Source: a virus
Taxonomy: Duplodnaviria > Caudoviricetes
Direction: 5' to 3' (one strand)
IMG/VR virus record: IMGVR_UViG_3300023179_008764
Span: 1 to 54,972 of that record
DNA length: 54,972 nucleotides
Shown here: in pieces, positions 1 through 54,972 of the stretch
How positions within the stretch are numbered: position 1 is the stretch's first letter
Layout: every line of letters starts with the position of its first letter
Program-made: the position numbers and the translations under genes
The notes under the pieces: model-generated
Database searches by the model: none
Seen by the model: only the letters and a program-made list of their open reading frames with translations
What the model was told of the DNA's origin: nothing

Positions 1-1060
1 GCTTTACATCTTGTGCAATCAGACCATATGTTTTTTCGCCTTGTATTTCTTTAGGTGCATTAGTATTATAAGTAAATTCATATCCAGTTAGGCTTGTCGT
101 CTTTTCAATAGCATTTTCTATAGGGTTTAAATCTTCTTTGAGTCTTAAATCGGATGAAGTAAATGCTACAACGTCTTGTCCTACTCTTAATGTACCCTGA
201 ACAAAACCATCATCATATACACTGAACGGACCAGATATACCAGTTGCTCCAGTTACAGAAAGAGGCTTATTAATATTTACCTGTGCTTCAGAAACTTCTA
301 TAAAAATTGGATCTAAATTAATCCTTACACGAGTTCCAACTGTATCAAGAGAAATACCTGCACCTGCAATAAACGCGGTTGATAATAATTCTCCAATCGG
401 TATAGCTTCAAGATTACCGGATCTTCTACCAACAATAGTATTAACATCTAACGCTAAATCGGTTGGCGAATTTGTATACCCATCTATATTAGCCTTAACA
501 GAATTTAAAGGCATAGTAGCAAGATATTCGTTTGTTATGCCCTGTTTTCTCAATGCAATAGGTTCAGAGTAAGAAGGCTTAACAATTGTTATATTATCTA
601 CAACACCGGAATCGAGATTATTTGAATATATTCCGCCTTGTTTTACAGATAGTTGACCGTCTTGATTAAGAGTAAAGTTTGAAGAGTCATATTTTATAGA
701 AGTATCAAACGCAGAAAAATCTGAGGGGCTTGGAGGATAGCTTGCTGTTTCAGCGGTATAAATTAATTTAGTTGTATTATCGTAAATTATATCACCAACA
801 CTAACGCCTTTTGCATTTACAATAGCTTGAGCTTCTGACGTAAAATTTCCTGAACTATCATATAATTGAGCAACCTTTCCTAGATTTTGAATTCCAACAG
901 GCCAACCACCAATCGTAGTACCATCACCTATAAACAATCTTTTTGTATCAACACAAAAGCCTGGTTCGGCAGAATCAAAAACAACCCCGGTACCATTAGC
1001 TGTTAAGCGTTGATCGTTAGTACCCTGCCTTATTAAAATTTTGGTTATAGTATCTGCCAT
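1..1060 (-). CDS. Tail fibre protein with Mtd-like N-terminal domain and C-terminal peptidase S74 chaperone domain (runs off window edge)
   Basis: Manual translation from ATG at 1060: MADTITKILIRQG...EPGFCVDTKRLFIGDG...SSDLRLKEDLNPIENA...YGLIAQDV. Preceded by TAAATA-N5. Confidence 0.8.
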   Translation of the reverse strand, partial: MADTITKILIRQGTNDQRLTANGTGVVFDSAEPGFCVDTKRLFIGDGTTIGGWPVGIQNLGKVAQLYDSSGNFTSEAQAIVNAKGVSVGDIIYDNTTKLIYTAETASYPPSPSDFSAFDTSIKYDSSNFTLNQDGQLSVKQGGIYSNNLDSGVVDNITIVKPSYSEPIALRKQGITNEYLATMPLNSVKANIDGYTNSPTDLALDVNTIVGRRSGNLEAIPIGELLSTAFIAGAGISLDTVGTRVRINLDPIFIEVSEAQVNINKPLSVTGATGISGPFSVYDDGFVQGTLRVGQDVVAFTSSDLRLKEDLNPIENAIEKTTSLTGYEFTYNTNAPKEIQGEKTYGLIAQDVK

Positions 1061-1106
1061 ATGTTTATTTATTAGTTTATTGATATATACAACGATAAAT
1101 ACTTAT

Positions 1107-1340
1107 GTGAAAAAGCTTTATTCTGCGGTATTATCTGGAAAAAGCACTATAGAAGTTTTTGATGTATTAAAGGGTATAAAAACTTATAGTCTTAATTTAG
1201 GCAACGTAGAAATAGTTAATGGTCCTGTAGTTACACAGGATAAGATGACTGTTGTTGTCAAAGATGCATCCGGCATACTAAAGGGTAAAGTTTATAGCCT
1301 CAAAACAGGTATTTTAACTTATTCTTTTGCCGTAAGATGA
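1107..1340 (+). CDS. Hypothetical protein (start moved to GTG 1107)
   Basis: ORF track; TAAATA (1096-1101)-N5-GTG; ATGA overlap with next gene. Confidence 0.65.
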   Translation: MKKLYSAVLSGKSTIEVFDVLKGIKTYSLNLGNVEIVNGPVVTQDKMTVVVKDASGILKGKVYSLKTGILTYSFAVR

Positions 1341-1846
1341 AAAGTAGAAAAGGTTCAAAAGGTAGCGGTAATACAGGTGCTTTAAAGCAATTAAAAGCTG
1401 ATGTAAGCAGTATATATAAAACTGTTTATCAAGGCAACGGTAAACCTTCTATTATTACACAACTAGCTGGGTTTGAAAGTCGCTTGACTACAGAAAACGA
1501 GCTTTTAAAAAGACAAATTACTGAATTGAGTCAAGATATAAGATTGCGAATAGTTGATTCAGTTAACATCGCAAATGATAGGTGTAAATCTACAGAAGAA
1601 AATTTTGATTTAAAAATTAAAAATTTAGACAAAGAAATAGAATTAAAGTTTAAAAATATAACTGATGTGGTAAACGAAAAATTTAATAGCATTGCTTATC
1701 AAATTAAACAAGAATTTGATAAACGTAAAATAGATTCAACCGGTTCATGGAATTTTAAAGTAGCTATCATTACATCTATACTAGCTTCTTTTACTTCTGT
1801 TTTTGTCGTTTTACTAGCTGAATTTTTAAAGAGAATATCTAGTTGA
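1337..1846 (+). CDS. Coiled-coil protein with a single C-terminal transmembrane helix
   Basis: Heptad-like core and hydrophobic VAIITSILASFTSVFVVLLA. Confidence 0.65.
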   Translation: MKSRKGSKGSGNTGALKQLKADVSSIYKTVYQGNGKPSIITQLAGFESRLTTENELLKRQITELSQDIRLRIVDSVNIANDRCKSTEENFDLKIKNLDKEIELKFKNITDVVNEKFNSIAYQIKQEFDKRKIDSTGSWNFKVAIITSILASFTSVFVVLLAEFLKRISS

Positions 1847-1877
1847 TCTAGAAAGAACATCACATACAATTGACTAT

Positions 1878-2453
1878 GTGAATATATTAGATGTGAGTCT
1901 TGTAGATGAACCGCTAGATGTTAGCGCGTTTTCTTACCTAACAGATAATGATTACCCTTGCGCGCTCTTAGGTGTACAAATAAAAAATCTTTACGATCAA
2001 AAAAGACTTCAATTTAATTCTGCTTATAATTCTGTAGATGTTATTCATTGCGTCCCTAACGAACATATTATGCCAAAATTTTTTAGAGGAATAAAACTAA
2101 ATTTAAATTCTAATTTAACACCACTAATTGAAAAGCTAGACACACTAAATTTTACAAATAAAAATATTATTAACAATTATAAAAATATTTTATCTGAATT
2201 TAATTTGACTACTAACAATTGTTACGCCTTTTTACAAAAAGGTACATATCCTATTGACAGCGAATGTTTAGATTTTTGCACTAAAATAAATGAACCTATT
2301 GAAACAATTTATGAAAATATTTTTTCTAATACTGATGTAGCTACATTTCAAAATTACGGATATTTGGTTATTTATATTTTAAGTAATAAAAATGTAAGCA
2401 AAACTACTACAAAAGATTTTATTTTTTCTGCGGTAAAAAATTACAGTAATTAA
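1878..2453 (+). CDS. Hypothetical protein
   Basis: 191-aa ORF preceded by TTGATC-N16-TACAAT-N7-GTG. Confidence 0.7.
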   Translation: MNILDVSLVDEPLDVSAFSYLTDNDYPCALLGVQIKNLYDQKRLQFNSAYNSVDVIHCVPNEHIMPKFFRGIKLNLNSNLTPLIEKLDTLNFTNKNIINNYKNILSEFNLTTNNCYAFLQKGTYPIDSECLDFCTKINEPIETIYENIFSNTDVATFQNYGYLVIYILSNKNVSKTTTKDFIFSAVKNYSN

Positions 2454-2474
2454 CCAATTATTACTGTTAAAAGT

Positions 2475-2482
2475 TATAAATA
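2475..2482 (+). promoter_or_regulatory. T4-type late promoter TATAAATA upstream of nrdA
   Basis: Exact gp55 consensus 9 nt before the ATG; a gp55 homolog is in the window. Confidence 0.65.
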
Positions 2483-2491
2483 ATTTTTTCT

Positions 2492-4756
2492 ATGAGCGTT
2501 CAAATTTCTGTAAAAAAACGAAACGGTAAATTAGAAAAATTTGATATAGAAAAAATTAATCGAGTAATATCATGGGCATGTGAAGGAGTTACAGGTGTTA
2601 GTCTTTCTGAGATTGAGATTAATGCTAAGCTAAACATCTCTGAAGGTATTAATACTAAGGAAATACATCAAGTATTAATCGAGTCTGCAGCTAATTTAAT
2701 TACTTTAGATAAACCAAATTATCAGCTAGTCGCAGGCAGATTGCTTAGCTATCAATTAAGAAAAGACGTTTGGGGCGGCAAAACGCCCCCTAGATTATTA
2801 GATTTAATTTATTCCGGAATTAGAAAAAAAATATATGATGAATCTATTCTTAAAAAATATACAGAAGACGAAATTAATAAGGTAAATGAATTTGTTGATC
2901 ATGATAGAGATTTTATTTTTACATATTCCGGTATTAAACAGTTATGCGACAAATACTTGATTAAAAATAGAATTACAAATCAAATATTTGAGACACCGCA
3001 ATTTGCATACATTCTTATAGCTATGTACGGGTTTGCAAATTATCCTGAAGAAACGAGATTAGAGTATGTAAGGCGCTTTTATAATGCTATATCAAGACAT
3101 AAAATTAATTTACCAACTCCAGTAATGGCAGGATTGCGAACAAATTCAAAAAGCTATGCAAGTTGTTGCTTAGTGGGTGTTGATGATACCAAAGAATCAA
3201 TCACTGCATCTGGTACTGCTGTATCTATTGCTACTGCAAGCCGTTGCGGAATTGGAATAGATGTATCAAGAATTAGAGCTATCGGAGCCCCTGTTAACAA
3301 TGGTGAAGTTGTCCATACAGGTGTTATTCCTTTTTTAAAGATATTTGAAGCGTCTGTTAAGGCATGGCAGCAAAATGGTCTTAGAGGTGGATCGGCTACC
3401 ACAAACATTCAGTGGTGGCACTATGAAATAGAAGATGTAGTAGTATTAAAAAATAATGCAGGTACTGATGATAATAGAGTTCGTAAGCTTGATTACACAG
3501 TCGGTATGTCAAAATTATTTTATGATCGTGTAATTAAAGATGAAGATGTGACTCTTTTTAGTCCTCACGAAGTACCGCAATTGTTTGAAGCATGGGGTAC
3601 ACCTAAGTTTGATAAAGTTTATACAGAATGTGAAGAAGATAGAAAGATTAAACAAAGAAAAAGAATATCTGCTCGTAAATTATTTTCTTTAATTGTAAAA
3701 GAGCGTGTAGAAACAGGTAGAATTTACATTCTTAATGTAGATACAGCTAACGAACACGGTTCATGGATAGACAAGATTACTATGAGCAATCTTTGCACAG
3801 AAGTTATTCACCCTACTATACCGTTAAAAGATTATAACGATCCAGATGCAGAAATTGGTATGTGTATACTTTCTGCTATTAATATGCTAGAAATCAGGGA
3901 TTGGAAAGATTTAGAAAAAACTTGTGATCTTGCAGTAAGATTTTTAGAAGAAATAATTGATATACAAACCTATTTTAATAAAGCTGCAGAAAATTTTGCT
4001 AAAAAAAGAAGAAGCTTAGGAATTGGAATTACTAATTTAGCGGCTTATTTAGCTAAAAATAAATTATCTTATAATTCTAAAGCGGCATTAAATGCTGTTG
4101 ACGAATGGATGGAGTATTTTCAGTATTCATTGCTTAAATCTAGCTTACAATTAGCACGCGAAAAAGGTCGTTGTGAAAAATTTCATACTTCTAAGTATTC
4201 TAAAGGTATACTACCTATAGATACTTTTAAAAAGAAATTAAATGATTTAGTTAAAAGAAAATATTCGTTGGATTGGGAGACACTACGTACTGAAATTTTA
4301 AAAGACGGTTTAAGACATTGTACACTGTCAAGCTGTATGCCTTGTGAGTCTAGTTCAGTTATTCAAAGTTCTACTAACGGTGTTGAGCCTATTAGATCTC
4401 TTGTAACATTTAAAATGTCTAAAATGGGTAAGCTTCCAGTTCTTGCTCCTGGTATAGGAAAATATTCAGATAATTATGAGTTTGCTTATGATTTTAAAGA
4501 CAATATAGGTATATTAAATGTTAATGCTATTATTCAAAAATATATAGATATGGCTATTTCTACTAATGTTTATTATAACTACAGTCATTATGAGAATAAT
4601 ACATTACCCGATTCTAAGGTAATGAAGGAAATAATGTACGCTTATAGCGTTGGTTTAATTAGTCTTTATTATAATAATACGGATGACGGTGATAAAGAAC
4701 AACTTATAACTAAAGATAGAGAGATGGATTGTTCTAGCGGTGCGTGTAAGTTATAA
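2492..4756 (+). CDS. nrdA: Ribonucleotide reductase class Ia alpha subunit with ATP cone
   Basis: VKKRNG ATP cone, ASCC, SNLCTE, C-terminal CSSGAC. Confidence 0.97.
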   Translation: MSVQISVKKRNGKLEKFDIEKINRVISWACEGVTGVSLSEIEINAKLNISEGINTKEIHQVLIESAANLITLDKPNYQLVAGRLLSYQLRKDVWGGKTPPRLLDLIYSGIRKKIYDESILKKYTEDEINKVNEFVDHDRDFIFTYSGIKQLCDKYLIKNRITNQIFETPQFAYILIAMYGFANYPEETRLEYVRRFYNAISRHKINLPTPVMAGLRTNSKSYASCCLVGVDDTKESITASGTAVSIATASRCGIGIDVSRIRAIGAPVNNGEVVHTGVIPFLKIFEASVKAWQQNGLRGGSATTNIQWWHYEIEDVVVLKNNAGTDDNRVRKLDYTVGMSKLFYDRVIKDEDVTLFSPHEVPQLFEAWGTPKFDKVYTECEEDRKIKQRKRISARKLFSLIVKERVETGRIYILNVDTANEHGSWIDKITMSNLCTEVIHPTIPLKDYNDPDAEIGMCILSAINMLEIRDWKDLEKTCDLAVRFLEEIIDIQTYFNKAAENFAKKRRSLGIGITNLAAYLAKNKLSYNSKAALNAVDEWMEYFQYSLLKSSLQLAREKGRCEKFHTSKYSKGILPIDTFKKKLNDLVKRKYSLDWETLRTEILKDGLRHCTLSSCMPCESSSVIQSSTNGVEPIRSLVTFKMSKMGKLPVLAPGIGKYSDNYEFAYDFKDNIGILNVNAIIQKYIDMAISTNVYYNYSHYENNTLPDSKVMKEIMYAYSVGLISLYYNNTDDGDKEQLITKDREMDCSSGACKL

Positions 4757-4778
4757 CTTGTTTAGCATAAATAATATT

Positions 4779-5843
4779 GTGGCTACTAAAAATTTTGACA
4801 CAATTATAAACCAGATCAATGAAGGGCTTTTTGATAGAGCAAAAGCTAACGTTGCTGGTGCAGTTGGGACAGTAAAAGGAATAGGTGCTAGAGCTTCTGG
4901 TACCCTAGGAGCTGCTAAAGCTGCATTTACAGGAGATCAAGCTGCATTACAGGCTGCAGGTCAAAAAGCAGCAGCAGGTAAGCAGATGGGTGTAGATGCT
5001 AAAACGCAATCAATTGTTGGCTCGCATCAACAAAAGCTCACAAAAGCTATAAACGATTATGCTAACGATTTAAATAAGTTAAAATTATCTGATCCAAAAT
5101 CGGTAGATCAGCTAAAACAAGATTTAACTTCACAAATACAAAGTGCAGTTAAAGTTCCTACAGCGCCTGCGGCTGCTACCGGTACCCCATCGGCTGGTAC
5201 AGCTTCAGGTGCTGCAGGTTCGACGTCAACTTCAAGTGGCGCTCCAGCAGGGTCAACTGCAAGTACTGCTGCTTCATCTACTACCCCAGCGTCTACTACA
5301 GCTACTGCTCCTACAGCGCCTGCGGCTGCTAGCACCGCTGCATCTACACCGCCCGCTGGGTCTGCCGCTGCTTCACCAACAACCGGTACACCTTCAGCAA
5401 CTACAACATCGCCAACTGGTACATCAACAGCAACCACTACCCCATCGCCGACCACACCTACTTCTTTAGCTAATCCGGATTCTATTAAAGCTGCTGATGC
5501 TAAGCTAAAAGATTTAGGTAATCAAGAAAAAATATTAAAGGGTTTAATGGTATCTGATAGAAAGAATGCTGCACAATATACTGCTCAATTAAAAAGTTTA
5601 GATTCTGCAAAACAAGCTGCAATAAAAGAAAAACAGGCAGCTCAAGCAGCCTTAAAAAAAGCTACATCGGCAGCTAACATAAGTGCTTATAAAAATAAGC
5701 AACAAGCTGCTGGTATGAATTTAAATGCAAAACCTAATTTAACTAATGCTAGTTTTATACCGACGGGTTCTATGTTTAGTGAACTTTACAATTCATTAGA
5801 AAGCGGTTTAAAACTTTCAAAAAAGTTTAACTTGTTGTCGTAA
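4779..5843 (+). CDS. Late protein with long Ala/Thr/Ser/Pro-rich linker, probable virion/internal head protein (start moved to GTG 4779)
   Basis: TAAATA-N5-GTG; N-terminus MATKNFDTIINQINE|G resembles a prohead-protease leader. Confidence 0.65.
   Translation: MATKNFDTIINQINEGLFDRAKANVAGAVGTVKGIGARASGTLGAAKAAFTGDQAALQAAGQKAAAGKQMGVDAKTQSIVGSHQQKLTKAINDYANDLNKLKLSDPKSVDQLKQDLTSQIQSAVKVPTAPAAATGTPSAGTASGAAGSTSTSSGAPAGSTASTAASSTTPASTTATAPTAPAAASTAASTPPAGSAAASPTTGTPSATTTSPTGTSTATTTPSPTTPTSLANPDSIKAADAKLKDLGNQEKILKGLMVSDRKNAAQYTAQLKSLDSAKQAAIKEKQAAQAALKKATSAANISAYKNKQQAAGMNLNAKPNLTNASFIPTGSMFSELYNSLESGLKLSKKFNLLS
5156..5331 (+). repeat. 23-nt direct repeat TCCTACAGCGCCTGCGGCTGCTA (5156-5178 and 5309-5331)
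   Basis: Exact match read from sequence; encodes PTAPAAA twice. Confidence 0.85.
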
Positions 5844-5882
5844 TTGCAATTTAAGAGAGATTATTTATAATAAATAACTCTA

Positions 5883-6944
5883 ATGAAATCTGTGCTTAAT
5901 GTAAAGAATATTGACTATACAAAGCAGCCATTATTTTTTGGCGAAGATTTAAATTTACAACGGTATGATAGGTTTAAATATCCTATCTTTTTTGAACTGT
6001 TTAAGAAGCAAGAAGAATTTTTTTGGTGGCCTCATGAAATAGCTTTAGCTAAAGATAAAAGCGATTATAGAGATTTGTCGAGTGAAGAACGTTTTGTTTT
6101 TGATACTAACTTAAGATTTCAAACCCTTGGGGATAGTATGTTATCTAGGTCTATACATTCGTTAAAAGAACATGTAACTAATCCTGAATTAGAGATATGT
6201 ATGAATACTTGGGCAAGGTTTGAAGGTATTCATAGCTATTCTTATTCATATTTGCTTAATAATGTACATCCTGACGCATCTAAATTTTTTGACAGTATTA
6301 TGGAGGATAAAGAGATTGTTTCTCGTGCAGAGTTAATTAGGTCTAATTATGATAAAATTTTAGGTGATGATAAAAAAGATCTAAAAGATAAAGTCTTTAA
6401 TTGTGTTTTAGCAACTAACGTAATGGAAGGATTGGTATTTTATATTTCTTTTGCATGTTCGTTTTATTTTGGCTACAGAGGTAAGATGGAAGGAAATGCA
6501 AAAATTATAAAATTTATTCAGAGAGATGAGGCGTTACATTTTGGTATTACACAAAATCTTTTAAAGATTTTTAAAGAAGAGGATAAGGAAGGGTTTACAT
6601 CAACATACAAAAAGAATGAAGATAAAATTTATGCAGTTTATGAGCAAGCTACTAAAAATGAAATTGAATGGGCTCAGTATCTTTTTAGCAAGGGCTCATT
6701 ATTAGGATTAAATGCAGGTGTCCTGGAAGGCTATTCAAAGTGGCTTTGTGACAATAGATTACGCTCTTTGGGATTAAAGAAAATTTATAATGTAAAGGAA
6801 AATCCTATTGCAGGGTGGTTAGATAGTTATCTAGATAGCAGTAAAGTGCAGGTAGCTCCACAAGAGACTGAAATCTCTACTTATAAAATTGGAGCTAGAG
6901 ATACTAATATTACAGAAGATATATTTGATGATATTAAGCTATGA
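5883..6944 (+). CDS. nrdB: Ribonucleotide reductase class Ia beta subunit
   Basis: Diiron ligands and radical Tyr: GDS, EGIHSYSY, MEG, DEALH; C-terminal VAPQETE. Confidence 0.96.
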   Translation: MKSVLNVKNIDYTKQPLFFGEDLNLQRYDRFKYPIFFELFKKQEEFFWWPHEIALAKDKSDYRDLSSEERFVFDTNLRFQTLGDSMLSRSIHSLKEHVTNPELEICMNTWARFEGIHSYSYSYLLNNVHPDASKFFDSIMEDKEIVSRAELIRSNYDKILGDDKKDLKDKVFNCVLATNVMEGLVFYISFACSFYFGYRGKMEGNAKIIKFIQRDEALHFGITQNLLKIFKEEDKEGFTSTYKKNEDKIYAVYEQATKNEIEWAQYLFSKGSLLGLNAGVLEGYSKWLCDNRLRSLGLKKIYNVKENPIAGWLDSYLDSSKVQVAPQETEISTYKIGARDTNITEDIFDDIKL

Positions 6945-7174
6945 TACATTCTGAGACACTTAAAGAGTTAACCGAAGACGAATTATCAATATTATTTTAC
7001 ATATGCGGTCACCCTAAAGTATTAGGCAGTATGGTTCAACCAAAAATTGAATTTATTAAAATGTTTAAGAGAGATGCCTTGTTAAAACTAATTGAAATTT
7101 TTAAAGGCCATGCACTGGAAGATAAAAAAAATATTTTTGATGATCTTTCAAAAAAACTATCCGCAAGCAACTAA
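6941..7174 (+). CDS. Hypothetical protein
   Basis: 77-aa ORF with ATGA overlap on nrdB. Confidence 0.6.
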   Translation: MIHSETLKELTEDELSILFYICGHPKVLGSMVQPKIEFIKMFKRDALLKLIEIFKGHALEDKKNIFDDLSKKLSASN

Positions 7175-7183
7175 ATAAAATTT

Positions 7184-7260
7184 AGAAGGAGCAATTGTAC
7201 TACGTACACTAGGGGCGGGATGGTGGGCGCCTTTTTGAAGGCGACTAGTGTATAGAATTT
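7184..7260 (+). ncRNA. Candidate structured non-coding RNA / GC-rich element
   Basis: TACACTAG (7205-7212) pairs with CTAGTGTA (7245-7252), enclosing a CGCCTT-TTTG-AAGGCG hairpin; follows TAAATA at 7172-7177. Confidence 0.4.
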
Positions 7261-7285
7261 TTATGGTTTTTTATTAAATATTAGT

Positions 7286-7483
7286 ATGAGTATTACGCTG
7301 TCGGCAGCTGACTCAATGCTTTTAAATTCTGCATTATACAAAGAATTTTTAAGAGAAAGAGAAGAAATTCTTAAAAATAAATGGTATATGTCTGAAAAAG
7401 AAGGCAAAGATGTTGGCTTTGAACGCGCTTTATTAAATTGGGTATCAAATTATAGAACAGAGTGGAAAAAAGAAAAAAGATAG
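7286..7483 (+). CDS. Small DUF4032-like protein
   Basis: EREEILKNKWYMSEKEGKDVGFERALLNW; TAAATA-N5-ATG. Confidence 0.75.
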   Translation: MSITLSAADSMLLNSALYKEFLREREEILKNKWYMSEKEGKDVGFERALLNWVSNYRTEWKKEKR

Positions 7484-7499
7484 TTATAATAAACCTGTT

Positions 7500-8450
7500 T
7501 TGAAATACCATTATAAAGACGTCTTTTTAATTCCTAATTATTCTGAATTATCATCCCGATCAAAAGCTACTACATTTGTAGACTTTGGTGCTCGTTCATT
7601 TATTTTACCTGTAATTCCATCAAATATGAAATGTTCTATTGACATTAATACAGCTAGAATGCTTGATAGAATTGGATGTTTTTATATTATGCATCGTTTT
7701 AATATTAGTAATTATGATTTTGTAAAGCATGCTAATAAGGAAAATTGGAAAGCTATATCTATAAGTGTAGGTGTTAATAAAGTTGATTACGATTCTTTAA
7801 CTCAAATTGGTAATGAAAATCTAAGAGTAGATTATATTACTGTAGATGTAGCGCATGGGCATCATTTATTAGTAAAACAAATGCTTACGTTTTTAAAGCA
7901 AAACTTTAAAAAAACTTATATAATAGCGGGTAATATTGTTACTGAAGCTGCTGCAGCAGATCTTACTACATGGGGAGCTAATGCATTAAAAGTTGGTATT
8001 GGTCAAGGATATGTTTGTACAACTAAAGATAAGACCGGGTTTACATATCCGATGTTTAGCTGTGTATTAGAATTAGCTAAAAAATATACTGTAATAGCAG
8101 ATGGTGGTATTCGTTGTACGGGTGATATTGCTAAAGCATTAGCTGCAGGTGCAAAGATGGTTATGTGTGGTAGTATTTTTGCAAAATTAAAAGATAGTCC
8201 AGCTAAGACTGTAAATAGCCCTTTTGATAATAAAAAGTATAAAGAGTATTATGGTTCTGCTAGTTATCAAAATAAAAATAAGAATAAAAATATTGAAGGT
8301 AAAACAGAATTGGTAGAGTTAGAAGATAAGACGTATGTAGAAAAAATAAAAGAAATTCAAGAAGATTTACAAAGCGCTATAAGTTATTCAGGCGGTATTG
8401 CCATCCCGTCGCTTAAAAAAGCTATGTGGGATACGCACGTGACTATTTAA
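7500..8450 (+). CDS. guaC: GMP reductase
   Basis: IMPDH/GMPR barrel without CBS domains: DVAHGH, AGNI, KVGIGQGYVCTT, IADGGIR, YYGSAS, DLQSAISYSGG. Confidence 0.9.
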   Translation: MKYHYKDVFLIPNYSELSSRSKATTFVDFGARSFILPVIPSNMKCSIDINTARMLDRIGCFYIMHRFNISNYDFVKHANKENWKAISISVGVNKVDYDSLTQIGNENLRVDYITVDVAHGHHLLVKQMLTFLKQNFKKTYIIAGNIVTEAAAADLTTWGANALKVGIGQGYVCTTKDKTGFTYPMFSCVLELAKKYTVIADGGIRCTGDIAKALAAGAKMVMCGSIFAKLKDSPAKTVNSPFDNKKYKEYYGSASYQNKNKNKNIEGKTELVELEDKTYVEKIKEIQEDLQSAISYSGGIAIPSLKKAMWDTHVTI

Positions 8451-11150
8451 TTATCGCTTATAATTTGATACTGGTACAGAATTATTTGGTAAGTCTTTTT
8501 CCGCTGCAACTTCTCTTGTTTCTTTATTAGTATTTGTCAATCTAGTAGGTATTGTCTTGTACATATGACTATGAGGCTCCATTACAATACTATCTGGGTC
8601 TCTACCGGTACCATACACAACAATAGCCATTTGCATTGGATCTGCTCCTCCTGCGCCATGTTCAATAGCTTTAACACAATCATTACCACTACCCTTAACA
8701 TTTACTAAGCTATTAATTGTAAATACACCGTTAAGCGTACCTATCAAGGGGTTTGTTGTGACAAAAGATACATTAGCTATTTCTGTACCGGGTAATATTT
8801 CTCCTACCACAACTGCTTTATCTAGTAATCCAAGGTAAGGCGGGCCTGTCTTAATAAATCCAGCTTTAGGCATAAATGTTCCAGGTGTACTACCGGCTAC
8901 TGGGAATTGTGATAACGGTACACCAAATCCAATTATAGGCCCATTTAAATTATTAGCATCTGTTACTGCTGCACCATACACTTTAGCCTGTTCAGTAGCT
9001 TGAATTTCTGTAGGCATTGTAATATGATTTGCAGTTATTTCGCCTTCTACATGTAATCCACCTGCTACTACAACATTATTAGTTACCCCTAAAGAACCTT
9101 CTACAACAACTTGCTTACGGTCTCTTTGTCTTATACTAACTACATCTCCGACTAAAGATAATCTTTTTCCACCATCTATATTTGTTTCTAACTCACTAGA
9201 AATATTAACCTGTTCACCGCTTACGTTAGTTAAACTGCCAGAGACATTTACAACACCATAAGATTTTAAGTTAATACCACCAGCACCAACTAAAAGACTA
9301 TATTTGTTTGCAACGTTTAGATTGTAGTTACCGCCTGGTAAATCGTCAACATGAACTAATTCTACAAGCGGGGTTGGTGTGCGGTTATAAAATACACCAT
9401 AAGGCCCTACTTTAACTTCAGATATATACATCTTACCTTTTGTATCTACTCTAATTGAAGGGTAGTCATTCATTACTAATCCTATTGTTTCAATTTTATG
9501 TTTAGTAATTTCTATAATCTCACTGCCACCTATACCCATTTGCTTTTCTAAATTAGCTAATTTTTCTATTTTTTGTACATATAGTTTACTTATATTATCT
9601 TTTAAAGGATCTAAATCCCAAGTACCGCCCTGTGAGCTTGTGCTCTTACCTAATAATTGCGTTTTACCTTTATTAGAATCGCCAGGATTACATACCGGGC
9701 AAGGCAATCCCATTATGTATCCTGGTCCTATAAGTTTTGGTGAAGAACCATCCACAGATGCCCCCAATACTCCAGATGATGGTGTAACTTGCTGTACCTT
9801 ACCAAGCATACCTAAATATTTTACAGTTGGCTTTCCTTGTCCTTTAATGCTTGTATTAGTACTAAAGATAAAATCACCACTACTATTTGCTATTGAGCCT
9901 ACAACATAGTTAACAAACGAGTCGCTGTAAGAGTTGTTTAAATTAAAGTACGTATTAGTGTCCTTACTACAAACCGGACAAGCATCAAAAGTACCATTAG
10001 CTTGTGTTTGTTTGCTTGAAGTTAATTTTAAGCCGTTAATAGATGTATATTTTTTAGCTCTTTTAATATCAAACAATTGCTTTAGATCAGCTATTTCATC
10101 AAGTTCAGCTTTCCATTCTTCAAATAAATTTAATTTTAAATTGCCTACTTTGCGATAAACATCGCCTTGTGTTACGCTATCAAAATCTAACTGAGTAAAT
10201 TGATTTCTTGATCCTCTAACTGTTGAAAATTCATCTCCTAAAATTAATATTTGATTATTATTTGATGCAAATTCTATGTTTGTAGAATTATTAAACTCTT
10301 TAAATGAACCAGAATAATGAGTAAGTTTTAGCGCTTCTCGGTTGTCTGTATTAATAAAAGCGAGTGTACCGCCTTTTTGATTTATAACATATTTGTTTCT
10401 ATAAGTTTCAACATTAATGTCATATTCTTGATTTGCTGCAGGTGTATTTTCGTATATACCAGGATAATCTTGACTTGAACCGGATAGCGCATTATTAATG
10501 CTATTCCAATCTTCTGAACCAAACGTAGTACCAAACACAACAGGTTTTGTGGGGTCGCCGTTATTAAAGAATACCCATACGTGAGATCCTACAGCTATAA
10601 TTGGAAATGCACCTCTAGCACTATTACTATAACATTCTGGTGTATAATTATAGCTAAATTTGTTAACGTTATTAACGTTTGTTTCTTCAGGATTACTAAA
10701 AGCATCTTTTAATTTAAAATAAGAAATATCATATATGTTGCCTGGCTTTTCTCCTATATTATCTTTATTTTGACTATATTGAGTTAATTTAGAAAAATCA
10801 ACTTCATCAGATGTTAGATTTGAATATGTAGTTGAAAGATTGCCGCTATCGCTTATTGTACCTACATTTTTAAATGCGTTATATCTACCGCTACTATTTT
10901 CACCCGCTAAAGGAATTGATATTTCTGACCAAGGTAATATCTTTTTAAGATCATCTACAATAACATTAAGATCACTATTAATGTTTGTACCAATAAATTT
11001 AAATTTTTTATCAACTTTATTATTAACCCATTTTTGATAAACATTAGGGGATATATGTGGAACAAATACCTTAACTCGTCCGCGCTTTTGAGGATCATTG
11101 TTTTGAATAACGATACCTAGATAATTGCCAAAATACTTGGGATAACTCAT
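8451..11150 (-). CDS. gp5/VgrG-like baseplate hub-spike protein
   Basis: OB-fold motifs GIVIQNNDPQKRGRVKV and VGSHVWVFFNNGDPTKPVVFG, beta-helix-like repeats, terminal HSH. Confidence 0.8.
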   Translation of the reverse strand: MSYPKYFGNYLGIVIQNNDPQKRGRVKVFVPHISPNVYQKWVNNKVDKKFKFIGTNINSDLNVIVDDLKKILPWSEISIPLAGENSSGRYNAFKNVGTISDSGNLSTTYSNLTSDEVDFSKLTQYSQNKDNIGEKPGNIYDISYFKLKDAFSNPEETNVNNVNKFSYNYTPECYSNSARGAFPIIAVGSHVWVFFNNGDPTKPVVFGTTFGSEDWNSINNALSGSSQDYPGIYENTPAANQEYDINVETYRNKYVINQKGGTLAFINTDNREALKLTHYSGSFKEFNNSTNIEFASNNNQILILGDEFSTVRGSRNQFTQLDFDSVTQGDVYRKVGNLKLNLFEEWKAELDEIADLKQLFDIKRAKKYTSINGLKLTSSKQTQANGTFDACPVCSKDTNTYFNLNNSYSDSFVNYVVGSIANSSGDFIFSTNTSIKGQGKPTVKYLGMLGKVQQVTPSSGVLGASVDGSSPKLIGPGYIMGLPCPVCNPGDSNKGKTQLLGKSTSSQGGTWDLDPLKDNISKLYVQKIEKLANLEKQMGIGGSEIIEITKHKIETIGLVMNDYPSIRVDTKGKMYISEVKVGPYGVFYNRTPTPLVELVHVDDLPGGNYNLNVANKYSLLVGAGGINLKSYGVVNVSGSLTNVSGEQVNISSELETNIDGGKRLSLVGDVVSIRQRDRKQVVVEGSLGVTNNVVVAGGLHVEGEITANHITMPTEIQATEQAKVYGAAVTDANNLNGPIIGFGVPLSQFPVAGSTPGTFMPKAGFIKTGPPYLGLLDKAVVVGEILPGTEIANVSFVTTNPLIGTLNGVFTINSLVNVKGSGNDCVKAIEHGAGGADPMQMAIVVYGTGRDPDSIVMEPHSHMYKTIPTRLTNTNKETREVAAEKDLPNNSVPVSNYKR

Positions 11151-11153
11151 ACG

Positions 11154-11181
11154 TTGATATATCTATATTTACATTTATAAT
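11154..11181 (+). promoter_or_regulatory. Sigma70-like promoter TTGATA-N16-TATAAT for the DNA-modification operon
   Basis: 6 nt before ATG 11188; same architecture at ten other genes. Confidence 0.7.
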
Positions 11182-11187
11182 AAAGTT

Positions 11188-12000
11188 ATGCTAATGAAAG
11201 TTTCACACGAAACGCCTATATCTCTATTAGATTATTCTAAGCAATATAATGATTTTGACTACTGTCTGGTTCACTTATTAGATCAAAATGAAGGGTATAG
11301 AAACTTTTACACTAAATCTAGATCTGTTTGGGATAGAGAGCTTTTATTAGATAATTCTATTTTTGAACTAGGTAAAGCATTTGATAAGCATGAATTTTGG
11401 AAAAAAGTAAAAGAATTACAACCCAATATGTATATTGTACCGGATGTATTAGAAGATTATTACGGTACTGTTGATAGTTTTAAAGAATTTCAAAATTATA
11501 ACATGGATATTAAAAATACATTTTTAACTAAAGCGATAGGCGCTGTTCAGGGTAAAAATTGGCAAGAGTTAAAAGAGTGTTACAAATTTATGGCTGACAA
11601 TGCAGATATGATAGCTATTAGCTTTGATTTTAGTTATTACCAGATTACAGGTCAGGGATGGCATCATCTTGAGCGCTGGTGTTCAGGTCGTCAACGTTTT
11701 ATTACCGATTTAATAAATAATAATATATGGAGGTGGGATAAGCCGCATCACTTACTAGGATGCTCGCTTGCAAAAGAATTTAGATATTATGTCGATAGAA
11801 ACATTTACAATATTGTTTCTTGCGATACTAGCAATCCAATTGTTGCCGCTATTCATGGATTAAAGTACGACGCAGATTATGGCTTAGATACTAAACCATC
11901 AACAAAACTTGCTGATTTAATTGCACATGAATTTACAGAAGATCAGCTTGAACTTGTAAAATATAATACTACAATGTTTAAGAAGATTCTTCGTAGATGA
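11188..12000 (+). CDS. dpdA: TGT-fold DpdA-like (DpdA3-type) 7-deazaguanine transglycosylase
   Basis: LLDNS, PDV, AVQG, HHLLG, SCDTS match TGT/DpdA barrel motifs; in an operon with queF. Confidence 0.7.
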   Translation: MLMKVSHETPISLLDYSKQYNDFDYCLVHLLDQNEGYRNFYTKSRSVWDRELLLDNSIFELGKAFDKHEFWKKVKELQPNMYIVPDVLEDYYGTVDSFKEFQNYNMDIKNTFLTKAIGAVQGKNWQELKECYKFMADNADMIAISFDFSYYQITGQGWHHLERWCSGRQRFITDLINNNIWRWDKPHHLLGCSLAKEFRYYVDRNIYNIVSCDTSNPIVAAIHGLKYDADYGLDTKPSTKLADLIAHEFTEDQLELVKYNTTMFKKILRR

Positions 12001-12566
12001 GACCTTGGATCACATTTTTTTCACAAACTGGAACAGAGATAGCTGCCTTGTGTCAGGCGCTAGGTAAATACCCTCATGGTATTGTAACTAATAAACAGAA
12101 CATGACAAATGTTAATAAAGATTTGGTTAATACGACGTCATTTCGCGAGCATAAATTAAATCAAACTTTTTGGCATATATTACCAGCTAAACCGTCGATT
12201 GATGACTATTTAAATACACTATCGTCTTTTGACAATCCTGTTATAACTCTTCACGGTTATTTAAGAATAATACCAAAAGTGGTTTGCGAAAAATACGAGA
12301 TATACAATTTACATCCTGGTTTAATTGACAAATACCCTTCATTGAAAGGGTTTAACCCTCAAGAAAGAGCATTTAGAGAAGGTTATAAACTCGCTGGGTG
12401 TGTTATACATAGGGTAATTCCTGATGTTGATGAGGGTGAAATTTTAATGAGTCAAGGAATATCAATAGAAAATAAAACTTTAAATGAAGTTTATGATTCT
12501 TTAAGAAATGTTGCTTTAGATCTCTGGAAAAGCTTCTTTACAGCATATAAAATACTCGATAAATGA
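11997..12566 (+). CDS. PurN-like formyltransferase, probable preQ1 formyltransferase (DpdN-like)
   Basis: FFSQTG, GYLRII, NLHPGL, GCVIHRV, VDEGEI; lies between dpdA and queF. Confidence 0.8.
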   Translation: MRPWITFFSQTGTEIAALCQALGKYPHGIVTNKQNMTNVNKDLVNTTSFREHKLNQTFWHILPAKPSIDDYLNTLSSFDNPVITLHGYLRIIPKVVCEKYEIYNLHPGLIDKYPSLKGFNPQERAFREGYKLAGCVIHRVIPDVDEGEILMSQGISIENKTLNEVYDSLRNVALDLWKSFFTAYKILDK

Positions 12567-12910
12567 ACCCCGAAGATTATATTAAAAGCGTAGAAGCCAC
12601 GTATCCTGAAACGTGTGAAGAGTTTAAAAAAATACAAAGAGAGCATTATGAGACTTTTTGTAAAAAGCAATTTGATTACGGTCCCCATAACATAAGCCTG
12701 GGCTCAGATTTACATAAAAAAGAAGATATTATTGCTTCAATATCTGCTATAGTGGTGAGATTAAACGATAAAATTCAGCGTTTAATTAATATGGTACTAC
12801 GTAAAAAGTCATTTGAAGCTGCAAATGAATCTATTTTTGATGCTTTTAGTGATACAGCTGTATACTGTATTATAGCTGAAGTAGTAAAAAGAAAGAAGTG
12901 GTGCAAATAA
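12563..12910 (+). CDS. Nucleotide-modification-associated alpha-helical protein (Nmad1/DUF1599-like)
   Basis: KKQFDYG, RLNDKIQRL, ESIFDAFSDTAVY. Confidence 0.75.
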   Translation: MNPEDYIKSVEATYPETCEEFKKIQREHYETFCKKQFDYGPHNISLGSDLHKKEDIIASISAIVVRLNDKIQRLINMVLRKKSFEAANESIFDAFSDTAVYCIIAEVVKRKKWCK

Positions 12911-13050
12911 TGTCGCTTTTGAATATATTTCGTAATAAAAATGATGAGTTGCGTCGTCTTAAAGAAGAGAATGAAATACTAAAACATGAAGTATATGTCT
13001 TGAAAAATTTGCTTTTTAATTTAGAATTAGATGAATTAGCTAAAAAATGA
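12910..13050 (+). CDS. 46-aa coiled-coil peptide (not in ORF track)
   Basis: MSLLNIFRNKNDELRRLKEENEILKHEVYVLKNLLFNLELDELAKK; coupled to neighbours by TAATG and ATGA overlaps. Confidence 0.65.
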   Translation: MSLLNIFRNKNDELRRLKEENEILKHEVYVLKNLLFNLELDELAKK

Positions 13051-13637
13051 ATATAACTTTTACAGGTCCGCAGTGTTCAGGCAAAACTACATTACTAAAA
13101 AGAATGAAGACAGAGAAAGGTATAATTGATAAGTTTTGGTATGTTGACGAGGTCACTAGATTAGTTAAAAGAGAGTGTTATGTAGATATTAATGAATCAG
13201 GTGCAAATGATATAACTCAGCTGTTAATTATTAACAAGGAACTAGAGAATCTGTTTAAATTTAAAAAAGAATTGTTATGGGATAGATGTCAAGGTGTTGT
13301 TCATGATAGATGTTTATTAGACGGTTTAGTATATACAGAATATTTTTATGATAAGAAATTAGTTAGTCAACATGTTGTGATGCAAGCTTTGCAGTATTGG
13401 CATAAATTTCATGAAAAATATGACATTATTTTTTATCCTAGTCCGCACGATGTACAGTTACAGGATGATGGGGAAAGAAGTACTAGTGTAGAATTTAGAA
13501 ATGCTATAATTGAAAAATATGAAAATTATTATCTTAATCAATTTCAGTGGAAAGATAGGGTAACAATTTTAAAAGGAACAGTTGAAGATCGAATGGAACA
13601 GATTAAAATTAAACTACATGAATACGGAATTAGATAA
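13047..13637 (+). CDS. P-loop nucleotide kinase-like protein (AAA_28/dNMP kinase type)
   Basis: GPQCSGKTT, DRCLLDGLVY, DDGER. Confidence 0.75.
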   Translation: MNITFTGPQCSGKTTLLKRMKTEKGIIDKFWYVDEVTRLVKRECYVDINESGANDITQLLIINKELENLFKFKKELLWDRCQGVVHDRCLLDGLVYTEYFYDKKLVSQHVVMQALQYWHKFHEKYDIIFYPSPHDVQLQDDGERSTSVEFRNAIIEKYENYYLNQFQWKDRVTILKGTVEDRMEQIKIKLHEYGIR

Positions 13638-14532
13638 TAGCAATATTTCAAAACATTTAGGCAAAGTAACCGGGTATAAGTCAACATACGACCCTACCCT
13701 ATTGGTACGCGAGCCAAGAATTAATAACCGTAAGCATTTAGGTATTACTGATGAAAGCGCACCGTTTAGTGGATATGATATTTGGAATGCATATGAAGTA
13801 TCTTGTTTGACCTCAGAAGGTATGCCTATTGCAGCGATTGCTAAAATAGTATATCCATGTAAGAACAAATATATTGTTGAATCAAAGTCAATTAAACTCT
13901 ATATGAATTCTTTTAATATGCAAAAGTTTAACGGTAATATTATTAAGGTTTTAAACGATCTTCAAACTACAATAGCGAAGGATCTTTCTAACCTACTTGA
14001 AACAGATGTAAAAGTGTATGTTAGGTTAACAAAAGCTGTAAGTGATGATTTATATTACCCACCAGTTTTTAATAATAAAGATTATCCGACATTAGAAAAT
14101 AATATTGATGTAACTTATATTCACGCACCTTCGTATACAGAAAATCCAAAATTATTAAGCGGTATAGAAATTTCTGAATCGAGAGTACAAAAATTTCATT
14201 CCGCTTTATTAAAGAGTAACTGTAGGGTAACTTCACAACCTGATTGGGGTGACGTTTATATTCATTATAAGGGTAAATACGAACTTAACCCTACATCTCT
14301 TTTGCAATATATTGTCTCTTTTAGAGATGAATGTCATTTTCATGAAGAAATTTGTGAGACAATTTACATGCGTTTATTTAAATTGTTTAATCCAGAAGAG
14401 CTTATTGTAAGCTGCTTGTATGTACGACGTGGTGGTATTGATATTAATCCAACGCGCGCTAGTAATTATAGCTTATTAGATAACGCTCTTATTGACGAGA
14501 CAAAGTACTTTACTAAGACAGTAAGACAATAA
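13618..14532 (+). CDS. queF: NADPH-dependent preQ0 reductase, bimodular type (start moved to ATG 13618)
   Basis: QueF motif ESKSIKLY, KSNCRVTSQPDWG, FHEEICE, RRGGIDINP. Confidence 0.93.
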   Translation: MNTELDNSNISKHLGKVTGYKSTYDPTLLVREPRINNRKHLGITDESAPFSGYDIWNAYEVSCLTSEGMPIAAIAKIVYPCKNKYIVESKSIKLYMNSFNMQKFNGNIIKVLNDLQTTIAKDLSNLLETDVKVYVRLTKAVSDDLYYPPVFNNKDYPTLENNIDVTYIHAPSYTENPKLLSGIEISESRVQKFHSALLKSNCRVTSQPDWGDVYIHYKGKYELNPTSLLQYIVSFRDECHFHEEICETIYMRLFKLFNPEELIVSCLYVRRGGIDINPTRASNYSLLDNALIDETKYFTKTVRQ

Positions 14533-15015
14533 TTAGTCGTTTTGACGATTACGTCTTTGCTGTTCATACCAAACGCTGGTATTTTCTTCCCACCAGCCAC
14601 CTTCTAAAGGTATCATTTCGTCATTTACGTCAACGTATGGGGTAATTTCTAGAGTAGATGGGTCTATAAAATTACCCCATTCAGGTTCCCAGCTACCTGA
14701 AAGGCCTAACTGCTTAGTGGGAGGTGCCCATCTATTATTACCGTATAATGCTAATCCGCCATTTAGAGGGTCACCATCTTGCCCAACATACCATTCTCCA
14801 CTACCATCAAGAGGATATCCCCAAATATAAAAATCATTATTACCTATGTAACCTACTTCACCATATTGAGCATCCATTGTAAATAAAGATACAACTTCTT
14901 CTAAACCATTTAACTTAACCAAATACTGAGAATGTACAGGGTATGAATTAAAAGGATTGCTATTAAAATACTCATCAGAAGTTTTAGTTATGTACCAAGG
15001 TGTATAGATACTCAT
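14533..15015 (-). CDS. Hypothetical Trp/Gly-rich protein
   Basis: 160-aa ORF coupled by ATGA to the upstream micro-ORF. Confidence 0.6.
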   Translation of the reverse strand: MSIYTPWYITKTSDEYFNSNPFNSYPVHSQYLVKLNGLEEVVSLFTMDAQYGEVGYIGNNDFYIWGYPLDGSGEWYVGQDGDPLNGGLALYGNNRWAPPTKQLGLSGSWEPEWGNFIDPSTLEITPYVDVNDEMIPLEGGWWEENTSVWYEQQRRNRQND

Positions 15016-15095
15016 TCTTTATCGTCCTTCTTTTCTTCAGTAGGCTTGTATTCATCTATGCTTTTACGAACTTTATCTATACCTTTTTCACTCAT
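15012..15095 (-). CDS. 27-aa charged micro-peptide (not in ORF track)
   Basis: MSEKGIDKVRKSIDEYKPTEEKKDDKE; TAAATA-N5-ATG; its TGA overlaps the next ATG. Confidence 0.6.
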   Translation of the reverse strand: MSEKGIDKVRKSIDEYKPTEEKKDDKE

Positions 15096-15137
15096 ACAAA
15101 TATTTATTCTGTAAAGTCGTTTTTTTTATGTAAAACC

Positions 15138-15170
15138 AAAAAAAAAGGGCACCGCAAGATGCCCTTTTTT
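15138..15170 (-). terminator. Rho-independent terminator downstream of the major capsid gene
   Basis: Minus strand GGGCATC-TTGC-GGTGCCC followed by T9; T6 on the plus strand, so possibly bidirectional. Confidence 0.85.
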
Positions 15171-15228
15171 AAAGATCCTAGGACTTACTAGGTGAAAATG
15201 ACTTTCTTTTAATCTCCTACTTCTATTT

Positions 15229-16734
15229 TTAGAAGTAGACCGATTGAGTGCCAGGCGTAAACGCAACACCGAGACCGGTCAAGATAATAACGTGGTAGTA
15301 AAGATTAGCACCAAAGATGTTATCTACAACTCCATAACGAGTTAATAGACCAACACGAGGAGCAAAATCATTAGGACCAATTGTTCTCTGGACCATTACC
15401 GGAATATACGGACAATAGATGATACCAGTGTCGTAGAATTCCGGACCCTTGTAACCAAGGAGAGCGTATTCGAGGCGAGATGTACGAGTTGTTCCGGCGG
15501 GGAACCCACCTGAACCGCCGTAGTTTCCTCCGGCGTTAGCTTCGTACTGAGCCTCTGTACGTGTGTCACGGTAAACGTTGAAACGGCCACCAATTGAGCC
15601 TACTTTTGCGACACCAACTGGCTGAGTGTTAACGTTGCCCTGGACTGGTACCCACTGAAACTCAGGGAGCATTTCCAGGATGGCGCAAACGCGAGGTGTA
15701 GCAACGATAAAGTTGGCAGCACCACGGCGATTACGAACAGCAATTCTGTTAGCCTCAACAATTAGTCTCTGATAGAAGTCGCGGTTGCGCTCTACGAGCC
15801 AGCGACCGTCTGCTGAAGCGGGCGACCAGACTGAGAAGCCTGTGCCAAGTCCAGCATTAAGGGCTGTCTGGATCATTCGGATGATCATTTCACGGTCGAT
15901 TTCGGCCTGCAACTCATATGACATAGCATTGGTGAGTTCGGTGTCGATATCGATTCCGTTCATGTTCTTAAGATCCTGTTCGAGTTCTACTGACCAACGA
16001 GCAGCGAGCCTACGAGTACCAGCTTCAACAGCTGTCTTCTCGAAGGATACAACTACCTGAGGGATCTTAGAAGATAACTCGAAGTTAGCTAAGAGCTGAG
16101 CAACGCCTCGGTCTTGTTCAGGTATTGCGAATGAAGCGTTACCAACTAGTGCATCTGATGATGTACCTGTGTAACGAGTATCCAAATACTGATAACCGAG
16201 TTCTGCGCCTGAAGACTGAGCCTGAGGACCACCAGCGGGGGTACCAGCGGCTAGAGAGCCGTCAGAACCTTTATCATTGGTTGAACCAAGCGATGTGCCT
16301 TCGTATCTATAACGGAGGGCAAAAGCAAGACCTACGGGACCGCTCATGGGCTGAACACCAACGATTTCGTTAGTGATCAACTCAGGGAACGTACGGCGGA
16401 TCATCGGAATGAGAATCTTGGGTAGACGTGTGTCGTTAGGAGCGTAAGCATTATCATTCTGTGAGGGGAACTGATTTCCATAAGCACCGACATTGGGCGA
16501 ACCAACGCCTGTGGCATTGAAAACAGAGCTTGAACCTCCAGCAATATTGCTAGCTTCGAAACACCACTTCTCTTGGTTTTCCAAAAGAATGGCGGTGTTT
16601 AAACGAGTGTGGTCATCTTCGATAGCGCGAACATTGTTCGATGTGTAATCCAATACTGGACCCCACTTTTCGAGCAATACTCTTGCGCGTGACTCATCGA
16701 TGTAAGCCTGTGTAGGACGAATTTGTTTTGACAT
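15229..16734 (-). CDS. gp23: Major capsid protein (T4 gp23 family)
   Basis: LLEKWGPVL, ILLENQ, GVQPMSGPVGLAFALR, ELEQDLKNMNGID, YCPYIP, TRYG. Confidence 0.97.
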   Translation of the reverse strand: MSKQIRPTQAYIDESRARVLLEKWGPVLDYTSNNVRAIEDDHTRLNTAILLENQEKWCFEASNIAGGSSSVFNATGVGSPNVGAYGNQFPSQNDNAYAPNDTRLPKILIPMIRRTFPELITNEIVGVQPMSGPVGLAFALRYRYEGTSLGSTNDKGSDGSLAAGTPAGGPQAQSSGAELGYQYLDTRYTGTSSDALVGNASFAIPEQDRGVAQLLANFELSSKIPQVVVSFEKTAVEAGTRRLAARWSVELEQDLKNMNGIDIDTELTNAMSYELQAEIDREMIIRMIQTALNAGLGTGFSVWSPASADGRWLVERNRDFYQRLIVEANRIAVRNRRGAANFIVATPRVCAILEMLPEFQWVPVQGNVNTQPVGVAKVGSIGGRFNVYRDTRTEAQYEANAGGNYGGSGGFPAGTTRTSRLEYALLGYKGPEFYDTGIIYCPYIPVMVQRTIGPNDFAPRVGLLTRYGVVDNIFGANLYYHVIILTGLGVAFTPGTQSVYF

Positions 16735-16821
16735 GTTAAGTTTTTTTCCTTTAATGTGATGTCGACCTTTAATTAATAAACTATTCAGTGGTTAGACCAC
16801 TCAACAAAAATCGAAAAAAAA

Positions 16822-17706
16822 TTAATACTTCTTCAACTCACTCATGTATGCGTTAAATGACGGATCATTTGCATCTTGAGCGGGGGTTGATGAAGCTTCT
16901 TCAACAACAGGTCTGTCAACATTAGATGTAACAGTTTCTGTAATTGCTTCAGATTTTAGATTCTTGAGCCTCTCCTCTTCAGATTGTTCAAATAGCTTGA
17001 GAGTATAATCATAATTCTCCATGATAAATTCAGCTGTTCTATTACCGAGCATCTTCTTCATGTATGACTTTCTTTCGTCATCTAAATTAGATACTTTCTT
17101 TTCTAGAACTAGCTGAGCATTGAGCTTTTTATTCTCTTCAACTAATTTTGTAACCTGCTTTTGAGCGGCTTCAAGCTGCTTGGCAGCTTCATCAATTTTA
17201 GACTTACCATCAACTACTGCATCGCGAATGCTATCATTAGCAAGAGCGAGATCAATTGATAGTGTCTTACGTAGATCTTCAAGTAAATTATAAGCTTTCT
17301 TATTCTTTACTGCTTCCATAATGCTAGTAGTAGGTACCTTTTCCTCTAGATAAAGGTCAAGATATTTGCTAACATGCTCTACGATGGAAGATTTAAATTC
17401 ACCAGCTTCTTTATTAAGAGCTGCTTCATATTTTTCAATAACAGTTTTTAGTTTATTAGCTCTATCGGTATCAATAGCTTCAACAACTTTCTTAAGCTTA
17501 GCTGTATGATCTGTATCGATAGCTTCAATGAGTTTTTCTAACTTAGAAGCGTAATCGGCATCTTGTTCGTTAAGAGCCTTTTCGACATGCAATTTAACTT
17601 TTTCATTTACTGAAGTTTCAAAAGCTGTTTCAATTTCTTTAAGAACATCTTCAGTTAGGATATCCTTAGCAGCTTCTTTCAACGCGTTAGTTAGATTTGG
17701 TTCCAT
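16822..17706 (-). CDS. gp22: Prohead core scaffold protein (gp22-like; start moved to ATG 17706)
   Basis: Acidic coiled coil, VSKYLDLYLEE; located between gp21 and gp23. Confidence 0.8.
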   Translation of the reverse strand: MEPNLTNALKEAAKDILTEDVLKEIETAFETSVNEKVKLHVEKALNEQDADYASKLEKLIEAIDTDHTAKLKKVVEAIDTDRANKLKTVIEKYEAALNKEAGEFKSSIVEHVSKYLDLYLEEKVPTTSIMEAVKNKKAYNLLEDLRKTLSIDLALANDSIRDAVVDGKSKIDEAAKQLEAAQKQVTKLVEENKKLNAQLVLEKKVSNLDDERKSYMKKMLGNRTAEFIMENYDYTLKLFEQSEEERLKNLKSEAITETVTSNVDRPVVEEASSTPAQDANDPSFNAYMSELKKY

Positions 17707-17707
17707 A

Positions 17708-17878
17708 TTAAAATAATTTTTCGTTTTGAGCGGCACCGATTTTTTGTTTTAACTTTAAATCGATAACGTTCTGTAAATATTTATTGGCCTCAGAATAGTT
17801 TTTTTGAGAAATAGCTGTTAAAAAGTTAACTATCTCACTGCCTTCTGTAATCTTCTTTTTAGCTGATTTTTTGGCCAT
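17708..17878 (-). CDS. Small prohead core protein (gp67/68-like; start moved to ATG 17878)
   Basis: TAAATA-N5-ATG; KKITE|G cleavage-like motif; position in head module. Confidence 0.55.
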   Translation of the reverse strand: MAKKSAKKKITEGSEIVNFLTAISQKNYSEANKYLQNVIDLKLKQKIGAAQNEKLF

Positions 17879-17906
17879 ATTATTATTTATCTTCTTCTTC
17901 ATATAT

Positions 17907-18578
17907 TTATGCAGTTTTAAGAAAATTAAAGAAGCTAACAATTTGCTCCTTAAGGTATGATTGTAAATGCTTTACCGGTAGATTCTTTAATGAATTTTCA
18001 AAATTAGTATAAATTTCCTCTAGCTTACCGTTTTGGTTTAATACAAACTGTTTGCTTTCTAGAATACCATTTACAAAAGCAGATGGGCACGATGGATCAG
18101 CTACGCAATCTATAGCAATAAGGCGCATGTCTGTGACTCTATTAACACCACCAGCATCTTCATTGAGCTTACCTAAAGCTCTGCTAGACATTCCAACTTT
18201 AACTCCATCGTTGATAAGAGAACGTACAATCTGACCCATAGGAGTAGATAGCACTTGCGATTTACCCATTACATGATTACCTTCAAACTTTAAATCCGTT
18301 ACCATATGGCAGGCGCGCTCTAAATTAACTTCTGCAGAAGTAGGGTGATTTAACTCTCCCATAGCTCTCTGTGTTCTTACCATTTCTTTAATATATCTAC
18401 CTACTTCGCGTTGCATGTCATCGCGTTCATAAATACGTTGGTTTTTATTTACTTCATTACAAACCATATAAGGGCCTTTAATAAAAAGACGAGCTGGCTC
18501 TTTAGGATTTTTTTCCTCTAGAATATATTCAAATTGTTCCTGAGGTGCAGGTGTTTCGACTAATAGACTAAGCGCCAT
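17907..18578 (-). CDS. gp21: Prohead protease (gp21; start moved to ATG 18578)
   Basis: NKNQRIY, GELNHP, GMSSRALG, DCVADPS; TATAAATA-N5-ATG. Confidence 0.95.
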   Translation of the reverse strand: MALSLLVETPAPQEQFEYILEEKNPKEPARLFIKGPYMVCNEVNKNQRIYERDDMQREVGRYIKEMVRTQRAMGELNHPTSAEVNLERACHMVTDLKFEGNHVMGKSQVLSTPMGQIVRSLINDGVKVGMSSRALGKLNEDAGGVNRVTDMRLIAIDCVADPSCPSAFVNGILESKQFVLNQNGKLEEIYTNFENSLKNLPVKHLQSYLKEQIVSFFNFLKTA

Positions 18579-18601
18579 ATTATTATTTATATTCAAAGCT
18601 A

Positions 18602-19186
18602 TTAAGATTTCCTATTAAAATAAACTAATCCTGTACCCGTATAATGACCAAATTGTGTTATATTTTCTTTAGGTAAATCTATATCATTCCAAAAACTTCT
18701 CATACCTTCGTTGAGCCATATATCATCTACCATAAGCACACCGTCAAAATTAGCCTGCTTAAGAGCCTTGAATATAATAAACTCCTGTAATCCATCATGT
18801 GGGTCAATATCTAAAAATATTAATTTAGTATTTTTAAGTTCGTCTAAGTCGTCTAAAAAATTTTTTTTCTTAAATGTTATATTTTTTAAATCAAATATTG
18901 AATCACTTTGAGTTTTATTTGTCTTTTTAAGCTCAGAAATAAGATCGTTTAAATCGTAGGTAATAACTTTATTAGTTTTATTTTTAGATAAACATAATGC
19001 GCTCCACCCATAGTGTGTACCAATATCTATAAATTTACAATTGTTATAAGATTCTGAAATGTAAGCGAGTAGAGGATAGTGACTATGCCCTGCAGGTGAT
19101 AAAAACTCAACATCACCTGGTCCTATTGCATAAGGTTCCAATGTTTTAAGATCAACATTATTAAGGATATCCAAGCTTAGCTTCAT
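18602..19186 (-). CDS. Class I SAM-dependent methyltransferase (Methyltransf_24-like)
   Basis: IDIGTHYGWSA, IFLDIDPHDG, GVLMVDDI. Confidence 0.8.
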   Translation of the reverse strand: MKLSLDILNNVDLKTLEPYAIGPGDVEFLSPAGHSHYPLLAYISESYNNCKFIDIGTHYGWSALCLSKNKTNKVITYDLNDLISELKKTNKTQSDSIFDLKNITFKKKNFLDDLDELKNTKLIFLDIDPHDGLQEFIIFKALKQANFDGVLMVDDIWLNEGMRSFWNDIDLPKENITQFGHYTGTGLVYFNRKS

Positions 19187-19645
19187 CTACCTACTTATAC
19201 CCAGTTCTTTTTCAGTCAAGATAAGAAAAGAATAGTTCCTTTGCTCACACCATTTTTTTGCTGCTGCCCATTTGGCTTGATTTTGTACATATCTAGCGCT
19301 TTCATATACTAGTGTAGAGTGTTTTTTCTTACCTGCAACCGGTTTTTGAACTTGAGTACTAGGTTTTATTTCAACTACAAATTTTTTAATTGTTCCATTA
19401 TCATTTAAAGCTATTACCCCGTCTGTAAAATATCTATGTACTTTGCCATCGACCGGGTTGACGTATGGTATTATTATTGATTCACTGGCCCATTCTACAA
19501 TTTTAGGATTATCGTCACACCATCTAAAAAATTTTAGCTCCCATCCAGATCTGTAAATAGGTGTACCTCTGCCTACATACTTTGCTGTATTTTTGGGTTT
19601 AAAGATACCCTGTCTAAATTTATCTGATTTATTTAAAGGAATCAT
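19187..19645 (-). CDS. gp4: Head completion nuclease (gp4-like, TnsA-N fold)
   Basis: FKPKNTAKY, YRSGWELKFFRWCD, WASE, VEIKP, NQAKWAAA. Confidence 0.92.
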   Translation of the reverse strand: MIPLNKSDKFRQGIFKPKNTAKYVGRGTPIYRSGWELKFFRWCDDNPKIVEWASESIIIPYVNPVDGKVHRYFTDGVIALNDNGTIKKFVVEIKPSTQVQKPVAGKKKHSTLVYESARYVQNQAKWAAAKKWCEQRNYSFLILTEKELGISR

Positions 19646-20724
19646 TAGCCAACAAAGAATTGAGGCGGCGCACCGTCTCCAAAGCCTGTAGAGCCGCCTT
19701 GAAAAAGCTTCTCTTCTAGCGCTTTCTTTTCTTCTAGTCCTTGTGAAAGTAAATCATTAAAATTAATTTGACCACCTCCAAACATTGTTGTACCTGTGTA
19801 TTTTCCTCTAACATTACCTATTGCGATTTTACACAATGCGAGAGCGTATTGATAGACCCAAGGCTCTTTAATTAAATCACGTAAAGGTCTTTCTACATAA
19901 CAAGAAACTACACCATAAAATTTTGATCCCGAACCTGGAGTACGAGGAGGTGGATAAAAATTCATATATTGCGTGCGGTCATCAAAGGTAATATATCTTC
20001 TGGTTGCGAGTAATTTTTCTCTTACTTTTAGCCAGTCTTTTAAAACATACCAACTTATTAAGTCAAATCCATAATTACCCATAGCGTAACTAAAATATGT
20101 TTGCTGCGCTAATGTTTGCTCAATAGTAAAGAGAGTATTAACACCTGTAGACGAACCTTCTTCAAAATCGATTACATCTATAACTTTTCTATAGTCCATA
20201 ATATCATAATCAAAGCTATTAACTATTTTTTGAGTACTATTAGAAGAAGGAGCAAAATATTGTGCTAAAACACCATTGAAGTTTATTACACTAAGATAAT
20301 TTGTTTCAGTTAAAATTTGATTTTGAAAAATACCATCTTTATAGGTTGATGAAAGTGCTTGAGATGTAGAAAATGCAGTTGCGGGTAATGAAGAATTAGC
20401 TACATAAACTGTTTTAGATGGTATATTGGTTTTATTAAAATTAGGTGTGATGCTGAATAATTCGTCTAGCTTAACGCCTTTACCATCTATATAGAGGTCG
20501 GAATCAAATACTAAATACTCTTCTGTATAACCAGCATATTTTGCGAACATTTCACATGCTATTGAAATATTTTCAAATAATTGATCATGATGTATTTCTA
20601 GATTTAAAAGTGGCGCTCCCATAGAGCGAACAATTCTATCTCCTAATCTTTTAAATGAATCTATTTTACTATTAAGATTAGTACTCTGAAACGCTGTAAT
20701 CGGTGTTATTTCTGTACAATCCAT
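19645..20724 (-). CDS. gp13: Neck protein (gp13-like)
   Basis: RSMGAPLLNLEI, WVYQYALALCK, RGKY, PPQFFVG. Confidence 0.85.
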   Translation of the reverse strand: MDCTEITPITAFQSTNLNSKIDSFKRLGDRIVRSMGAPLLNLEIHHDQLFENISIACEMFAKYAGYTEEYLVFDSDLYIDGKGVKLDELFSITPNFNKTNIPSKTVYVANSSLPATAFSTSQALSSTYKDGIFQNQILTETNYLSVINFNGVLAQYFAPSSNSTQKIVNSFDYDIMDYRKVIDVIDFEEGSSTGVNTLFTIEQTLAQQTYFSYAMGNYGFDLISWYVLKDWLKVREKLLATRRYITFDDRTQYMNFYPPPRTPGSGSKFYGVVSCYVERPLRDLIKEPWVYQYALALCKIAIGNVRGKYTGTTMFGGGQINFNDLLSQGLEEKKALEEKLFQGGSTGFGDGAPPQFFVG

Positions 20725-20739
20725 ATAGGTATTTATGCA

Positions 20740-22539
20740 TTACTGTGTTGGAGCTGCGCTGCCTGCAGGGGCTCCTCCACCAGCTGCAGGAGCGGCTCCG
20801 CCTGCTGCTCCACCAGCTTCTGCACCCCCAGCTTCACCGCCAGCACCGCCTGGAGCAGGTCCAAATGCAGGGGGTATAGCTGATCCGCCACCACCACCAG
20901 CGCCTGCAGCGGGTTCAGCACCAGTTTCACCTGGAGTTACAGCGCCTACTTCACGCCAGTTAGGACCGTTATTAGTAATTTGATCTAATTCCCAAAGCAT
21001 TTCTCTATCTTTTCTTAAAAACTCTCTATTAGCCATTAAATCAGAATCAGACCAACCTAGATATTTCTTTTGTGCAAAAGTCTTAGAAACAAGATCGCTT
21101 TGAGTAATACTATTAAAGTTCTCTGCTTTAATTTGAAACTTTTGATTTTCTCTTAACTCGTAAAAGTTTGTAGGTACATTAAAATGCAAATCTAAATGTT
21201 GCTCTTTAAGATGCATATCTTCCCAAATCTTTTTAAGCTTAAGGTGTGTAATAAACCCATTCTTAAGACCGCATGCAAATTTTTGCTGTAGTCTAATAAT
21301 AAAACGTGCAAATTTTAGTTCTTCTCTAAGAATATCGGTACCGTCTCTAAAAGCATCATTTTCGTCAAGTCTTGTTGTAGGTACCTTTAAAGCCTTATAA
21401 AGCTTTTTAACGAAATACATTAAGTCAGTTAACTCGCCAAGATTTGCTCCACCTTGAAGCTGATCTACAGTAGTACCTTCTGACCCAGCACGCTTTGCAA
21501 ACCAAAAGCTATCTAACATGCTTTGAGGGTTAAACTTTTGTACTGTAGCGGCTTGACTGTCGTCATATGTACGGCGTGACCAATAATTGTTCATTAATTT
21601 TCTAAGATATGCTTCAGCTTTAGGCGGTGACATATTACCAACATCAACGTTAAAAACTAGACGCTCAGGGGCTCTAACTAATCTATAAATTACAATAGCG
21701 TCTTCAATAAGAGATAATTGACGGTAAGCTCTCCTAGCATTTTCAATAAAGGGTAATCTTAAAGTTTTATTTTCATTCCATATACCAGAATTAATATATG
21801 TTACTTGATTTGTGTCCATCGGAATCATTTCTATTTTAACAACCTTACCCGGGGTCTTAGGATCGTAAACATTCTTTCTTAGTAAATAGCCCCTTACAAT
21901 TTGATTTTGTACATTCTCAAAAATTGGATCGATTATATCTGTAGGTATAGTTACTACACCTAAAATTCCTTCCTCAGGATATTTTTTATGTATAATATGC
22001 TCCCAATAAAGCTCTGCATCAACTAACAATTGTCTTAAATATTCCCAGCCTTTATTTTCTAAATCAAAGAAATTAATATACTTTTGAAATTCTTTTTTAA
22101 GCTTTTCTTTTTGTTCTTCCGATAGATTTGATTCTTTAAATTTTAATTTAACAATCTCATTATTATCGTCTTTGTTAATAAATTCATCACAAATTTCATC
22201 TAGTGCGTCTGATACTTCTGAAAATGCAGCCATTACTCTATAGTCCATTAACCTTCTGCCCTTATCGGGCTGAATGTTAGCATACATAAAGTTATGATAA
22301 TCTTTATTTTGAATTACATTTGCATAAAGATCGTCAGTAAACAATAAGGATGATGAAATCGATTGTCTTGATAAGGCTTCTTCTCTGTGTGTACCTTTAT
22401 CAAAAAATTCCTCGTATTTTGGATTAAGTTTATTAATTTTATCTTCAATTCCAATAGATTGGTATGGTAATTTAGATGAAATAAATTTCATTAAATCTCT
22501 ACCAAACGTACTCTCTCTATTTGGATCTTGTTCGGGCAT
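20740..22539 (-). CDS. gp20: Portal protein (gp20) with Gly/Ala/Pro-rich C-terminal tail
   Basis: QLSLIEDAIVIYRLVRAPERLVFNVDVGNM, YFVKKLYKALKVP, REELKF. Confidence 0.97.
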   Translation of the reverse strand: MPEQDPNRESTFGRDLMKFISSKLPYQSIGIEDKINKLNPKYEEFFDKGTHREEALSRQSISSSLLFTDDLYANVIQNKDYHNFMYANIQPDKGRRLMDYRVMAAFSEVSDALDEICDEFINKDDNNEIVKLKFKESNLSEEQKEKLKKEFQKYINFFDLENKGWEYLRQLLVDAELYWEHIIHKKYPEEGILGVVTIPTDIIDPIFENVQNQIVRGYLLRKNVYDPKTPGKVVKIEMIPMDTNQVTYINSGIWNENKTLRLPFIENARRAYRQLSLIEDAIVIYRLVRAPERLVFNVDVGNMSPPKAEAYLRKLMNNYWSRRTYDDSQAATVQKFNPQSMLDSFWFAKRAGSEGTTVDQLQGGANLGELTDLMYFVKKLYKALKVPTTRLDENDAFRDGTDILREELKFARFIIRLQQKFACGLKNGFITHLKLKKIWEDMHLKEQHLDLHFNVPTNFYELRENQKFQIKAENFNSITQSDLVSKTFAQKKYLGWSDSDLMANREFLRKDREMLWELDQITNNGPNWREVGAVTPGETGAEPAAGAGGGGGSAIPPAFGPAPGGAGGEAGGAEAGGAAGGAAPAAGGGAPAGSAAPTQ

Positions 22540-22591
22540 ATAACCTAATTATTTATTAAAAAAAATAAAACTTAAACTATAAATAGCAAAA

Positions 22592-23392
22592 TTAATAGAT
22601 ATAGTTACTCCCAGTAAATGTGGGGTTACCTGATATGGACACTACTTCTGTTTCATTGACTAATCCTGTGCTTATAGGATATACTATAGTCGAAGATAAA
22701 TCGTCATATGTTGTAATGTTTGCTTCAGTATGAAAATTGGCATCTATCTGATAAATATTGCCAACAGGAGCTTCTACAGCAGGGAATAACCATCCTTTAA
22801 TAACGAATCCTGTATCACCTACTATTCTATACTTTTCATTTGCTTGTAATTCAACAGGATACGATAGATTAATATTTCCGTCCCATAATACTTCACTTCT
22901 TATTTCTTGTAAAGCGGTATAGTTAGGGTTTAATAGACCGAGCGGTATTTTCCAAGATAGAATTATATAAGGATTGCTGTAAGGAACAAAATTAGATATT
23001 ATTTGATCCATATCCGTTTGAAACTTGGTAATTATAGACATAGCTATGCCAATATTAACAGGAATAGGTGTTCTATAAAATTGTGATACATTTCTAGCAT
23101 CGTTGTCAGAAAGACCCTTAGAAATATAAAAACCTGCTAGTTTATTAAAAACTCGAGATTCATCTCTAGCTACGCTTGTAATGTTAATAGCAACTGCAGG
23201 AACAGTTATGTTTTGAGCTTTATTGACCAAATCATACAAAACTCTTTGCTTTGGTGCGTATACATATCTAACTTGTACTTTGTTTTGTGATACTCTGTTC
23301 TTATCATATCTTTTAATAATAATATCATCAAACGCAGCTGTAAACTGCGTTATTAAATCTTTTATTTCAAAATGATAAGTCTCTTTTCTCAC
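22592..23392 (-). CDS. gp15: Tail terminator / sheath stabilizer (gp15-like)
   Basis: FTAAFDDIIIKR, VRYVYAPKQR, DMDQIISNFVPY, IKGWLF. Confidence 0.8.
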   Translation of the reverse strand: MRKETYHFEIKDLITQFTAAFDDIIIKRYDKNRVSQNKVQVRYVYAPKQRVLYDLVNKAQNITVPAVAINITSVARDESRVFNKLAGFYISKGLSDNDARNVSQFYRTPIPVNIGIAMSIITKFQTDMDQIISNFVPYSNPYIILSWKIPLGLLNPNYTALQEIRSEVLWDGNINLSYPVELQANEKYRIVGDTGFVIKGWLFPAVEAPVGNIYQIDANFHTEANITTYDDLSSTIVYPISTGLVNETEVVSISGNPTFTGSNYIY

Positions 23393-23403
23393 AGTATTAT
23401 TTA

Positions 23404-25035
23404 TTAAACTATTCTATCTATAAAATATTTAGGAAGTTTATCTTTAGACCTTTTTAATGTACTAACGATGTTTCCATCTAAAATGTACGTGGTAGAAAAA
23501 TCTTGCTTACTTCTTGTAGCTCTTCCACATGCTTGTACTAATGCGTTTAACATTTTATTTTCATACCAATTCTTATCTTCATCAAACAATTTTTTAATAT
23601 GCTTTGATGATAGCGGTGGAAAAGGTAGTTTAATAATAATTTGAAATCGAGCTAAATGATCTTTTAGATCTACACCAAATGCAAGGGAAGGTGAAACGAG
23701 TATGGTAGGAAAATCTGTCTCATAGTGTTCTTTTAAAATATCTTCATTATTTGCTAAATCATTTCGAAACAAAAATCGTTTATTATTTGATAATTTATTT
23801 TGAATAAAATTAGTTATATCACGCGAGTGAGTATGTATAATACCTTTTTCAGTTTTATGGTGCTCAATAATAGTTTTAATCTGATCACATATTAAAGGTA
23901 ATGTATTGGTTAAATTTTTATAATTAAGTTTATTTTTTGATGATACGTAAATGGGTGATTTTGCAGGATCAAACCCACTCTCACCTTCTACGTACTCATA
24001 ATCAGTAATTCCTAAAGTTTTAGCAAAATTTTTATGATCAATAATCGTAGCCGACATAAGCAAGATATTATCTGCATAATCAAAAACAAATTTTGTTAGT
24101 TTATTAGCACGTAGAGGTGTAAATGTAACTTTCTTTGAATCTTTGTCTATTACAAATTCGCAATCTTTCCATAAACCATCAACAGTAGAAAGCGAATTAT
24201 GAAGATTCTTTAAATATTGTAATTTTATCTTTTCTGGTTGAGAAAGTGTTCTTTGTTTTTTGTTAACACGATTTATTAATGAGTTTATTTGTTCACTTAC
24301 ATTAAAGATTAAATCATATATCCATGCACGAATTTTATCTCTATCCTCATGTAAAAGAAGTTTGTGAGTTATATTATACGCTTTTAACCTGTCATAATTT
24401 ACTTCTGCAGAAAATTGTTTAATTAGCTCATCTTCTAATTCTGATGCTTCGTCACAAATAATAAAGTTTTTTCTTTTTACATGGCTCGGTAAAGCTAAAA
24501 ACATTTTATAATTTAGTACCGCAAATTTTGACAATACAGCATTATTTCTGGAATTGTAATAAGGACAGCGATTTTTTTCCCAACACTCATCTCTTATTTT
24601 TGAAACCAATACACAGGGAGCTGTTTCTACGTCAAAATTTTGATCAACATCGCATACGTAATTAGATTTACCTTTTAATATATCTGTATCGGGAAAAAGT
24701 TTTAAATATTGGTCCTGAAGTGATTTTGTTATAGTTAATGCAAAAGTCCCAAATGGTGGCTCTGATAAACAGTCTACTTCATTTATGTAATTGCCAAAAT
24801 AATCTTGTTTGTATGCGGCATATGTGTAGATGTTCTCTGCAAATTTATGTGAAGGACCAGAACTTATACCGGACAATGTTTTAGCTAAAAAACTTTTACC
24901 TGTACCGGTAGGTGCACAACAAATGACAAATTTTTTACCACTATTAAAAGCACGCTCTATATTTTTAATAAGCTTTGCTTGCTGTGTGCTCGGTTCATAT
25001 TCTTTTGGAAAATGATTTAAATATCTACTAAACAC
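23404..25035 (-). CDS. DinG/Rad3-like ATP-dependent helicase
   Basis: APTGTGKS, LKGKSNYVC with further Cys (CPY), DEASE, MSAT, QACGRATR. Confidence 0.88.
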   Translation of the reverse strand: MFSRYLNHFPKEYEPSTQQAKLIKNIERAFNSGKKFVICCAPTGTGKSFLAKTLSGISSGPSHKFAENIYTYAAYKQDYFGNYINEVDCLSEPPFGTFALTITKSLQDQYLKLFPDTDILKGKSNYVCDVDQNFDVETAPCVLVSKIRDECWEKNRCPYYNSRNNAVLSKFAVLNYKMFLALPSHVKRKNFIICDEASELEDELIKQFSAEVNYDRLKAYNITHKLLLHEDRDKIRAWIYDLIFNVSEQINSLINRVNKKQRTLSQPEKIKLQYLKNLHNSLSTVDGLWKDCEFVIDKDSKKVTFTPLRANKLTKFVFDYADNILLMSATIIDHKNFAKTLGITDYEYVEGESGFDPAKSPIYVSSKNKLNYKNLTNTLPLICDQIKTIIEHHKTEKGIIHTHSRDITNFIQNKLSNNKRFLFRNDLANNEDILKEHYETDFPTILVSPSLAFGVDLKDHLARFQIIIKLPFPPLSSKHIKKLFDEDKNWYENKMLNALVQACGRATRSKQDFSTTYILDGNIVSTLKRSKDKLPKYFIDRIV

Positions 25036-25053
25036 AAACTATATTATAGTATA

Positions 25054-25401
25054 TTAAATTGGCTTTACAAATACTTTTTTATTAAACAATTTTGACGGCT
25101 TTCCAATATTAATTTTTTTGTATTTCTCGTAAAGCTCGCCATTATACCTACAAAATGAATCTACTGTATAATCAAAAAGTAAATTATCATCTTTTGTCGT
25201 AAAAGAAAAGGGATATGGTATTTCGTAAATAATTTTTTTATTCTTTTTTTCTTCCGAAACAATAGTAAAAATACAGAAAAAATCTTTTATACAAAATAAA
25301 ATAAGTTTACCTTTTTTAATAAGTTTAGACTCAAGGTAAAATCCTATATTTTTTTGCAGTAATTTGCTAACTGCCTTTTCAATTAATTCTGCTGATGTCA
25401 T
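25054..25401 (-). CDS. Hypothetical protein
   Basis: 115-aa ORF with ATGA overlap. Confidence 0.65.
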   Translation of the reverse strand: MTSAELIEKAVSKLLQKNIGFYLESKLIKKGKLILFCIKDFFCIFTIVSEEKKNKKIIYEIPYPFSFTTKDDNLLFDYTVDSFCRYNGELYEKYKKINIGKPSKLFNKKVFVKPI

Positions 25402-25775
25402 GCGTTCATAAACCTCAATTTATCGTTAGGTGAAAGTAGCGCTAACCTTTCATTAAAAAATTTCCAAAAACTTTCATTAGCGGGAATAGCTTGAATTAAA
25501 TTACACGCAGCCATATTAATACATCTGTAATCCTGCATAAAAATATCCCAAGTAATAAGAACATTACTAGCTGTAGGGTTAAATTTAGGTTGATTAATAG
25601 CTCTACGGTAGTTTAATGCTAAACGCCCCTCAGGGCTCATAAGAAGCTTTAAATTATTTGTACAAAGCATTCTGCGGGTAGGTGCAGATCCAAGCTTAGG
25701 GCGCTTACGCACAAACTTGATCTCAGCTACGTTGCTTAGCAGGATGTTTTTTAACGTGGGAAGCGACACTTTCAT
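25398..25775 (-). CDS. Conserved phage protein (DUF2693/SH3-barrel-like)
   Basis: EIKFVRK...RRMLCT...ITWDIFMQDYRCI pattern. Confidence 0.55.
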   Translation of the reverse strand: MKVSLPTLKNILLSNVAEIKFVRKRPKLGSAPTRRMLCTNNLKLLMSPEGRLALNYRRAINQPKFNPTASNVLITWDIFMQDYRCINMAACNLIQAIPANESFWKFFNERLALLSPNDKLRFMNA

Positions 25776-26178
25776 TATCGTTTCTTATTGAGCATATTCC
25801 AAATATTCTTTGCTCGTTTAAAAAGAGACCTTTCTTTAAATTTCCATAACCGTCAATATCTAAGTTTGCAACTGGTACACCGAGATTATTAGGGAAACAA
25901 ACATGATCTCCTTTCTTAACATACTTTGCAGTTGGTCCACAAAGTATTACTTCACCAATACGCCACGCTTTTGTATCTGCATTAATCGGAATAACAATTC
26001 CATTTCGTACAATAGAAGACCCATCTTCTGTTTCATCTACATATTTAACTAGTAAAACATCATCTAAAACTGCATTAAGATTATAACCATAAAAAACAGA
26101 ATTAAACGAATTCTTAGGTAGTTCAGATAAATCAATTAAACTTTTATGTACCGGTAATAAATCTATATTGGCTGACAT
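25723..26178 (-). CDS. GroES-like co-chaperonin (gp31-like capsid chaperone)
   Basis: DDVLLVK, GIVIP, GEVILCGP..VKKGDHVCF, FLNEQRIFG. Confidence 0.8.
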   Translation of the reverse strand: MSANIDLLPVHKSLIDLSELPKNSFNSVFYGYNLNAVLDDVLLVKYVDETEDGSSIVRNGIVIPINADTKAWRIGEVILCGPTAKYVKKGDHVCFPNNLGVPVANLDIDGYGNLKKGLFLNEQRIFGICSIRNDNESVASHVKKHPAKQRS

Positions 26179-26193
26179 GTTAAATAGATTTAA

Positions 26194-26568
26194 TTACTTC
26201 TTAAGATAGTTCAACTTAGAGATATAATCGAGTATTTCTCTTTGTGAAAGTTCTTTGTTTTTAGCTATAAGAGAAACAGTGTCAAGTTCTTTGTCGTCTT
26301 TATTTTCTTTTATTTTTTTAATATAATTTATCTTCTTTGCAGGTACTTTAGGAAACAAAGCCATAAACAAAGAATATAAATCTTTTTTATTGTCAAAAAC
26401 GCCTAGGTATTTGTTAATTATATTTGATGTCAACGCCACCTGAGAGGAATACATACTTAGCCAGCGGTTTACAAGAAAAGGAATAAAGTCTCCTTCTTCG
26501 TCTACCGTATTAAAACAAGTTTGTTTTTTTGTAAATAAAATATCTTTAATGACGTCAAAAATGGTCAT
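26194..26568 (-). CDS. gp62: Clamp loader small subunit (gp62-like)
   Basis: IFDVIKDI, FIPFLVNRWLSM, ELSQRE. Confidence 0.7.
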   Translation of the reverse strand: MTIFDVIKDILFTKKQTCFNTVDEEGDFIPFLVNRWLSMYSSQVALTSNIINKYLGVFDNKKDLYSLFMALFPKVPAKKINYIKKIKENKDDKELDTVSLIAKNKELSQREILDYISKLNYLKK

Positions 26569-27152
26569 TAACTAATAACCTTTGATGTAGCAATAAAGAT
26601 ATCATCGTTCAATTCATAAAATAACTTTATTACATCGCTCATAAATTGGGTTGCTTGCTCATTTGTCAAATTTGTTGAAAAAGCAAACGCAGGAGCTTTT
26701 TTACCTGCGGTAATATTAATACCCGTATGGCCTAACGCGACATTATTTTTAGAATATGTAATGCTTACGCTACACTTTCCCTTAGGCTGTGTAATACCGC
26801 CTTGTGAGTGTTCCTTATGCACAATAAGATCATCACCATCAACCTCAATAGGCGCCTTTAAATATTGAGTACTAAGAATATTAGCAATTTGTGTATTAAA
26901 TAGCCTTTGCCACGCCACTGCACCAAAAGGATCTAACATAGGTATTTCCCATAAAAAGTTAATAGCGTCATCACTATAAATGTAATCATTATTAAGAACA
27001 TCTTCACTATCTATCATACCTTCAAGCTCAACCTTCATCGGAGCTCTAAATGCAACAATATTACCAATAGGGAGTGTCTTTTCTCTAAAAAATTTATATG
27101 CAAATCTTGCATGTAACAGTTTACCGTCGTATATATTTTGCTCAATAATCAT
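26568..27152 (-). CDS. DUF366-family protein (biotin/lipoate ligase-like fold)
   Basis: YDG, IVAFRAPM, MIDSED, QRLF, DGDDL, KCSVSI, HTGINI. Confidence 0.7.
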   Translation of the reverse strand: MIIEQNIYDGKLLHARFAYKFFREKTLPIGNIVAFRAPMKVELEGMIDSEDVLNNDYIYSDDAINFLWEIPMLDPFGAVAWQRLFNTQIANILSTQYLKAPIEVDGDDLIVHKEHSQGGITQPKGKCSVSITYSKNNVALGHTGINITAGKKAPAFAFSTNLTNEQATQFMSDVIKLFYELNDDIFIATSKVIS

Positions 27153-27166
27153 AAAAACATTATATA

Positions 27167-28015
27167 TTATAATTTGTAGGATTCAAGAATTTTTAAAACT
27201 TGTTCAGACATTTTTTCTAGAGTAAAATAATTTTTATATACTTCTTTTCCTGTTTTTAGCATAGATTCTTTTTTGTCAGAAGAAATAGATTTAAGTATTG
27301 TTTTAATATTTTTTATGTCTTTACGCTCAATTAATACACAAAATTCACTCCAATTAACGTATTGTTTAAAAGGTAACCATTCTCTATCGTAAACATATAC
27401 TGGAATAGAGTTTAACTGAAACGTCTCATAAAGCCTAAAACTCGACGGCCCATACCCCCTAGGGCATAATGTAAATTCTGATTTAGCTGTAGTTGTAATA
27501 AAATTATTAAATTGCTCTTTAGATATCACCCTACTCCATTCAGACACATCCAATTTAAAATCACTATCATTTTTAAAAAAATCATAAATGTTTCTTCTGA
27601 TTTTATGCGTTAATGTACCTACAAACGAGCAAAAATATTCTTTTTGTAAGAGCGGTCTTTCTTCTAATGATGAGCATATTAATGGGAGTGGAATGCCTTT
27701 TCCATTACCACCAGCTTCAAAGCTAATTGTGTTTTGAGGTAAAATTTCTGCTACTGCATCATCCTGCTGCGATACGCAAAAATAATTTCCTTCTGGTAAA
27801 GCATTTAAATAGGGTTGAATTAAATGGCGATTTTCATTTTGGTTGTAAACGGCTGTCCAAAAAACAGGAATTAGTGTAAAGCTAGTTTGTTTAAAGCGTG
27901 CTTTATTTTTAAGATAAAATTCATAAAAATATTCTTCTAAATATAACCCTTTGTGGTAGGGTGGATAGGTAGGGTATCTTGCAGGTACCCTTAAATTTTT
28001 AAAATCGTAAGTCAT
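27167..28015 (-). CDS. Exostosin-like (GT47) glycosyltransferase
   Basis: SFVG, FTLCPRGYGPSSFRLYE, IPVY, WLPF. Confidence 0.85.
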   Translation of the reverse strand: MTYDFKNLRVPARYPTYPPYHKGLYLEEYFYEFYLKNKARFKQTSFTLIPVFWTAVYNQNENRHLIQPYLNALPEGNYFCVSQQDDAVAEILPQNTISFEAGGNGKGIPLPLICSSLEERPLLQKEYFCSFVGTLTHKIRRNIYDFFKNDSDFKLDVSEWSRVISKEQFNNFITTTAKSEFTLCPRGYGPSSFRLYETFQLNSIPVYVYDREWLPFKQYVNWSEFCVLIERKDIKNIKTILKSISSDKKESMLKTGKEVYKNYFTLEKMSEQVLKILESYKL

Positions 28016-28665
28016 TTTTTTAGATTATTTTTTATCATTTTTAATAAAGCTAGTTTGTTTTTTGTCCCTTCTACATAGTTTGCGTGATGTAATAAAATAT
28101 TTTTTGGCGGAATAATGTTTGTATAATTGTCCCACACAAAAGTGCCGTTAGGGTTTTCAAAAAAATTACCTACTGTAAAGTATTTTTCTTTATTAAGTAA
28201 TCCGCTATTTAAATAGGGTCTAAAATAATTTAATGCTGCCTGGTCATTGACTAATGTTCGAAAATTAAGTCTTATTTTTTCCCATAGCGTTTTTGTCTTT
28301 TCATTAGCTTTGCAGGCAAAAAATCCCGCACATAAACTACCTCTGTCCTCCTGACATACTATATCTTTATCTTTAATTTGATTCGTAATATCCTCTAAAA
28401 AAGGTGAAAAGAACTGAACGTCACAATCTGAAAATATAAACCAATCACCCCAATTTTCTTCTATAGCGGCTAATATTACAGATATCTTATAATTCATTGT
28501 ATCTAGCCAGCCCGGTGACATAAACATCCCCTCTGACGTGGTTTGATCGTGATAGAGTACTCTAAGCTTAAGATCTGATTTACTGTAGATTTTTCTTAAA
28601 GTAGGCAGAAAAAAATCATTATAAAGCTCTTTATGACTATCGCTATAGTGCGAATATAATACCAT
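28012..28665 (-). CDS. Nucleotide-diphospho-sugar transferase (GT-A, GT77-like)
   Basis: FSDCDV, CAGFF, NDQAALN, HHAN. Confidence 0.8.
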   Translation of the reverse strand: MVLYSHYSDSHKELYNDFFLPTLRKIYSKSDLKLRVLYHDQTTSEGMFMSPGWLDTMNYKISVILAAIEENWGDWFIFSDCDVQFFSPFLEDITNQIKDKDIVCQEDRGSLCAGFFACKANEKTKTLWEKIRLNFRTLVNDQAALNYFRPYLNSGLLNKEKYFTVGNFFENPNGTFVWDNYTNIIPPKNILLHHANYVEGTKNKLALLKMIKNNLKK

Positions 28666-28672
28666 CCGTATA

Positions 28673-29431
28673 TTATACTAAATGCTTTTTGTGTTGCAAC
28701 AGTTTTCGCATTAAATGTAGTTCTTTTAATCTTGTATCTCTAACAGTACTATTATAATAAAAACATTTAAATAATCGTTTATTAAGACATGCAATCTTTA
28801 CTAAATTTTGTTTAAGAAATTGACTACGCAAATAAAGATCACCTTCATTCTTTGTGCGTAATTCTGAGTATGTTTTGTCGCATAACTCCAAAAGAAAATT
28901 TATCTTAGCTACATACGGTCTGTTAATTATGTCTAATAAATTCGTATCTCTAAATACGGATGTAGGGTATAGAGACAATATTAAATTTTTTGAGATGTGA
29001 TGGGTTTTTTGAGCATTATGATTTATTTCACCTGATTTAATGCATAATGATAAAAAAGTGATATCTTTATTTTTCTTATATAATTCTAACACTTCATCTA
29101 TAAATTTTGTATTTTTTGTTACACATGCAGCATCGTCAGGCAAATAAACAATATCTGTAAATCCCTCTTCTTGTAATTTTAACAAATGAGAAGTGAAAAC
29201 TAAATTAAATGATTCAGCTTTATATAACAAAAATTCTACGTTTTTTAAATTTTTTTTAATTTTTAAAGCAACATTTCTGCAATATTCTCTATCTAATACA
29301 TTATGAAAACAAAAAAATCTTTTGTTTAGTTTATTTAAAAAATAAGCTAATGAAGCGTCTTGGGAGTAAAAATTTGAAACCTCTTCTCTACCTGTTGTAT
29401 GGGTAGGCGTAAAATTAGCTAACTTTTTCAA
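28673..29431 (-). CDS. Hypothetical protein, possibly divergent GT-A
   Basis: IVYLPDD inside the glycosyltransferase cluster. Confidence 0.45.
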   Translation of the reverse strand: MKKLANFTPTHTTGREEVSNFYSQDASLAYFLNKLNKRFFCFHNVLDREYCRNVALKIKKNLKNVEFLLYKAESFNLVFTSHLLKLQEEGFTDIVYLPDDAACVTKNTKFIDEVLELYKKNKDITFLSLCIKSGEINHNAQKTHHISKNLILSLYPTSVFRDTNLLDIINRPYVAKINFLLELCDKTYSELRTKNEGDLYLRSQFLKQNLVKIACLNKRLFKCFYYNSTVRDTRLKELHLMRKLLQHKKHLV

Positions 29432-30182
29432 TAGTACCTCCTCGAGTATCTACTTTTGACCAATCGGGTTTCATATTTAAATATTTACTTAATCTATTAA
29501 CTGCGTCTATACGGTCATCTACTAGATCATACCATAATTTATCGCTTATTTTGTCGTGATTATCTGAGAGCATTCTATCTGCAGTGTTATCTTTCTTACG
29601 ACCACCATAAACCCAGTGATTATGTTGAATATGAATATCTCTTCTATATTTTACGCGTTTAAAAGTATTAAACGTTTGATACATCCATTGATCTGACCAG
29701 TTAATTAAAAACTCTTCTTTTGTAAGGTATCCTAATGTTTCGTAATATTTTCTATGTAAAAAAGCGTTAACACAAATCTCATCTACCTCGCGATGGCCGT
29801 CATAACAATGAACCAGCTTAATATTATCTTTAGGGCAATTGTTTGCATTAAATTCTTCTAAGATCTTTTCATCCCAATTAGACGTCTTAAAAATCATATC
29901 ATCACCTATGTAGCCAAATATTTCAGCTTCTGTGTTTTTAGCGAGTATATTCCATATACGATTAATACCAATAAACTTGCCATTATTTTTAATATCAACA
30001 ATACGTACACAAGGAATAGCTGCAGCTATTTTGTAAGTAATTTCTCTGGTAGGATCATCCTCATCGATACCAAATACGATTTCAACATTATTAATATCCT
30101 TTACGGTAGTAATAATGGAACTGATTAACGTTAATTTAAGATTTAACCGCTCTCTGCTTGGAATTAGAAGACTTATTTTCAT
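29415..30182 (-). CDS. Family 2 glycosyltransferase
   Basis: ISLLIPSRER, GIDEDD, YIGDDMIF, WSD. Confidence 0.82.
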   Translation of the reverse strand: MKISLLIPSRERLNLKLTLISSIITTVKDINNVEIVFGIDEDDPTREITYKIAAAIPCVRIVDIKNNGKFIGINRIWNILAKNTEAEIFGYIGDDMIFKTSNWDEKILEEFNANNCPKDNIKLVHCYDGHREVDEICVNAFLHRKYYETLGYLTKEEFLINWSDQWMYQTFNTFKRVKYRRDIHIQHNHWVYGGRKKDNTADRMLSDNHDKISDKLWYDLVDDRIDAVNRLSKYLNMKPDWSKVDTRGGTIEKVS

Positions 30183-30993
30183 ATTTCTTTCTTATTTTCT
30201 TAAGAATTTTTAACACCTCATCTTTTGAGGTATCAGGCACTGCGTTTTGCCAAGCCGGTTGAAACCCGTGCTTGTTTTGAAACAATCTAGCCCCATTAAC
30301 AATATTTTGTTTCCAATCAGCTCTAGGTCTAATTGAACTGCTATATTCCGAACACTCTACTTCTTCTAGGTATTCATAACTTTTTTCTATATCAGGAAAA
30401 TTCCAATAAGGCGTTCCGTACCCTGCTTTAAAGATCCGATAATCATGATCTACATGCTCAAAAGCGTTAGTATATTCCTCATCTAATAACCCTACCTCTT
30501 TTAAAACATTTTTAGAATAATAACAAAAAGCCCCAACGCTATGTGCATTAATAGCTATTTTTACTGCACCGTAATCCACGACATATCTTGGTGATGGTGT
30601 ACCTTTCGAAACATTACCGCGATTAGCTGGCCCATGATAACCAAAATTAAAATGCTGTATACCGGTAATATTTCTAGCTTTTATATACTCATTAAAAATT
30701 TCGGGATTCTTTACTACTATATCATCCTCTACTATAAAAATATGATCGCAATCTTCTTCAAGTAAATATCTTAAAAGTATGTTTTTTGATTTACCAACCC
30801 CCAAGTTAACTTTATTATGAAAATATTCAAAATTCTTTTCTTTTTTAAGTTTATCAATATCTGCAAAATCTGAACCATCATTGACTACCGCTAATGTATA
30901 CTCTTTAGGAATTGATCTAAAAGACTTTATAAAGAAACTAGGCCTATTACATGTAACTATACCAACACCAATTTTATTGCTATTTACACTCAT
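30136..30993 (-). CDS. Family 2 glycosyltransferase
   Basis: GIVTCNR, VVNDGS, NLGVGKSKN, IVEDDI, VGLLDE, FEHVD. Confidence 0.88.
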   Translation of the reverse strand: MSVNSNKIGVGIVTCNRPSFFIKSFRSIPKEYTLAVVNDGSDFADIDKLKKEKNFEYFHNKVNLGVGKSKNILLRYLLEEDCDHIFIVEDDIVVKNPEIFNEYIKARNITGIQHFNFGYHGPANRGNVSKGTPSPRYVVDYGAVKIAINAHSVGAFCYYSKNVLKEVGLLDEEYTNAFEHVDHDYRIFKAGYGTPYWNFPDIEKSYEYLEEVECSEYSSSIRPRADWKQNIVNGARLFQNKHGFQPAWQNAVPDTSKDEVLKILKKIRKKYENKSSNSKQRAVKS

Positions 30994-31024
30994 TGATTTA
31001 TATATTTTAATATAAATATAATAA

Positions 31025-31762
31025 ATGGCAATTAATACTACAAACAGTAATTTCGTTAATATAAACAGCCTTCCGCAAACGCAAGAAGCTATGGATGGTG
31101 ATTTATTAATTATTCAAACGGAAAACGGTACGCAAACAATAGACTTTACTAATTTAAATGTTGTAAAGACTGATGCAGCTGGTAATGCTACTATTGTAGG
31201 CAACTTAACTGGAAATAATGCTAAATTTGAAACACTTACAGCTAGTGTTGTAGGTGGTTCATCATTTTCTGCGAATAGTAAAGAGGGGTTTACAGCAGTT
31301 CAAGGTTATTATAATTTTTTTACTGTAGAAGCTGGTATTGTTACTAGCGCAGTTCAGACAACCCCTTCCCCGGAATATACTAATTTAACTAGTACATTTC
31401 TACCGGCTATGACAAGCTGGCAAAATTCTGTTTATAAAAGAATAGTAGATTACAATAGTTATATTACAGTTTTAGCAGGTGAAACCTACGCTACAGTAAG
31501 TATACCAAATTTTTACGTTACATACCCCGATGTAGGTGATACTGATCTTAAAATGTGGCATGTAATAATATTTTGTAATAACCCGCTACTTTACAACAAC
31601 ACAACAAGCCCTATCTCTGGATTACCTTATGCATCGGCTGAAGATAGCGCAGTAAACACCACATTAACAAAAGACGGAAGCAATCTTAATTTTAGACTTA
31701 ATACAGGCGTTAAGGTACCGCAAAATACAGCATTTTACTACCGAATACTTTACACTTATTGA
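31025..31762 (+). CDS. Late structural protein (tail/fibre-associated)
   Basis: TATAAATA-N6-ATG; NINSLP..DGDLLIIQ N-terminus; Thr/Asn-rich beta-type composition. Confidence 0.55.
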   Translation: MAINTTNSNFVNINSLPQTQEAMDGDLLIIQTENGTQTIDFTNLNVVKTDAAGNATIVGNLTGNNAKFETLTASVVGGSSFSANSKEGFTAVQGYYNFFTVEAGIVTSAVQTTPSPEYTNLTSTFLPAMTSWQNSVYKRIVDYNSYITVLAGETYATVSIPNFYVTYPDVGDTDLKMWHVIIFCNNPLLYNNTTSPISGLPYASAEDSAVNTTLTKDGSNLNFRLNTGVKVPQNTAFYYRILYTY

Positions 31763-31971
31763 ACGTGAAATAAAAGAGCTTTATTAATACGAGCTAAAGC
31801 TTTACGAGGATGATGACCTTCATCAATTAACCTTTTATATTCGTTTTTAAAAGCTTTTACAAAATCTTCAGATAATTTAAAATTTTTTGGATAAAATTCT
31901 CTTTTTACTGTACGAATACTTCTAAAATTTTCTAGTAATGATTCGTACTTTTTGTTAAAGTCTGCCTTCAT
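31756..31971 (-). CDS. Small late protein (start moved to ATG 31971)
   Basis: TAAATA-N5-ATG; MKADFNKKYESLLE leader. Confidence 0.6.
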   Translation of the reverse strand: MKADFNKKYESLLENFRSIRTVKREFYPKNFKLSEDFVKAFKNEYKRLIDEGHHPRKALARINKALLFHVQ

Positions 31972-31975
31972 ACTA

Positions 31976-32716
31976 TTATTTAATCCCGCGGATAATTTGA
32001 TTCTTAAATTTTTGCTCTTCTTGTTCATCATAAAGTGCACGCTTTTGTGCTCTAAGAAGAGTTTCCATCTGGTTTAAATTTTCAGGATTTAACACACTAG
32101 AATCATTATCTATTACACTACCATCTTTATTAATGTATAGCTTTATAATTTCGACACGTTCTTCTGGAGTACCAAAGACTTCTATCATCGGAGGCCTATC
32201 ATCTTTTGCCATAAAAGGGCAAACACCTTTACTCATTAAATTGTAAGATATTGCTTTAAAAATATTATCAATTTCTTTAATAAACGTTTCGTCTATTTCT
32301 CTATTCTCTTTTAGTTCAACCTTTACCGGAGCCGCCTTTGTAATAGGTATAAAGAAAATTATATCAATTGCTTTCATGCTTTCTTGTACAAGAGGAATAC
32401 ATTTATTAATAAATTCCTTATCAATATCAGATGACTTTTTATCCTCAGCCCATAATGAATAAACCAAATTGTCTAAAGGGCATCTATCAAAAATAATATT
32501 ATCTGTTTTATCAGTTTTTTGAATATCATCAATAAGACAGTTAAGAATTTTCCATTGACTTTCTTGATCTACAAACTTATTAATTTTTAATTTATCATTT
32601 TTTAAAGCTTTGCGGTATGATTCTTCCGATCTTTTATAATTTGGCCAATTTTTTAAAAAATCATTTACTAAGGTAGACTTACCTTGACATGCTGTGCCTG
32701 AAATTGCTATTCTCAT
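31976..32716 (-). CDS. P-loop nucleotide kinase-like protein (AAA_28/dNMP kinase type)
   Basis: GTACQGKST, FDRCPLDNLVY; downstream of queE. Confidence 0.78.
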   Translation of the reverse strand: MRIAISGTACQGKSTLVNDFLKNWPNYKRSEESYRKALKNDKLKINKFVDQESQWKILNCLIDDIQKTDKTDNIIFDRCPLDNLVYSLWAEDKKSSDIDKEFINKCIPLVQESMKAIDIIFFIPITKAAPVKVELKENREIDETFIKEIDNIFKAISYNLMSKGVCPFMAKDDRPPMIEVFGTPEERVEIIKLYINKDGSVIDNDSSVLNPENLNQMETLLRAQKRALYDEQEEQKFKNQIIRGIK

Positions 32717-32877
32717 TTTTTTAATTTATTTATAAAGCTTCCAACAATAATATACACTTTGTCATTATCTAATCCTTTTCCGTCTGTAAGCTCATTAATC
32801 CATTGTTCGACAGAAAGCTTATCCAAATCTTCTAATTTTTCTTCTTCAGGTCCTTTAACAAATTCTTTAAAATTCAT
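32713..32877 (-). CDS. 54-aa hypothetical protein (not in ORF track)
   Basis: MNFKEFVKGPEEEKLEDLDK...SFINKLKK; ATGA overlaps at both ends. Confidence 0.65.
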   Translation of the reverse strand: MNFKEFVKGPEEEKLEDLDKLSVEQWINELTDGKGLDNDKVYIIVGSFINKLKK

Positions 32878-33614
32878 ACTTTTAAAGCTTTATCCCAAAT
32901 TACAAGCTGAAGCCTCGGGCTAAATTTAAGATTATGTCTCTTGCATAAATCAGCAACAAATACAGCTTTTTCAACATGCTCAGCTCGGCTACCGCAACAA
33001 GGCATTAACCATACACGCTCTTTAGGTACTTTAATAGATGGTTCACTAATATACTTTTCAAACACTTCTAAAAGATCATTTTCATCGTTAATAACAAATT
33101 TAAACCCAGAATTATTCTTAACATGCCATTTTAATACTTCTGGCTTATATCTCTTTTCAATAGGATCTCCATTATTAGAAAGCTTAGGTGAAGTAGTAAA
33201 TGTAGCTTTCCAATCCAACCATTGCTGATCAGGTAAAATAGTAGCGTTAGTTTCAAAATCTATTCTCGGTACAAAACCAAATCTAAAAATAAATTGGTCT
33301 ACTAATTCAAGTAAAGCTTTCTGCTGAATAAGAGGCTCACCACCCGTAATCTTCCAGATAGCACCGTCTTTTAAGTAGCAATTATAACTATTTTGTGACA
33401 TATATTCAAAGACATCATCAAAAGTCATTTTATTTTTAACAGACCAGCTAATAAAACTATCACATCCATTAGGAGAATCTGCAGAAGCAAACCCCTTACA
33501 GGTCAAATTGCACATTGACAGTCGCATAAACACAGAAGGTTGACCAACATACTCGCCTTCCCCCTCTATTGTGTAAAATATTTTATCGTCACTAAGAAAA
33601 ATAGTATTTTCCAT
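32874..33614 (-). CDS. queE: 7-carboxy-7-deazaguanine synthase (radical SAM)
   Basis: FYTIEGEG, CNLTC..CDS, ITGGEP, ETN, SPKL, FSPRLQ. Confidence 0.93.
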   Translation of the reverse strand: MENTIFLSDDKIFYTIEGEGEYVGQPSVFMRLSMCNLTCKGFASADSPNGCDSFISWSVKNKMTFDDVFEYMSQNSYNCYLKDGAIWKITGGEPLIQQKALLELVDQFIFRFGFVPRIDFETNATILPDQQWLDWKATFTTSPKLSNNGDPIEKRYKPEVLKWHVKNNSGFKFVINDENDLLEVFEKYISEPSIKVPKERVWLMPCCGSRAEHVEKAVFVADLCKRHNLKFSPRLQLVIWDKALKV

Positions 33615-33628
33615 ATAGTTAGTATATA

Positions 33629-33835
33629 TTATTTCTTGTAATCATCAACTAGCTTTTTAATTAAACTTTCAGCAATATCTACCATTTCTTTATTATGAGG
33701 GCTATCTGAATATTTCTTTTCTGTGCCGACATATCTATAATACTGATCTCTGGTAATTCTTTTAAATTCACCCAATACATGCCATAAATTGTACATCTCT
33801 TTTTCATTTAACTCTGCATTAATTTTATAATTCAT
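33629..33835 (-). CDS. Hypothetical protein
   Basis: 68-aa ORF behind TTGATT-N16-TATAAT. Confidence 0.6.
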   Translation of the reverse strand: MNYKINAELNEKEMYNLWHVLGEFKRITRDQYYRYVGTEKKYSDSPHNKEMVDIAESLIKKLVDDYKK

Positions 33836-33887
33836 TTTTTTATATTATAATTGACAAAACGACTTAATCAAGAATAAATATTAATAG

Positions 33888-34628
33888 ATGTCTAAGAAAG
33901 ATAGACAGCTTAAAAAAGCTGCCAAAGATGATAGTAAACTAATTAAATCTGATATTTTTTTAAATTTTCAAATTAATCAAAAATATCACTTTAATGATCA
34001 TCATAAAGCTTTTGTAGAGACTGCGTTCAGAGATGATTCGCATATAATCTTTTGTGATGGACCTGCTGGCTCCGCTAAAACGTATTGTGCCGCTTATGTA
34101 GCATTAACACTTTTAAAGGAAAAGAAGATTGATGAAATAGTATATATTAGAAGTATTGTAGAATCTGCTGCTAGAAAGCTAGGAAGTTTACCTGGTGAAG
34201 TAGATGATAAATTTAAGCCATGGAGCATTCCAATGGTAGAAAAATGTGATGAATTAGCTGGCAAACAAGTAACAAACATGTTGTTTGAAAGTGAATACCT
34301 TAAGTGCGTACCTGTTAACTTTTTGAGAGGAACAACATTTACTAATAGTGTTGTAATTGTAGACGAAGCACAAAACTTAGAACATAGCGAGTTAGTTACT
34401 ATTATGACAAGATATGGTAAAAATTGTAAACTATTTGTAATAGGTGATTCTTTTCAATCAGATATTCATAAAGCAGATTTTAGAAATTTATTAAAAGCTT
34501 TTGATAGCAACGAAAGTAAAACTAACGGAATACATGTAAATCATTTCGTAGAGGATGATATAGTAAGAAGTAAATTACTTAAGTTCATCGTAAAAGTTCT
34601 TACGGGGATCAAGTCTAAGCAAATCTAA
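33888..34628 (+). CDS. phoH: PhoH-family ATPase
   Basis: GPAGSAKT, LGSLPG, FLRGTTF, DEAQN, GDSFQSD, DIVRS. Confidence 0.95.
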   Translation: MSKKDRQLKKAAKDDSKLIKSDIFLNFQINQKYHFNDHHKAFVETAFRDDSHIIFCDGPAGSAKTYCAAYVALTLLKEKKIDEIVYIRSIVESAARKLGSLPGEVDDKFKPWSIPMVEKCDELAGKQVTNMLFESEYLKCVPVNFLRGTTFTNSVVIVDEAQNLEHSELVTIMTRYGKNCKLFVIGDSFQSDIHKADFRNLLKAFDSNESKTNGIHVNHFVEDDIVRSKLLKFIVKVLTGIKSKQI

Positions 34629-34769
34629 TAAAGATTTTTTATTTTTTACATAATAATCGTATATACTAGCAATATTATCACCATCTTGACTATTTGTTTT
34701 TAAATCTTTATTTTTAAAATAATCGGAAATCTCTCCACCATAAAGCTGTTGCTTTATTTCAGGATTCAT
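34575..34769 (-). CDS. Hypothetical protein
   Basis: 64-aa ORF; TAATG overlap with the queD stop. Confidence 0.5.
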   Translation of the reverse strand: MNPEIKQQLYGGEISDYFKNKDLKTNSQDGDNIASIYDYYVKNKKSLLDLLRLDPRKNFYDELK

Positions 34770-35455
34770 TAAACACCCCAGCTTGTACCGCCAAAAAGAT
34801 TTGAAAAGCCTGTAGTTACTTTATTACCTACCGGTGCCGGTTTTGGGCCTTGCATAGGAGGATTCTTCAAAACCTGCGCAAGATTTACACCCGTCTCTTC
34901 TCTAACCTCATCCATAAAATCAAAAACTTGCTTTGCTCTATTTAATTCAGGTACATTAGATGGTGCTTGTACAGTAGTTGACTCTGTATTACCAGGTGCT
35001 TGTACAGTTACAATTGTAGAGCTTTCAACAATGGCTGAGTTTTTATCATGCTCCCAAACTTCAACCTTTTCAACCCAACATCTACCATTAGTTAGATCGC
35101 GAATAAATGTATCTGAAACTTTAAGGCACCATTCAGCTGTTTTTTCGATACCCACCCCATCTTCCATAATTCGTAAATCACAACCACGAGCTGCGTGTAA
35201 TGATTTAAATCCTTCTAACAACGGGTCATCTCCCGCAATGCATAATGTATGGTCAAATTGTTTTTCGAGTATTTTCTTTAAATCCTTTAACCCACCAAAA
35301 TCTACAACCCAATTCTTATCATCCAATGTATTGCAACCAAACCAGAATTTAGCTACCAATCTATATCCGTGAATAAACTTACAATGACTATCAGCTCTCC
35401 ATTGTCTAAATGCACAACTACCCAACTCAATAATTTTAGTACTAGTATACTTCAT
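34769..35455 (-). CDS. queD: 6-carboxy-5,6,7,8-tetrahydropterin synthase with C-terminal extension
   Basis: HCKFIHGY, VVDFGGLK, FDHT, VEVWEHDKNSA. Confidence 0.9.
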   Translation of the reverse strand: MKYTSTKIIELGSCAFRQWRADSHCKFIHGYRLVAKFWFGCNTLDDKNWVVDFGGLKDLKKILEKQFDHTLCIAGDDPLLEGFKSLHAARGCDLRIMEDGVGIEKTAEWCLKVSDTFIRDLTNGRCWVEKVEVWEHDKNSAIVESSTIVTVQAPGNTESTTVQAPSNVPELNRAKQVFDFMDEVREETGVNLAQVLKNPPMQGPKPAPVGNKVTTGFSNLFGGTSWGV

Positions 35456-35480
35456 AGATCTTCTTTTCTAATATCTATAT

Positions 35481-35509
35481 ATTATAATCAAAACTAGTTA
35501 AAAAATCAA
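35481..35509 (-). promoter_or_regulatory. Sigma70-like promoter TTGATT-N17-TATAAT for queD
   Basis: Near-consensus hexamers in the intergenic region. Confidence 0.7.
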
Positions 35510-35513
35510 CTGT

Positions 35514-35717
35514 TTATTTTATTATTCCGTTAATATTATTTTCAGTAAGATACTTTTCTGCTTCTTCTCTTAATTTAAAAACAGCCGGAAAGCCAGTAGG
35601 CAAAATATGTACATCTTTAGTACTATTATCGTAAATGTAATAACCAGGCTTTTGCAGCTTTTTTAATTTTTCAGGAAGCTGATTTGTTTTGAATTGCTTT
35701 AACATTATAAACCTCAC
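35514..35717 (-). CDS. Hypothetical protein
   Basis: 67-aa ORF; start uncertain. Confidence 0.5.
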   Translation of the reverse strand: MRFIMLKQFKTNQLPEKLKKLQKPGYYIYDNSTKDVHILPTGFPAVFKLREEAEKYLTENNINGIIK

Positions 35718-35892
35718 CTAGTACTTTATTGACAATGTCGTCAAAGCTTTCTTTTTTAAGAAATTTTTTAATTTCTTTTTTAGGCATTTTTTTTGCAACT
35801 TTTTTAGCTGCTCCTTTAACACCTTTTTGATGTTTTTTAGCGCCCATAACTGCACCAAAAAATTTTCTTTGTTTTTCAGATTTTGCAGGCAT
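35671..35892 (-). CDS. Small Lys-rich late protein, possible DNA-binding head protein (start moved to ATG 35892)
   Basis: TAAATA-N5-ATG; MPAKSEKQRKFFGAV...KKVAKKMPKKEIKKF. Confidence 0.65.
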   Translation of the reverse strand: MPAKSEKQRKFFGAVMGAKKHQKGVKGAAKKVAKKMPKKEIKKFLKKESFDDIVNKVLGEVYNVKAIQNKSAS

Positions 35893-35896
35893 GTTA

Positions 35897-36616
35897 TTAT
35901 TTATTTTTTTTACTTGGAATTCTACGAACTTTTTGCCATTCGCTTCCATATCTCTTACTATCACGAAAACGATCTCTCTTCCAATCCGGTCTTAATTTGT
36001 AATTATGCCCCCATCTAATTACTGGGTCTAAAACTCTACCTACATTACCACCTATGACAACATCATGCGCTGCATCAACAGCTTTAAAAGGTGCTTGTAC
36101 TGCACCTTTTGCCAATTCCGCTGTCTTACCGATAGCTCTACGAGCTCCATGAGCTAGCTTGCTAATTAAACCTTCGTTCAGCGGACCATCATGCATAATA
36201 AACGATTTATAAAGGTTAGATAGGTTTTCATCTGTAAATCCTTTTTGTTTTAAAAATGTCTCAATATCACTTAAATTGTTCGAACTTGCAACATTACATA
36301 GAATAGGATCACCCTCTTGTGTACCGCATCTTAACATTTCGCTTAGAATAAAACTTTTTAATTCTTCAAAAGTTTCTAATTTATCGTCTTCAGCTATAGC
36401 TTCAATAAATTCTAGGGGTATTTCTTCTATAGGCATATCTGGTGAAAGAACTAAAATCTTTAGCTTACCTACACCTTCAGCAAGGATATAACCCTCATAA
36501 CCATCTACTTTAGATAGATCTTGTTCTGCGCTTATCTTAGCTGGATCTACTTTAATTCTTATTCTTTTTAAAGCTGTCTTTTGAAGGCTTTCTTCTATTA
36601 TCTGACTAAATTTCAC
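35897..36616 (-). CDS. Hypothetical late protein (start moved to GTG 36616)
   Basis: TAAATA-N5-GTG; MKFSQIIEE leader and internal LNE|G. Confidence 0.65.
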   Translation of the reverse strand: MKFSQIIEESLQKTALKRIRIKVDPAKISAEQDLSKVDGYEGYILAEGVGKLKILVLSPDMPIEEIPLEFIEAIAEDDKLETFEELKSFILSEMLRCGTQEGDPILCNVASSNNLSDIETFLKQKGFTDENLSNLYKSFIMHDGPLNEGLISKLAHGARRAIGKTAELAKGAVQAPFKAVDAAHDVVIGGNVGRVLDPVIRWGHNYKLRPDWKRDRFRDSKRYGSEWQKVRRIPSKKNK

Positions 36617-36664
36617 GTAATTATTTATGTTGATCTCGTTATATCTTATCATATAATAGCTATT

Positions 36665-37318
36665 ATGTTTAAAAAGAAATTGGCTTTCGCGAATCACAAT
36701 CATCCTCATACACAAGAAGAAACACAGCAAATAATAGAAAAAGCTGCTAAAGCTTACGAGGCGTATATGGATGCTCTAGGGTATGATTGGAGAAACGATC
36801 CTAATAGTAATAATACACCACATCGTGTTGCTAAAGCTTTTGTAGAAGACTTTGCATGGGGTTGCTATAGTAACCCACCAAAAGTAACTGCTTTTGATAA
36901 TGTAGATAAGTATGATGGGATAGTAGCACAAACAAATATTAAGCTTACTTCGCTTTGCTCACATCATCATGCACCCTTTATGGGGTTTGCTCATGTTGCT
37001 TACATACCTGCTAAGGATGGTAAGGTTATTGGTCTTAGTAAGCTTAATCGTATTGTTGATTGGTTTGCCCGCCGTCCTCAGGTTCAAGAAAACCTTACAA
37101 TGCAAATTCACAAGTACATTGATGAAGTCTGTTTAAAGAATAAGGGGGTGGCTGTTATGATTGAAGCAGCACATACATGTTGTTCGAATCGTGGTATAAG
37201 ACATGATTCTACAATGCGTACTGCGAGAATGTCCGGTGCATTTTTAGATGATAAAGACAATTCTCGTAATGAGTTTTATAAGTTTATTGAATTTGCGCAA
37301 AATAGAAAACTTATCTAA
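36665..37318 (+). CDS. folE: GTP cyclohydrolase I (start moved to ATG 36665)
   Basis: TPHRVAK, SLCSHH, GLSKLNR, QVQENLT, HTCCSNRG; TTGATC-N16-TATAAT-N7-ATG. Confidence 0.96.
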   Translation: MFKKKLAFANHNHPHTQEETQQIIEKAAKAYEAYMDALGYDWRNDPNSNNTPHRVAKAFVEDFAWGCYSNPPKVTAFDNVDKYDGIVAQTNIKLTSLCSHHHAPFMGFAHVAYIPAKDGKVIGLSKLNRIVDWFARRPQVQENLTMQIHKYIDEVCLKNKGVAVMIEAAHTCCSNRGIRHDSTMRTARMSGAFLDDKDNSRNEFYKFIEFAQNRKLI

Positions 37319-37335
37319 AGCGACTAAATAATTAT

Positions 37336-37659
37336 GTGAGTCAGTCGCTATTAATTAATGGCGATTTAATAAACCCTCCATCAAGCATTTCATGTGTGAG
37401 GGATATAACTTTTATTGCTCACGAGTATTTAGATTTAGACGTAATTATAGAGTGCGTGGCTGAGAAAGATTTTTATCATCGTTATCTTAAAAACTTCGGT
37501 GCTATGGATTACATAGATGAGTTAACTGCTTTTGGTGAAGAGGTTGGCATGAGAATAGATAACGATTTTCACTATGACCCGACAATCTATGTTACGGATG
37601 TAATTGATGCTTCTAATGTACAGTTAATTCTTAAGTGTATCGGGTTCAGAGGATTCTGA
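37336..37659 (+). CDS. Hypothetical protein
   Basis: 107-aa ORF; TAAATA-N5-GTG. Confidence 0.65.
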   Translation: MSQSLLINGDLINPPSSISCVRDITFIAHEYLDLDVIIECVAEKDFYHRYLKNFGAMDYIDELTAFGEEVGMRIDNDFHYDPTIYVTDVIDASNVQLILKCIGFRGF

Positions 37660-38283
37660 TTTTTTCTTAAAAATAATAAAAGGCTTTTTTGTTTCTGGAT
37701 TAAAAATTTTTAATACGTCTTTTCCTTTAAATTTTGGACCACCTTGTTTATTAACTATAAGTGTTTTTTGTTTATTAGCTATTTGTCTTATTAAATTTTC
37801 TGAATAGTTTGCTTGTTTCCAAACACCAGCAAGTTTATCTTTTTTATTAATAGCTACAATTTTATATTTTGTAGATTCGTTCACAGGTTTATTTACATCG
37901 ATTATTGCATTTAGCTTCTTGAGAAATGGCTCTCCAACTAAAATTGGATCTTCATTCTCAGATCTATCAGCAACACTAAATGGAACACCTTTATACATTT
38001 TCCCATTTATCTTTATATCCATTAAAACTATAGGTCTATCTTCCTTAACACCACTTCCAATATGTATTTTTATTTCACCTTTACGAGGTTTAGTAACACG
38101 CTTGTCACCTACAGTAGTAAATGAAACGTTCTCTCCTTCTTCAGAGACATCAACCCCATGAATAACGTTATAAGCTTCATTACCGCTATCTATCTTTGCC
38201 TTAATTTTGCCTAAACCGTCTATTTCAATAAGCTCGTTTGTACCAAAAACCGGTTTTTCATAAAATTCTTTAAACGTCTGCAT
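37624..38283 (-). CDS. Retropepsin-like aspartic protease (RimK-associated type)
   Basis: KAKIDSGN, EDRPIV, FSVADRS, PILVG; MQTFKEFYE leader. Confidence 0.8.
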   Translation of the reverse strand: MQTFKEFYEKPVFGTNELIEIDGLGKIKAKIDSGNEAYNVIHGVDVSEEGENVSFTTVGDKRVTKPRKGEIKIHIGSGVKEDRPIVLMDIKINGKMYKGVPFSVADRSENEDPILVGEPFLKKLNAIIDVNKPVNESTKYKIVAINKKDKLAGVWKQANYSENLIRQIANKQKTLIVNKQGGPKFKGKDVLKIFNPETKKPFIIFKKKSESSEPDTLKN

Positions 38284-38330
38284 CAAAGATATTTATGGAT
38301 AATTTTTGCGTTTCTTCTATTATAGATGTA

Positions 38331-38741
38331 ATGGACAACATTTTTAAAAGATGTACTGAAATATCACATGCACTATTAAAAAAGCATGGTGATTATCGCT
38401 GCAAGCATTTCTCGTTTATTTTTGATAAGAATAGGCTAATTTCTATTGGGTTTAACAACCCAAACAAAACACATCCTAAAAATTTACAAATAGGATTTTT
38501 TAATAGAAGAGGAGAAGATATTTCACATACAGTAGGAGTACATTCAGAGTTGTCAGCAATTTTAAAGCTAGGTGAAGAAGATTGCACTGGATTAACACTT
38601 GTCAATACACGTATTAATAGAAATAATCAGTTAGACTTTTCTAAACCCTGTAAAGGCTGTAATTCATTAATCAGACAATTAAATTTTAAGAAAGTATACT
38701 TTTCAGTCGACAATAAATCGTTTTCTCAGCTATCAGACTAA
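38331..38741 (+). CDS. Zinc-dependent cytidine/dCMP deaminase-fold protein (start moved to ATG 38331)
   Basis: HSE and SKPCKGC motifs. Confidence 0.8.
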   Translation: MDNIFKRCTEISHALLKKHGDYRCKHFSFIFDKNRLISIGFNNPNKTHPKNLQIGFFNRRGEDISHTVGVHSELSAILKLGEEDCTGLTLVNTRINRNNQLDFSKPCKGCNSLIRQLNFKKVYFSVDNKSFSQLSD

Positions 38742-38752
38742 TAAATATTTAC

Positions 38753-39412
38753 ATGTTCGCAAAAGATTATAATCTTTTAAATGAGCTTTACAACCAAAAG
38801 ATTGCTAAAGAAAATGTTGGTTTAGGACCATTAGGTGATAATACTGGCGTAACACCTTCTCCTTCAAAAATTGAGAGAGTTTCTATACCCCCTAAAAAGG
38901 GATGTGATAAATGCGGCGAAAATGAAGAGCATTGTGAATATGCTGCTAAAGGTTGTACATGTAACCATTGTCCGGAATGTAAAGCTAATCAACATAAAGA
39001 AAAGAGCGAGGATTGTGAAGGCTATAACCCTGATAATTATGATAGTAATGGTAAGATGGCTCGTCAATTATTGTTTAGAATGGTAAAGTTATCCGCTATG
39101 TTACATGATCTTTTAAAAGATAAAAATAATGTTGAAGCATGGGTTTTGAGTAAAATTACTAACGCTCACGATCAACTAGAATCTGTTTTTGGTTATGAAG
39201 ATTACGAACATGCTTTAAACCCCATGCATGGTGCGTGTGATGATATGCAGGGTAATTTAGAAGAAAACAATGAAGAAGATCTCTATGCTGCTATTTCTAA
39301 AGGCGGTGACGATCTTTTAAATCAAATTAAGACTGTTTTGAGACGTGAATCAAAAGATACTTTAGAAAAAGTTTTATTTGAAACTATTACTTTGCTAGAA
39401 GAAAAAAAATAA
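38753..39412 (+). CDS. Late protein with Cys-rich segment, probable internal head protein
   Basis: TAAATA-N5-ATG; CDKC..C..CTCNHCPEC; EAWVLSKIT. Confidence 0.6.
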   Translation: MFAKDYNLLNELYNQKIAKENVGLGPLGDNTGVTPSPSKIERVSIPPKKGCDKCGENEEHCEYAAKGCTCNHCPECKANQHKEKSEDCEGYNPDNYDSNGKMARQLLFRMVKLSAMLHDLLKDKNNVEAWVLSKITNAHDQLESVFGYEDYEHALNPMHGACDDMQGNLEENNEEDLYAAISKGGDDLLNQIKTVLRRESKDTLEKVLFETITLLEEKK

Positions 39413-40066
39413 TTAACCTAATTTAGTGTTAAAAAGATTATAAATTTTTGGATCAAACTTACCACCTAATACAGCTTTTATAATTTGCTTTCTCATATTT
39501 TCATCTGACTGTCTATATAAACTTCTTAATTCTGAAGCACTAGTAATTTTCTTTCCACCTACAGAAAAATCTATAGTAATAGGAGCAAATATATAACCAT
39601 GCCCACCATCCTCTCTAAACGGTTGCATTGAGTTTAAATCTGTAAATGGCTGAAAATAAGTTGGTGTACCTTTTTTTGTTGTACCGAATTTAAATCTAGG
39701 ATCAGATTCCATATCTTTCTTTCCTACAACGTAAACCACTTTTGCAATATTAGCATCATAGTTGCTAAGAATTTCTAAAGGTTTGTAAGGCTGTTTAACC
39801 TGAGCTATTTCACCTTCAGGTATACCAGCTGCAACCATTATAGCTTTTTTTTCTGCAAAATTAAAAGGATATCTTTCAGGATCTTTTACTTTAGCTATTT
39901 CATCAGCTGTTGCGATAAAAAAATCCGCGGCTGGAAATTGCTTTTTAGCCATATCATATATTTTTTTATGACCTTCATGAAAAGGCTGAAAGCGTCCAGG
40001 AAAAATAACAATTAAATTATTTTTTTGATGTTGTAATATTTCGTTAACTAATTTATAAAATTTCAT
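39413..40066 (-). CDS. HxGH (cytidylyltransferase-like) nucleotidyltransferase
   Basis: FPGRFQPFHEGH, YPFNFAEK, SASELR. Confidence 0.85.
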   Translation of the reverse strand: MKFYKLVNEILQHQKNNLIVIFPGRFQPFHEGHKKIYDMAKKQFPAADFFIATADEIAKVKDPERYPFNFAEKKAIMVAAGIPEGEIAQVKQPYKPLEILSNYDANIAKVVYVVGKKDMESDPRFKFGTTKKGTPTYFQPFTDLNSMQPFREDGGHGYIFAPITIDFSVGGKKITSASELRSLYRQSDENMRKQIIKAVLGGKFDPKIYNLFNTKLG

Positions 40067-41253
40067 AGTTGTACCCCAGGAGTTAATGTCATTCTAGCAC
40101 CTTCTTTACCATATTCTGGATTAACCATATAATTTTGATTAGACATTTGTCTAGGATTTTCTTCTTCTTCTTGACGCTTAGTAGCAAACTTACCTTGTTC
40201 TTTTCCTAAAATAAAATTACCAGTTATTTTAACTGGATTTGGAGATATAGATTTATCCCTTACGACAATACCTTCTTGCGTGCTCAAAGTACCTAGATCT
40301 GAAGAAGCTGCATCTTTAATTGCTTGCCCTAAAATCATAGTAGCATGATAAAACACAGCACCTGAAATAGCTTTTTCTATAGCTTTTTTATCATTACCTA
40401 TATACATGTTCATAGGCGTCCCAGCCGAGATGTTTTTATAATTTTCTAAACTCATAGCTGAAATAGTTTTACCCGAAGCAAGCTTAATCTTATCTGCTCT
40501 TGGATTTTTAGCTGCAGCTAACCAATCTTTCAAAGGTTTTGTAGCTATATTTTTTGAATCATAACTAACAGTAAAAGGTTCATTTAAAGGCTTATTAAAG
40601 TCAACCTTATTCATTTTTACAATAAATTCATGCTCTACATCAAAATTCTTTTGTTTAGCAATAGGGTCAACTTTTGCAATTAAATCTTGTAAAGCTTTTT
40701 TATCGTAATTTATTTCTCTCGATGCCCTTCTTACACTACCTCTTACCGGGCTTTTTACTTCTATAATTTCGTTCAACCCATGTATTGCTAAGAAGTTTTT
40801 TGCATAACCAACTACATTTGTTGCTCCTTGAACATATTCCATATTAAATAAAATTTTGTTATTATTCCACATTTTTAATTTTTTAAGATCTTTTTCTATA
40901 GTAGGAATTGCAGTATTAAAGATATCTAAAACAGTACCACCTATATTAATCATACCATGTCCTTGAGGAAACCTAGCTGTCAATTTAGCTTTTGTAACTC
41001 CCTCTACATCTTCCGGTTTATTTGAGCCTCTATCCATAGCAAATTCTTTCTGACCTTCAGCATTTGTTATTAACTTTATAGAAGCATTAGCACCGTCTAT
41101 TTTTACTGCAGAAGGCTTAGTACCGAGGCTTTTAGCAAGTTTATCAAATATAGAAATCAAATTCTTACCTGTATTAGCTCCTGGTAAATCAAAGGGATGG
41201 GCCATGTGACCAGCTACCCCGCCCTCCAATATAAACTGTGCAAACGTTATCAT
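40063..41253 (-). CDS. Ligase-like covalent nucleotidyltransferase (DUF6267-like; start moved to ATG 41253)
   Basis: GHMAHPFD, KIDG, NMEYV, EGIVVR, VKITG; MITFAQFILE|GG leader. Confidence 0.65.
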   Translation of the reverse strand: MITFAQFILEGGVAGHMAHPFDLPGANTGKNLISIFDKLAKSLGTKPSAVKIDGANASIKLITNAEGQKEFAMDRGSNKPEDVEGVTKAKLTARFPQGHGMINIGGTVLDIFNTAIPTIEKDLKKLKMWNNNKILFNMEYVQGATNVVGYAKNFLAIHGLNEIIEVKSPVRGSVRRASREINYDKKALQDLIAKVDPIAKQKNFDVEHEFIVKMNKVDFNKPLNEPFTVSYDSKNIATKPLKDWLAAAKNPRADKIKLASGKTISAMSLENYKNISAGTPMNMYIGNDKKAIEKAISGAVFYHATMILGQAIKDAASSDLGTLSTQEGIVVRDKSISPNPVKITGNFILGKEQGKFATKRQEEEENPRQMSNQNYMVNPEYGKEGARMTLTPGVQL

Positions 41254-41254
41254 A

Positions 41255-42772
41255 CTAACTAGGAAAAGACACCTGTGCTGCAGCACCTCTTTTGTCAATA
41301 GATATGTTAACTTTTGCATTATTTTTTAGTAAGAAATTGTATGTAGTAAATAATTTTTCACCTATTGAATTACCAGGGACGCTAAAAAACATTACTTTTT
41401 TATGTGATATATCTTCCTTTACATCTTCTGGTGTATCTTTAGGAAATGATCTACCACTAGCAAATATTATTCCTTTAAAATTATGATAATGTTTGTACAG
41501 CGCAATATGTAACGCTGCAATAATATATCTTAAACCTTGCATATCTTTTAAATTATGTCTAAAAAAGTTAATATTTTGCATTATAAAAGTTATTAACTGT
41601 TCTTTATCATTTTCATTTAATTCATATGTCCTACAAGCTACTATCCCTTTAGCTAGCTGATCATTTGTTAAACTATCTATATCACCAAAAAAAGCATTTA
41701 CTGAAGAAAGAAAATCTTTTAATGGTTCTACTTTTTTTGCTGTTTGATAAGCTGTAAGTCTATCGACAATATTCTTTTTAAGAGTCTCTACTGACTTTAC
41801 AACTTTATTTTTAGCTACTACCTGAGGTATAGCTGTTTCAATAGTACTAACTAAATCTTGCAAATTATTATCATTATCTAATGCATTTTTAACATTAGTA
41901 AGATAATTTCTTATATTAGGTAGATTTGTACTTTTCTTAGATTCAGGTGATTCAGAAAGCGCTTTTTCAATAAAATTTAATATATCTTTTTTAGCAGCTC
42001 GTAAAGCTTTTTCTGGTAGACTTTCTGCTGCAGACTGTGATAAAATATTAGCTAATTCATCTTGTGTACCTTCTATAGCAAACGATTTACCAGCACCTAT
42101 CATTCGCGCGTCATAGTCTTTAAACTCTACTTCTCCAAATCCTGGAAAAAACAAATCACCTGTCTTTCCCTTTACAGCATCAGATATTAATGTTGTAGCT
42201 ACTTCACCCCTACCTACATTAATACCTTTTAGTTGAGGTACAATATTAAATAAATTTCCAACCACTTTTAAAGCGTCTTCTGGGTTACTGAATAACGCTT
42301 TAAATGTATCCGGAATTAAATCAAAATACAGTTTAGGAGCTGTACTGTCACCTGCTTCAATCAATTTTCTTGTCGGGTTATTAGGATCAGTTTGAATGGT
42401 AATTAAATTTTCAAAAGCATCTACATTTAATTTATATTTATCAAACGCTGAATGAACACGTTCTGAAACAGCTTTAACTGACCACCCGTCTTTAGATAGC
42501 GCTTCATCTATAATATTATTAGCTGATACATCCTTACCGGACTTACCTTTCCACGACCTACTTTTATCTATTAGCCTTGCAATGTTATCCGCTAGCTGAT
42601 CTGAAACACCTTTAAACTCTTGCATAGAGCCGTGAGGTGGGTTTTTATGAACCAATATTTCTGCGTTCTCTTTATTTATGTAAACTATATTACGAGGTGG
42701 CGGAGGTACTGGCTTATTAAATGATTCAGATAGATAGACTTGATCTAAGCTCCTGTAAGGCTTTTTCTTCAT
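41255..42772 (-). CDS. Large protein with PD-(D/E)xK nuclease-like motif
   Basis: GRGE...GDL...EVEFK, followed by a helical insertion. Confidence 0.5.
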   Translation of the reverse strand: MKKKPYRSLDQVYLSESFNKPVPPPPRNIVYINKENAEILVHKNPPHGSMQEFKGVSDQLADNIARLIDKSRSWKGKSGKDVSANNIIDEALSKDGWSVKAVSERVHSAFDKYKLNVDAFENLITIQTDPNNPTRKLIEAGDSTAPKLYFDLIPDTFKALFSNPEDALKVVGNLFNIVPQLKGINVGRGEVATTLISDAVKGKTGDLFFPGFGEVEFKDYDARMIGAGKSFAIEGTQDELANILSQSAAESLPEKALRAAKKDILNFIEKALSESPESKKSTNLPNIRNYLTNVKNALDNDNNLQDLVSTIETAIPQVVAKNKVVKSVETLKKNIVDRLTAYQTAKKVEPLKDFLSSVNAFFGDIDSLTNDQLAKGIVACRTYELNENDKEQLITFIMQNINFFRHNLKDMQGLRYIIAALHIALYKHYHNFKGIIFASGRSFPKDTPEDVKEDISHKKVMFFSVPGNSIGEKLFTTYNFLLKNNAKVNISIDKRGAAAQVSFPS

Positions 42773-42774
42773 GA

Positions 42775-43224
42775 TTAAACTGCGACATCATTGCTGTATC
42801 GCTTCATTATATTTAGAATTTCCTTATACTTTGCCATAAAATTATTTTCATTTATAGACTTTACAAAGCTTTGAAAATGAGGATTTTGAACTTTTTGAGG
42901 GTTGTCTTGATAATTTTCATTAGCCGCAATAGCTGCTTGCAGACCTTCTCTTACTTCTGTAGCGTTTTCTTTAGTTATTGGAATAGAAAATAAATCATCA
43001 ATAGCCCCTGGAGGTACGTTCATAACTAAAGCTTTAGCAAGCATTCTTACTATATCTACATATCCTTCTGGTGGAATTGATTGTGGTTGTGTGTCTGTTG
43101 CAGCTGCAGGCTGCTCTGTAGCTGGGGCTGGTGCTGCAGCATCTTGAGGTGGTAAAGCAGACTGCTCTTCACCTGCTTCTGTGTACATATCCATGTATTT
43201 TTTAAGTGTATTGGCAAAACCCAT
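42775..43224 (-). CDS. Hypothetical late protein
   Basis: TAAATA-N5-ATG; YTE|A followed by Pro/Ala linker. Confidence 0.65.
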   Translation of the reverse strand: MGFANTLKKYMDMYTEAGEEQSALPPQDAAAPAPATEQPAAATDTQPQSIPPEGYVDIVRMLAKALVMNVPPGAIDDLFSIPITKENATEVREGLQAAIAANENYQDNPQKVQNPHFQSFVKSINENNFMAKYKEILNIMKRYSNDVAV

Positions 43225-43240
43225 ACTAATATTTATGTAA

Positions 43241-43804
43241 TTATACTATAAGAAGTTGTTTAGTCTTAAGGAGATTAAAGTATTCCTTATTAAGAAATAC
43301 CAGATCATTTTTCTTAGTAAACGTTTTAACCTTATTAAATGTAAACTTTTCTATATTAACATTGTTTATATAGTCTCTAATACCGTTAATCACTTCAATA
43401 CCCCTTCCATCATTTTTGGATAGTAAATGTGATAAAAATTCAAATGAAATATTTGTTATAAATACCTTTATTGGAAGTATTTTTTTAACTTTTGATAAAA
43501 TAGAATTTATTAGTTTTAATACATCTTCTTCTTTAAAATACTTTAAAATCTTAAATCCTTCTAGCTGCGTATTATTAAAATATATAACATTCTTTTCCGT
43601 AGTTTTATCGTTCAACAAAAATTCACATATACTATGAATAATATGATGATAAAAAAACTTCTTTGCATCTGAACGAATCTTCGGTCCTAACAGCTCAAAT
43701 TGATGTAAATCGTTTATGAGCTTTACTTCAATATTCTTAGTATATAAATGATTAAAATTTATTAATCTAAAATTATATTGCTTAAAGTCCATCTTACGCA
43801 TCAT
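43241..43804 (-). CDS. Hypothetical protein
   Basis: 187-aa ORF. Confidence 0.65.
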   Translation of the reverse strand: MMRKMDFKQYNFRLINFNHLYTKNIEVKLINDLHQFELLGPKIRSDAKKFFYHHIIHSICEFLLNDKTTEKNVIYFNNTQLEGFKILKYFKEEDVLKLINSILSKVKKILPIKVFITNISFEFLSHLLSKNDGRGIEVINGIRDYINNVNIEKFTFNKVKTFTKKNDLVFLNKEYFNLLKTKQLLIV

Positions 43805-43816
43805 AATAAATGCTTT

Positions 43817-44236
43817 TTAATTTTGTTCAAGAAATTTTTTAGGCGGTCGACCGATCCTAACATTTATAATACCATTATAATAGTCATTTCTTAATAAGAC
43901 GTTTCTTTCTATCTGCTCTGAAATTTCAAAATAGGCTAATTCCCACTTAGACTCGCATGTCTTTAGAATTTTAAAAATAAATTTATCTTTACCAAACTTT
44001 AAAATATCTTCGTTTAATTCTGTTGAAGAGCTAGTGTATTCCTTCCAATCCGACTCTTTAATTTCTATTCTTTTATTTTTTTTACCCTTTAACGGCTTTC
44101 TTTTAAGCTTAGATTTGCATTGTTTTTTACCAATATATTTTTTTCCGTTAACCGTATTTGTTATTTCGTAAATAAAACCAAAAGTATTTTCTGTCATTTT
44201 GACAGATTCATTTAATATCCAATGTCCTGTTTCCAC
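43817..44236 (-). CDS. Stand-alone GIY-YIG nuclease
   Basis: GFIYEITNTVNGKKYIGKK, WKEYTSSS, YYN; TAAATA-N5-GTG. Confidence 0.85.
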   Translation of the reverse strand: METGHWILNESVKMTENTFGFIYEITNTVNGKKYIGKKQCKSKLKRKPLKGKKNKRIEIKESDWKEYTSSSTELNEDILKFGKDKFIFKILKTCESKWELAYFEISEQIERNVLLRNDYYNGIINVRIGRPPKKFLEQN

Positions 44237-44248
44237 AGAACTATTTAG

Positions 44249-44506
44249 TTATAGTCCTAAACCTGGCAAAGGCCTTCTTTGTATTTTTATTTTTTCTTTT
44301 TTCTTTTTTTTGCCTACGCCTAGCATTTTTGGCAATCTTGTGTCATTAGGAGCATAAGCTTGATCATTTTGAGAAGGAAACTGATTACCATGCGAACCAG
44401 CTGAGCCACCTTGACCTACACCAAAAACGCTCGCTGGACCCCCGGAAACCATATCTTCTTGCAATACTTTATAGTATGCCTGTTCAAATAACCCCATTGA
44501 TTTCAT
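44249..44506 (-). CDS. Small protein containing a copy of the capsid N-arm peptide and a Lys-rich tail
   Basis: GNQFPSQNDQAYAPNDTRLPK matches gp23 at 20/21 residues; TAAATA at 44522-44527. Confidence 0.8.
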   Translation of the reverse strand: MKSMGLFEQAYYKVLQEDMVSGGPASVFGVGQGGSAGSHGNQFPSQNDQAYAPNDTRLPKMLGVGKKKKKEKIKIQRRPLPGLGL

Positions 44507-44532
44507 AATAAGTTATACTATTATTTAATTTA

Positions 44533-44925
44533 ATGATACTAGAAGATTACATAAAAGAGCTAGAAAATGACTTAAAAATTGATGAGCTTAATTTAAAAGA
44601 TTATCAATTAAGATTACCTGGCATCAAGCATAAATGGGCTGGTAGGTGTATAAGACATAAATTAGATCTTATTGAAGTAAAGCGCGAAAAAGAAAATCTT
44701 AAGAAAACTCTAGCTGATAAGCTTCAAGAGCAAAGCCCAGTAAAAATTGCAACACCGGTTGCCGAAAGAACAGCTGAAAAACACGCAGAAGTTATTAAGC
44801 TTGACGATAAAATTAAACAACTCGAATTAGTTGTAGAACTGTTAGAAAAAGCCGAAAAAACTTTAAGCTCTACATCATATGATATAAAAAATCTCGTTGA
44901 TATTATTAAGCTAGAAACCACATGA
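44533..44925 (+). CDS. uvsY: Recombination mediator (UvsY-like)
   Basis: DLKIDELNL..PGIKHKW...YDIKNLVD; directly upstream of uvsW. Confidence 0.75.
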   Translation: MILEDYIKELENDLKIDELNLKDYQLRLPGIKHKWAGRCIRHKLDLIEVKREKENLKKTLADKLQEQSPVKIATPVAERTAEKHAEVIKLDDKIKQLELVVELLEKAEKTLSSTSYDIKNLVDIIKLETT

Positions 44926-46382
44926 CGAATTTTACTTACGATACAAAAAAGAATACTGCTATTGTTACAGGTGAAATGCTTGAAAATATTAGAGAAGCAT
45001 TTTCTGTTAAAAATGAAGCAGCTTTTTTTGTTAGACGTCGCTATGGGCGTTTTTTACCAGATAGAACTTACGCTATAACACCTGCAGGTAGATTTGAACC
45101 CGGGTTGTATTTTGAAATTAGAAAATATTTAACTAACAACAATTATACAGGTGAAGTTAAAACAGATGAAACTCTCTTTGATGTAATTAAGCCATCTCAC
45201 CGGTGGGAGAGTAATCCACAATTTTCTAAAGACGTTATACCTCTTGCATTACCGTTAAGAGACTATCAAGAAGAAATTGTAAGAAAAGCGTTTAATATAG
45301 GCCGAGGTACAATTGTGCTTGCTACTGCAGGCGGTAAAACACTTACTGCTGCCTCATTACTAACAAAAATATTTTTACTACATGGTTCTAATTTTAAGTG
45401 CTTATACATTGTACCGGATTTAGGATTAGTGGAGCAAACATATAGTGATTTTCTAGCTTATAATGTACCTTTTTCTATGCGTAAGTGGACGGGTAATAGC
45501 CCTTACGAGCACGATAATTCAAATATTGTTATTGCTAACCTAGGTATCTTGCAAAGTAAAAATACGGATTTATCTTGGATTCAAAACGTAGATGCTTTAA
45601 TTGTTGACGAAGTACATAAAATTAGAAAAGGAAATGAAGTTAATAAAATTATTAAATTAATCAAAACGCCTGTTCGATTTGGGTTTACTGGTACAATGCC
45701 TGAAAATTTAATGGACCAATGGAATATTATAGGCAAGATAGGTCCTGTAATATACGAGAAGAATAGCTACGAACTTAGGTTAGAGAACTTTATTAGTAAT
45801 GTACAAGTTCAAATATTGAAATTAATTTATAAAGAAGACCCTTTTAAAGATGTAGTAATATCATCAGCAAATTTATTTAGAGAAGAGCAAAGATTCTTAA
45901 TGCGCAGCACATTTAGAAATTCTGTAATTAGTAAGCTCGCTTGTAAGCTTAATAATAACGCTCTTATTTTGGTAGACTTTATTGAGCATGGAGAAAATTT
46001 ATACAGAGCAATTAAAGAAATGTGTCCAAATAAACAATGTTATTTTATTAGAGGAGAAGTAGAAGTTACTGAAAGAGAAAAAATAAGAAAGCTTATAGAA
46101 GAGCATTCTGACGTTGTTGTAGTAGCTATTACAAAAATATTTTCGACAGGTATTAATATAAAAAATCTCCATTACATTATTTTTGCATGCGGTGGAAAGG
46201 CCAAAATTAAAATAGTTCAGTCAATAGGTAGAGGTCTTCGCTTGCATAAGGATAAGGATAAGCTTATAATATTTGATGTCGCTGACGACTTTAAGTATGG
46301 CTTATTGCATATGGATAAGCGTATAGCACTTTATGAGAAAGAAAAAATCCAACACACAATTAAAGAAATTACCGAAGCTTAA
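44922..46382 (+). CDS. uvsW: SF2 DNA helicase (UvsW-like)
   Basis: LRDYQ, ATAGGKT, DEVH, GFTGT, FSTGINIKNLH, QSIGRGLR. Confidence 0.93.
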   Translation: MTNFTYDTKKNTAIVTGEMLENIREAFSVKNEAAFFVRRRYGRFLPDRTYAITPAGRFEPGLYFEIRKYLTNNNYTGEVKTDETLFDVIKPSHRWESNPQFSKDVIPLALPLRDYQEEIVRKAFNIGRGTIVLATAGGKTLTAASLLTKIFLLHGSNFKCLYIVPDLGLVEQTYSDFLAYNVPFSMRKWTGNSPYEHDNSNIVIANLGILQSKNTDLSWIQNVDALIVDEVHKIRKGNEVNKIIKLIKTPVRFGFTGTMPENLMDQWNIIGKIGPVIYEKNSYELRLENFISNVQVQILKLIYKEDPFKDVVISSANLFREEQRFLMRSTFRNSVISKLACKLNNNALILVDFIEHGENLYRAIKEMCPNKQCYFIRGEVEVTEREKIRKLIEEHSDVVVVAITKIFSTGINIKNLHYIIFACGGKAKIKIVQSIGRGLRLHKDKDKLIIFDVADDFKYGLLHMDKRIALYEKEKIQHTIKEITEA

Positions 46383-46929
46383 AGCTAAAAAGCAGAAGGT
46401 AGAGCGTAAGGTCAAGGCTAAAGAAGCTGATGACGATATTACTCATATACCGCCAGAACTTACACCTACTATTACTAAGCTTGCTGCTAAAGATAAAGTT
46501 CACTATGTCAATGGTAGAGAATTTGAAGAAGAAATTCGTGCGTATTATAAGTCAGGCAACATTACAGAAAAACTAGGTGAGAGCTTAACTAAGATTGCAA
46601 ACGGACTGTCTTATGCGCCAAATTTTATAAACTATTCTTATAAGGATGATATGATAGGCGATGCTATAGTTAAAATGTTCTCAGCTTTACGTAACAAAAA
46701 ATTTAGACTAGATTCAGGTTTTAGCCCATTCTCATATTTTACAACTATTGCATTTCATGCTTTTATTAATAGAATTAAAAAAGAAAACAAGCATCATGCA
46801 GCTTTAAACGAATACAGAGAAAAGGTTTATACAGAACATATGATTAATCCGGAGCTAATGGGCGGTGCACATATATATGTCGAGCCTGATAAGGAAGACG
46901 CGGATAATTATAATTCGACTCATGAGTAA
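46333..46929 (+). CDS. gp55: Late-transcription sigma factor (gp55-like)
   Basis: HYVN, KIANGLSYAPNFINYSYKDDMIGDA, PFSYFTTIAFHAFINRIKKE. Confidence 0.92.
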   Translation: MRKKKSNTQLKKLPKLKAKKQKVERKVKAKEADDDITHIPPELTPTITKLAAKDKVHYVNGREFEEEIRAYYKSGNITEKLGESLTKIANGLSYAPNFINYSYKDDMIGDAIVKMFSALRNKKFRLDSGFSPFSYFTTIAFHAFINRIKKENKHHAALNEYREKVYTEHMINPELMGGAHIYVEPDKEDADNYNSTHE

Positions 46930-47986
46930 AGAGCTAATAACAAAATCTAATAAAATTTGCTGCATTGCTGATCTACACATTGGTGTACATCAAAATAGTA
47001 TTTTATGGCATGAAACTGCTTTGAAATGGGCTAAATGGCTAAAAGATGAACTTAATAATGCAGGTATAAAAGATATTTTTATTTTAGGAGATTTGTATCA
47101 TTACAGAGATGAAATAGCAGTTAATACTATTCATGTTGTTAATCAAATATTAAAAATGTGGTCTGAGTTTAATATTGTTATACTGGTGGGTAATCACGAC
47201 GCTTATTACAAAGATAGATCAGATGTAAACTCTCTTTCAATATTAGACGGCTGGAAAAATATACAAGTTATTAGCGAAGCTTCGACATATACAATTTATG
47301 GCAAGACATGTTCCTTTTTACCCTGGGGAGCAAATATAGATAATATTGAAAATTCTGATATTATTTTTGGTCATCTAGAGATTGAAAGCTTTAAGATGAA
47401 TGCTCATAAGCTATGTGATCACGGTATGACAGCTAAAGATCTTTTAACAAAAGCTAATTTAATTCTTACAGGCCATTTTCATTTAAGAGATGAAAGGAAA
47501 TACGATAGTAAGACTATTGTTTATGTTGGTAATCCTTTTGAAATGGATTTCGGTGATACTGGATCAACTAAAGGTTATTATTTGTTAGATTTTAATACTC
47601 TCAAATATGAATTTTTTGAAAACAACCTTTCACCTAAACATAAAAAATTATCTTTAACAGAACTAATCGATACAAAAATGAGCGGTGATAATATAAAATT
47701 ATTAGCAGAAAATAACATTATTAAATTGCTAATCGATAAGAAAATTTCTAGTGATAATATTGATTTATTAATTCAAAAGATTTCTAGCTATAAACCGTTT
47801 AGTCTTTCAGCTGATTATTCATTATACGATAATTCTATCGGCGTAAATGACGACCAGCAGGTAGATTTATCTGGTGTAGATATGAGTAAGGCTATAGAAG
47901 AATTTATTAATCTATTAGATATTGATAAAAAGATAGACGTTTCACGGTATTGCTTAGAATTATATAAAAAGGCTTGTAACGCATGA
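46922..47986 (+). CDS. gp47: Mre11/SbcD-like nuclease (gp47; start moved to ATG 46922)
   Basis: ADLHIG, LGD, GNHD, GHLE, GHFH. Confidence 0.93.
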   Translation: MSKELITKSNKICCIADLHIGVHQNSILWHETALKWAKWLKDELNNAGIKDIFILGDLYHYRDEIAVNTIHVVNQILKMWSEFNIVILVGNHDAYYKDRSDVNSLSILDGWKNIQVISEASTYTIYGKTCSFLPWGANIDNIENSDIIFGHLEIESFKMNAHKLCDHGMTAKDLLTKANLILTGHFHLRDERKYDSKTIVYVGNPFEMDFGDTGSTKGYYLLDFNTLKYEFFENNLSPKHKKLSLTELIDTKMSGDNIKLLAENNIIKLLIDKKISSDNIDLLIQKISSYKPFSLSADYSLYDNSIGVNDDQQVDLSGVDMSKAIEEFINLLDIDKKIDVSRYCLELYKKACNA

Positions 47987-49794
47987 AAACAATAACATTT
48001 AATAAAATAAGCATTAAAAATTTTCTATCAGTCGGCAATCAGCCTGTTACTGTAGATTTTAAGAGAGGTCTTCACATTATTACAGGTATTAATAGAGATA
48101 AAGAAGATCGACGCAACGGTGTAGGTAAATCGACAATTGCTGATGCTGTATATTTTGCTATATTTGGAGAGACATTGCGCGATCTTAAGAAAGAAAATAT
48201 TATTAATAATATTAATAGAAAAAATTGCGAAATAATTTTAGACGCCGTAATACAATCTTCCGATAAAAAAGAAGAAATACAAATTATTAGAACACTCGAG
48301 CCTTCAAAATGCTATCTTTATGTAAACGGTGAAGATAAAACAAGAGATAGTATAACCAATACTAACGATTATATTAAATCTAAATTTAACTGTACTCCCG
48401 AGATATTTCAAAATTGTGTTATTATGACTATTAATAATACAATTCCTTTCATGGCTAAAAAGAAGCAAGAAAAAAGAAAATTTATTGAAGATATTTTTAA
48501 TCTAGGTATCTTTGGTAATATGCTTAATATTCTTAAAGTTGATCTTAACGAAAAGAAAAAAGCTTTTGATATTGAAGTAACTAAGCACGATGAAATACAA
48601 AAAACAATACTAACGCAAGAAAAACAAAAAGAAAATTTTGCTCTTGAAAGACAGCGTAAAAAAGAGAAATATGAGTTTCGTAAAAAGAATAACACTATAG
48701 AAATAGAAGATATCAATAGTAAGCTTTTAGCTTTTGAAATGCCCGATGTAAATGATTTGATGGATAAGATTAAAGAGCAAGAAGCTAACTTAGTTAAAAT
48801 CGATAAAAAGCTTCAAGAAACTAGACATTCTATTTCAGAAAAAACAACACTTATTACTCAAATTAATAAAAAAATTAATGCTGTCGGTACCGAGAAAGAT
48901 GTTTGCCCTACTTGCTTAAGATCGATTAAAGATGTTGATCGTAATCATATTGTAACAGAAAAGAAGAAATTTAAGAAAGAAATAGAGGACTATGAAGATG
49001 CAATTAATAAGCTTAAAAGTGAAGAAAAGCAATTTAATACCGCACAAGATGTAGTAGATGCTAAGCTTTTAAAGTTACGTGAAAGTAGAAATTCATATAA
49101 TCACAAACTTAAGGAAAAAGAGAGCCTAGAGCAAAGACTTGCACAGTTAAATCAATGGCAAGTTGAGTTAGATCAAGATTTAAAGGATATAGAGAAAGAT
49201 TCTAATTCATACGATTCATTAATAAAAGAACAAACAGACAGACTTAATCTTGTAAAAGATGAGATTAATAAGCTTAAAGAGATCATCAATACACTAGATG
49301 TTGTTAAATTTGTGGTTTCAGAAGAAGGCGTAAAATCGTTTATTGTTAAGAAAATTCTTCAATTGTTTAACAGTAAGCTGGCTTATTATCTCAAGAAAAT
49401 GGACGCTAACTGTATTTGTACATTTAATGAATATTTTGAAGAAGAAATTATAGATAATAAAGGAAAGTCATGTTCTTACTTTAACTTTAGTGGTGCAGAA
49501 AGAAAAAACATAGATCTAGCTTGTTTATTTACATTTATGGATATTAGACGTCTGCAGGGTGATGTAGCGTTTAACTTTAGTATTTACGATGAGTTATTTG
49601 ATTCTAGCTTAGACGAACGTGGAGTTGAATTGGTAATTAATTTATTAAAAGAACGTGTAGACAAATATAATGAAAGTATAATGGTTATAAGTCATAGAAA
49701 AGAGAGCATTAAAGCTGCCACCGGTGATGTCATATTTCTAGAGAAGAGTAATGGTATTACTAGAAGAGTTGATTATAAGACGTATAGCATTTAA
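47983..49794 (+). CDS. gp46: Rad50/SbcC-like ATPase (gp46)
   Basis: KNFLSVG, NGVGKST, CPTC zinc hook, FSGAE, DELFDSSLD, VISH. Confidence 0.95.
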   Translation: MKTITFNKISIKNFLSVGNQPVTVDFKRGLHIITGINRDKEDRRNGVGKSTIADAVYFAIFGETLRDLKKENIINNINRKNCEIILDAVIQSSDKKEEIQIIRTLEPSKCYLYVNGEDKTRDSITNTNDYIKSKFNCTPEIFQNCVIMTINNTIPFMAKKKQEKRKFIEDIFNLGIFGNMLNILKVDLNEKKKAFDIEVTKHDEIQKTILTQEKQKENFALERQRKKEKYEFRKKNNTIEIEDINSKLLAFEMPDVNDLMDKIKEQEANLVKIDKKLQETRHSISEKTTLITQINKKINAVGTEKDVCPTCLRSIKDVDRNHIVTEKKKFKKEIEDYEDAINKLKSEEKQFNTAQDVVDAKLLKLRESRNSYNHKLKEKESLEQRLAQLNQWQVELDQDLKDIEKDSNSYDSLIKEQTDRLNLVKDEINKLKEIINTLDVVKFVVSEEGVKSFIVKKILQLFNSKLAYYLKKMDANCICTFNEYFEEEIIDNKGKSCSYFNFSGAERKNIDLACLFTFMDIRRLQGDVAFNFSIYDELFDSSLDERGVELVINLLKERVDKYNESIMVISHRKESIKAATGDVIFLEKSNGITRRVDYKTYSI

Positions 49795-49802
49795 TATAAT
49801 CT

Positions 49803-51020
49803 ATGGTCGTTAATCCTTTCGTATCTCCGTTTGCCTCGTCACCTTTTGCTTCGCCTTTCCCTTCTGTTCAGCCAGGTGTTGTACAGCAAAACGATGTACC
49901 GAGACCGCCAGAAATGGATTTAAATAGAGCATTAAATTATTATGCTGACTATAGTGGTTGTGGTTTCTGGAGAATGATTTGGCCTGAGCACATGCTTAAC
50001 GCTAATCAAAGGATGGTAATACATGGTAGCACTGTAATGTGCTTTGATCCTAATTATTTTAGAGGTATTAAAGCTGTTAGAATTCAAAGACAAGCTACAC
50101 CCAATCAATTGAGATTTGTAAAGTTTTTAAAAGAAATTAGCAAACAGCATAATTTTAGAATAATTTACGAAATTGATGACATTTGTTTTGCAGAAGATAT
50201 TCCTGATTATAATAAGTTTAAGCCCGCATTTACAGATCCAGAGATAAGAAAAACAGCTCAAGAAATAATGAGTTTATGTGATGAGCTTACTGTTACATGT
50301 AAGTTTATGCAGGACTATTATAGAAATAAAACAGGTAATAGAAATGTAACTGTCATACCTAATTACCCACCTAAATTTTGGATGGGTAGATTTTATAACG
50401 AAAAGAAGATATCAGAAAATTACGATGCTTTTGAAAAGAGACCTCGCATTTTATATGCAGGGTCAGGAGCTCATTTCGATGTAGATAAAAGAGTTAATTA
50501 TAAAGATGACTTTGAACATGTAGTAGAAACAATTATTAAAACGCGTCATAAGTTTAGGTGGGTATTTTTAGGTGCATTTCCATTGCCTTTAAAACCATAT
50601 GTTGCAAACGGCGATCTAGAGTTTCATCAGTGGCAGCATCTATATGACTACCCTGAAAAAATTTATAATCTTAATATTAACATGCTTGTAGCTCCATTAC
50701 AGGATAATATTTTTAATAAAGCTAAAAGTGATTTAAAATTTATTGAAGCATGTTGCTATGGATTACCAATTGCTTGTCAAGATCTTTGTACATATGAAGA
50801 TGCTCCTTTAAAGTTCAAAACGGGCGATGAGATGGTAGGACATATAGAAGATGCTCTTTCTAAGAAAGGTAAATATATGAACCAATCCGCTAAGTATCGA
50901 AAGCTTGCTGAATCTCGTTGGCTTGAAAATAAAGATAACCTTGACAAGTATTTTGAACTATATAATTATCCGTACGGTGATCCTAATAGAAAGCTAATTA
51001 ATTCTATTAATAGTCTATGA
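49803..51020 (+). CDS. GT-B fold glycosyltransferase
   Basis: SGCGFWRM, EIDD, VIPN, APLQDNIFNKAKSDLKFIE. Confidence 0.8.
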   Translation: MVVNPFVSPFASSPFASPFPSVQPGVVQQNDVPRPPEMDLNRALNYYADYSGCGFWRMIWPEHMLNANQRMVIHGSTVMCFDPNYFRGIKAVRIQRQATPNQLRFVKFLKEISKQHNFRIIYEIDDICFAEDIPDYNKFKPAFTDPEIRKTAQEIMSLCDELTVTCKFMQDYYRNKTGNRNVTVIPNYPPKFWMGRFYNEKKISENYDAFEKRPRILYAGSGAHFDVDKRVNYKDDFEHVVETIIKTRHKFRWVFLGAFPLPLKPYVANGDLEFHQWQHLYDYPEKIYNLNINMLVAPLQDNIFNKAKSDLKFIEACCYGLPIACQDLCTYEDAPLKFKTGDEMVGHIEDALSKKGKYMNQSAKYRKLAESRWLENKDNLDKYFELYNYPYGDPNRKLINSINSL

Positions 51021-51196
51021 GAAAGTTATCTAAAAAAGAAATTAAAAAATTAGAAAAAGAAGGCAGATTAAGAGATCATGTTGAGATTTGGGTTGACAAA
51101 CACAATCATAAATTAGAACTGCTAAGAACTTTAACGAGTTTAATTGCGGCAATAAGCTCTGCCATTGTATTGTTCAAAATAGTACTACATTTTTAA
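51017..51196 (+). CDS. 59-aa membrane-anchored peptide (not in ORF track)
   Basis: MRKLSKKEIKKLEKEGRLRDHVEIWVDKHNHKLELLRTLTSLIAAISSAIVLFKIVLHF; ATGA overlap. Confidence 0.65.
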   Translation: MRKLSKKEIKKLEKEGRLRDHVEIWVDKHNHKLELLRTLTSLIAAISSAIVLFKIVLHF

Positions 51197-51224
51197 TTGT
51201 ACTTTTAGATATTATAGCTATAAT
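51197..51224 (+). promoter_or_regulatory. Sigma70-like promoter TTGTAC-N16-TATAAT for DNA polymerase
   Basis: 6 nt before GTG 51231. Confidence 0.65.
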
Positions 51225-51230
51225 AATTTT

Positions 51231-53810
51231 GTGTATAGGAACGTTGCATATTTACCTAAAGATCAGTTAATGCGCTTATTTACTTGGGATGAAAGCGGTA
51301 AGCGTATTTCATATGATACTACTTTTGAACCATATATATTTCTTGAAACGAATAATCATAGTGATTGTAAAAGCATTTTTAATACACCTTTAAAAAGAAA
51401 ACGTTTTAAAAACCAGGCTGAAAGAGCTCGTTATTTAAAAGACAACAAAATAACGAGAGTATTTGAAAACATTAATATTCAACAGCAATTTTTAATAGAT
51501 ACGTTTTGGGAGAAGAACGAAGAGGCTGAATTTACAAAGCATCAATTAAGAATGTTGTTTATTGATATCGAGACATATAGTCCTGACGATTTTCCAAAAC
51601 CTGACGACCCCCAGCATACTATTAATATTATAACCGTTTACGATACTTTACGTAAGCAGTTTATAACTTGGGGATTAAAACCTTATCATAATAAAAGAGA
51701 AGGGGTAACTTATATTTACTGTAAGACCGAGAAAGACCTTCTTAATAAGTTTATAAGTTATTTTACTTCTGATTATCCTGATATTTTATCTGGTTGGAAT
51801 AGCGAATTTTTTGATGTACCGTATATTATTAATAGAATAACAAAAATTTTAGGTGAAGATGAAACTAGAAAACTTTCACCAGTCGGTTATATAAGACCAA
51901 TTCAATTTACAGGCAGGTTCGGTCGCGAACAAGTTCATTGGCATATTGAAGGTGTTTCGTGTGTCGATTATCTAGACATTTATAAAAGATTTTGCCCTGT
52001 ATTACGCGAATCATATAAATTAGATAATATCGGTGAAATTGAATTAGGCGAAAATAAGATTGATTACGGCGATACAAATTTGACAAGCTTAGCTGATGAT
52101 AATTGGGAAATGTTTGTTGATTATAATATTCAAGACGTTAACTTGCTAGTGAGATTAGAACAGAAACTACAGTATCTAGAGTTATTACGTATGATTGCTT
52201 ATGCCGGTCTTACTACGTTTGAAGGTGCTTTGGGATCACTTTCTGTTATTACCGGTCTTTGTGCAATTAAAGCAAGAAGTAAAAATCAACGAATTCCGAC
52301 TTTTAACAAATCAACTTTTAGTGACGAACAAAATGCTGGTGCGTATGTGGCTGACCCGCAAAAAGGGTTTAAAGAACATATTGTATCGTTTGATGCTAAT
52401 AGCCTATACCCCAACGTGATGATTACTCTGAATCTATCTCCCGAAACAAAAGTTGGTAGTATTGTAGATAAAAACGATAAAGAAATAACAATTAAACATG
52501 TCAACGGACAAACGTTTACTTTAACACATAATCATTTTGTTGATTTTCTTAAAAAAGAAGAGATAGCTATCTCGAAAGCTAAAGTGCTATTTACACAAAA
52601 AGAAAAAGGCATTATTCCCTCTATTGTCGATCATTACTATAAAAAGCGTGTTGAAATTAAGAAAAAGCTTGCAGCGTTAAAGAAAAAGAAATCAGAAATT
52701 TCTAAAGAAGAAGCTGATGAATTTAAACACGAAATAGATAATCTTAATATTACTCAGCATACTATTAAGATTTTAATCAATACAATCTATGGTTATTTCG
52801 GTAATAAGCATAGTCCACTCGGTGATGATGAGCTAGCAGAATCGATTACATTAACAGGACAAGCTGTAATTAAAGAATCTAATAGATTATTGGAAGAATA
52901 TATAAAAAGTAAAGCAGGGTTAACAGATGAAGAAATGTTAAAAGATAGCCCTATTATCTATAACGATACAGACAGCTCATACATATCGATCAAACATATT
53001 GTCGATAAAACGGGTCTTAGAATGTTTAATAATAGAGGAAAAATTTCTCAAGAATATTATAAACAAGTTCAGGATATTGAAGATTATTTAAATGAAAAAA
53101 TTAAAGTATGGGGTGCACAAGCATTAGGCTCAAAAGATTGTAGATTTGTTTTTAAGAGAGAGGCTATTGCAGACTCCGGACTTTTTTTACAGAAAAAGCG
53201 ATATGTTCTTCATGTTTTAGATGAAGAAGGTATACCATGCGATAAATTTAAATACACTGGTGTAGAAGTTGTCCGGACAACTATGCCCACGCCTATCAAA
53301 CCGTACGTAAAAAAGATTATCGAGACAATGCTGTTAAAACGCGATCTTGCAGAAACAAATAAAATTTTTAACGAAACATATGACATTTTTAAGCAATTAC
53401 CGGTTGAGGATATTGCCTTTGTCATGGGCATTAAAGGATATGAAAAATATGCTAGTCAGTGCGACGGGTTTAAAACAGCTAAACATATGCCTATTCACGT
53501 TAAAGCAGCATATTTTTATAATATTTTACTAGACCGATTTAATACTGGCAAAAAATATGAAAAGATAGCTTCTGGCGATAAGGTTCGTTATTTCTACACT
53601 AGACAGCCCAATAAGTTTGGCCTTTCTGCTATAGGGTACAAATATACTTTTCCAAAAGAATTTAGCGAAACATTTCAGCCGGATCATGAAATGATGTTTG
53701 AAAAAATTATTTTTTCAGTTATTGAAAGATTTTATGACGCTGTAGGTTGGAAATTAAAGACACCTGGTTCTCAAGTTCAGACAGATCTTTTTGATTTATT
53801 AGCAGTTTAA
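51231..53810 (+). CDS. gp43: Family B DNA polymerase (gp43)
   Basis: Exonuclease DIET, FDVPY, YNIQD; polymerase FDANSLYP, KILINTIYG, YNDTDS, KKRY. Confidence 0.97.
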   Translation: MYRNVAYLPKDQLMRLFTWDESGKRISYDTTFEPYIFLETNNHSDCKSIFNTPLKRKRFKNQAERARYLKDNKITRVFENINIQQQFLIDTFWEKNEEAEFTKHQLRMLFIDIETYSPDDFPKPDDPQHTINIITVYDTLRKQFITWGLKPYHNKREGVTYIYCKTEKDLLNKFISYFTSDYPDILSGWNSEFFDVPYIINRITKILGEDETRKLSPVGYIRPIQFTGRFGREQVHWHIEGVSCVDYLDIYKRFCPVLRESYKLDNIGEIELGENKIDYGDTNLTSLADDNWEMFVDYNIQDVNLLVRLEQKLQYLELLRMIAYAGLTTFEGALGSLSVITGLCAIKARSKNQRIPTFNKSTFSDEQNAGAYVADPQKGFKEHIVSFDANSLYPNVMITLNLSPETKVGSIVDKNDKEITIKHVNGQTFTLTHNHFVDFLKKEEIAISKAKVLFTQKEKGIIPSIVDHYYKKRVEIKKKLAALKKKKSEISKEEADEFKHEIDNLNITQHTIKILINTIYGYFGNKHSPLGDDELAESITLTGQAVIKESNRLLEEYIKSKAGLTDEEMLKDSPIIYNDTDSSYISIKHIVDKTGLRMFNNRGKISQEYYKQVQDIEDYLNEKIKVWGAQALGSKDCRFVFKREAIADSGLFLQKKRYVLHVLDEEGIPCDKFKYTGVEVVRTTMPTPIKPYVKKIIETMLLKRDLAETNKIFNETYDIFKQLPVEDIAFVMGIKGYEKYASQCDGFKTAKHMPIHVKAAYFYNILLDRFNTGKKYEKIASGDKVRYFYTRQPNKFGLSAIGYKYTFPKEFSETFQPDHEMMFEKIIFSVIERFYDAVGWKLKTPGSQVQTDLFDLLAV

Positions 53811-53847
53811 TAGTTGATTTATTTCTAATATATCATAATATATCTAC

Positions 53848-54213
53848 ATGAGCGAACAAAATCTTATTACATTTATTGATCATATTGGAAGAACTATTTT
53901 GGCTACTGTTGTAGAGCAGGATAAGACTTCGTTAACAGTTAAGAATCCTGCCATTATTCACGTACAGCCTACTCAGCAGGGTCAACTTAATGTACAGACT
54001 ATTCCTCTTTATTTTAGAGAGTTTGTTGGTGAAAAGTCCCGTGAAGAAGGGACTACATGGAAGTTTAATTTAGCTAATATTGTAATTGGAGTCGGGGTTG
54101 ATAATGATCCTAGACTTGTTGAGCAGTATGTCAGATTATTCTCGGCTGCTCCTGTTGTACAGCCTGCTACAGGTGGTGCAAATGAGCAAGTAATTAAGTT
54201 GTTTGACGAATAA
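53848..54213 (+). CDS. Conserved phage protein (Sm-like fold suspected)
   Basis: GRTILA...LTVKNPAII...LVEQY; TTGATT-N16-TAATAT promoter. Confidence 0.6.
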   Translation: MSEQNLITFIDHIGRTILATVVEQDKTSLTVKNPAIIHVQPTQQGQLNVQTIPLYFREFVGEKSREEGTTWKFNLANIVIGVGVDNDPRLVEQYVRLFSAAPVVQPATGGANEQVIKLFDE

Positions 54214-54255
54214 TTTTTTACTTGTTTTTTATAAAGCTTCATATATACTAGATCT

Positions 54256-54972
54256 ATGAGTAAAGATCTTAATAAAATATTTGCGTCGTTAGATAAGTTA
54301 AATAGCGAAGCTTCAATGTTAAATGAAAACGCTTTAAGTAAAGTAGATGAATGGTTTGATACTGGCTGTTATGCTCTCAATGCCATACTGGGTGGCAGCT
54401 GTCGTGCTGGTGGTGTACCTAAGGGAAGAATTACTGGCTTCTCTGGTCCTAGTCAGACAGGCAAGACTTTTATTGTTAACAAGATCCTTGCAACGGCGCA
54501 AAAGAAAGGCATCACACCGGTTATTTTTGATACAGAGATCGCTATTGACGAGAATAGTACTAAGGGCGTCGGTCTTGATCCGGAAAACGTAAAATATGTA
54601 CCGGTAGACACTATTGATCAGTGTCGTAATCAGATTAGTGCATTACTCGATAGTATTATTGAAAACGATGCAAAAGGTAAGTTCATTATTAGTATTGACA
54701 GTCTTGGCAATTTAGCTTCACAAAAAGAGTTAGACGACGTTGCAAAAGATAAATCAGCATCTGATATGGGTCTTCGCGCAAAGTCTTTGAAGAGTATGTT
54801 TCGCACTTTAACTTTTAAAGCTGCTAAGGCTGGCGTTACAATTCTTTTTACTAATCATACCTACGATGATCCAGCTGCAATGTTTCCTAGTCTTGTAAAG
54901 AATCAAGCTGGTGGTTCTGGACCGGTATATATGGCTAGTATTTTAGTACAGCTAGCTAAGCGTCACGAGAAG
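54256..54972 (+). CDS. uvsX: RecA-like recombinase (UvsX), runs off window edge
   Basis: Manual translation: MSKDLNKIFASLDK...DTGCYALNAILGG...GRITGFSGPSQTGKT...FDTE...IDSLGNL...TNHTY. Confidence 0.93.
   Translation, partial: MSKDLNKIFASLDKLNSEASMLNENALSKVDEWFDTGCYALNAILGGSCRAGGVPKGRITGFSGPSQTGKTFIVNKILATAQKKGITPVIFDTEIAIDENSTKGVGLDPENVKYVPVDTIDQCRNQISALLDSIIENDAKGKFIISIDSLGNLASQKELDDVAKDKSASDMGLRAKSLKSMFRTLTFKAAKAGVTILFTNHTYDDPAAMFPSLVKNQAGGSGPVYMASILVQLAKRHEK

Follow-up and report, generated by a model that had tools for sequence, protein, structure and literature searches.

Why would a phage encode part of its own major capsid protein (MCP) a second time, as a small separate protein? This question is raised by an ORF of 85 amino acids with an ATG start, which lies at 44249..44506 on the minus strand (stop codon 44249-44251) of the window, that is, the whole stretch of 54,972 nucleotides analysed here. 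The MCP gene of the gp23 family (15229..16734, minus strand; 501 aa; Pfam Gp23, E 1.2e-87) is 27.5 kb away along the window. In the 21-residue stretches encoded at 44327-44389 (ORF) and 16417-16479 (MCP), 20/21 residues are identical, and ORF residues 40-60 pair with MCP residues 86-106. At the 20 identical residues, nine codons are the same and 11 are different, and 48 of the 63 bases agree. The residue identity and the number of differing codons were exactly as stated in the original prediction. BLASTP aligned the whole ORF with the MCP with 34/66 identities (E 4e-17), a match far beyond chance. The copied segment, MCP residues ~53-119, runs from the last part of the propeptide through the maturation Glu into the N-fist/N-arm. 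Judging from the alignment, the ORF is a paralogue of this segment only. A Pfam search of the ORF gave no hit, Gp23 (PF07068, HK97-type shell fold) included; the Gp23 profile spans MCP residues 106-475, so that almost the entire copied segment lies upstream of it. No match of the ORF to PHROG was found at E <= 1e-3, and no PDB entry contains a relative of the ORF family. An RNA-level or antisense role was rejected, since the ORF and the MCP gene share the strand and their transcripts cannot pair.

The ORF has four parts. The leader (residues 1-17; 44456..44506, minus strand) is amphipathic, ends with L-Q-E, and may be a prohead-targeting propeptide with a protease site. Residues 18-63 (44318..44455, minus strand) are the copy of the MCP N-fist/N-arm, in which a Gly-rich variable part is followed by a conserved G-N-Q-F-P-S-Q-N-D...R-L-P-K core. 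A Lys-rich linker (residues 64-75; 44282..44317, minus strand) is inserted relative to the MCP. The end (residues 76-85; 44252..44281, minus strand) has Q-R-R-P-L-P-G-L, copying I-R-R-T-F-P-E-L of the MCP (residues 112-119), so that R-R-P-L-P-G-L pairs with R-R-T-F-P-E-L at residues 113-119. The source segment, MCP residues 45-119 (16378..16602, minus strand), comprises the last propeptide helix, the maturation Glu60, the N-fist, and the N-arm. Two statements on the borders of the copy had to be modified. The similarity upstream of the 21 residues does exist, but it starts at or before the Glu and not right after it; in 3/13 genomes, the local alignment extends upstream into a K-F/W-C motif. 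The basic stretch had been taken for the tail of the ORF, but it is actually a Lys-rich insert of ~10 residues inside the arm copy, appearing as a 10-residue gap near the ORF end in the alignment, and the MCP homology resumes after it. Across the family, this linker is 7-39 aa in length with a median of 12 and a median K+R content of 57% (129 members in which the linker could be delimited). Among 38 diverse members, R78 never varies and R77 hardly does. Constraint is strongest in the core (residues 40-63), with a pN/pS of 0.32 versus 0.49-0.62 elsewhere in the ORF. The MCP is highly conserved overall, and its least conserved stretch is residues ~59-100.

In T4, the counterpart of the copied MCP segment is gp23 residues 66-105. 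According to the available text of PMC9546572 and PMC9958956, this T4 segment is disordered in the unexpanded head, forms the N-fist/N-arm after expansion, and carries head-length mutations. What is being copied is the N-fist/N-arm of gp23* seen in structures 5VF3, 6UZC, 7VS5, and others. The gp23* arm is covalently part of the shell subunit, whereas the window ORF is a separate polypeptide with an inserted Lys-rich linker.

Is this ORF a real gene? DNA and protein searches of INPHARED with the ORF and its surroundings gave no match, and the window MCP is at most ~34% identical to any cultured phage MCP. For these reasons, relatives were taken from IMG/VR and metagenome proteins. The family profile matches 310 protein clusters, and 17 clusters are close matches; all are small proteins. 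The ORF is intact in 10/10 long related phage records, each of which also has an MCP, and all 48 complete ORFs collected are intact at 76-96 aa. The dN/dS in the family has a median of 0.30, falls to 0-0.18 in the closest pairs, and exceeds 1 in 0/256 usable pairs. When the ORF is compared with the MCP arm of the same genome, pS is 0.68-1.05 and pN is 0.18-0.42 in 13/13 genomes, and the nucleotide identity is 45-68%. Since the synonymous sites are saturated in all 13 genomes, recent gene conversion is excluded. The ORF is a real gene under purifying selection, and the earlier expectations that it is kept in relatives, that selection acts on the peptide, and that no recent DNA duplication is involved all hold. 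A fused far-T4 form (P0123) gave only a sub-threshold match to DUF6745 in Pfam (E 0.023, 14.4 bits; cut-off 27).

Does the copy follow the MCP of the same phage? In a matrix of ORF versus MCP-arm scores, own pairs on the diagonal sum to 1578 versus 1243 expected (permutation p 3e-5). The ORF follows its own MCP in three genomes whose arm has diverged (G007, G008, and G009); for the G008 ORF, the score is 154 with its own MCP arm and 33-64 with the remaining arms. Among the T4-like, cyanophage, and far-T4 clades, the mean score is 76.9 within clades and 28.2 between clades, with a between-clade maximum of 39. Thus, the ORF copy co-varies over the long term with its own MCP arm in divergent lineages. 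On a fine scale, tracking is absent from the core far-T4 group, where the own MCP ranks 5th-10th for 6/13 ORFs, and from six T4-like phages, where the diagonal is reached by 467/720 permutations. The idea that the motif tracks the cognate MCP therefore stands for G007, G008, and G009 and at the clade level, but not within the core group or these T4-like phages.

The gene neighbourhood is also conserved. A late-promoter-like element, TAAATA-ATAGTATA (44514..44527, minus strand), lies in the 26-nt gap to the divergent uvsY gene (44533..44925, plus strand; PF11056, E 8e-7). Its TAAATA at 44522-44527 on the minus strand, 15 nt before the ATG of the ORF, is the late-type hexamer noticed in the original prediction; it was found in 39/40 distinct upstream sequences of ORF loci versus 3.8% of random 45-mers. 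In the window, the portal, tube, neck, and other genes are preceded by the same hexamer at a distance of 3-15 nt, but uvsY, uvsW, and the gp47/gp46-like genes are not. Directly downstream of the ORF is a gene for a SegE-type GIY-YIG domain (43817..44236, minus strand; PF19835, E 1.3e-30). By phmmer matches within 800 nt of the ORF, uvsY is divergently upstream in 49/50 loci and the GIY-YIG gene is downstream on the same strand in 47/50 loci. The possibility that the ORF hitch-hikes with a homing endonuclease was dismissed in view of this fixed association with the GIY-YIG gene. The neighbours of the ORF are thus the GIY-YIG gene, uvsY, uvsW, and gp47/gp46-like genes, and not the primase gene (gp61). 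A gp21-like prohead maturation protease, the presumed processing enzyme, is encoded at 17907..18596 on the minus strand (phrog_207 head maturation protease, E 7e-59). In the three complete related genomes, only one full-length Gp23-family gene is present in each (3/3).

The leader fits such processing. An [LIVMFC]-x-E site ends the leader in 138/148 distinct family members, with L at P3 in 107, and the leader length is 10-21 residues (median 14). The hydrophobic moment of the window ORF leader is 0.378 versus a shuffle mean of 0.198, a value reached by 4.5% of shuffles. According to PMC9026906, the prohead internal proteins of T4-like phages with a capsid-targeting sequence carry an N-terminal leader of ~10-20 residues ending with L/I-x-Glu, and the window ORF has such a leader. 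T4 gp21 is reported to cut after L/I-X-E and to need only this short motif, and a 10-residue leader is reported to be enough for packaging in T4 (both from the available text of PMC9026906). The presumed cleavage site of the MCP in the core far-T4 group is C-F-E or C-M-E, not L/I-x-E.

The original prediction knew of no described equivalent. However, genes built in this way are already catalogued, namely T4 gene 61.1 and cyanophage homologues, although no function has been described for them. T4 gp61.1 (NP_049649.1), a conserved hypothetical protein of 54 aa, matches phrog_1823 at 3e-33; long forms belong to phrog_2086, and the gene (phrog_1823/2086) was found in 1432 phage records. Like the window ORF, gp61.1 has a leader ending with hydrophobic-x-Glu, a copy of the N-terminus of its own MCP, and a basic stretch. 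Its leader ends with I-K-E and is followed by a copy of the gp23 N-fist and then a Lys-rich stretch. After the Glu, 17/37 residues are identical to gp23 residues 57-93 (E 6e-9). The leader of gp61.1 is M-K-T-F-K-E-F-I-K-E, that of the internal proteins IPII and IPIII is M-K-T-Y-Q-E-F-I-A-E, and that of IPI is M-K-T-F-K-E-F; seven of the first 10 residues of gp61.1 match the IPII/IPIII leader. The cleavage after Glu proposed for the window ORF is therefore plausible on sequence grounds, given that hydrophobic-x-Glu is kept in the family and that the T4 counterpart has an internal-protein targeting leader. In addition, the junction E-D-M-V-(A/S)-G is common to gp61.1 and the window ORF and is present in neither MCP.

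There are differences between the two. T4 gp61.1 is shorter, having the N-fist copy only, without the arm up to R-R-x-x-P-x-L. The 61.1 gene adjoins the primase gene in T4-like phages (the order in QD01 is uvsW, the 61.1-like gene, and primase), whereas the window ORF adjoins uvsY. No TATAAATA or late-promoter motif was found in the 120 nt upstream of T4 61.1, and so it may be expressed early or in the middle period. In KARL-1, Miller, CC2, and QD01, the 61.1 module is located at the C-terminal end of proteins of 135-166 aa, and no Pfam domain was found in these long forms. The sequence comparison is weak: BLASTP of the window ORF against gp61.1 gave E 2.0, the window ORF has no match to phrog_1823 or phrog_2086 at E <= 1e-3, and hhalign of the ORF-family alignment against gp61.1 gave E 6.6e-4 with a probability of 27% over 18 columns only. 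By its build, the window ORF corresponds in far-T4 phages to T4 gene 61.1, while orthology is not established by sequence. In the PDB, no entry has a gp61.1 chain, and gp61.1 matches only gp23 residues 58-94 there. The available text of PMC1524935 places 61.1 among the conserved T4-like ORFs without known function. In the literature searched, outside which lay subscription-journal T4 papers and supplements, gp61.1 appears only in the gene tables of two papers, and none among the papers listed links 61.1 to a capsid targeting sequence. Few virus assembly pathways have been studied as well as that of the T4 head, yet gene 61.1 and its relatives are only conserved hypotheticals or automatically mislabelled as 'major capsid protein'.

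The cyanophage counterpart was found in S-SCSM1. ORF97 (SSCSM1_97, QFG06354.1; phrog_3286, phrog_696) is a small gene near the primase gene, like 61.1 in T4-like phages, and relatives were found in 288 cyanophage records. It has an I-R-E site followed by a copy of its own MCP arm with G-P-T-A-G-(Y/F)-D-P and (Q/I)-R-R. Unlike the far-T4 ORF, it has no clear Lys run, and its arm sequence shows no relationship to that of the far-T4 phages (scores across clades are <= 39, versus 83 on its own MCP). No Pfam domain was found in it. In Syn1, one of the two cyanophages tested, the search with its MCP arm gave no further match. The product name of ORF97 is 'virion protein' in the GenBank record MK867354.2 and 'major head protein' in RefSeq. 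The S-SCSM1 virion is reported to contain 45 proteins by mass spectrometry, 13 of them without known function (available text of PMC9602691).

In T4 IPI, IPII, and IPIII, gp21 removes a leader ending with hydrophobic-x-Glu and leaves a basic mature part; the leader of the window ORF is of the same type. However, the mature parts of the T4 internal proteins are unrelated to the MCP, whereas the ORF family copies the MCP arm. The internal proteins are described as variable accessory genes (PMC3012670 and PMC9026906, available text), whereas the ORF family is core-like. T4 gp67 and gp68 are described as prohead components which are cut by gp21, are involved in head shape, and mostly leave the head after cleavage (PMC9026906 and PMC9958956, available text). 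In size, gp67 (80 aa) is like the ORF, but its tail is acidic, not basic, and it is encoded between the portal and the protease. Around the cleavage site it faintly resembles gp23 (11/28, E 0.6), and BLASTP showed no significant similarity to the window ORF (E 0.058 over 12 residues).

What may the ORF protein do? It appears to be the product of a late gene that is functional in an uncultured, AT-rich myovirus of the 'far-T4' type. The protein consists, in order, of the 17-residue amphipathic leader, hydrophobic-x-Glu where the MCP has its maturation cut, the N-fist/N-arm copy, the Lys linker, and R-R-x-x-P-x-L, the motif which in the MCP leads into the folded shell domain. On balance, I consider that the ORF probably encodes a prohead-targeted protein cut by the gp21-like protease, although this is far from certain. 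Points against this reading are the C-F-E or C-M-E site of the core-group MCP, the absence of tracking on a fine scale, the weak sequence link to gp61.1 and its different gene neighbourhood, the missing upstream motif of T4 61.1, the result for Syn1, and the annotated start of ORF97. The leader would bring the protein into the assembling prohead, like the capsid-targeting sequences of the T4 internal proteins. The gp21-like protease would then cut after the Glu at the same time as it cuts the MCP, leaving a basic peptide of ~68 residues with a net charge of ~+7. The arm-like segments of this peptide might engage the partners of the MCP arm, which in T4 are first the scaffolding core and, after expansion, the neighbouring subunits; the Lys linker might face DNA or the acidic scaffold. 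A more ambitious version is tentative and rather unlikely: all major branches of the T4 superfamily (T4-like, cyanophage, and far-T4) would keep an ancient, co-evolving free copy of the arm, which is loaded into the prohead, cut, and fills empty arm/fist acceptor sites with its Lys linker on DNA. Such sites might be left empty where the symmetry is mismatched around the portal, or at the vertices of phages that lack a gp24 paralogue. Filling of arm sites at the portal vertex, DNA tethering, and a decoy function had been suggested in the original prediction and are speculative. If so, T4 gp61.1 would be an overlooked structural head component. Complex prediction with the full MCP and the full ORF scored 0.00 in both runs with a partner pLDDT of <50 and was used neither for nor against binding.

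Alternatively, the protein might act only during assembly. It would compete with the N-terminal segment of the MCP for the scaffolding core or the prohead protease, as a pseudo-substrate or a timer, and would then be degraded or lost via capsomer pores without lasting in the virion. The copy is exactly the MCP segment which contacts the core in T4 and carries the head-length mutations A66D, A94V, and G97S (available text of PMC9546572), it includes the cleavage site with both flanks, and the loss of cut gp67 and gp68 mentioned above is a precedent. However, the conserved Lys-rich linker is left unexplained, and the S-SCSM1 counterpart is named a virion protein. Moreover, ~60 residues of mimicry exceed what a pseudo-substrate needs, because gp21 reportedly needs only the short L/I-X-E. 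I regard such a transient regulator as possible but doubtful. A decoy is considerably less probable. Here, a free copy of the arm would replace the MCP in binding to a host-defence sensor of newly made capsid protein. A cytoplasmic decoy needs neither a targeting leader nor a protease site, the far-T4 loci have fixed synteny and a late-type upstream motif, and the gene is core-like among phages of unrelated hosts (10/10 long far-T4 records, 1432 T4-like records, and 288 cyanophage records). These points outweigh the facts that the ORF mimics the most variable part of the MCP, which in T4 ends on the capsid surface, that the copy has changed along with the MCP in lineages with a diverged arm, and that T4 61.1, which is surrounded by replication genes with no late promoter close by, could be expressed ahead of gp23.

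Two further explanations deny the ORF a role as a protein. It might be a silent donor cassette, whose partial MCP copy serves as a gene-conversion template to diversify the MCP arm. The copied region is indeed a variable one, and concerted evolution is seen in G008. This is nevertheless very improbable, since a nucleotide identity of 45-68% to the own MCP with saturated synonymous sites is too low for homologous exchange, and since the ORF has retained a start, leader, Lys linker, and upstream motif of its own, with purifying selection acting on the encoded protein. Its position next to the SegE-type GIY-YIG gene might also suggest a non-functional relic, an MCP fragment left by recombination or carried by the homing endonuclease. 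With 48/48 complete ORFs intact at 76-96 aa, a dN/dS of <1, 310 matching clusters, and a GIY-YIG gene which is fixed (47/50 loci) and not a sporadic insertion, such a relic is hardly credible.

The processed prohead protein remains the preferred reading, and it can be tested in T4, where it would add a new head component or an assembly factor using capsid-arm contacts. What is new here is that a leader with a prohead-targeting and protease-site appearance is seen to be joined, in one family, to a copy of the flexible N-terminus of the capsid protein, and that this copy changes together with the capsid protein between phage clades which are very distant from each other. The combination of a leader, hydrophobic-x-Glu, a copy of the own MCP arm, and a basic stretch offers an annotation signature for hundreds of metagenomic and cultured phage genes. 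The annotated start of S-SCSM1 ORF97 is the Met just after the Glu, and thus the leader is omitted from the annotated protein.

The small ORF (44249-44506, minus strand, 85 codons) was compared with the gene of the major capsid protein (MCP, gp23 family; 15229-16734, minus strand, 501 codons). The figures of the original prediction are exact: 20 of 21 residues are identical between the stretches 44327-44389 of the small ORF and 16417-16479 of the MCP gene, and 11 of these 20 residues have different codons, with nine the same. Across the two stretches, 48 of 63 bases agree. While the reported stretch was confirmed, the homology is longer (34/66 identities, E 4e-17, by BLASTP of the whole small ORF against the window MCP). 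It starts at or just before the Glu preceding the mature MCP N-terminus, picks up again beyond a Lys-rich insertion of about 10 residues in the small ORF, and reaches the C-terminal R-R-P-L-P-G-L, which aligns to R-R-T-F-P-E-L (residues 113-119) of the MCP. From this extent, the small ORF is judged to be a paralogue of MCP residues ~53-119, ending where the shell domain is just beginning (the Pfam Gp23 profile match on the window MCP starts at residue 106).

Is the ORF a real gene? Searching with the single sequence gave 17 protein clusters, each 60-93% identical and 84-89 aa long; a profile built from 38 diverse family members gave 310 (E ≤ 1e-3) among proteins of 39-168 aa. The sole informative source name among the family matches is "hypothetical protein UFOVP760_185". 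IMG/VR holds at least 598 relatives of the window MCP. In the 10 longest (62-230 kb) of 80 IMG/VR records with MCP relatives, the MCP and a separate small-ORF match are both present in 10/10, and the small-ORF frame was intact on inspection in every one. Among all collected loci, 48 of 54 distinct nucleotide versions are complete ORFs of 76-96 aa. By the Nei-Gojobori method, dN/dS does not rise above 1 in any of the 256 usable pairs of 1128 (0.05 < dS < 1.5); its median is 0.30, and the closest informative pairs have values of 0-0.18. The strongest constraint is on core residues 40-63 (pN/pS 0.32 versus 0.49-0.62 elsewhere). Thus, intactness in relatives and purifying selection were both borne out; the feature is real and broader in spread than first thought.

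The family protein has five parts: a leader of 10-21 residues (median 14); a hydrophobic-x-Glu site; an arm copy beginning (D/M/N)-(M/N)-V-A-G-G, which resembles the N-fist/N-arm segment of the MCP; a Lys/Arg-rich linker of 7-39 residues (median 12, median K+R 57%); and a Q-R-R-x-x-P-G-L end. The leader of the window protein has an amphipathic-helix moment of 0.378, whereas shuffled sequences average 0.198 and 4.5% of them attain the observed value. Of 148 distinct members, 138 keep the hydrophobic-x-Glu site, and Leu occupies P3 in 107; several of the 10 exceptions carry A-L-E or Y-N-E instead or come from truncated gene calls. In the window protein, the predicted mature peptide spans residues 18-85, of which 11 are basic and 4 acidic. 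Fused forms are rare; at 177-198 aa (L005:6010-6603, plus strand; proteins P0123-P0126), they continue past the leader, arm copy, Lys run and Q-R-R into an additional C-terminal domain of ~115 aa, for which Pfam offers only DUF6745 (E 0.023). The L005 locus is without the usual uvsY and GIY-YIG neighbours.

In 13 genomes holding both genes, the small ORF was set against the stretch of the same genome's MCP gene that encodes the arm. Synonymous sites are saturated (pS 0.68-1.05) with pN at 0.18-0.42, and the codon is shared at only 5-16 of 18-34 identical residues. Thus, recent gene conversion between the two genes is excluded; as originally predicted, the likeness persists in the protein sequence and does not stem from recent DNA duplication. 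Within an MCP that is otherwise very conserved, the copied stretch is the most variable, with almost no invariant columns between residues 59 and 100, and the small ORF diverged alongside the MCP arm where the latter diverged. The clearest case is the complete related genome G008: its MCP arm is without the G-N-Q-F-P-S-Q-N-D motif, and the small ORF there scores 154 on the arm of its own MCP versus 33-64 on the 12 others. In the 13 by 13 score matrix, a diagonal sum of 1578 (1243 expected) is attained in 3 of 100,000 permutations. Four small ORFs match their own MCP best, and for three more it comes second. For the remaining six, all in the core group with its nearly invariant motif, the own MCP ranks only 5th-10th; thus, there is no fine-scale tracking. 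Across three clades, most comparisons of a small protein with MCP arms of its own clade score 62-154 (mean 76.9, n=35), versus at most 39 between clades (mean 28.2, n=46). Six T4-like phages have no own-versus-other excess (the diagonal was reached in 467/720 permutations). The predicted tracking of the cognate MCP therefore holds where the arm has diverged (G007, G008 and G009) and between clades, but not at fine scale in the core group or among the six T4-like phages.

In T4, according to the cited papers, gp21 cleaves after L/I-X-E and takes 65 residues off gp23, and internal proteins enter the prohead via a 10-residue capsid-targeting sequence later removed by gp21 (PMC9026906). Residues 66-105 of gp23* are described as disordered and pointing into the unexpanded head, in probable contact with the scaffolding core (PMC9546572, PMC9958956), and the head-length mutations A66D, A94V, and G97S fall in this segment (PMC9546572). 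Upon expansion, the segment shifts outside to form an extended N-arm and a 25-residue N-fist, which contacts four subunits and contributes to the Soc site.

A search of the T4 genome with gp23 residues 40-125 gave one match besides gp23, the product of gene 61.1 (NP_049649.1, 54 aa, "hypothetical protein"). Beyond residue 10, gp61.1 has 17/37 identities to gp23 residues 57-93 (E 6e-9), and it ends in a Lys-rich stretch. Its first ten residues, M-K-T-F-K-E-F-I-K-E, resemble the starts of IPII and IPIII (M-K-T-Y-Q-E-F-I-A-E) and IPI (M-K-T-F-K-E-F), and by this resemblance look like a genuine targeting leader with an I-x-E processing site. No late-promoter motif was found in the 120 nt before 61.1. 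Relatives of gp61.1 were found by tblastn in 1432 phage records, in some of which the gene is named "major capsid (domain-containing) protein"; they correspond to phrog_1823 and, for long forms, phrog_2086, both of "unknown function". In the long forms of Acinetobacter phage KARL-1 (L187:265-741), Citrobacter phage Miller (L188:286-786), Aeromonas phage CC2 (L189:346-753), and Vibrio phage QD01 (L190:283-762), the module is the C-terminal third of proteins of 135-166 aa, likewise preceded by hydrophobic-x-Glu. A conserved domain of ~105 aa (phrog_2086 / phrog_18642, unknown function) precedes it; in T4, an internal-protein leader of 10 residues appears to have taken the place of this domain. 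Since T4 61.1 and the PHROG families already catalogue this kind of gene, the claim that the small ORF has no equivalent does not stand. Nolan et al. place 61.1 among conserved T4-like ORFs with no function given (PMC1524935). In the openly accessible papers searched, the name gp61.1 occurs in two, each time in a gene table, and no account of the build or function of this kind of gene was found; no PDB entry has a gp61.1 chain. A faint likeness between T4 gp67 (L184:3782-4024) and gp23 (L184:5946-7511) near both gp21 sites is not significant (11/28 identities, E 0.6).

Cyanophage S-SCSM1 has a 74-codon frame near the primase gene that copies its own MCP arm following an I-R-E site. It is a "major head protein" in RefSeq and a "virion protein" in the authors' GenBank record, and its annotated start leaves out the leader. 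Mass spectrometry in the S-SCSM1 paper identified 45 virion proteins, and 13 of these have unknown function (PMC9602691). Relatives of this gene occur in 288 cyanophage records; Syn1, the other of the two cyanophages tested, has no second match to its own MCP arm. The junction E-(D/x)-M-(V/I)-A-G occurs in the small proteins but not in the MCPs, a pattern that speaks for common descent of the small proteins of the three clades over repeated partial duplications. The profile match between the window family and gp61.1 is weak (E 6.6e-4, probability 27%), and gene neighbourhoods differ among the T4-like, cyanophage, and far-T4 clades, the last being the clade of the window's uncultured, AT-rich myovirus.

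Gene order was scored at 50 distinct loci with 500 nt or more on either flank. Upstream of the small ORF, 49 of them have a divergent uvsY; directly downstream, 47 have a same-strand SegE-type GIY-YIG gene (43817-44236, minus strand, in the window; 139 aa, nuclease domain only). Because of this regular position, the latter is not a sporadic homing endonuclease here, and its product may be a domesticated nuclease. A separate TAAATA precedes the start of this gene by 5 nt. TAAATA also lies 1-28 nt (median 15) before the small-ORF ATG in 39 of 40 distinct upstream sequences, usually as part of TAAATA-ATAGTATA; the background is 3.8% of random 45-mers at the 32% G+C of the window. In the window, it stands 3-15 nt before the portal, tail-tube, neck, and a dozen other genes (e.g. 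20740-22539, 22592-23392, 19645-20724), with no Shine-Dalgarno-like sequence between it and those start codons, and was not found before the starts of uvsY, uvsW, and the gp47/gp46-like genes. By comparison with the T4 late-promoter consensus, the element reads as a putative late-promoter class of the far-T4 clade; if so, the late mRNAs of these genes would be nearly leaderless. The small ORF's TAAATA also adjoins the uvsY start on the opposite strand, so it could serve uvsY instead.

What does the small protein do? I rate it a putative prohead protein of T4-type phages, with a leader and a mature part that is a copy of the capsid arm. In the best reading, which I hold to be somewhat probable, the leader would load the protein into the prohead, the gp21-like protease (17907-18596) would cut it after Glu in parallel to the MCP, and the arm-like parts of the freed basic peptide would use MCP-arm contacts. 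The mature peptide might occupy arm/fist sites left empty at the portal or vertices, compete with the MCP for the scaffolding core, or bind DNA via the Lys linker. The complete related genomes G007, G008, and G009 have one full-length Gp23-family gene each and no gp24 paralogue in a PF07068 search, so no gp24-type vertex paralogue is detectable with this profile; their vertices are presumably the MCP itself or an unrecognised protein.

Against this loaded and cleaved prohead protein count the non-canonical C-F-E site of core-group MCPs, the differing neighbourhoods, the lack of a late-promoter motif at T4 61.1, the weak cross-clade profile match, and the one cyanophage of two without a detectable copy. 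A transient regulator of assembly or of the protease is a rather unlikely alternative, and a decoy for host defence is improbable. Set beside the saturated synonymous sites, a conversion cassette is very improbable; a relic, beside the intact and constrained frames, is scarcely credible. The prohead hypothesis is directly testable in T4.

A 71-aa basic ORF of the window (31756-31971, minus strand), for which no Pfam or PHROG family was found, has a leader like those of the small-ORF family (M-K-x-x-F-N-K-x-Y-x-x-L-L-E) and is a candidate second leader-bearing head protein. It shares with the small ORF the TAAATAATAGT element, which in the 71-aa ORF runs straight into the ATG. In the complete 225-kb genome G009, a second short match to the Gp23 Pfam profile (positions 142-196, E 9.5e-15) lies at G009:C1:69563-69727 (plus strand), at a distance from the MCP gene. 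It falls in an open frame of 98 aa that may be another free-standing MCP fragment gene.
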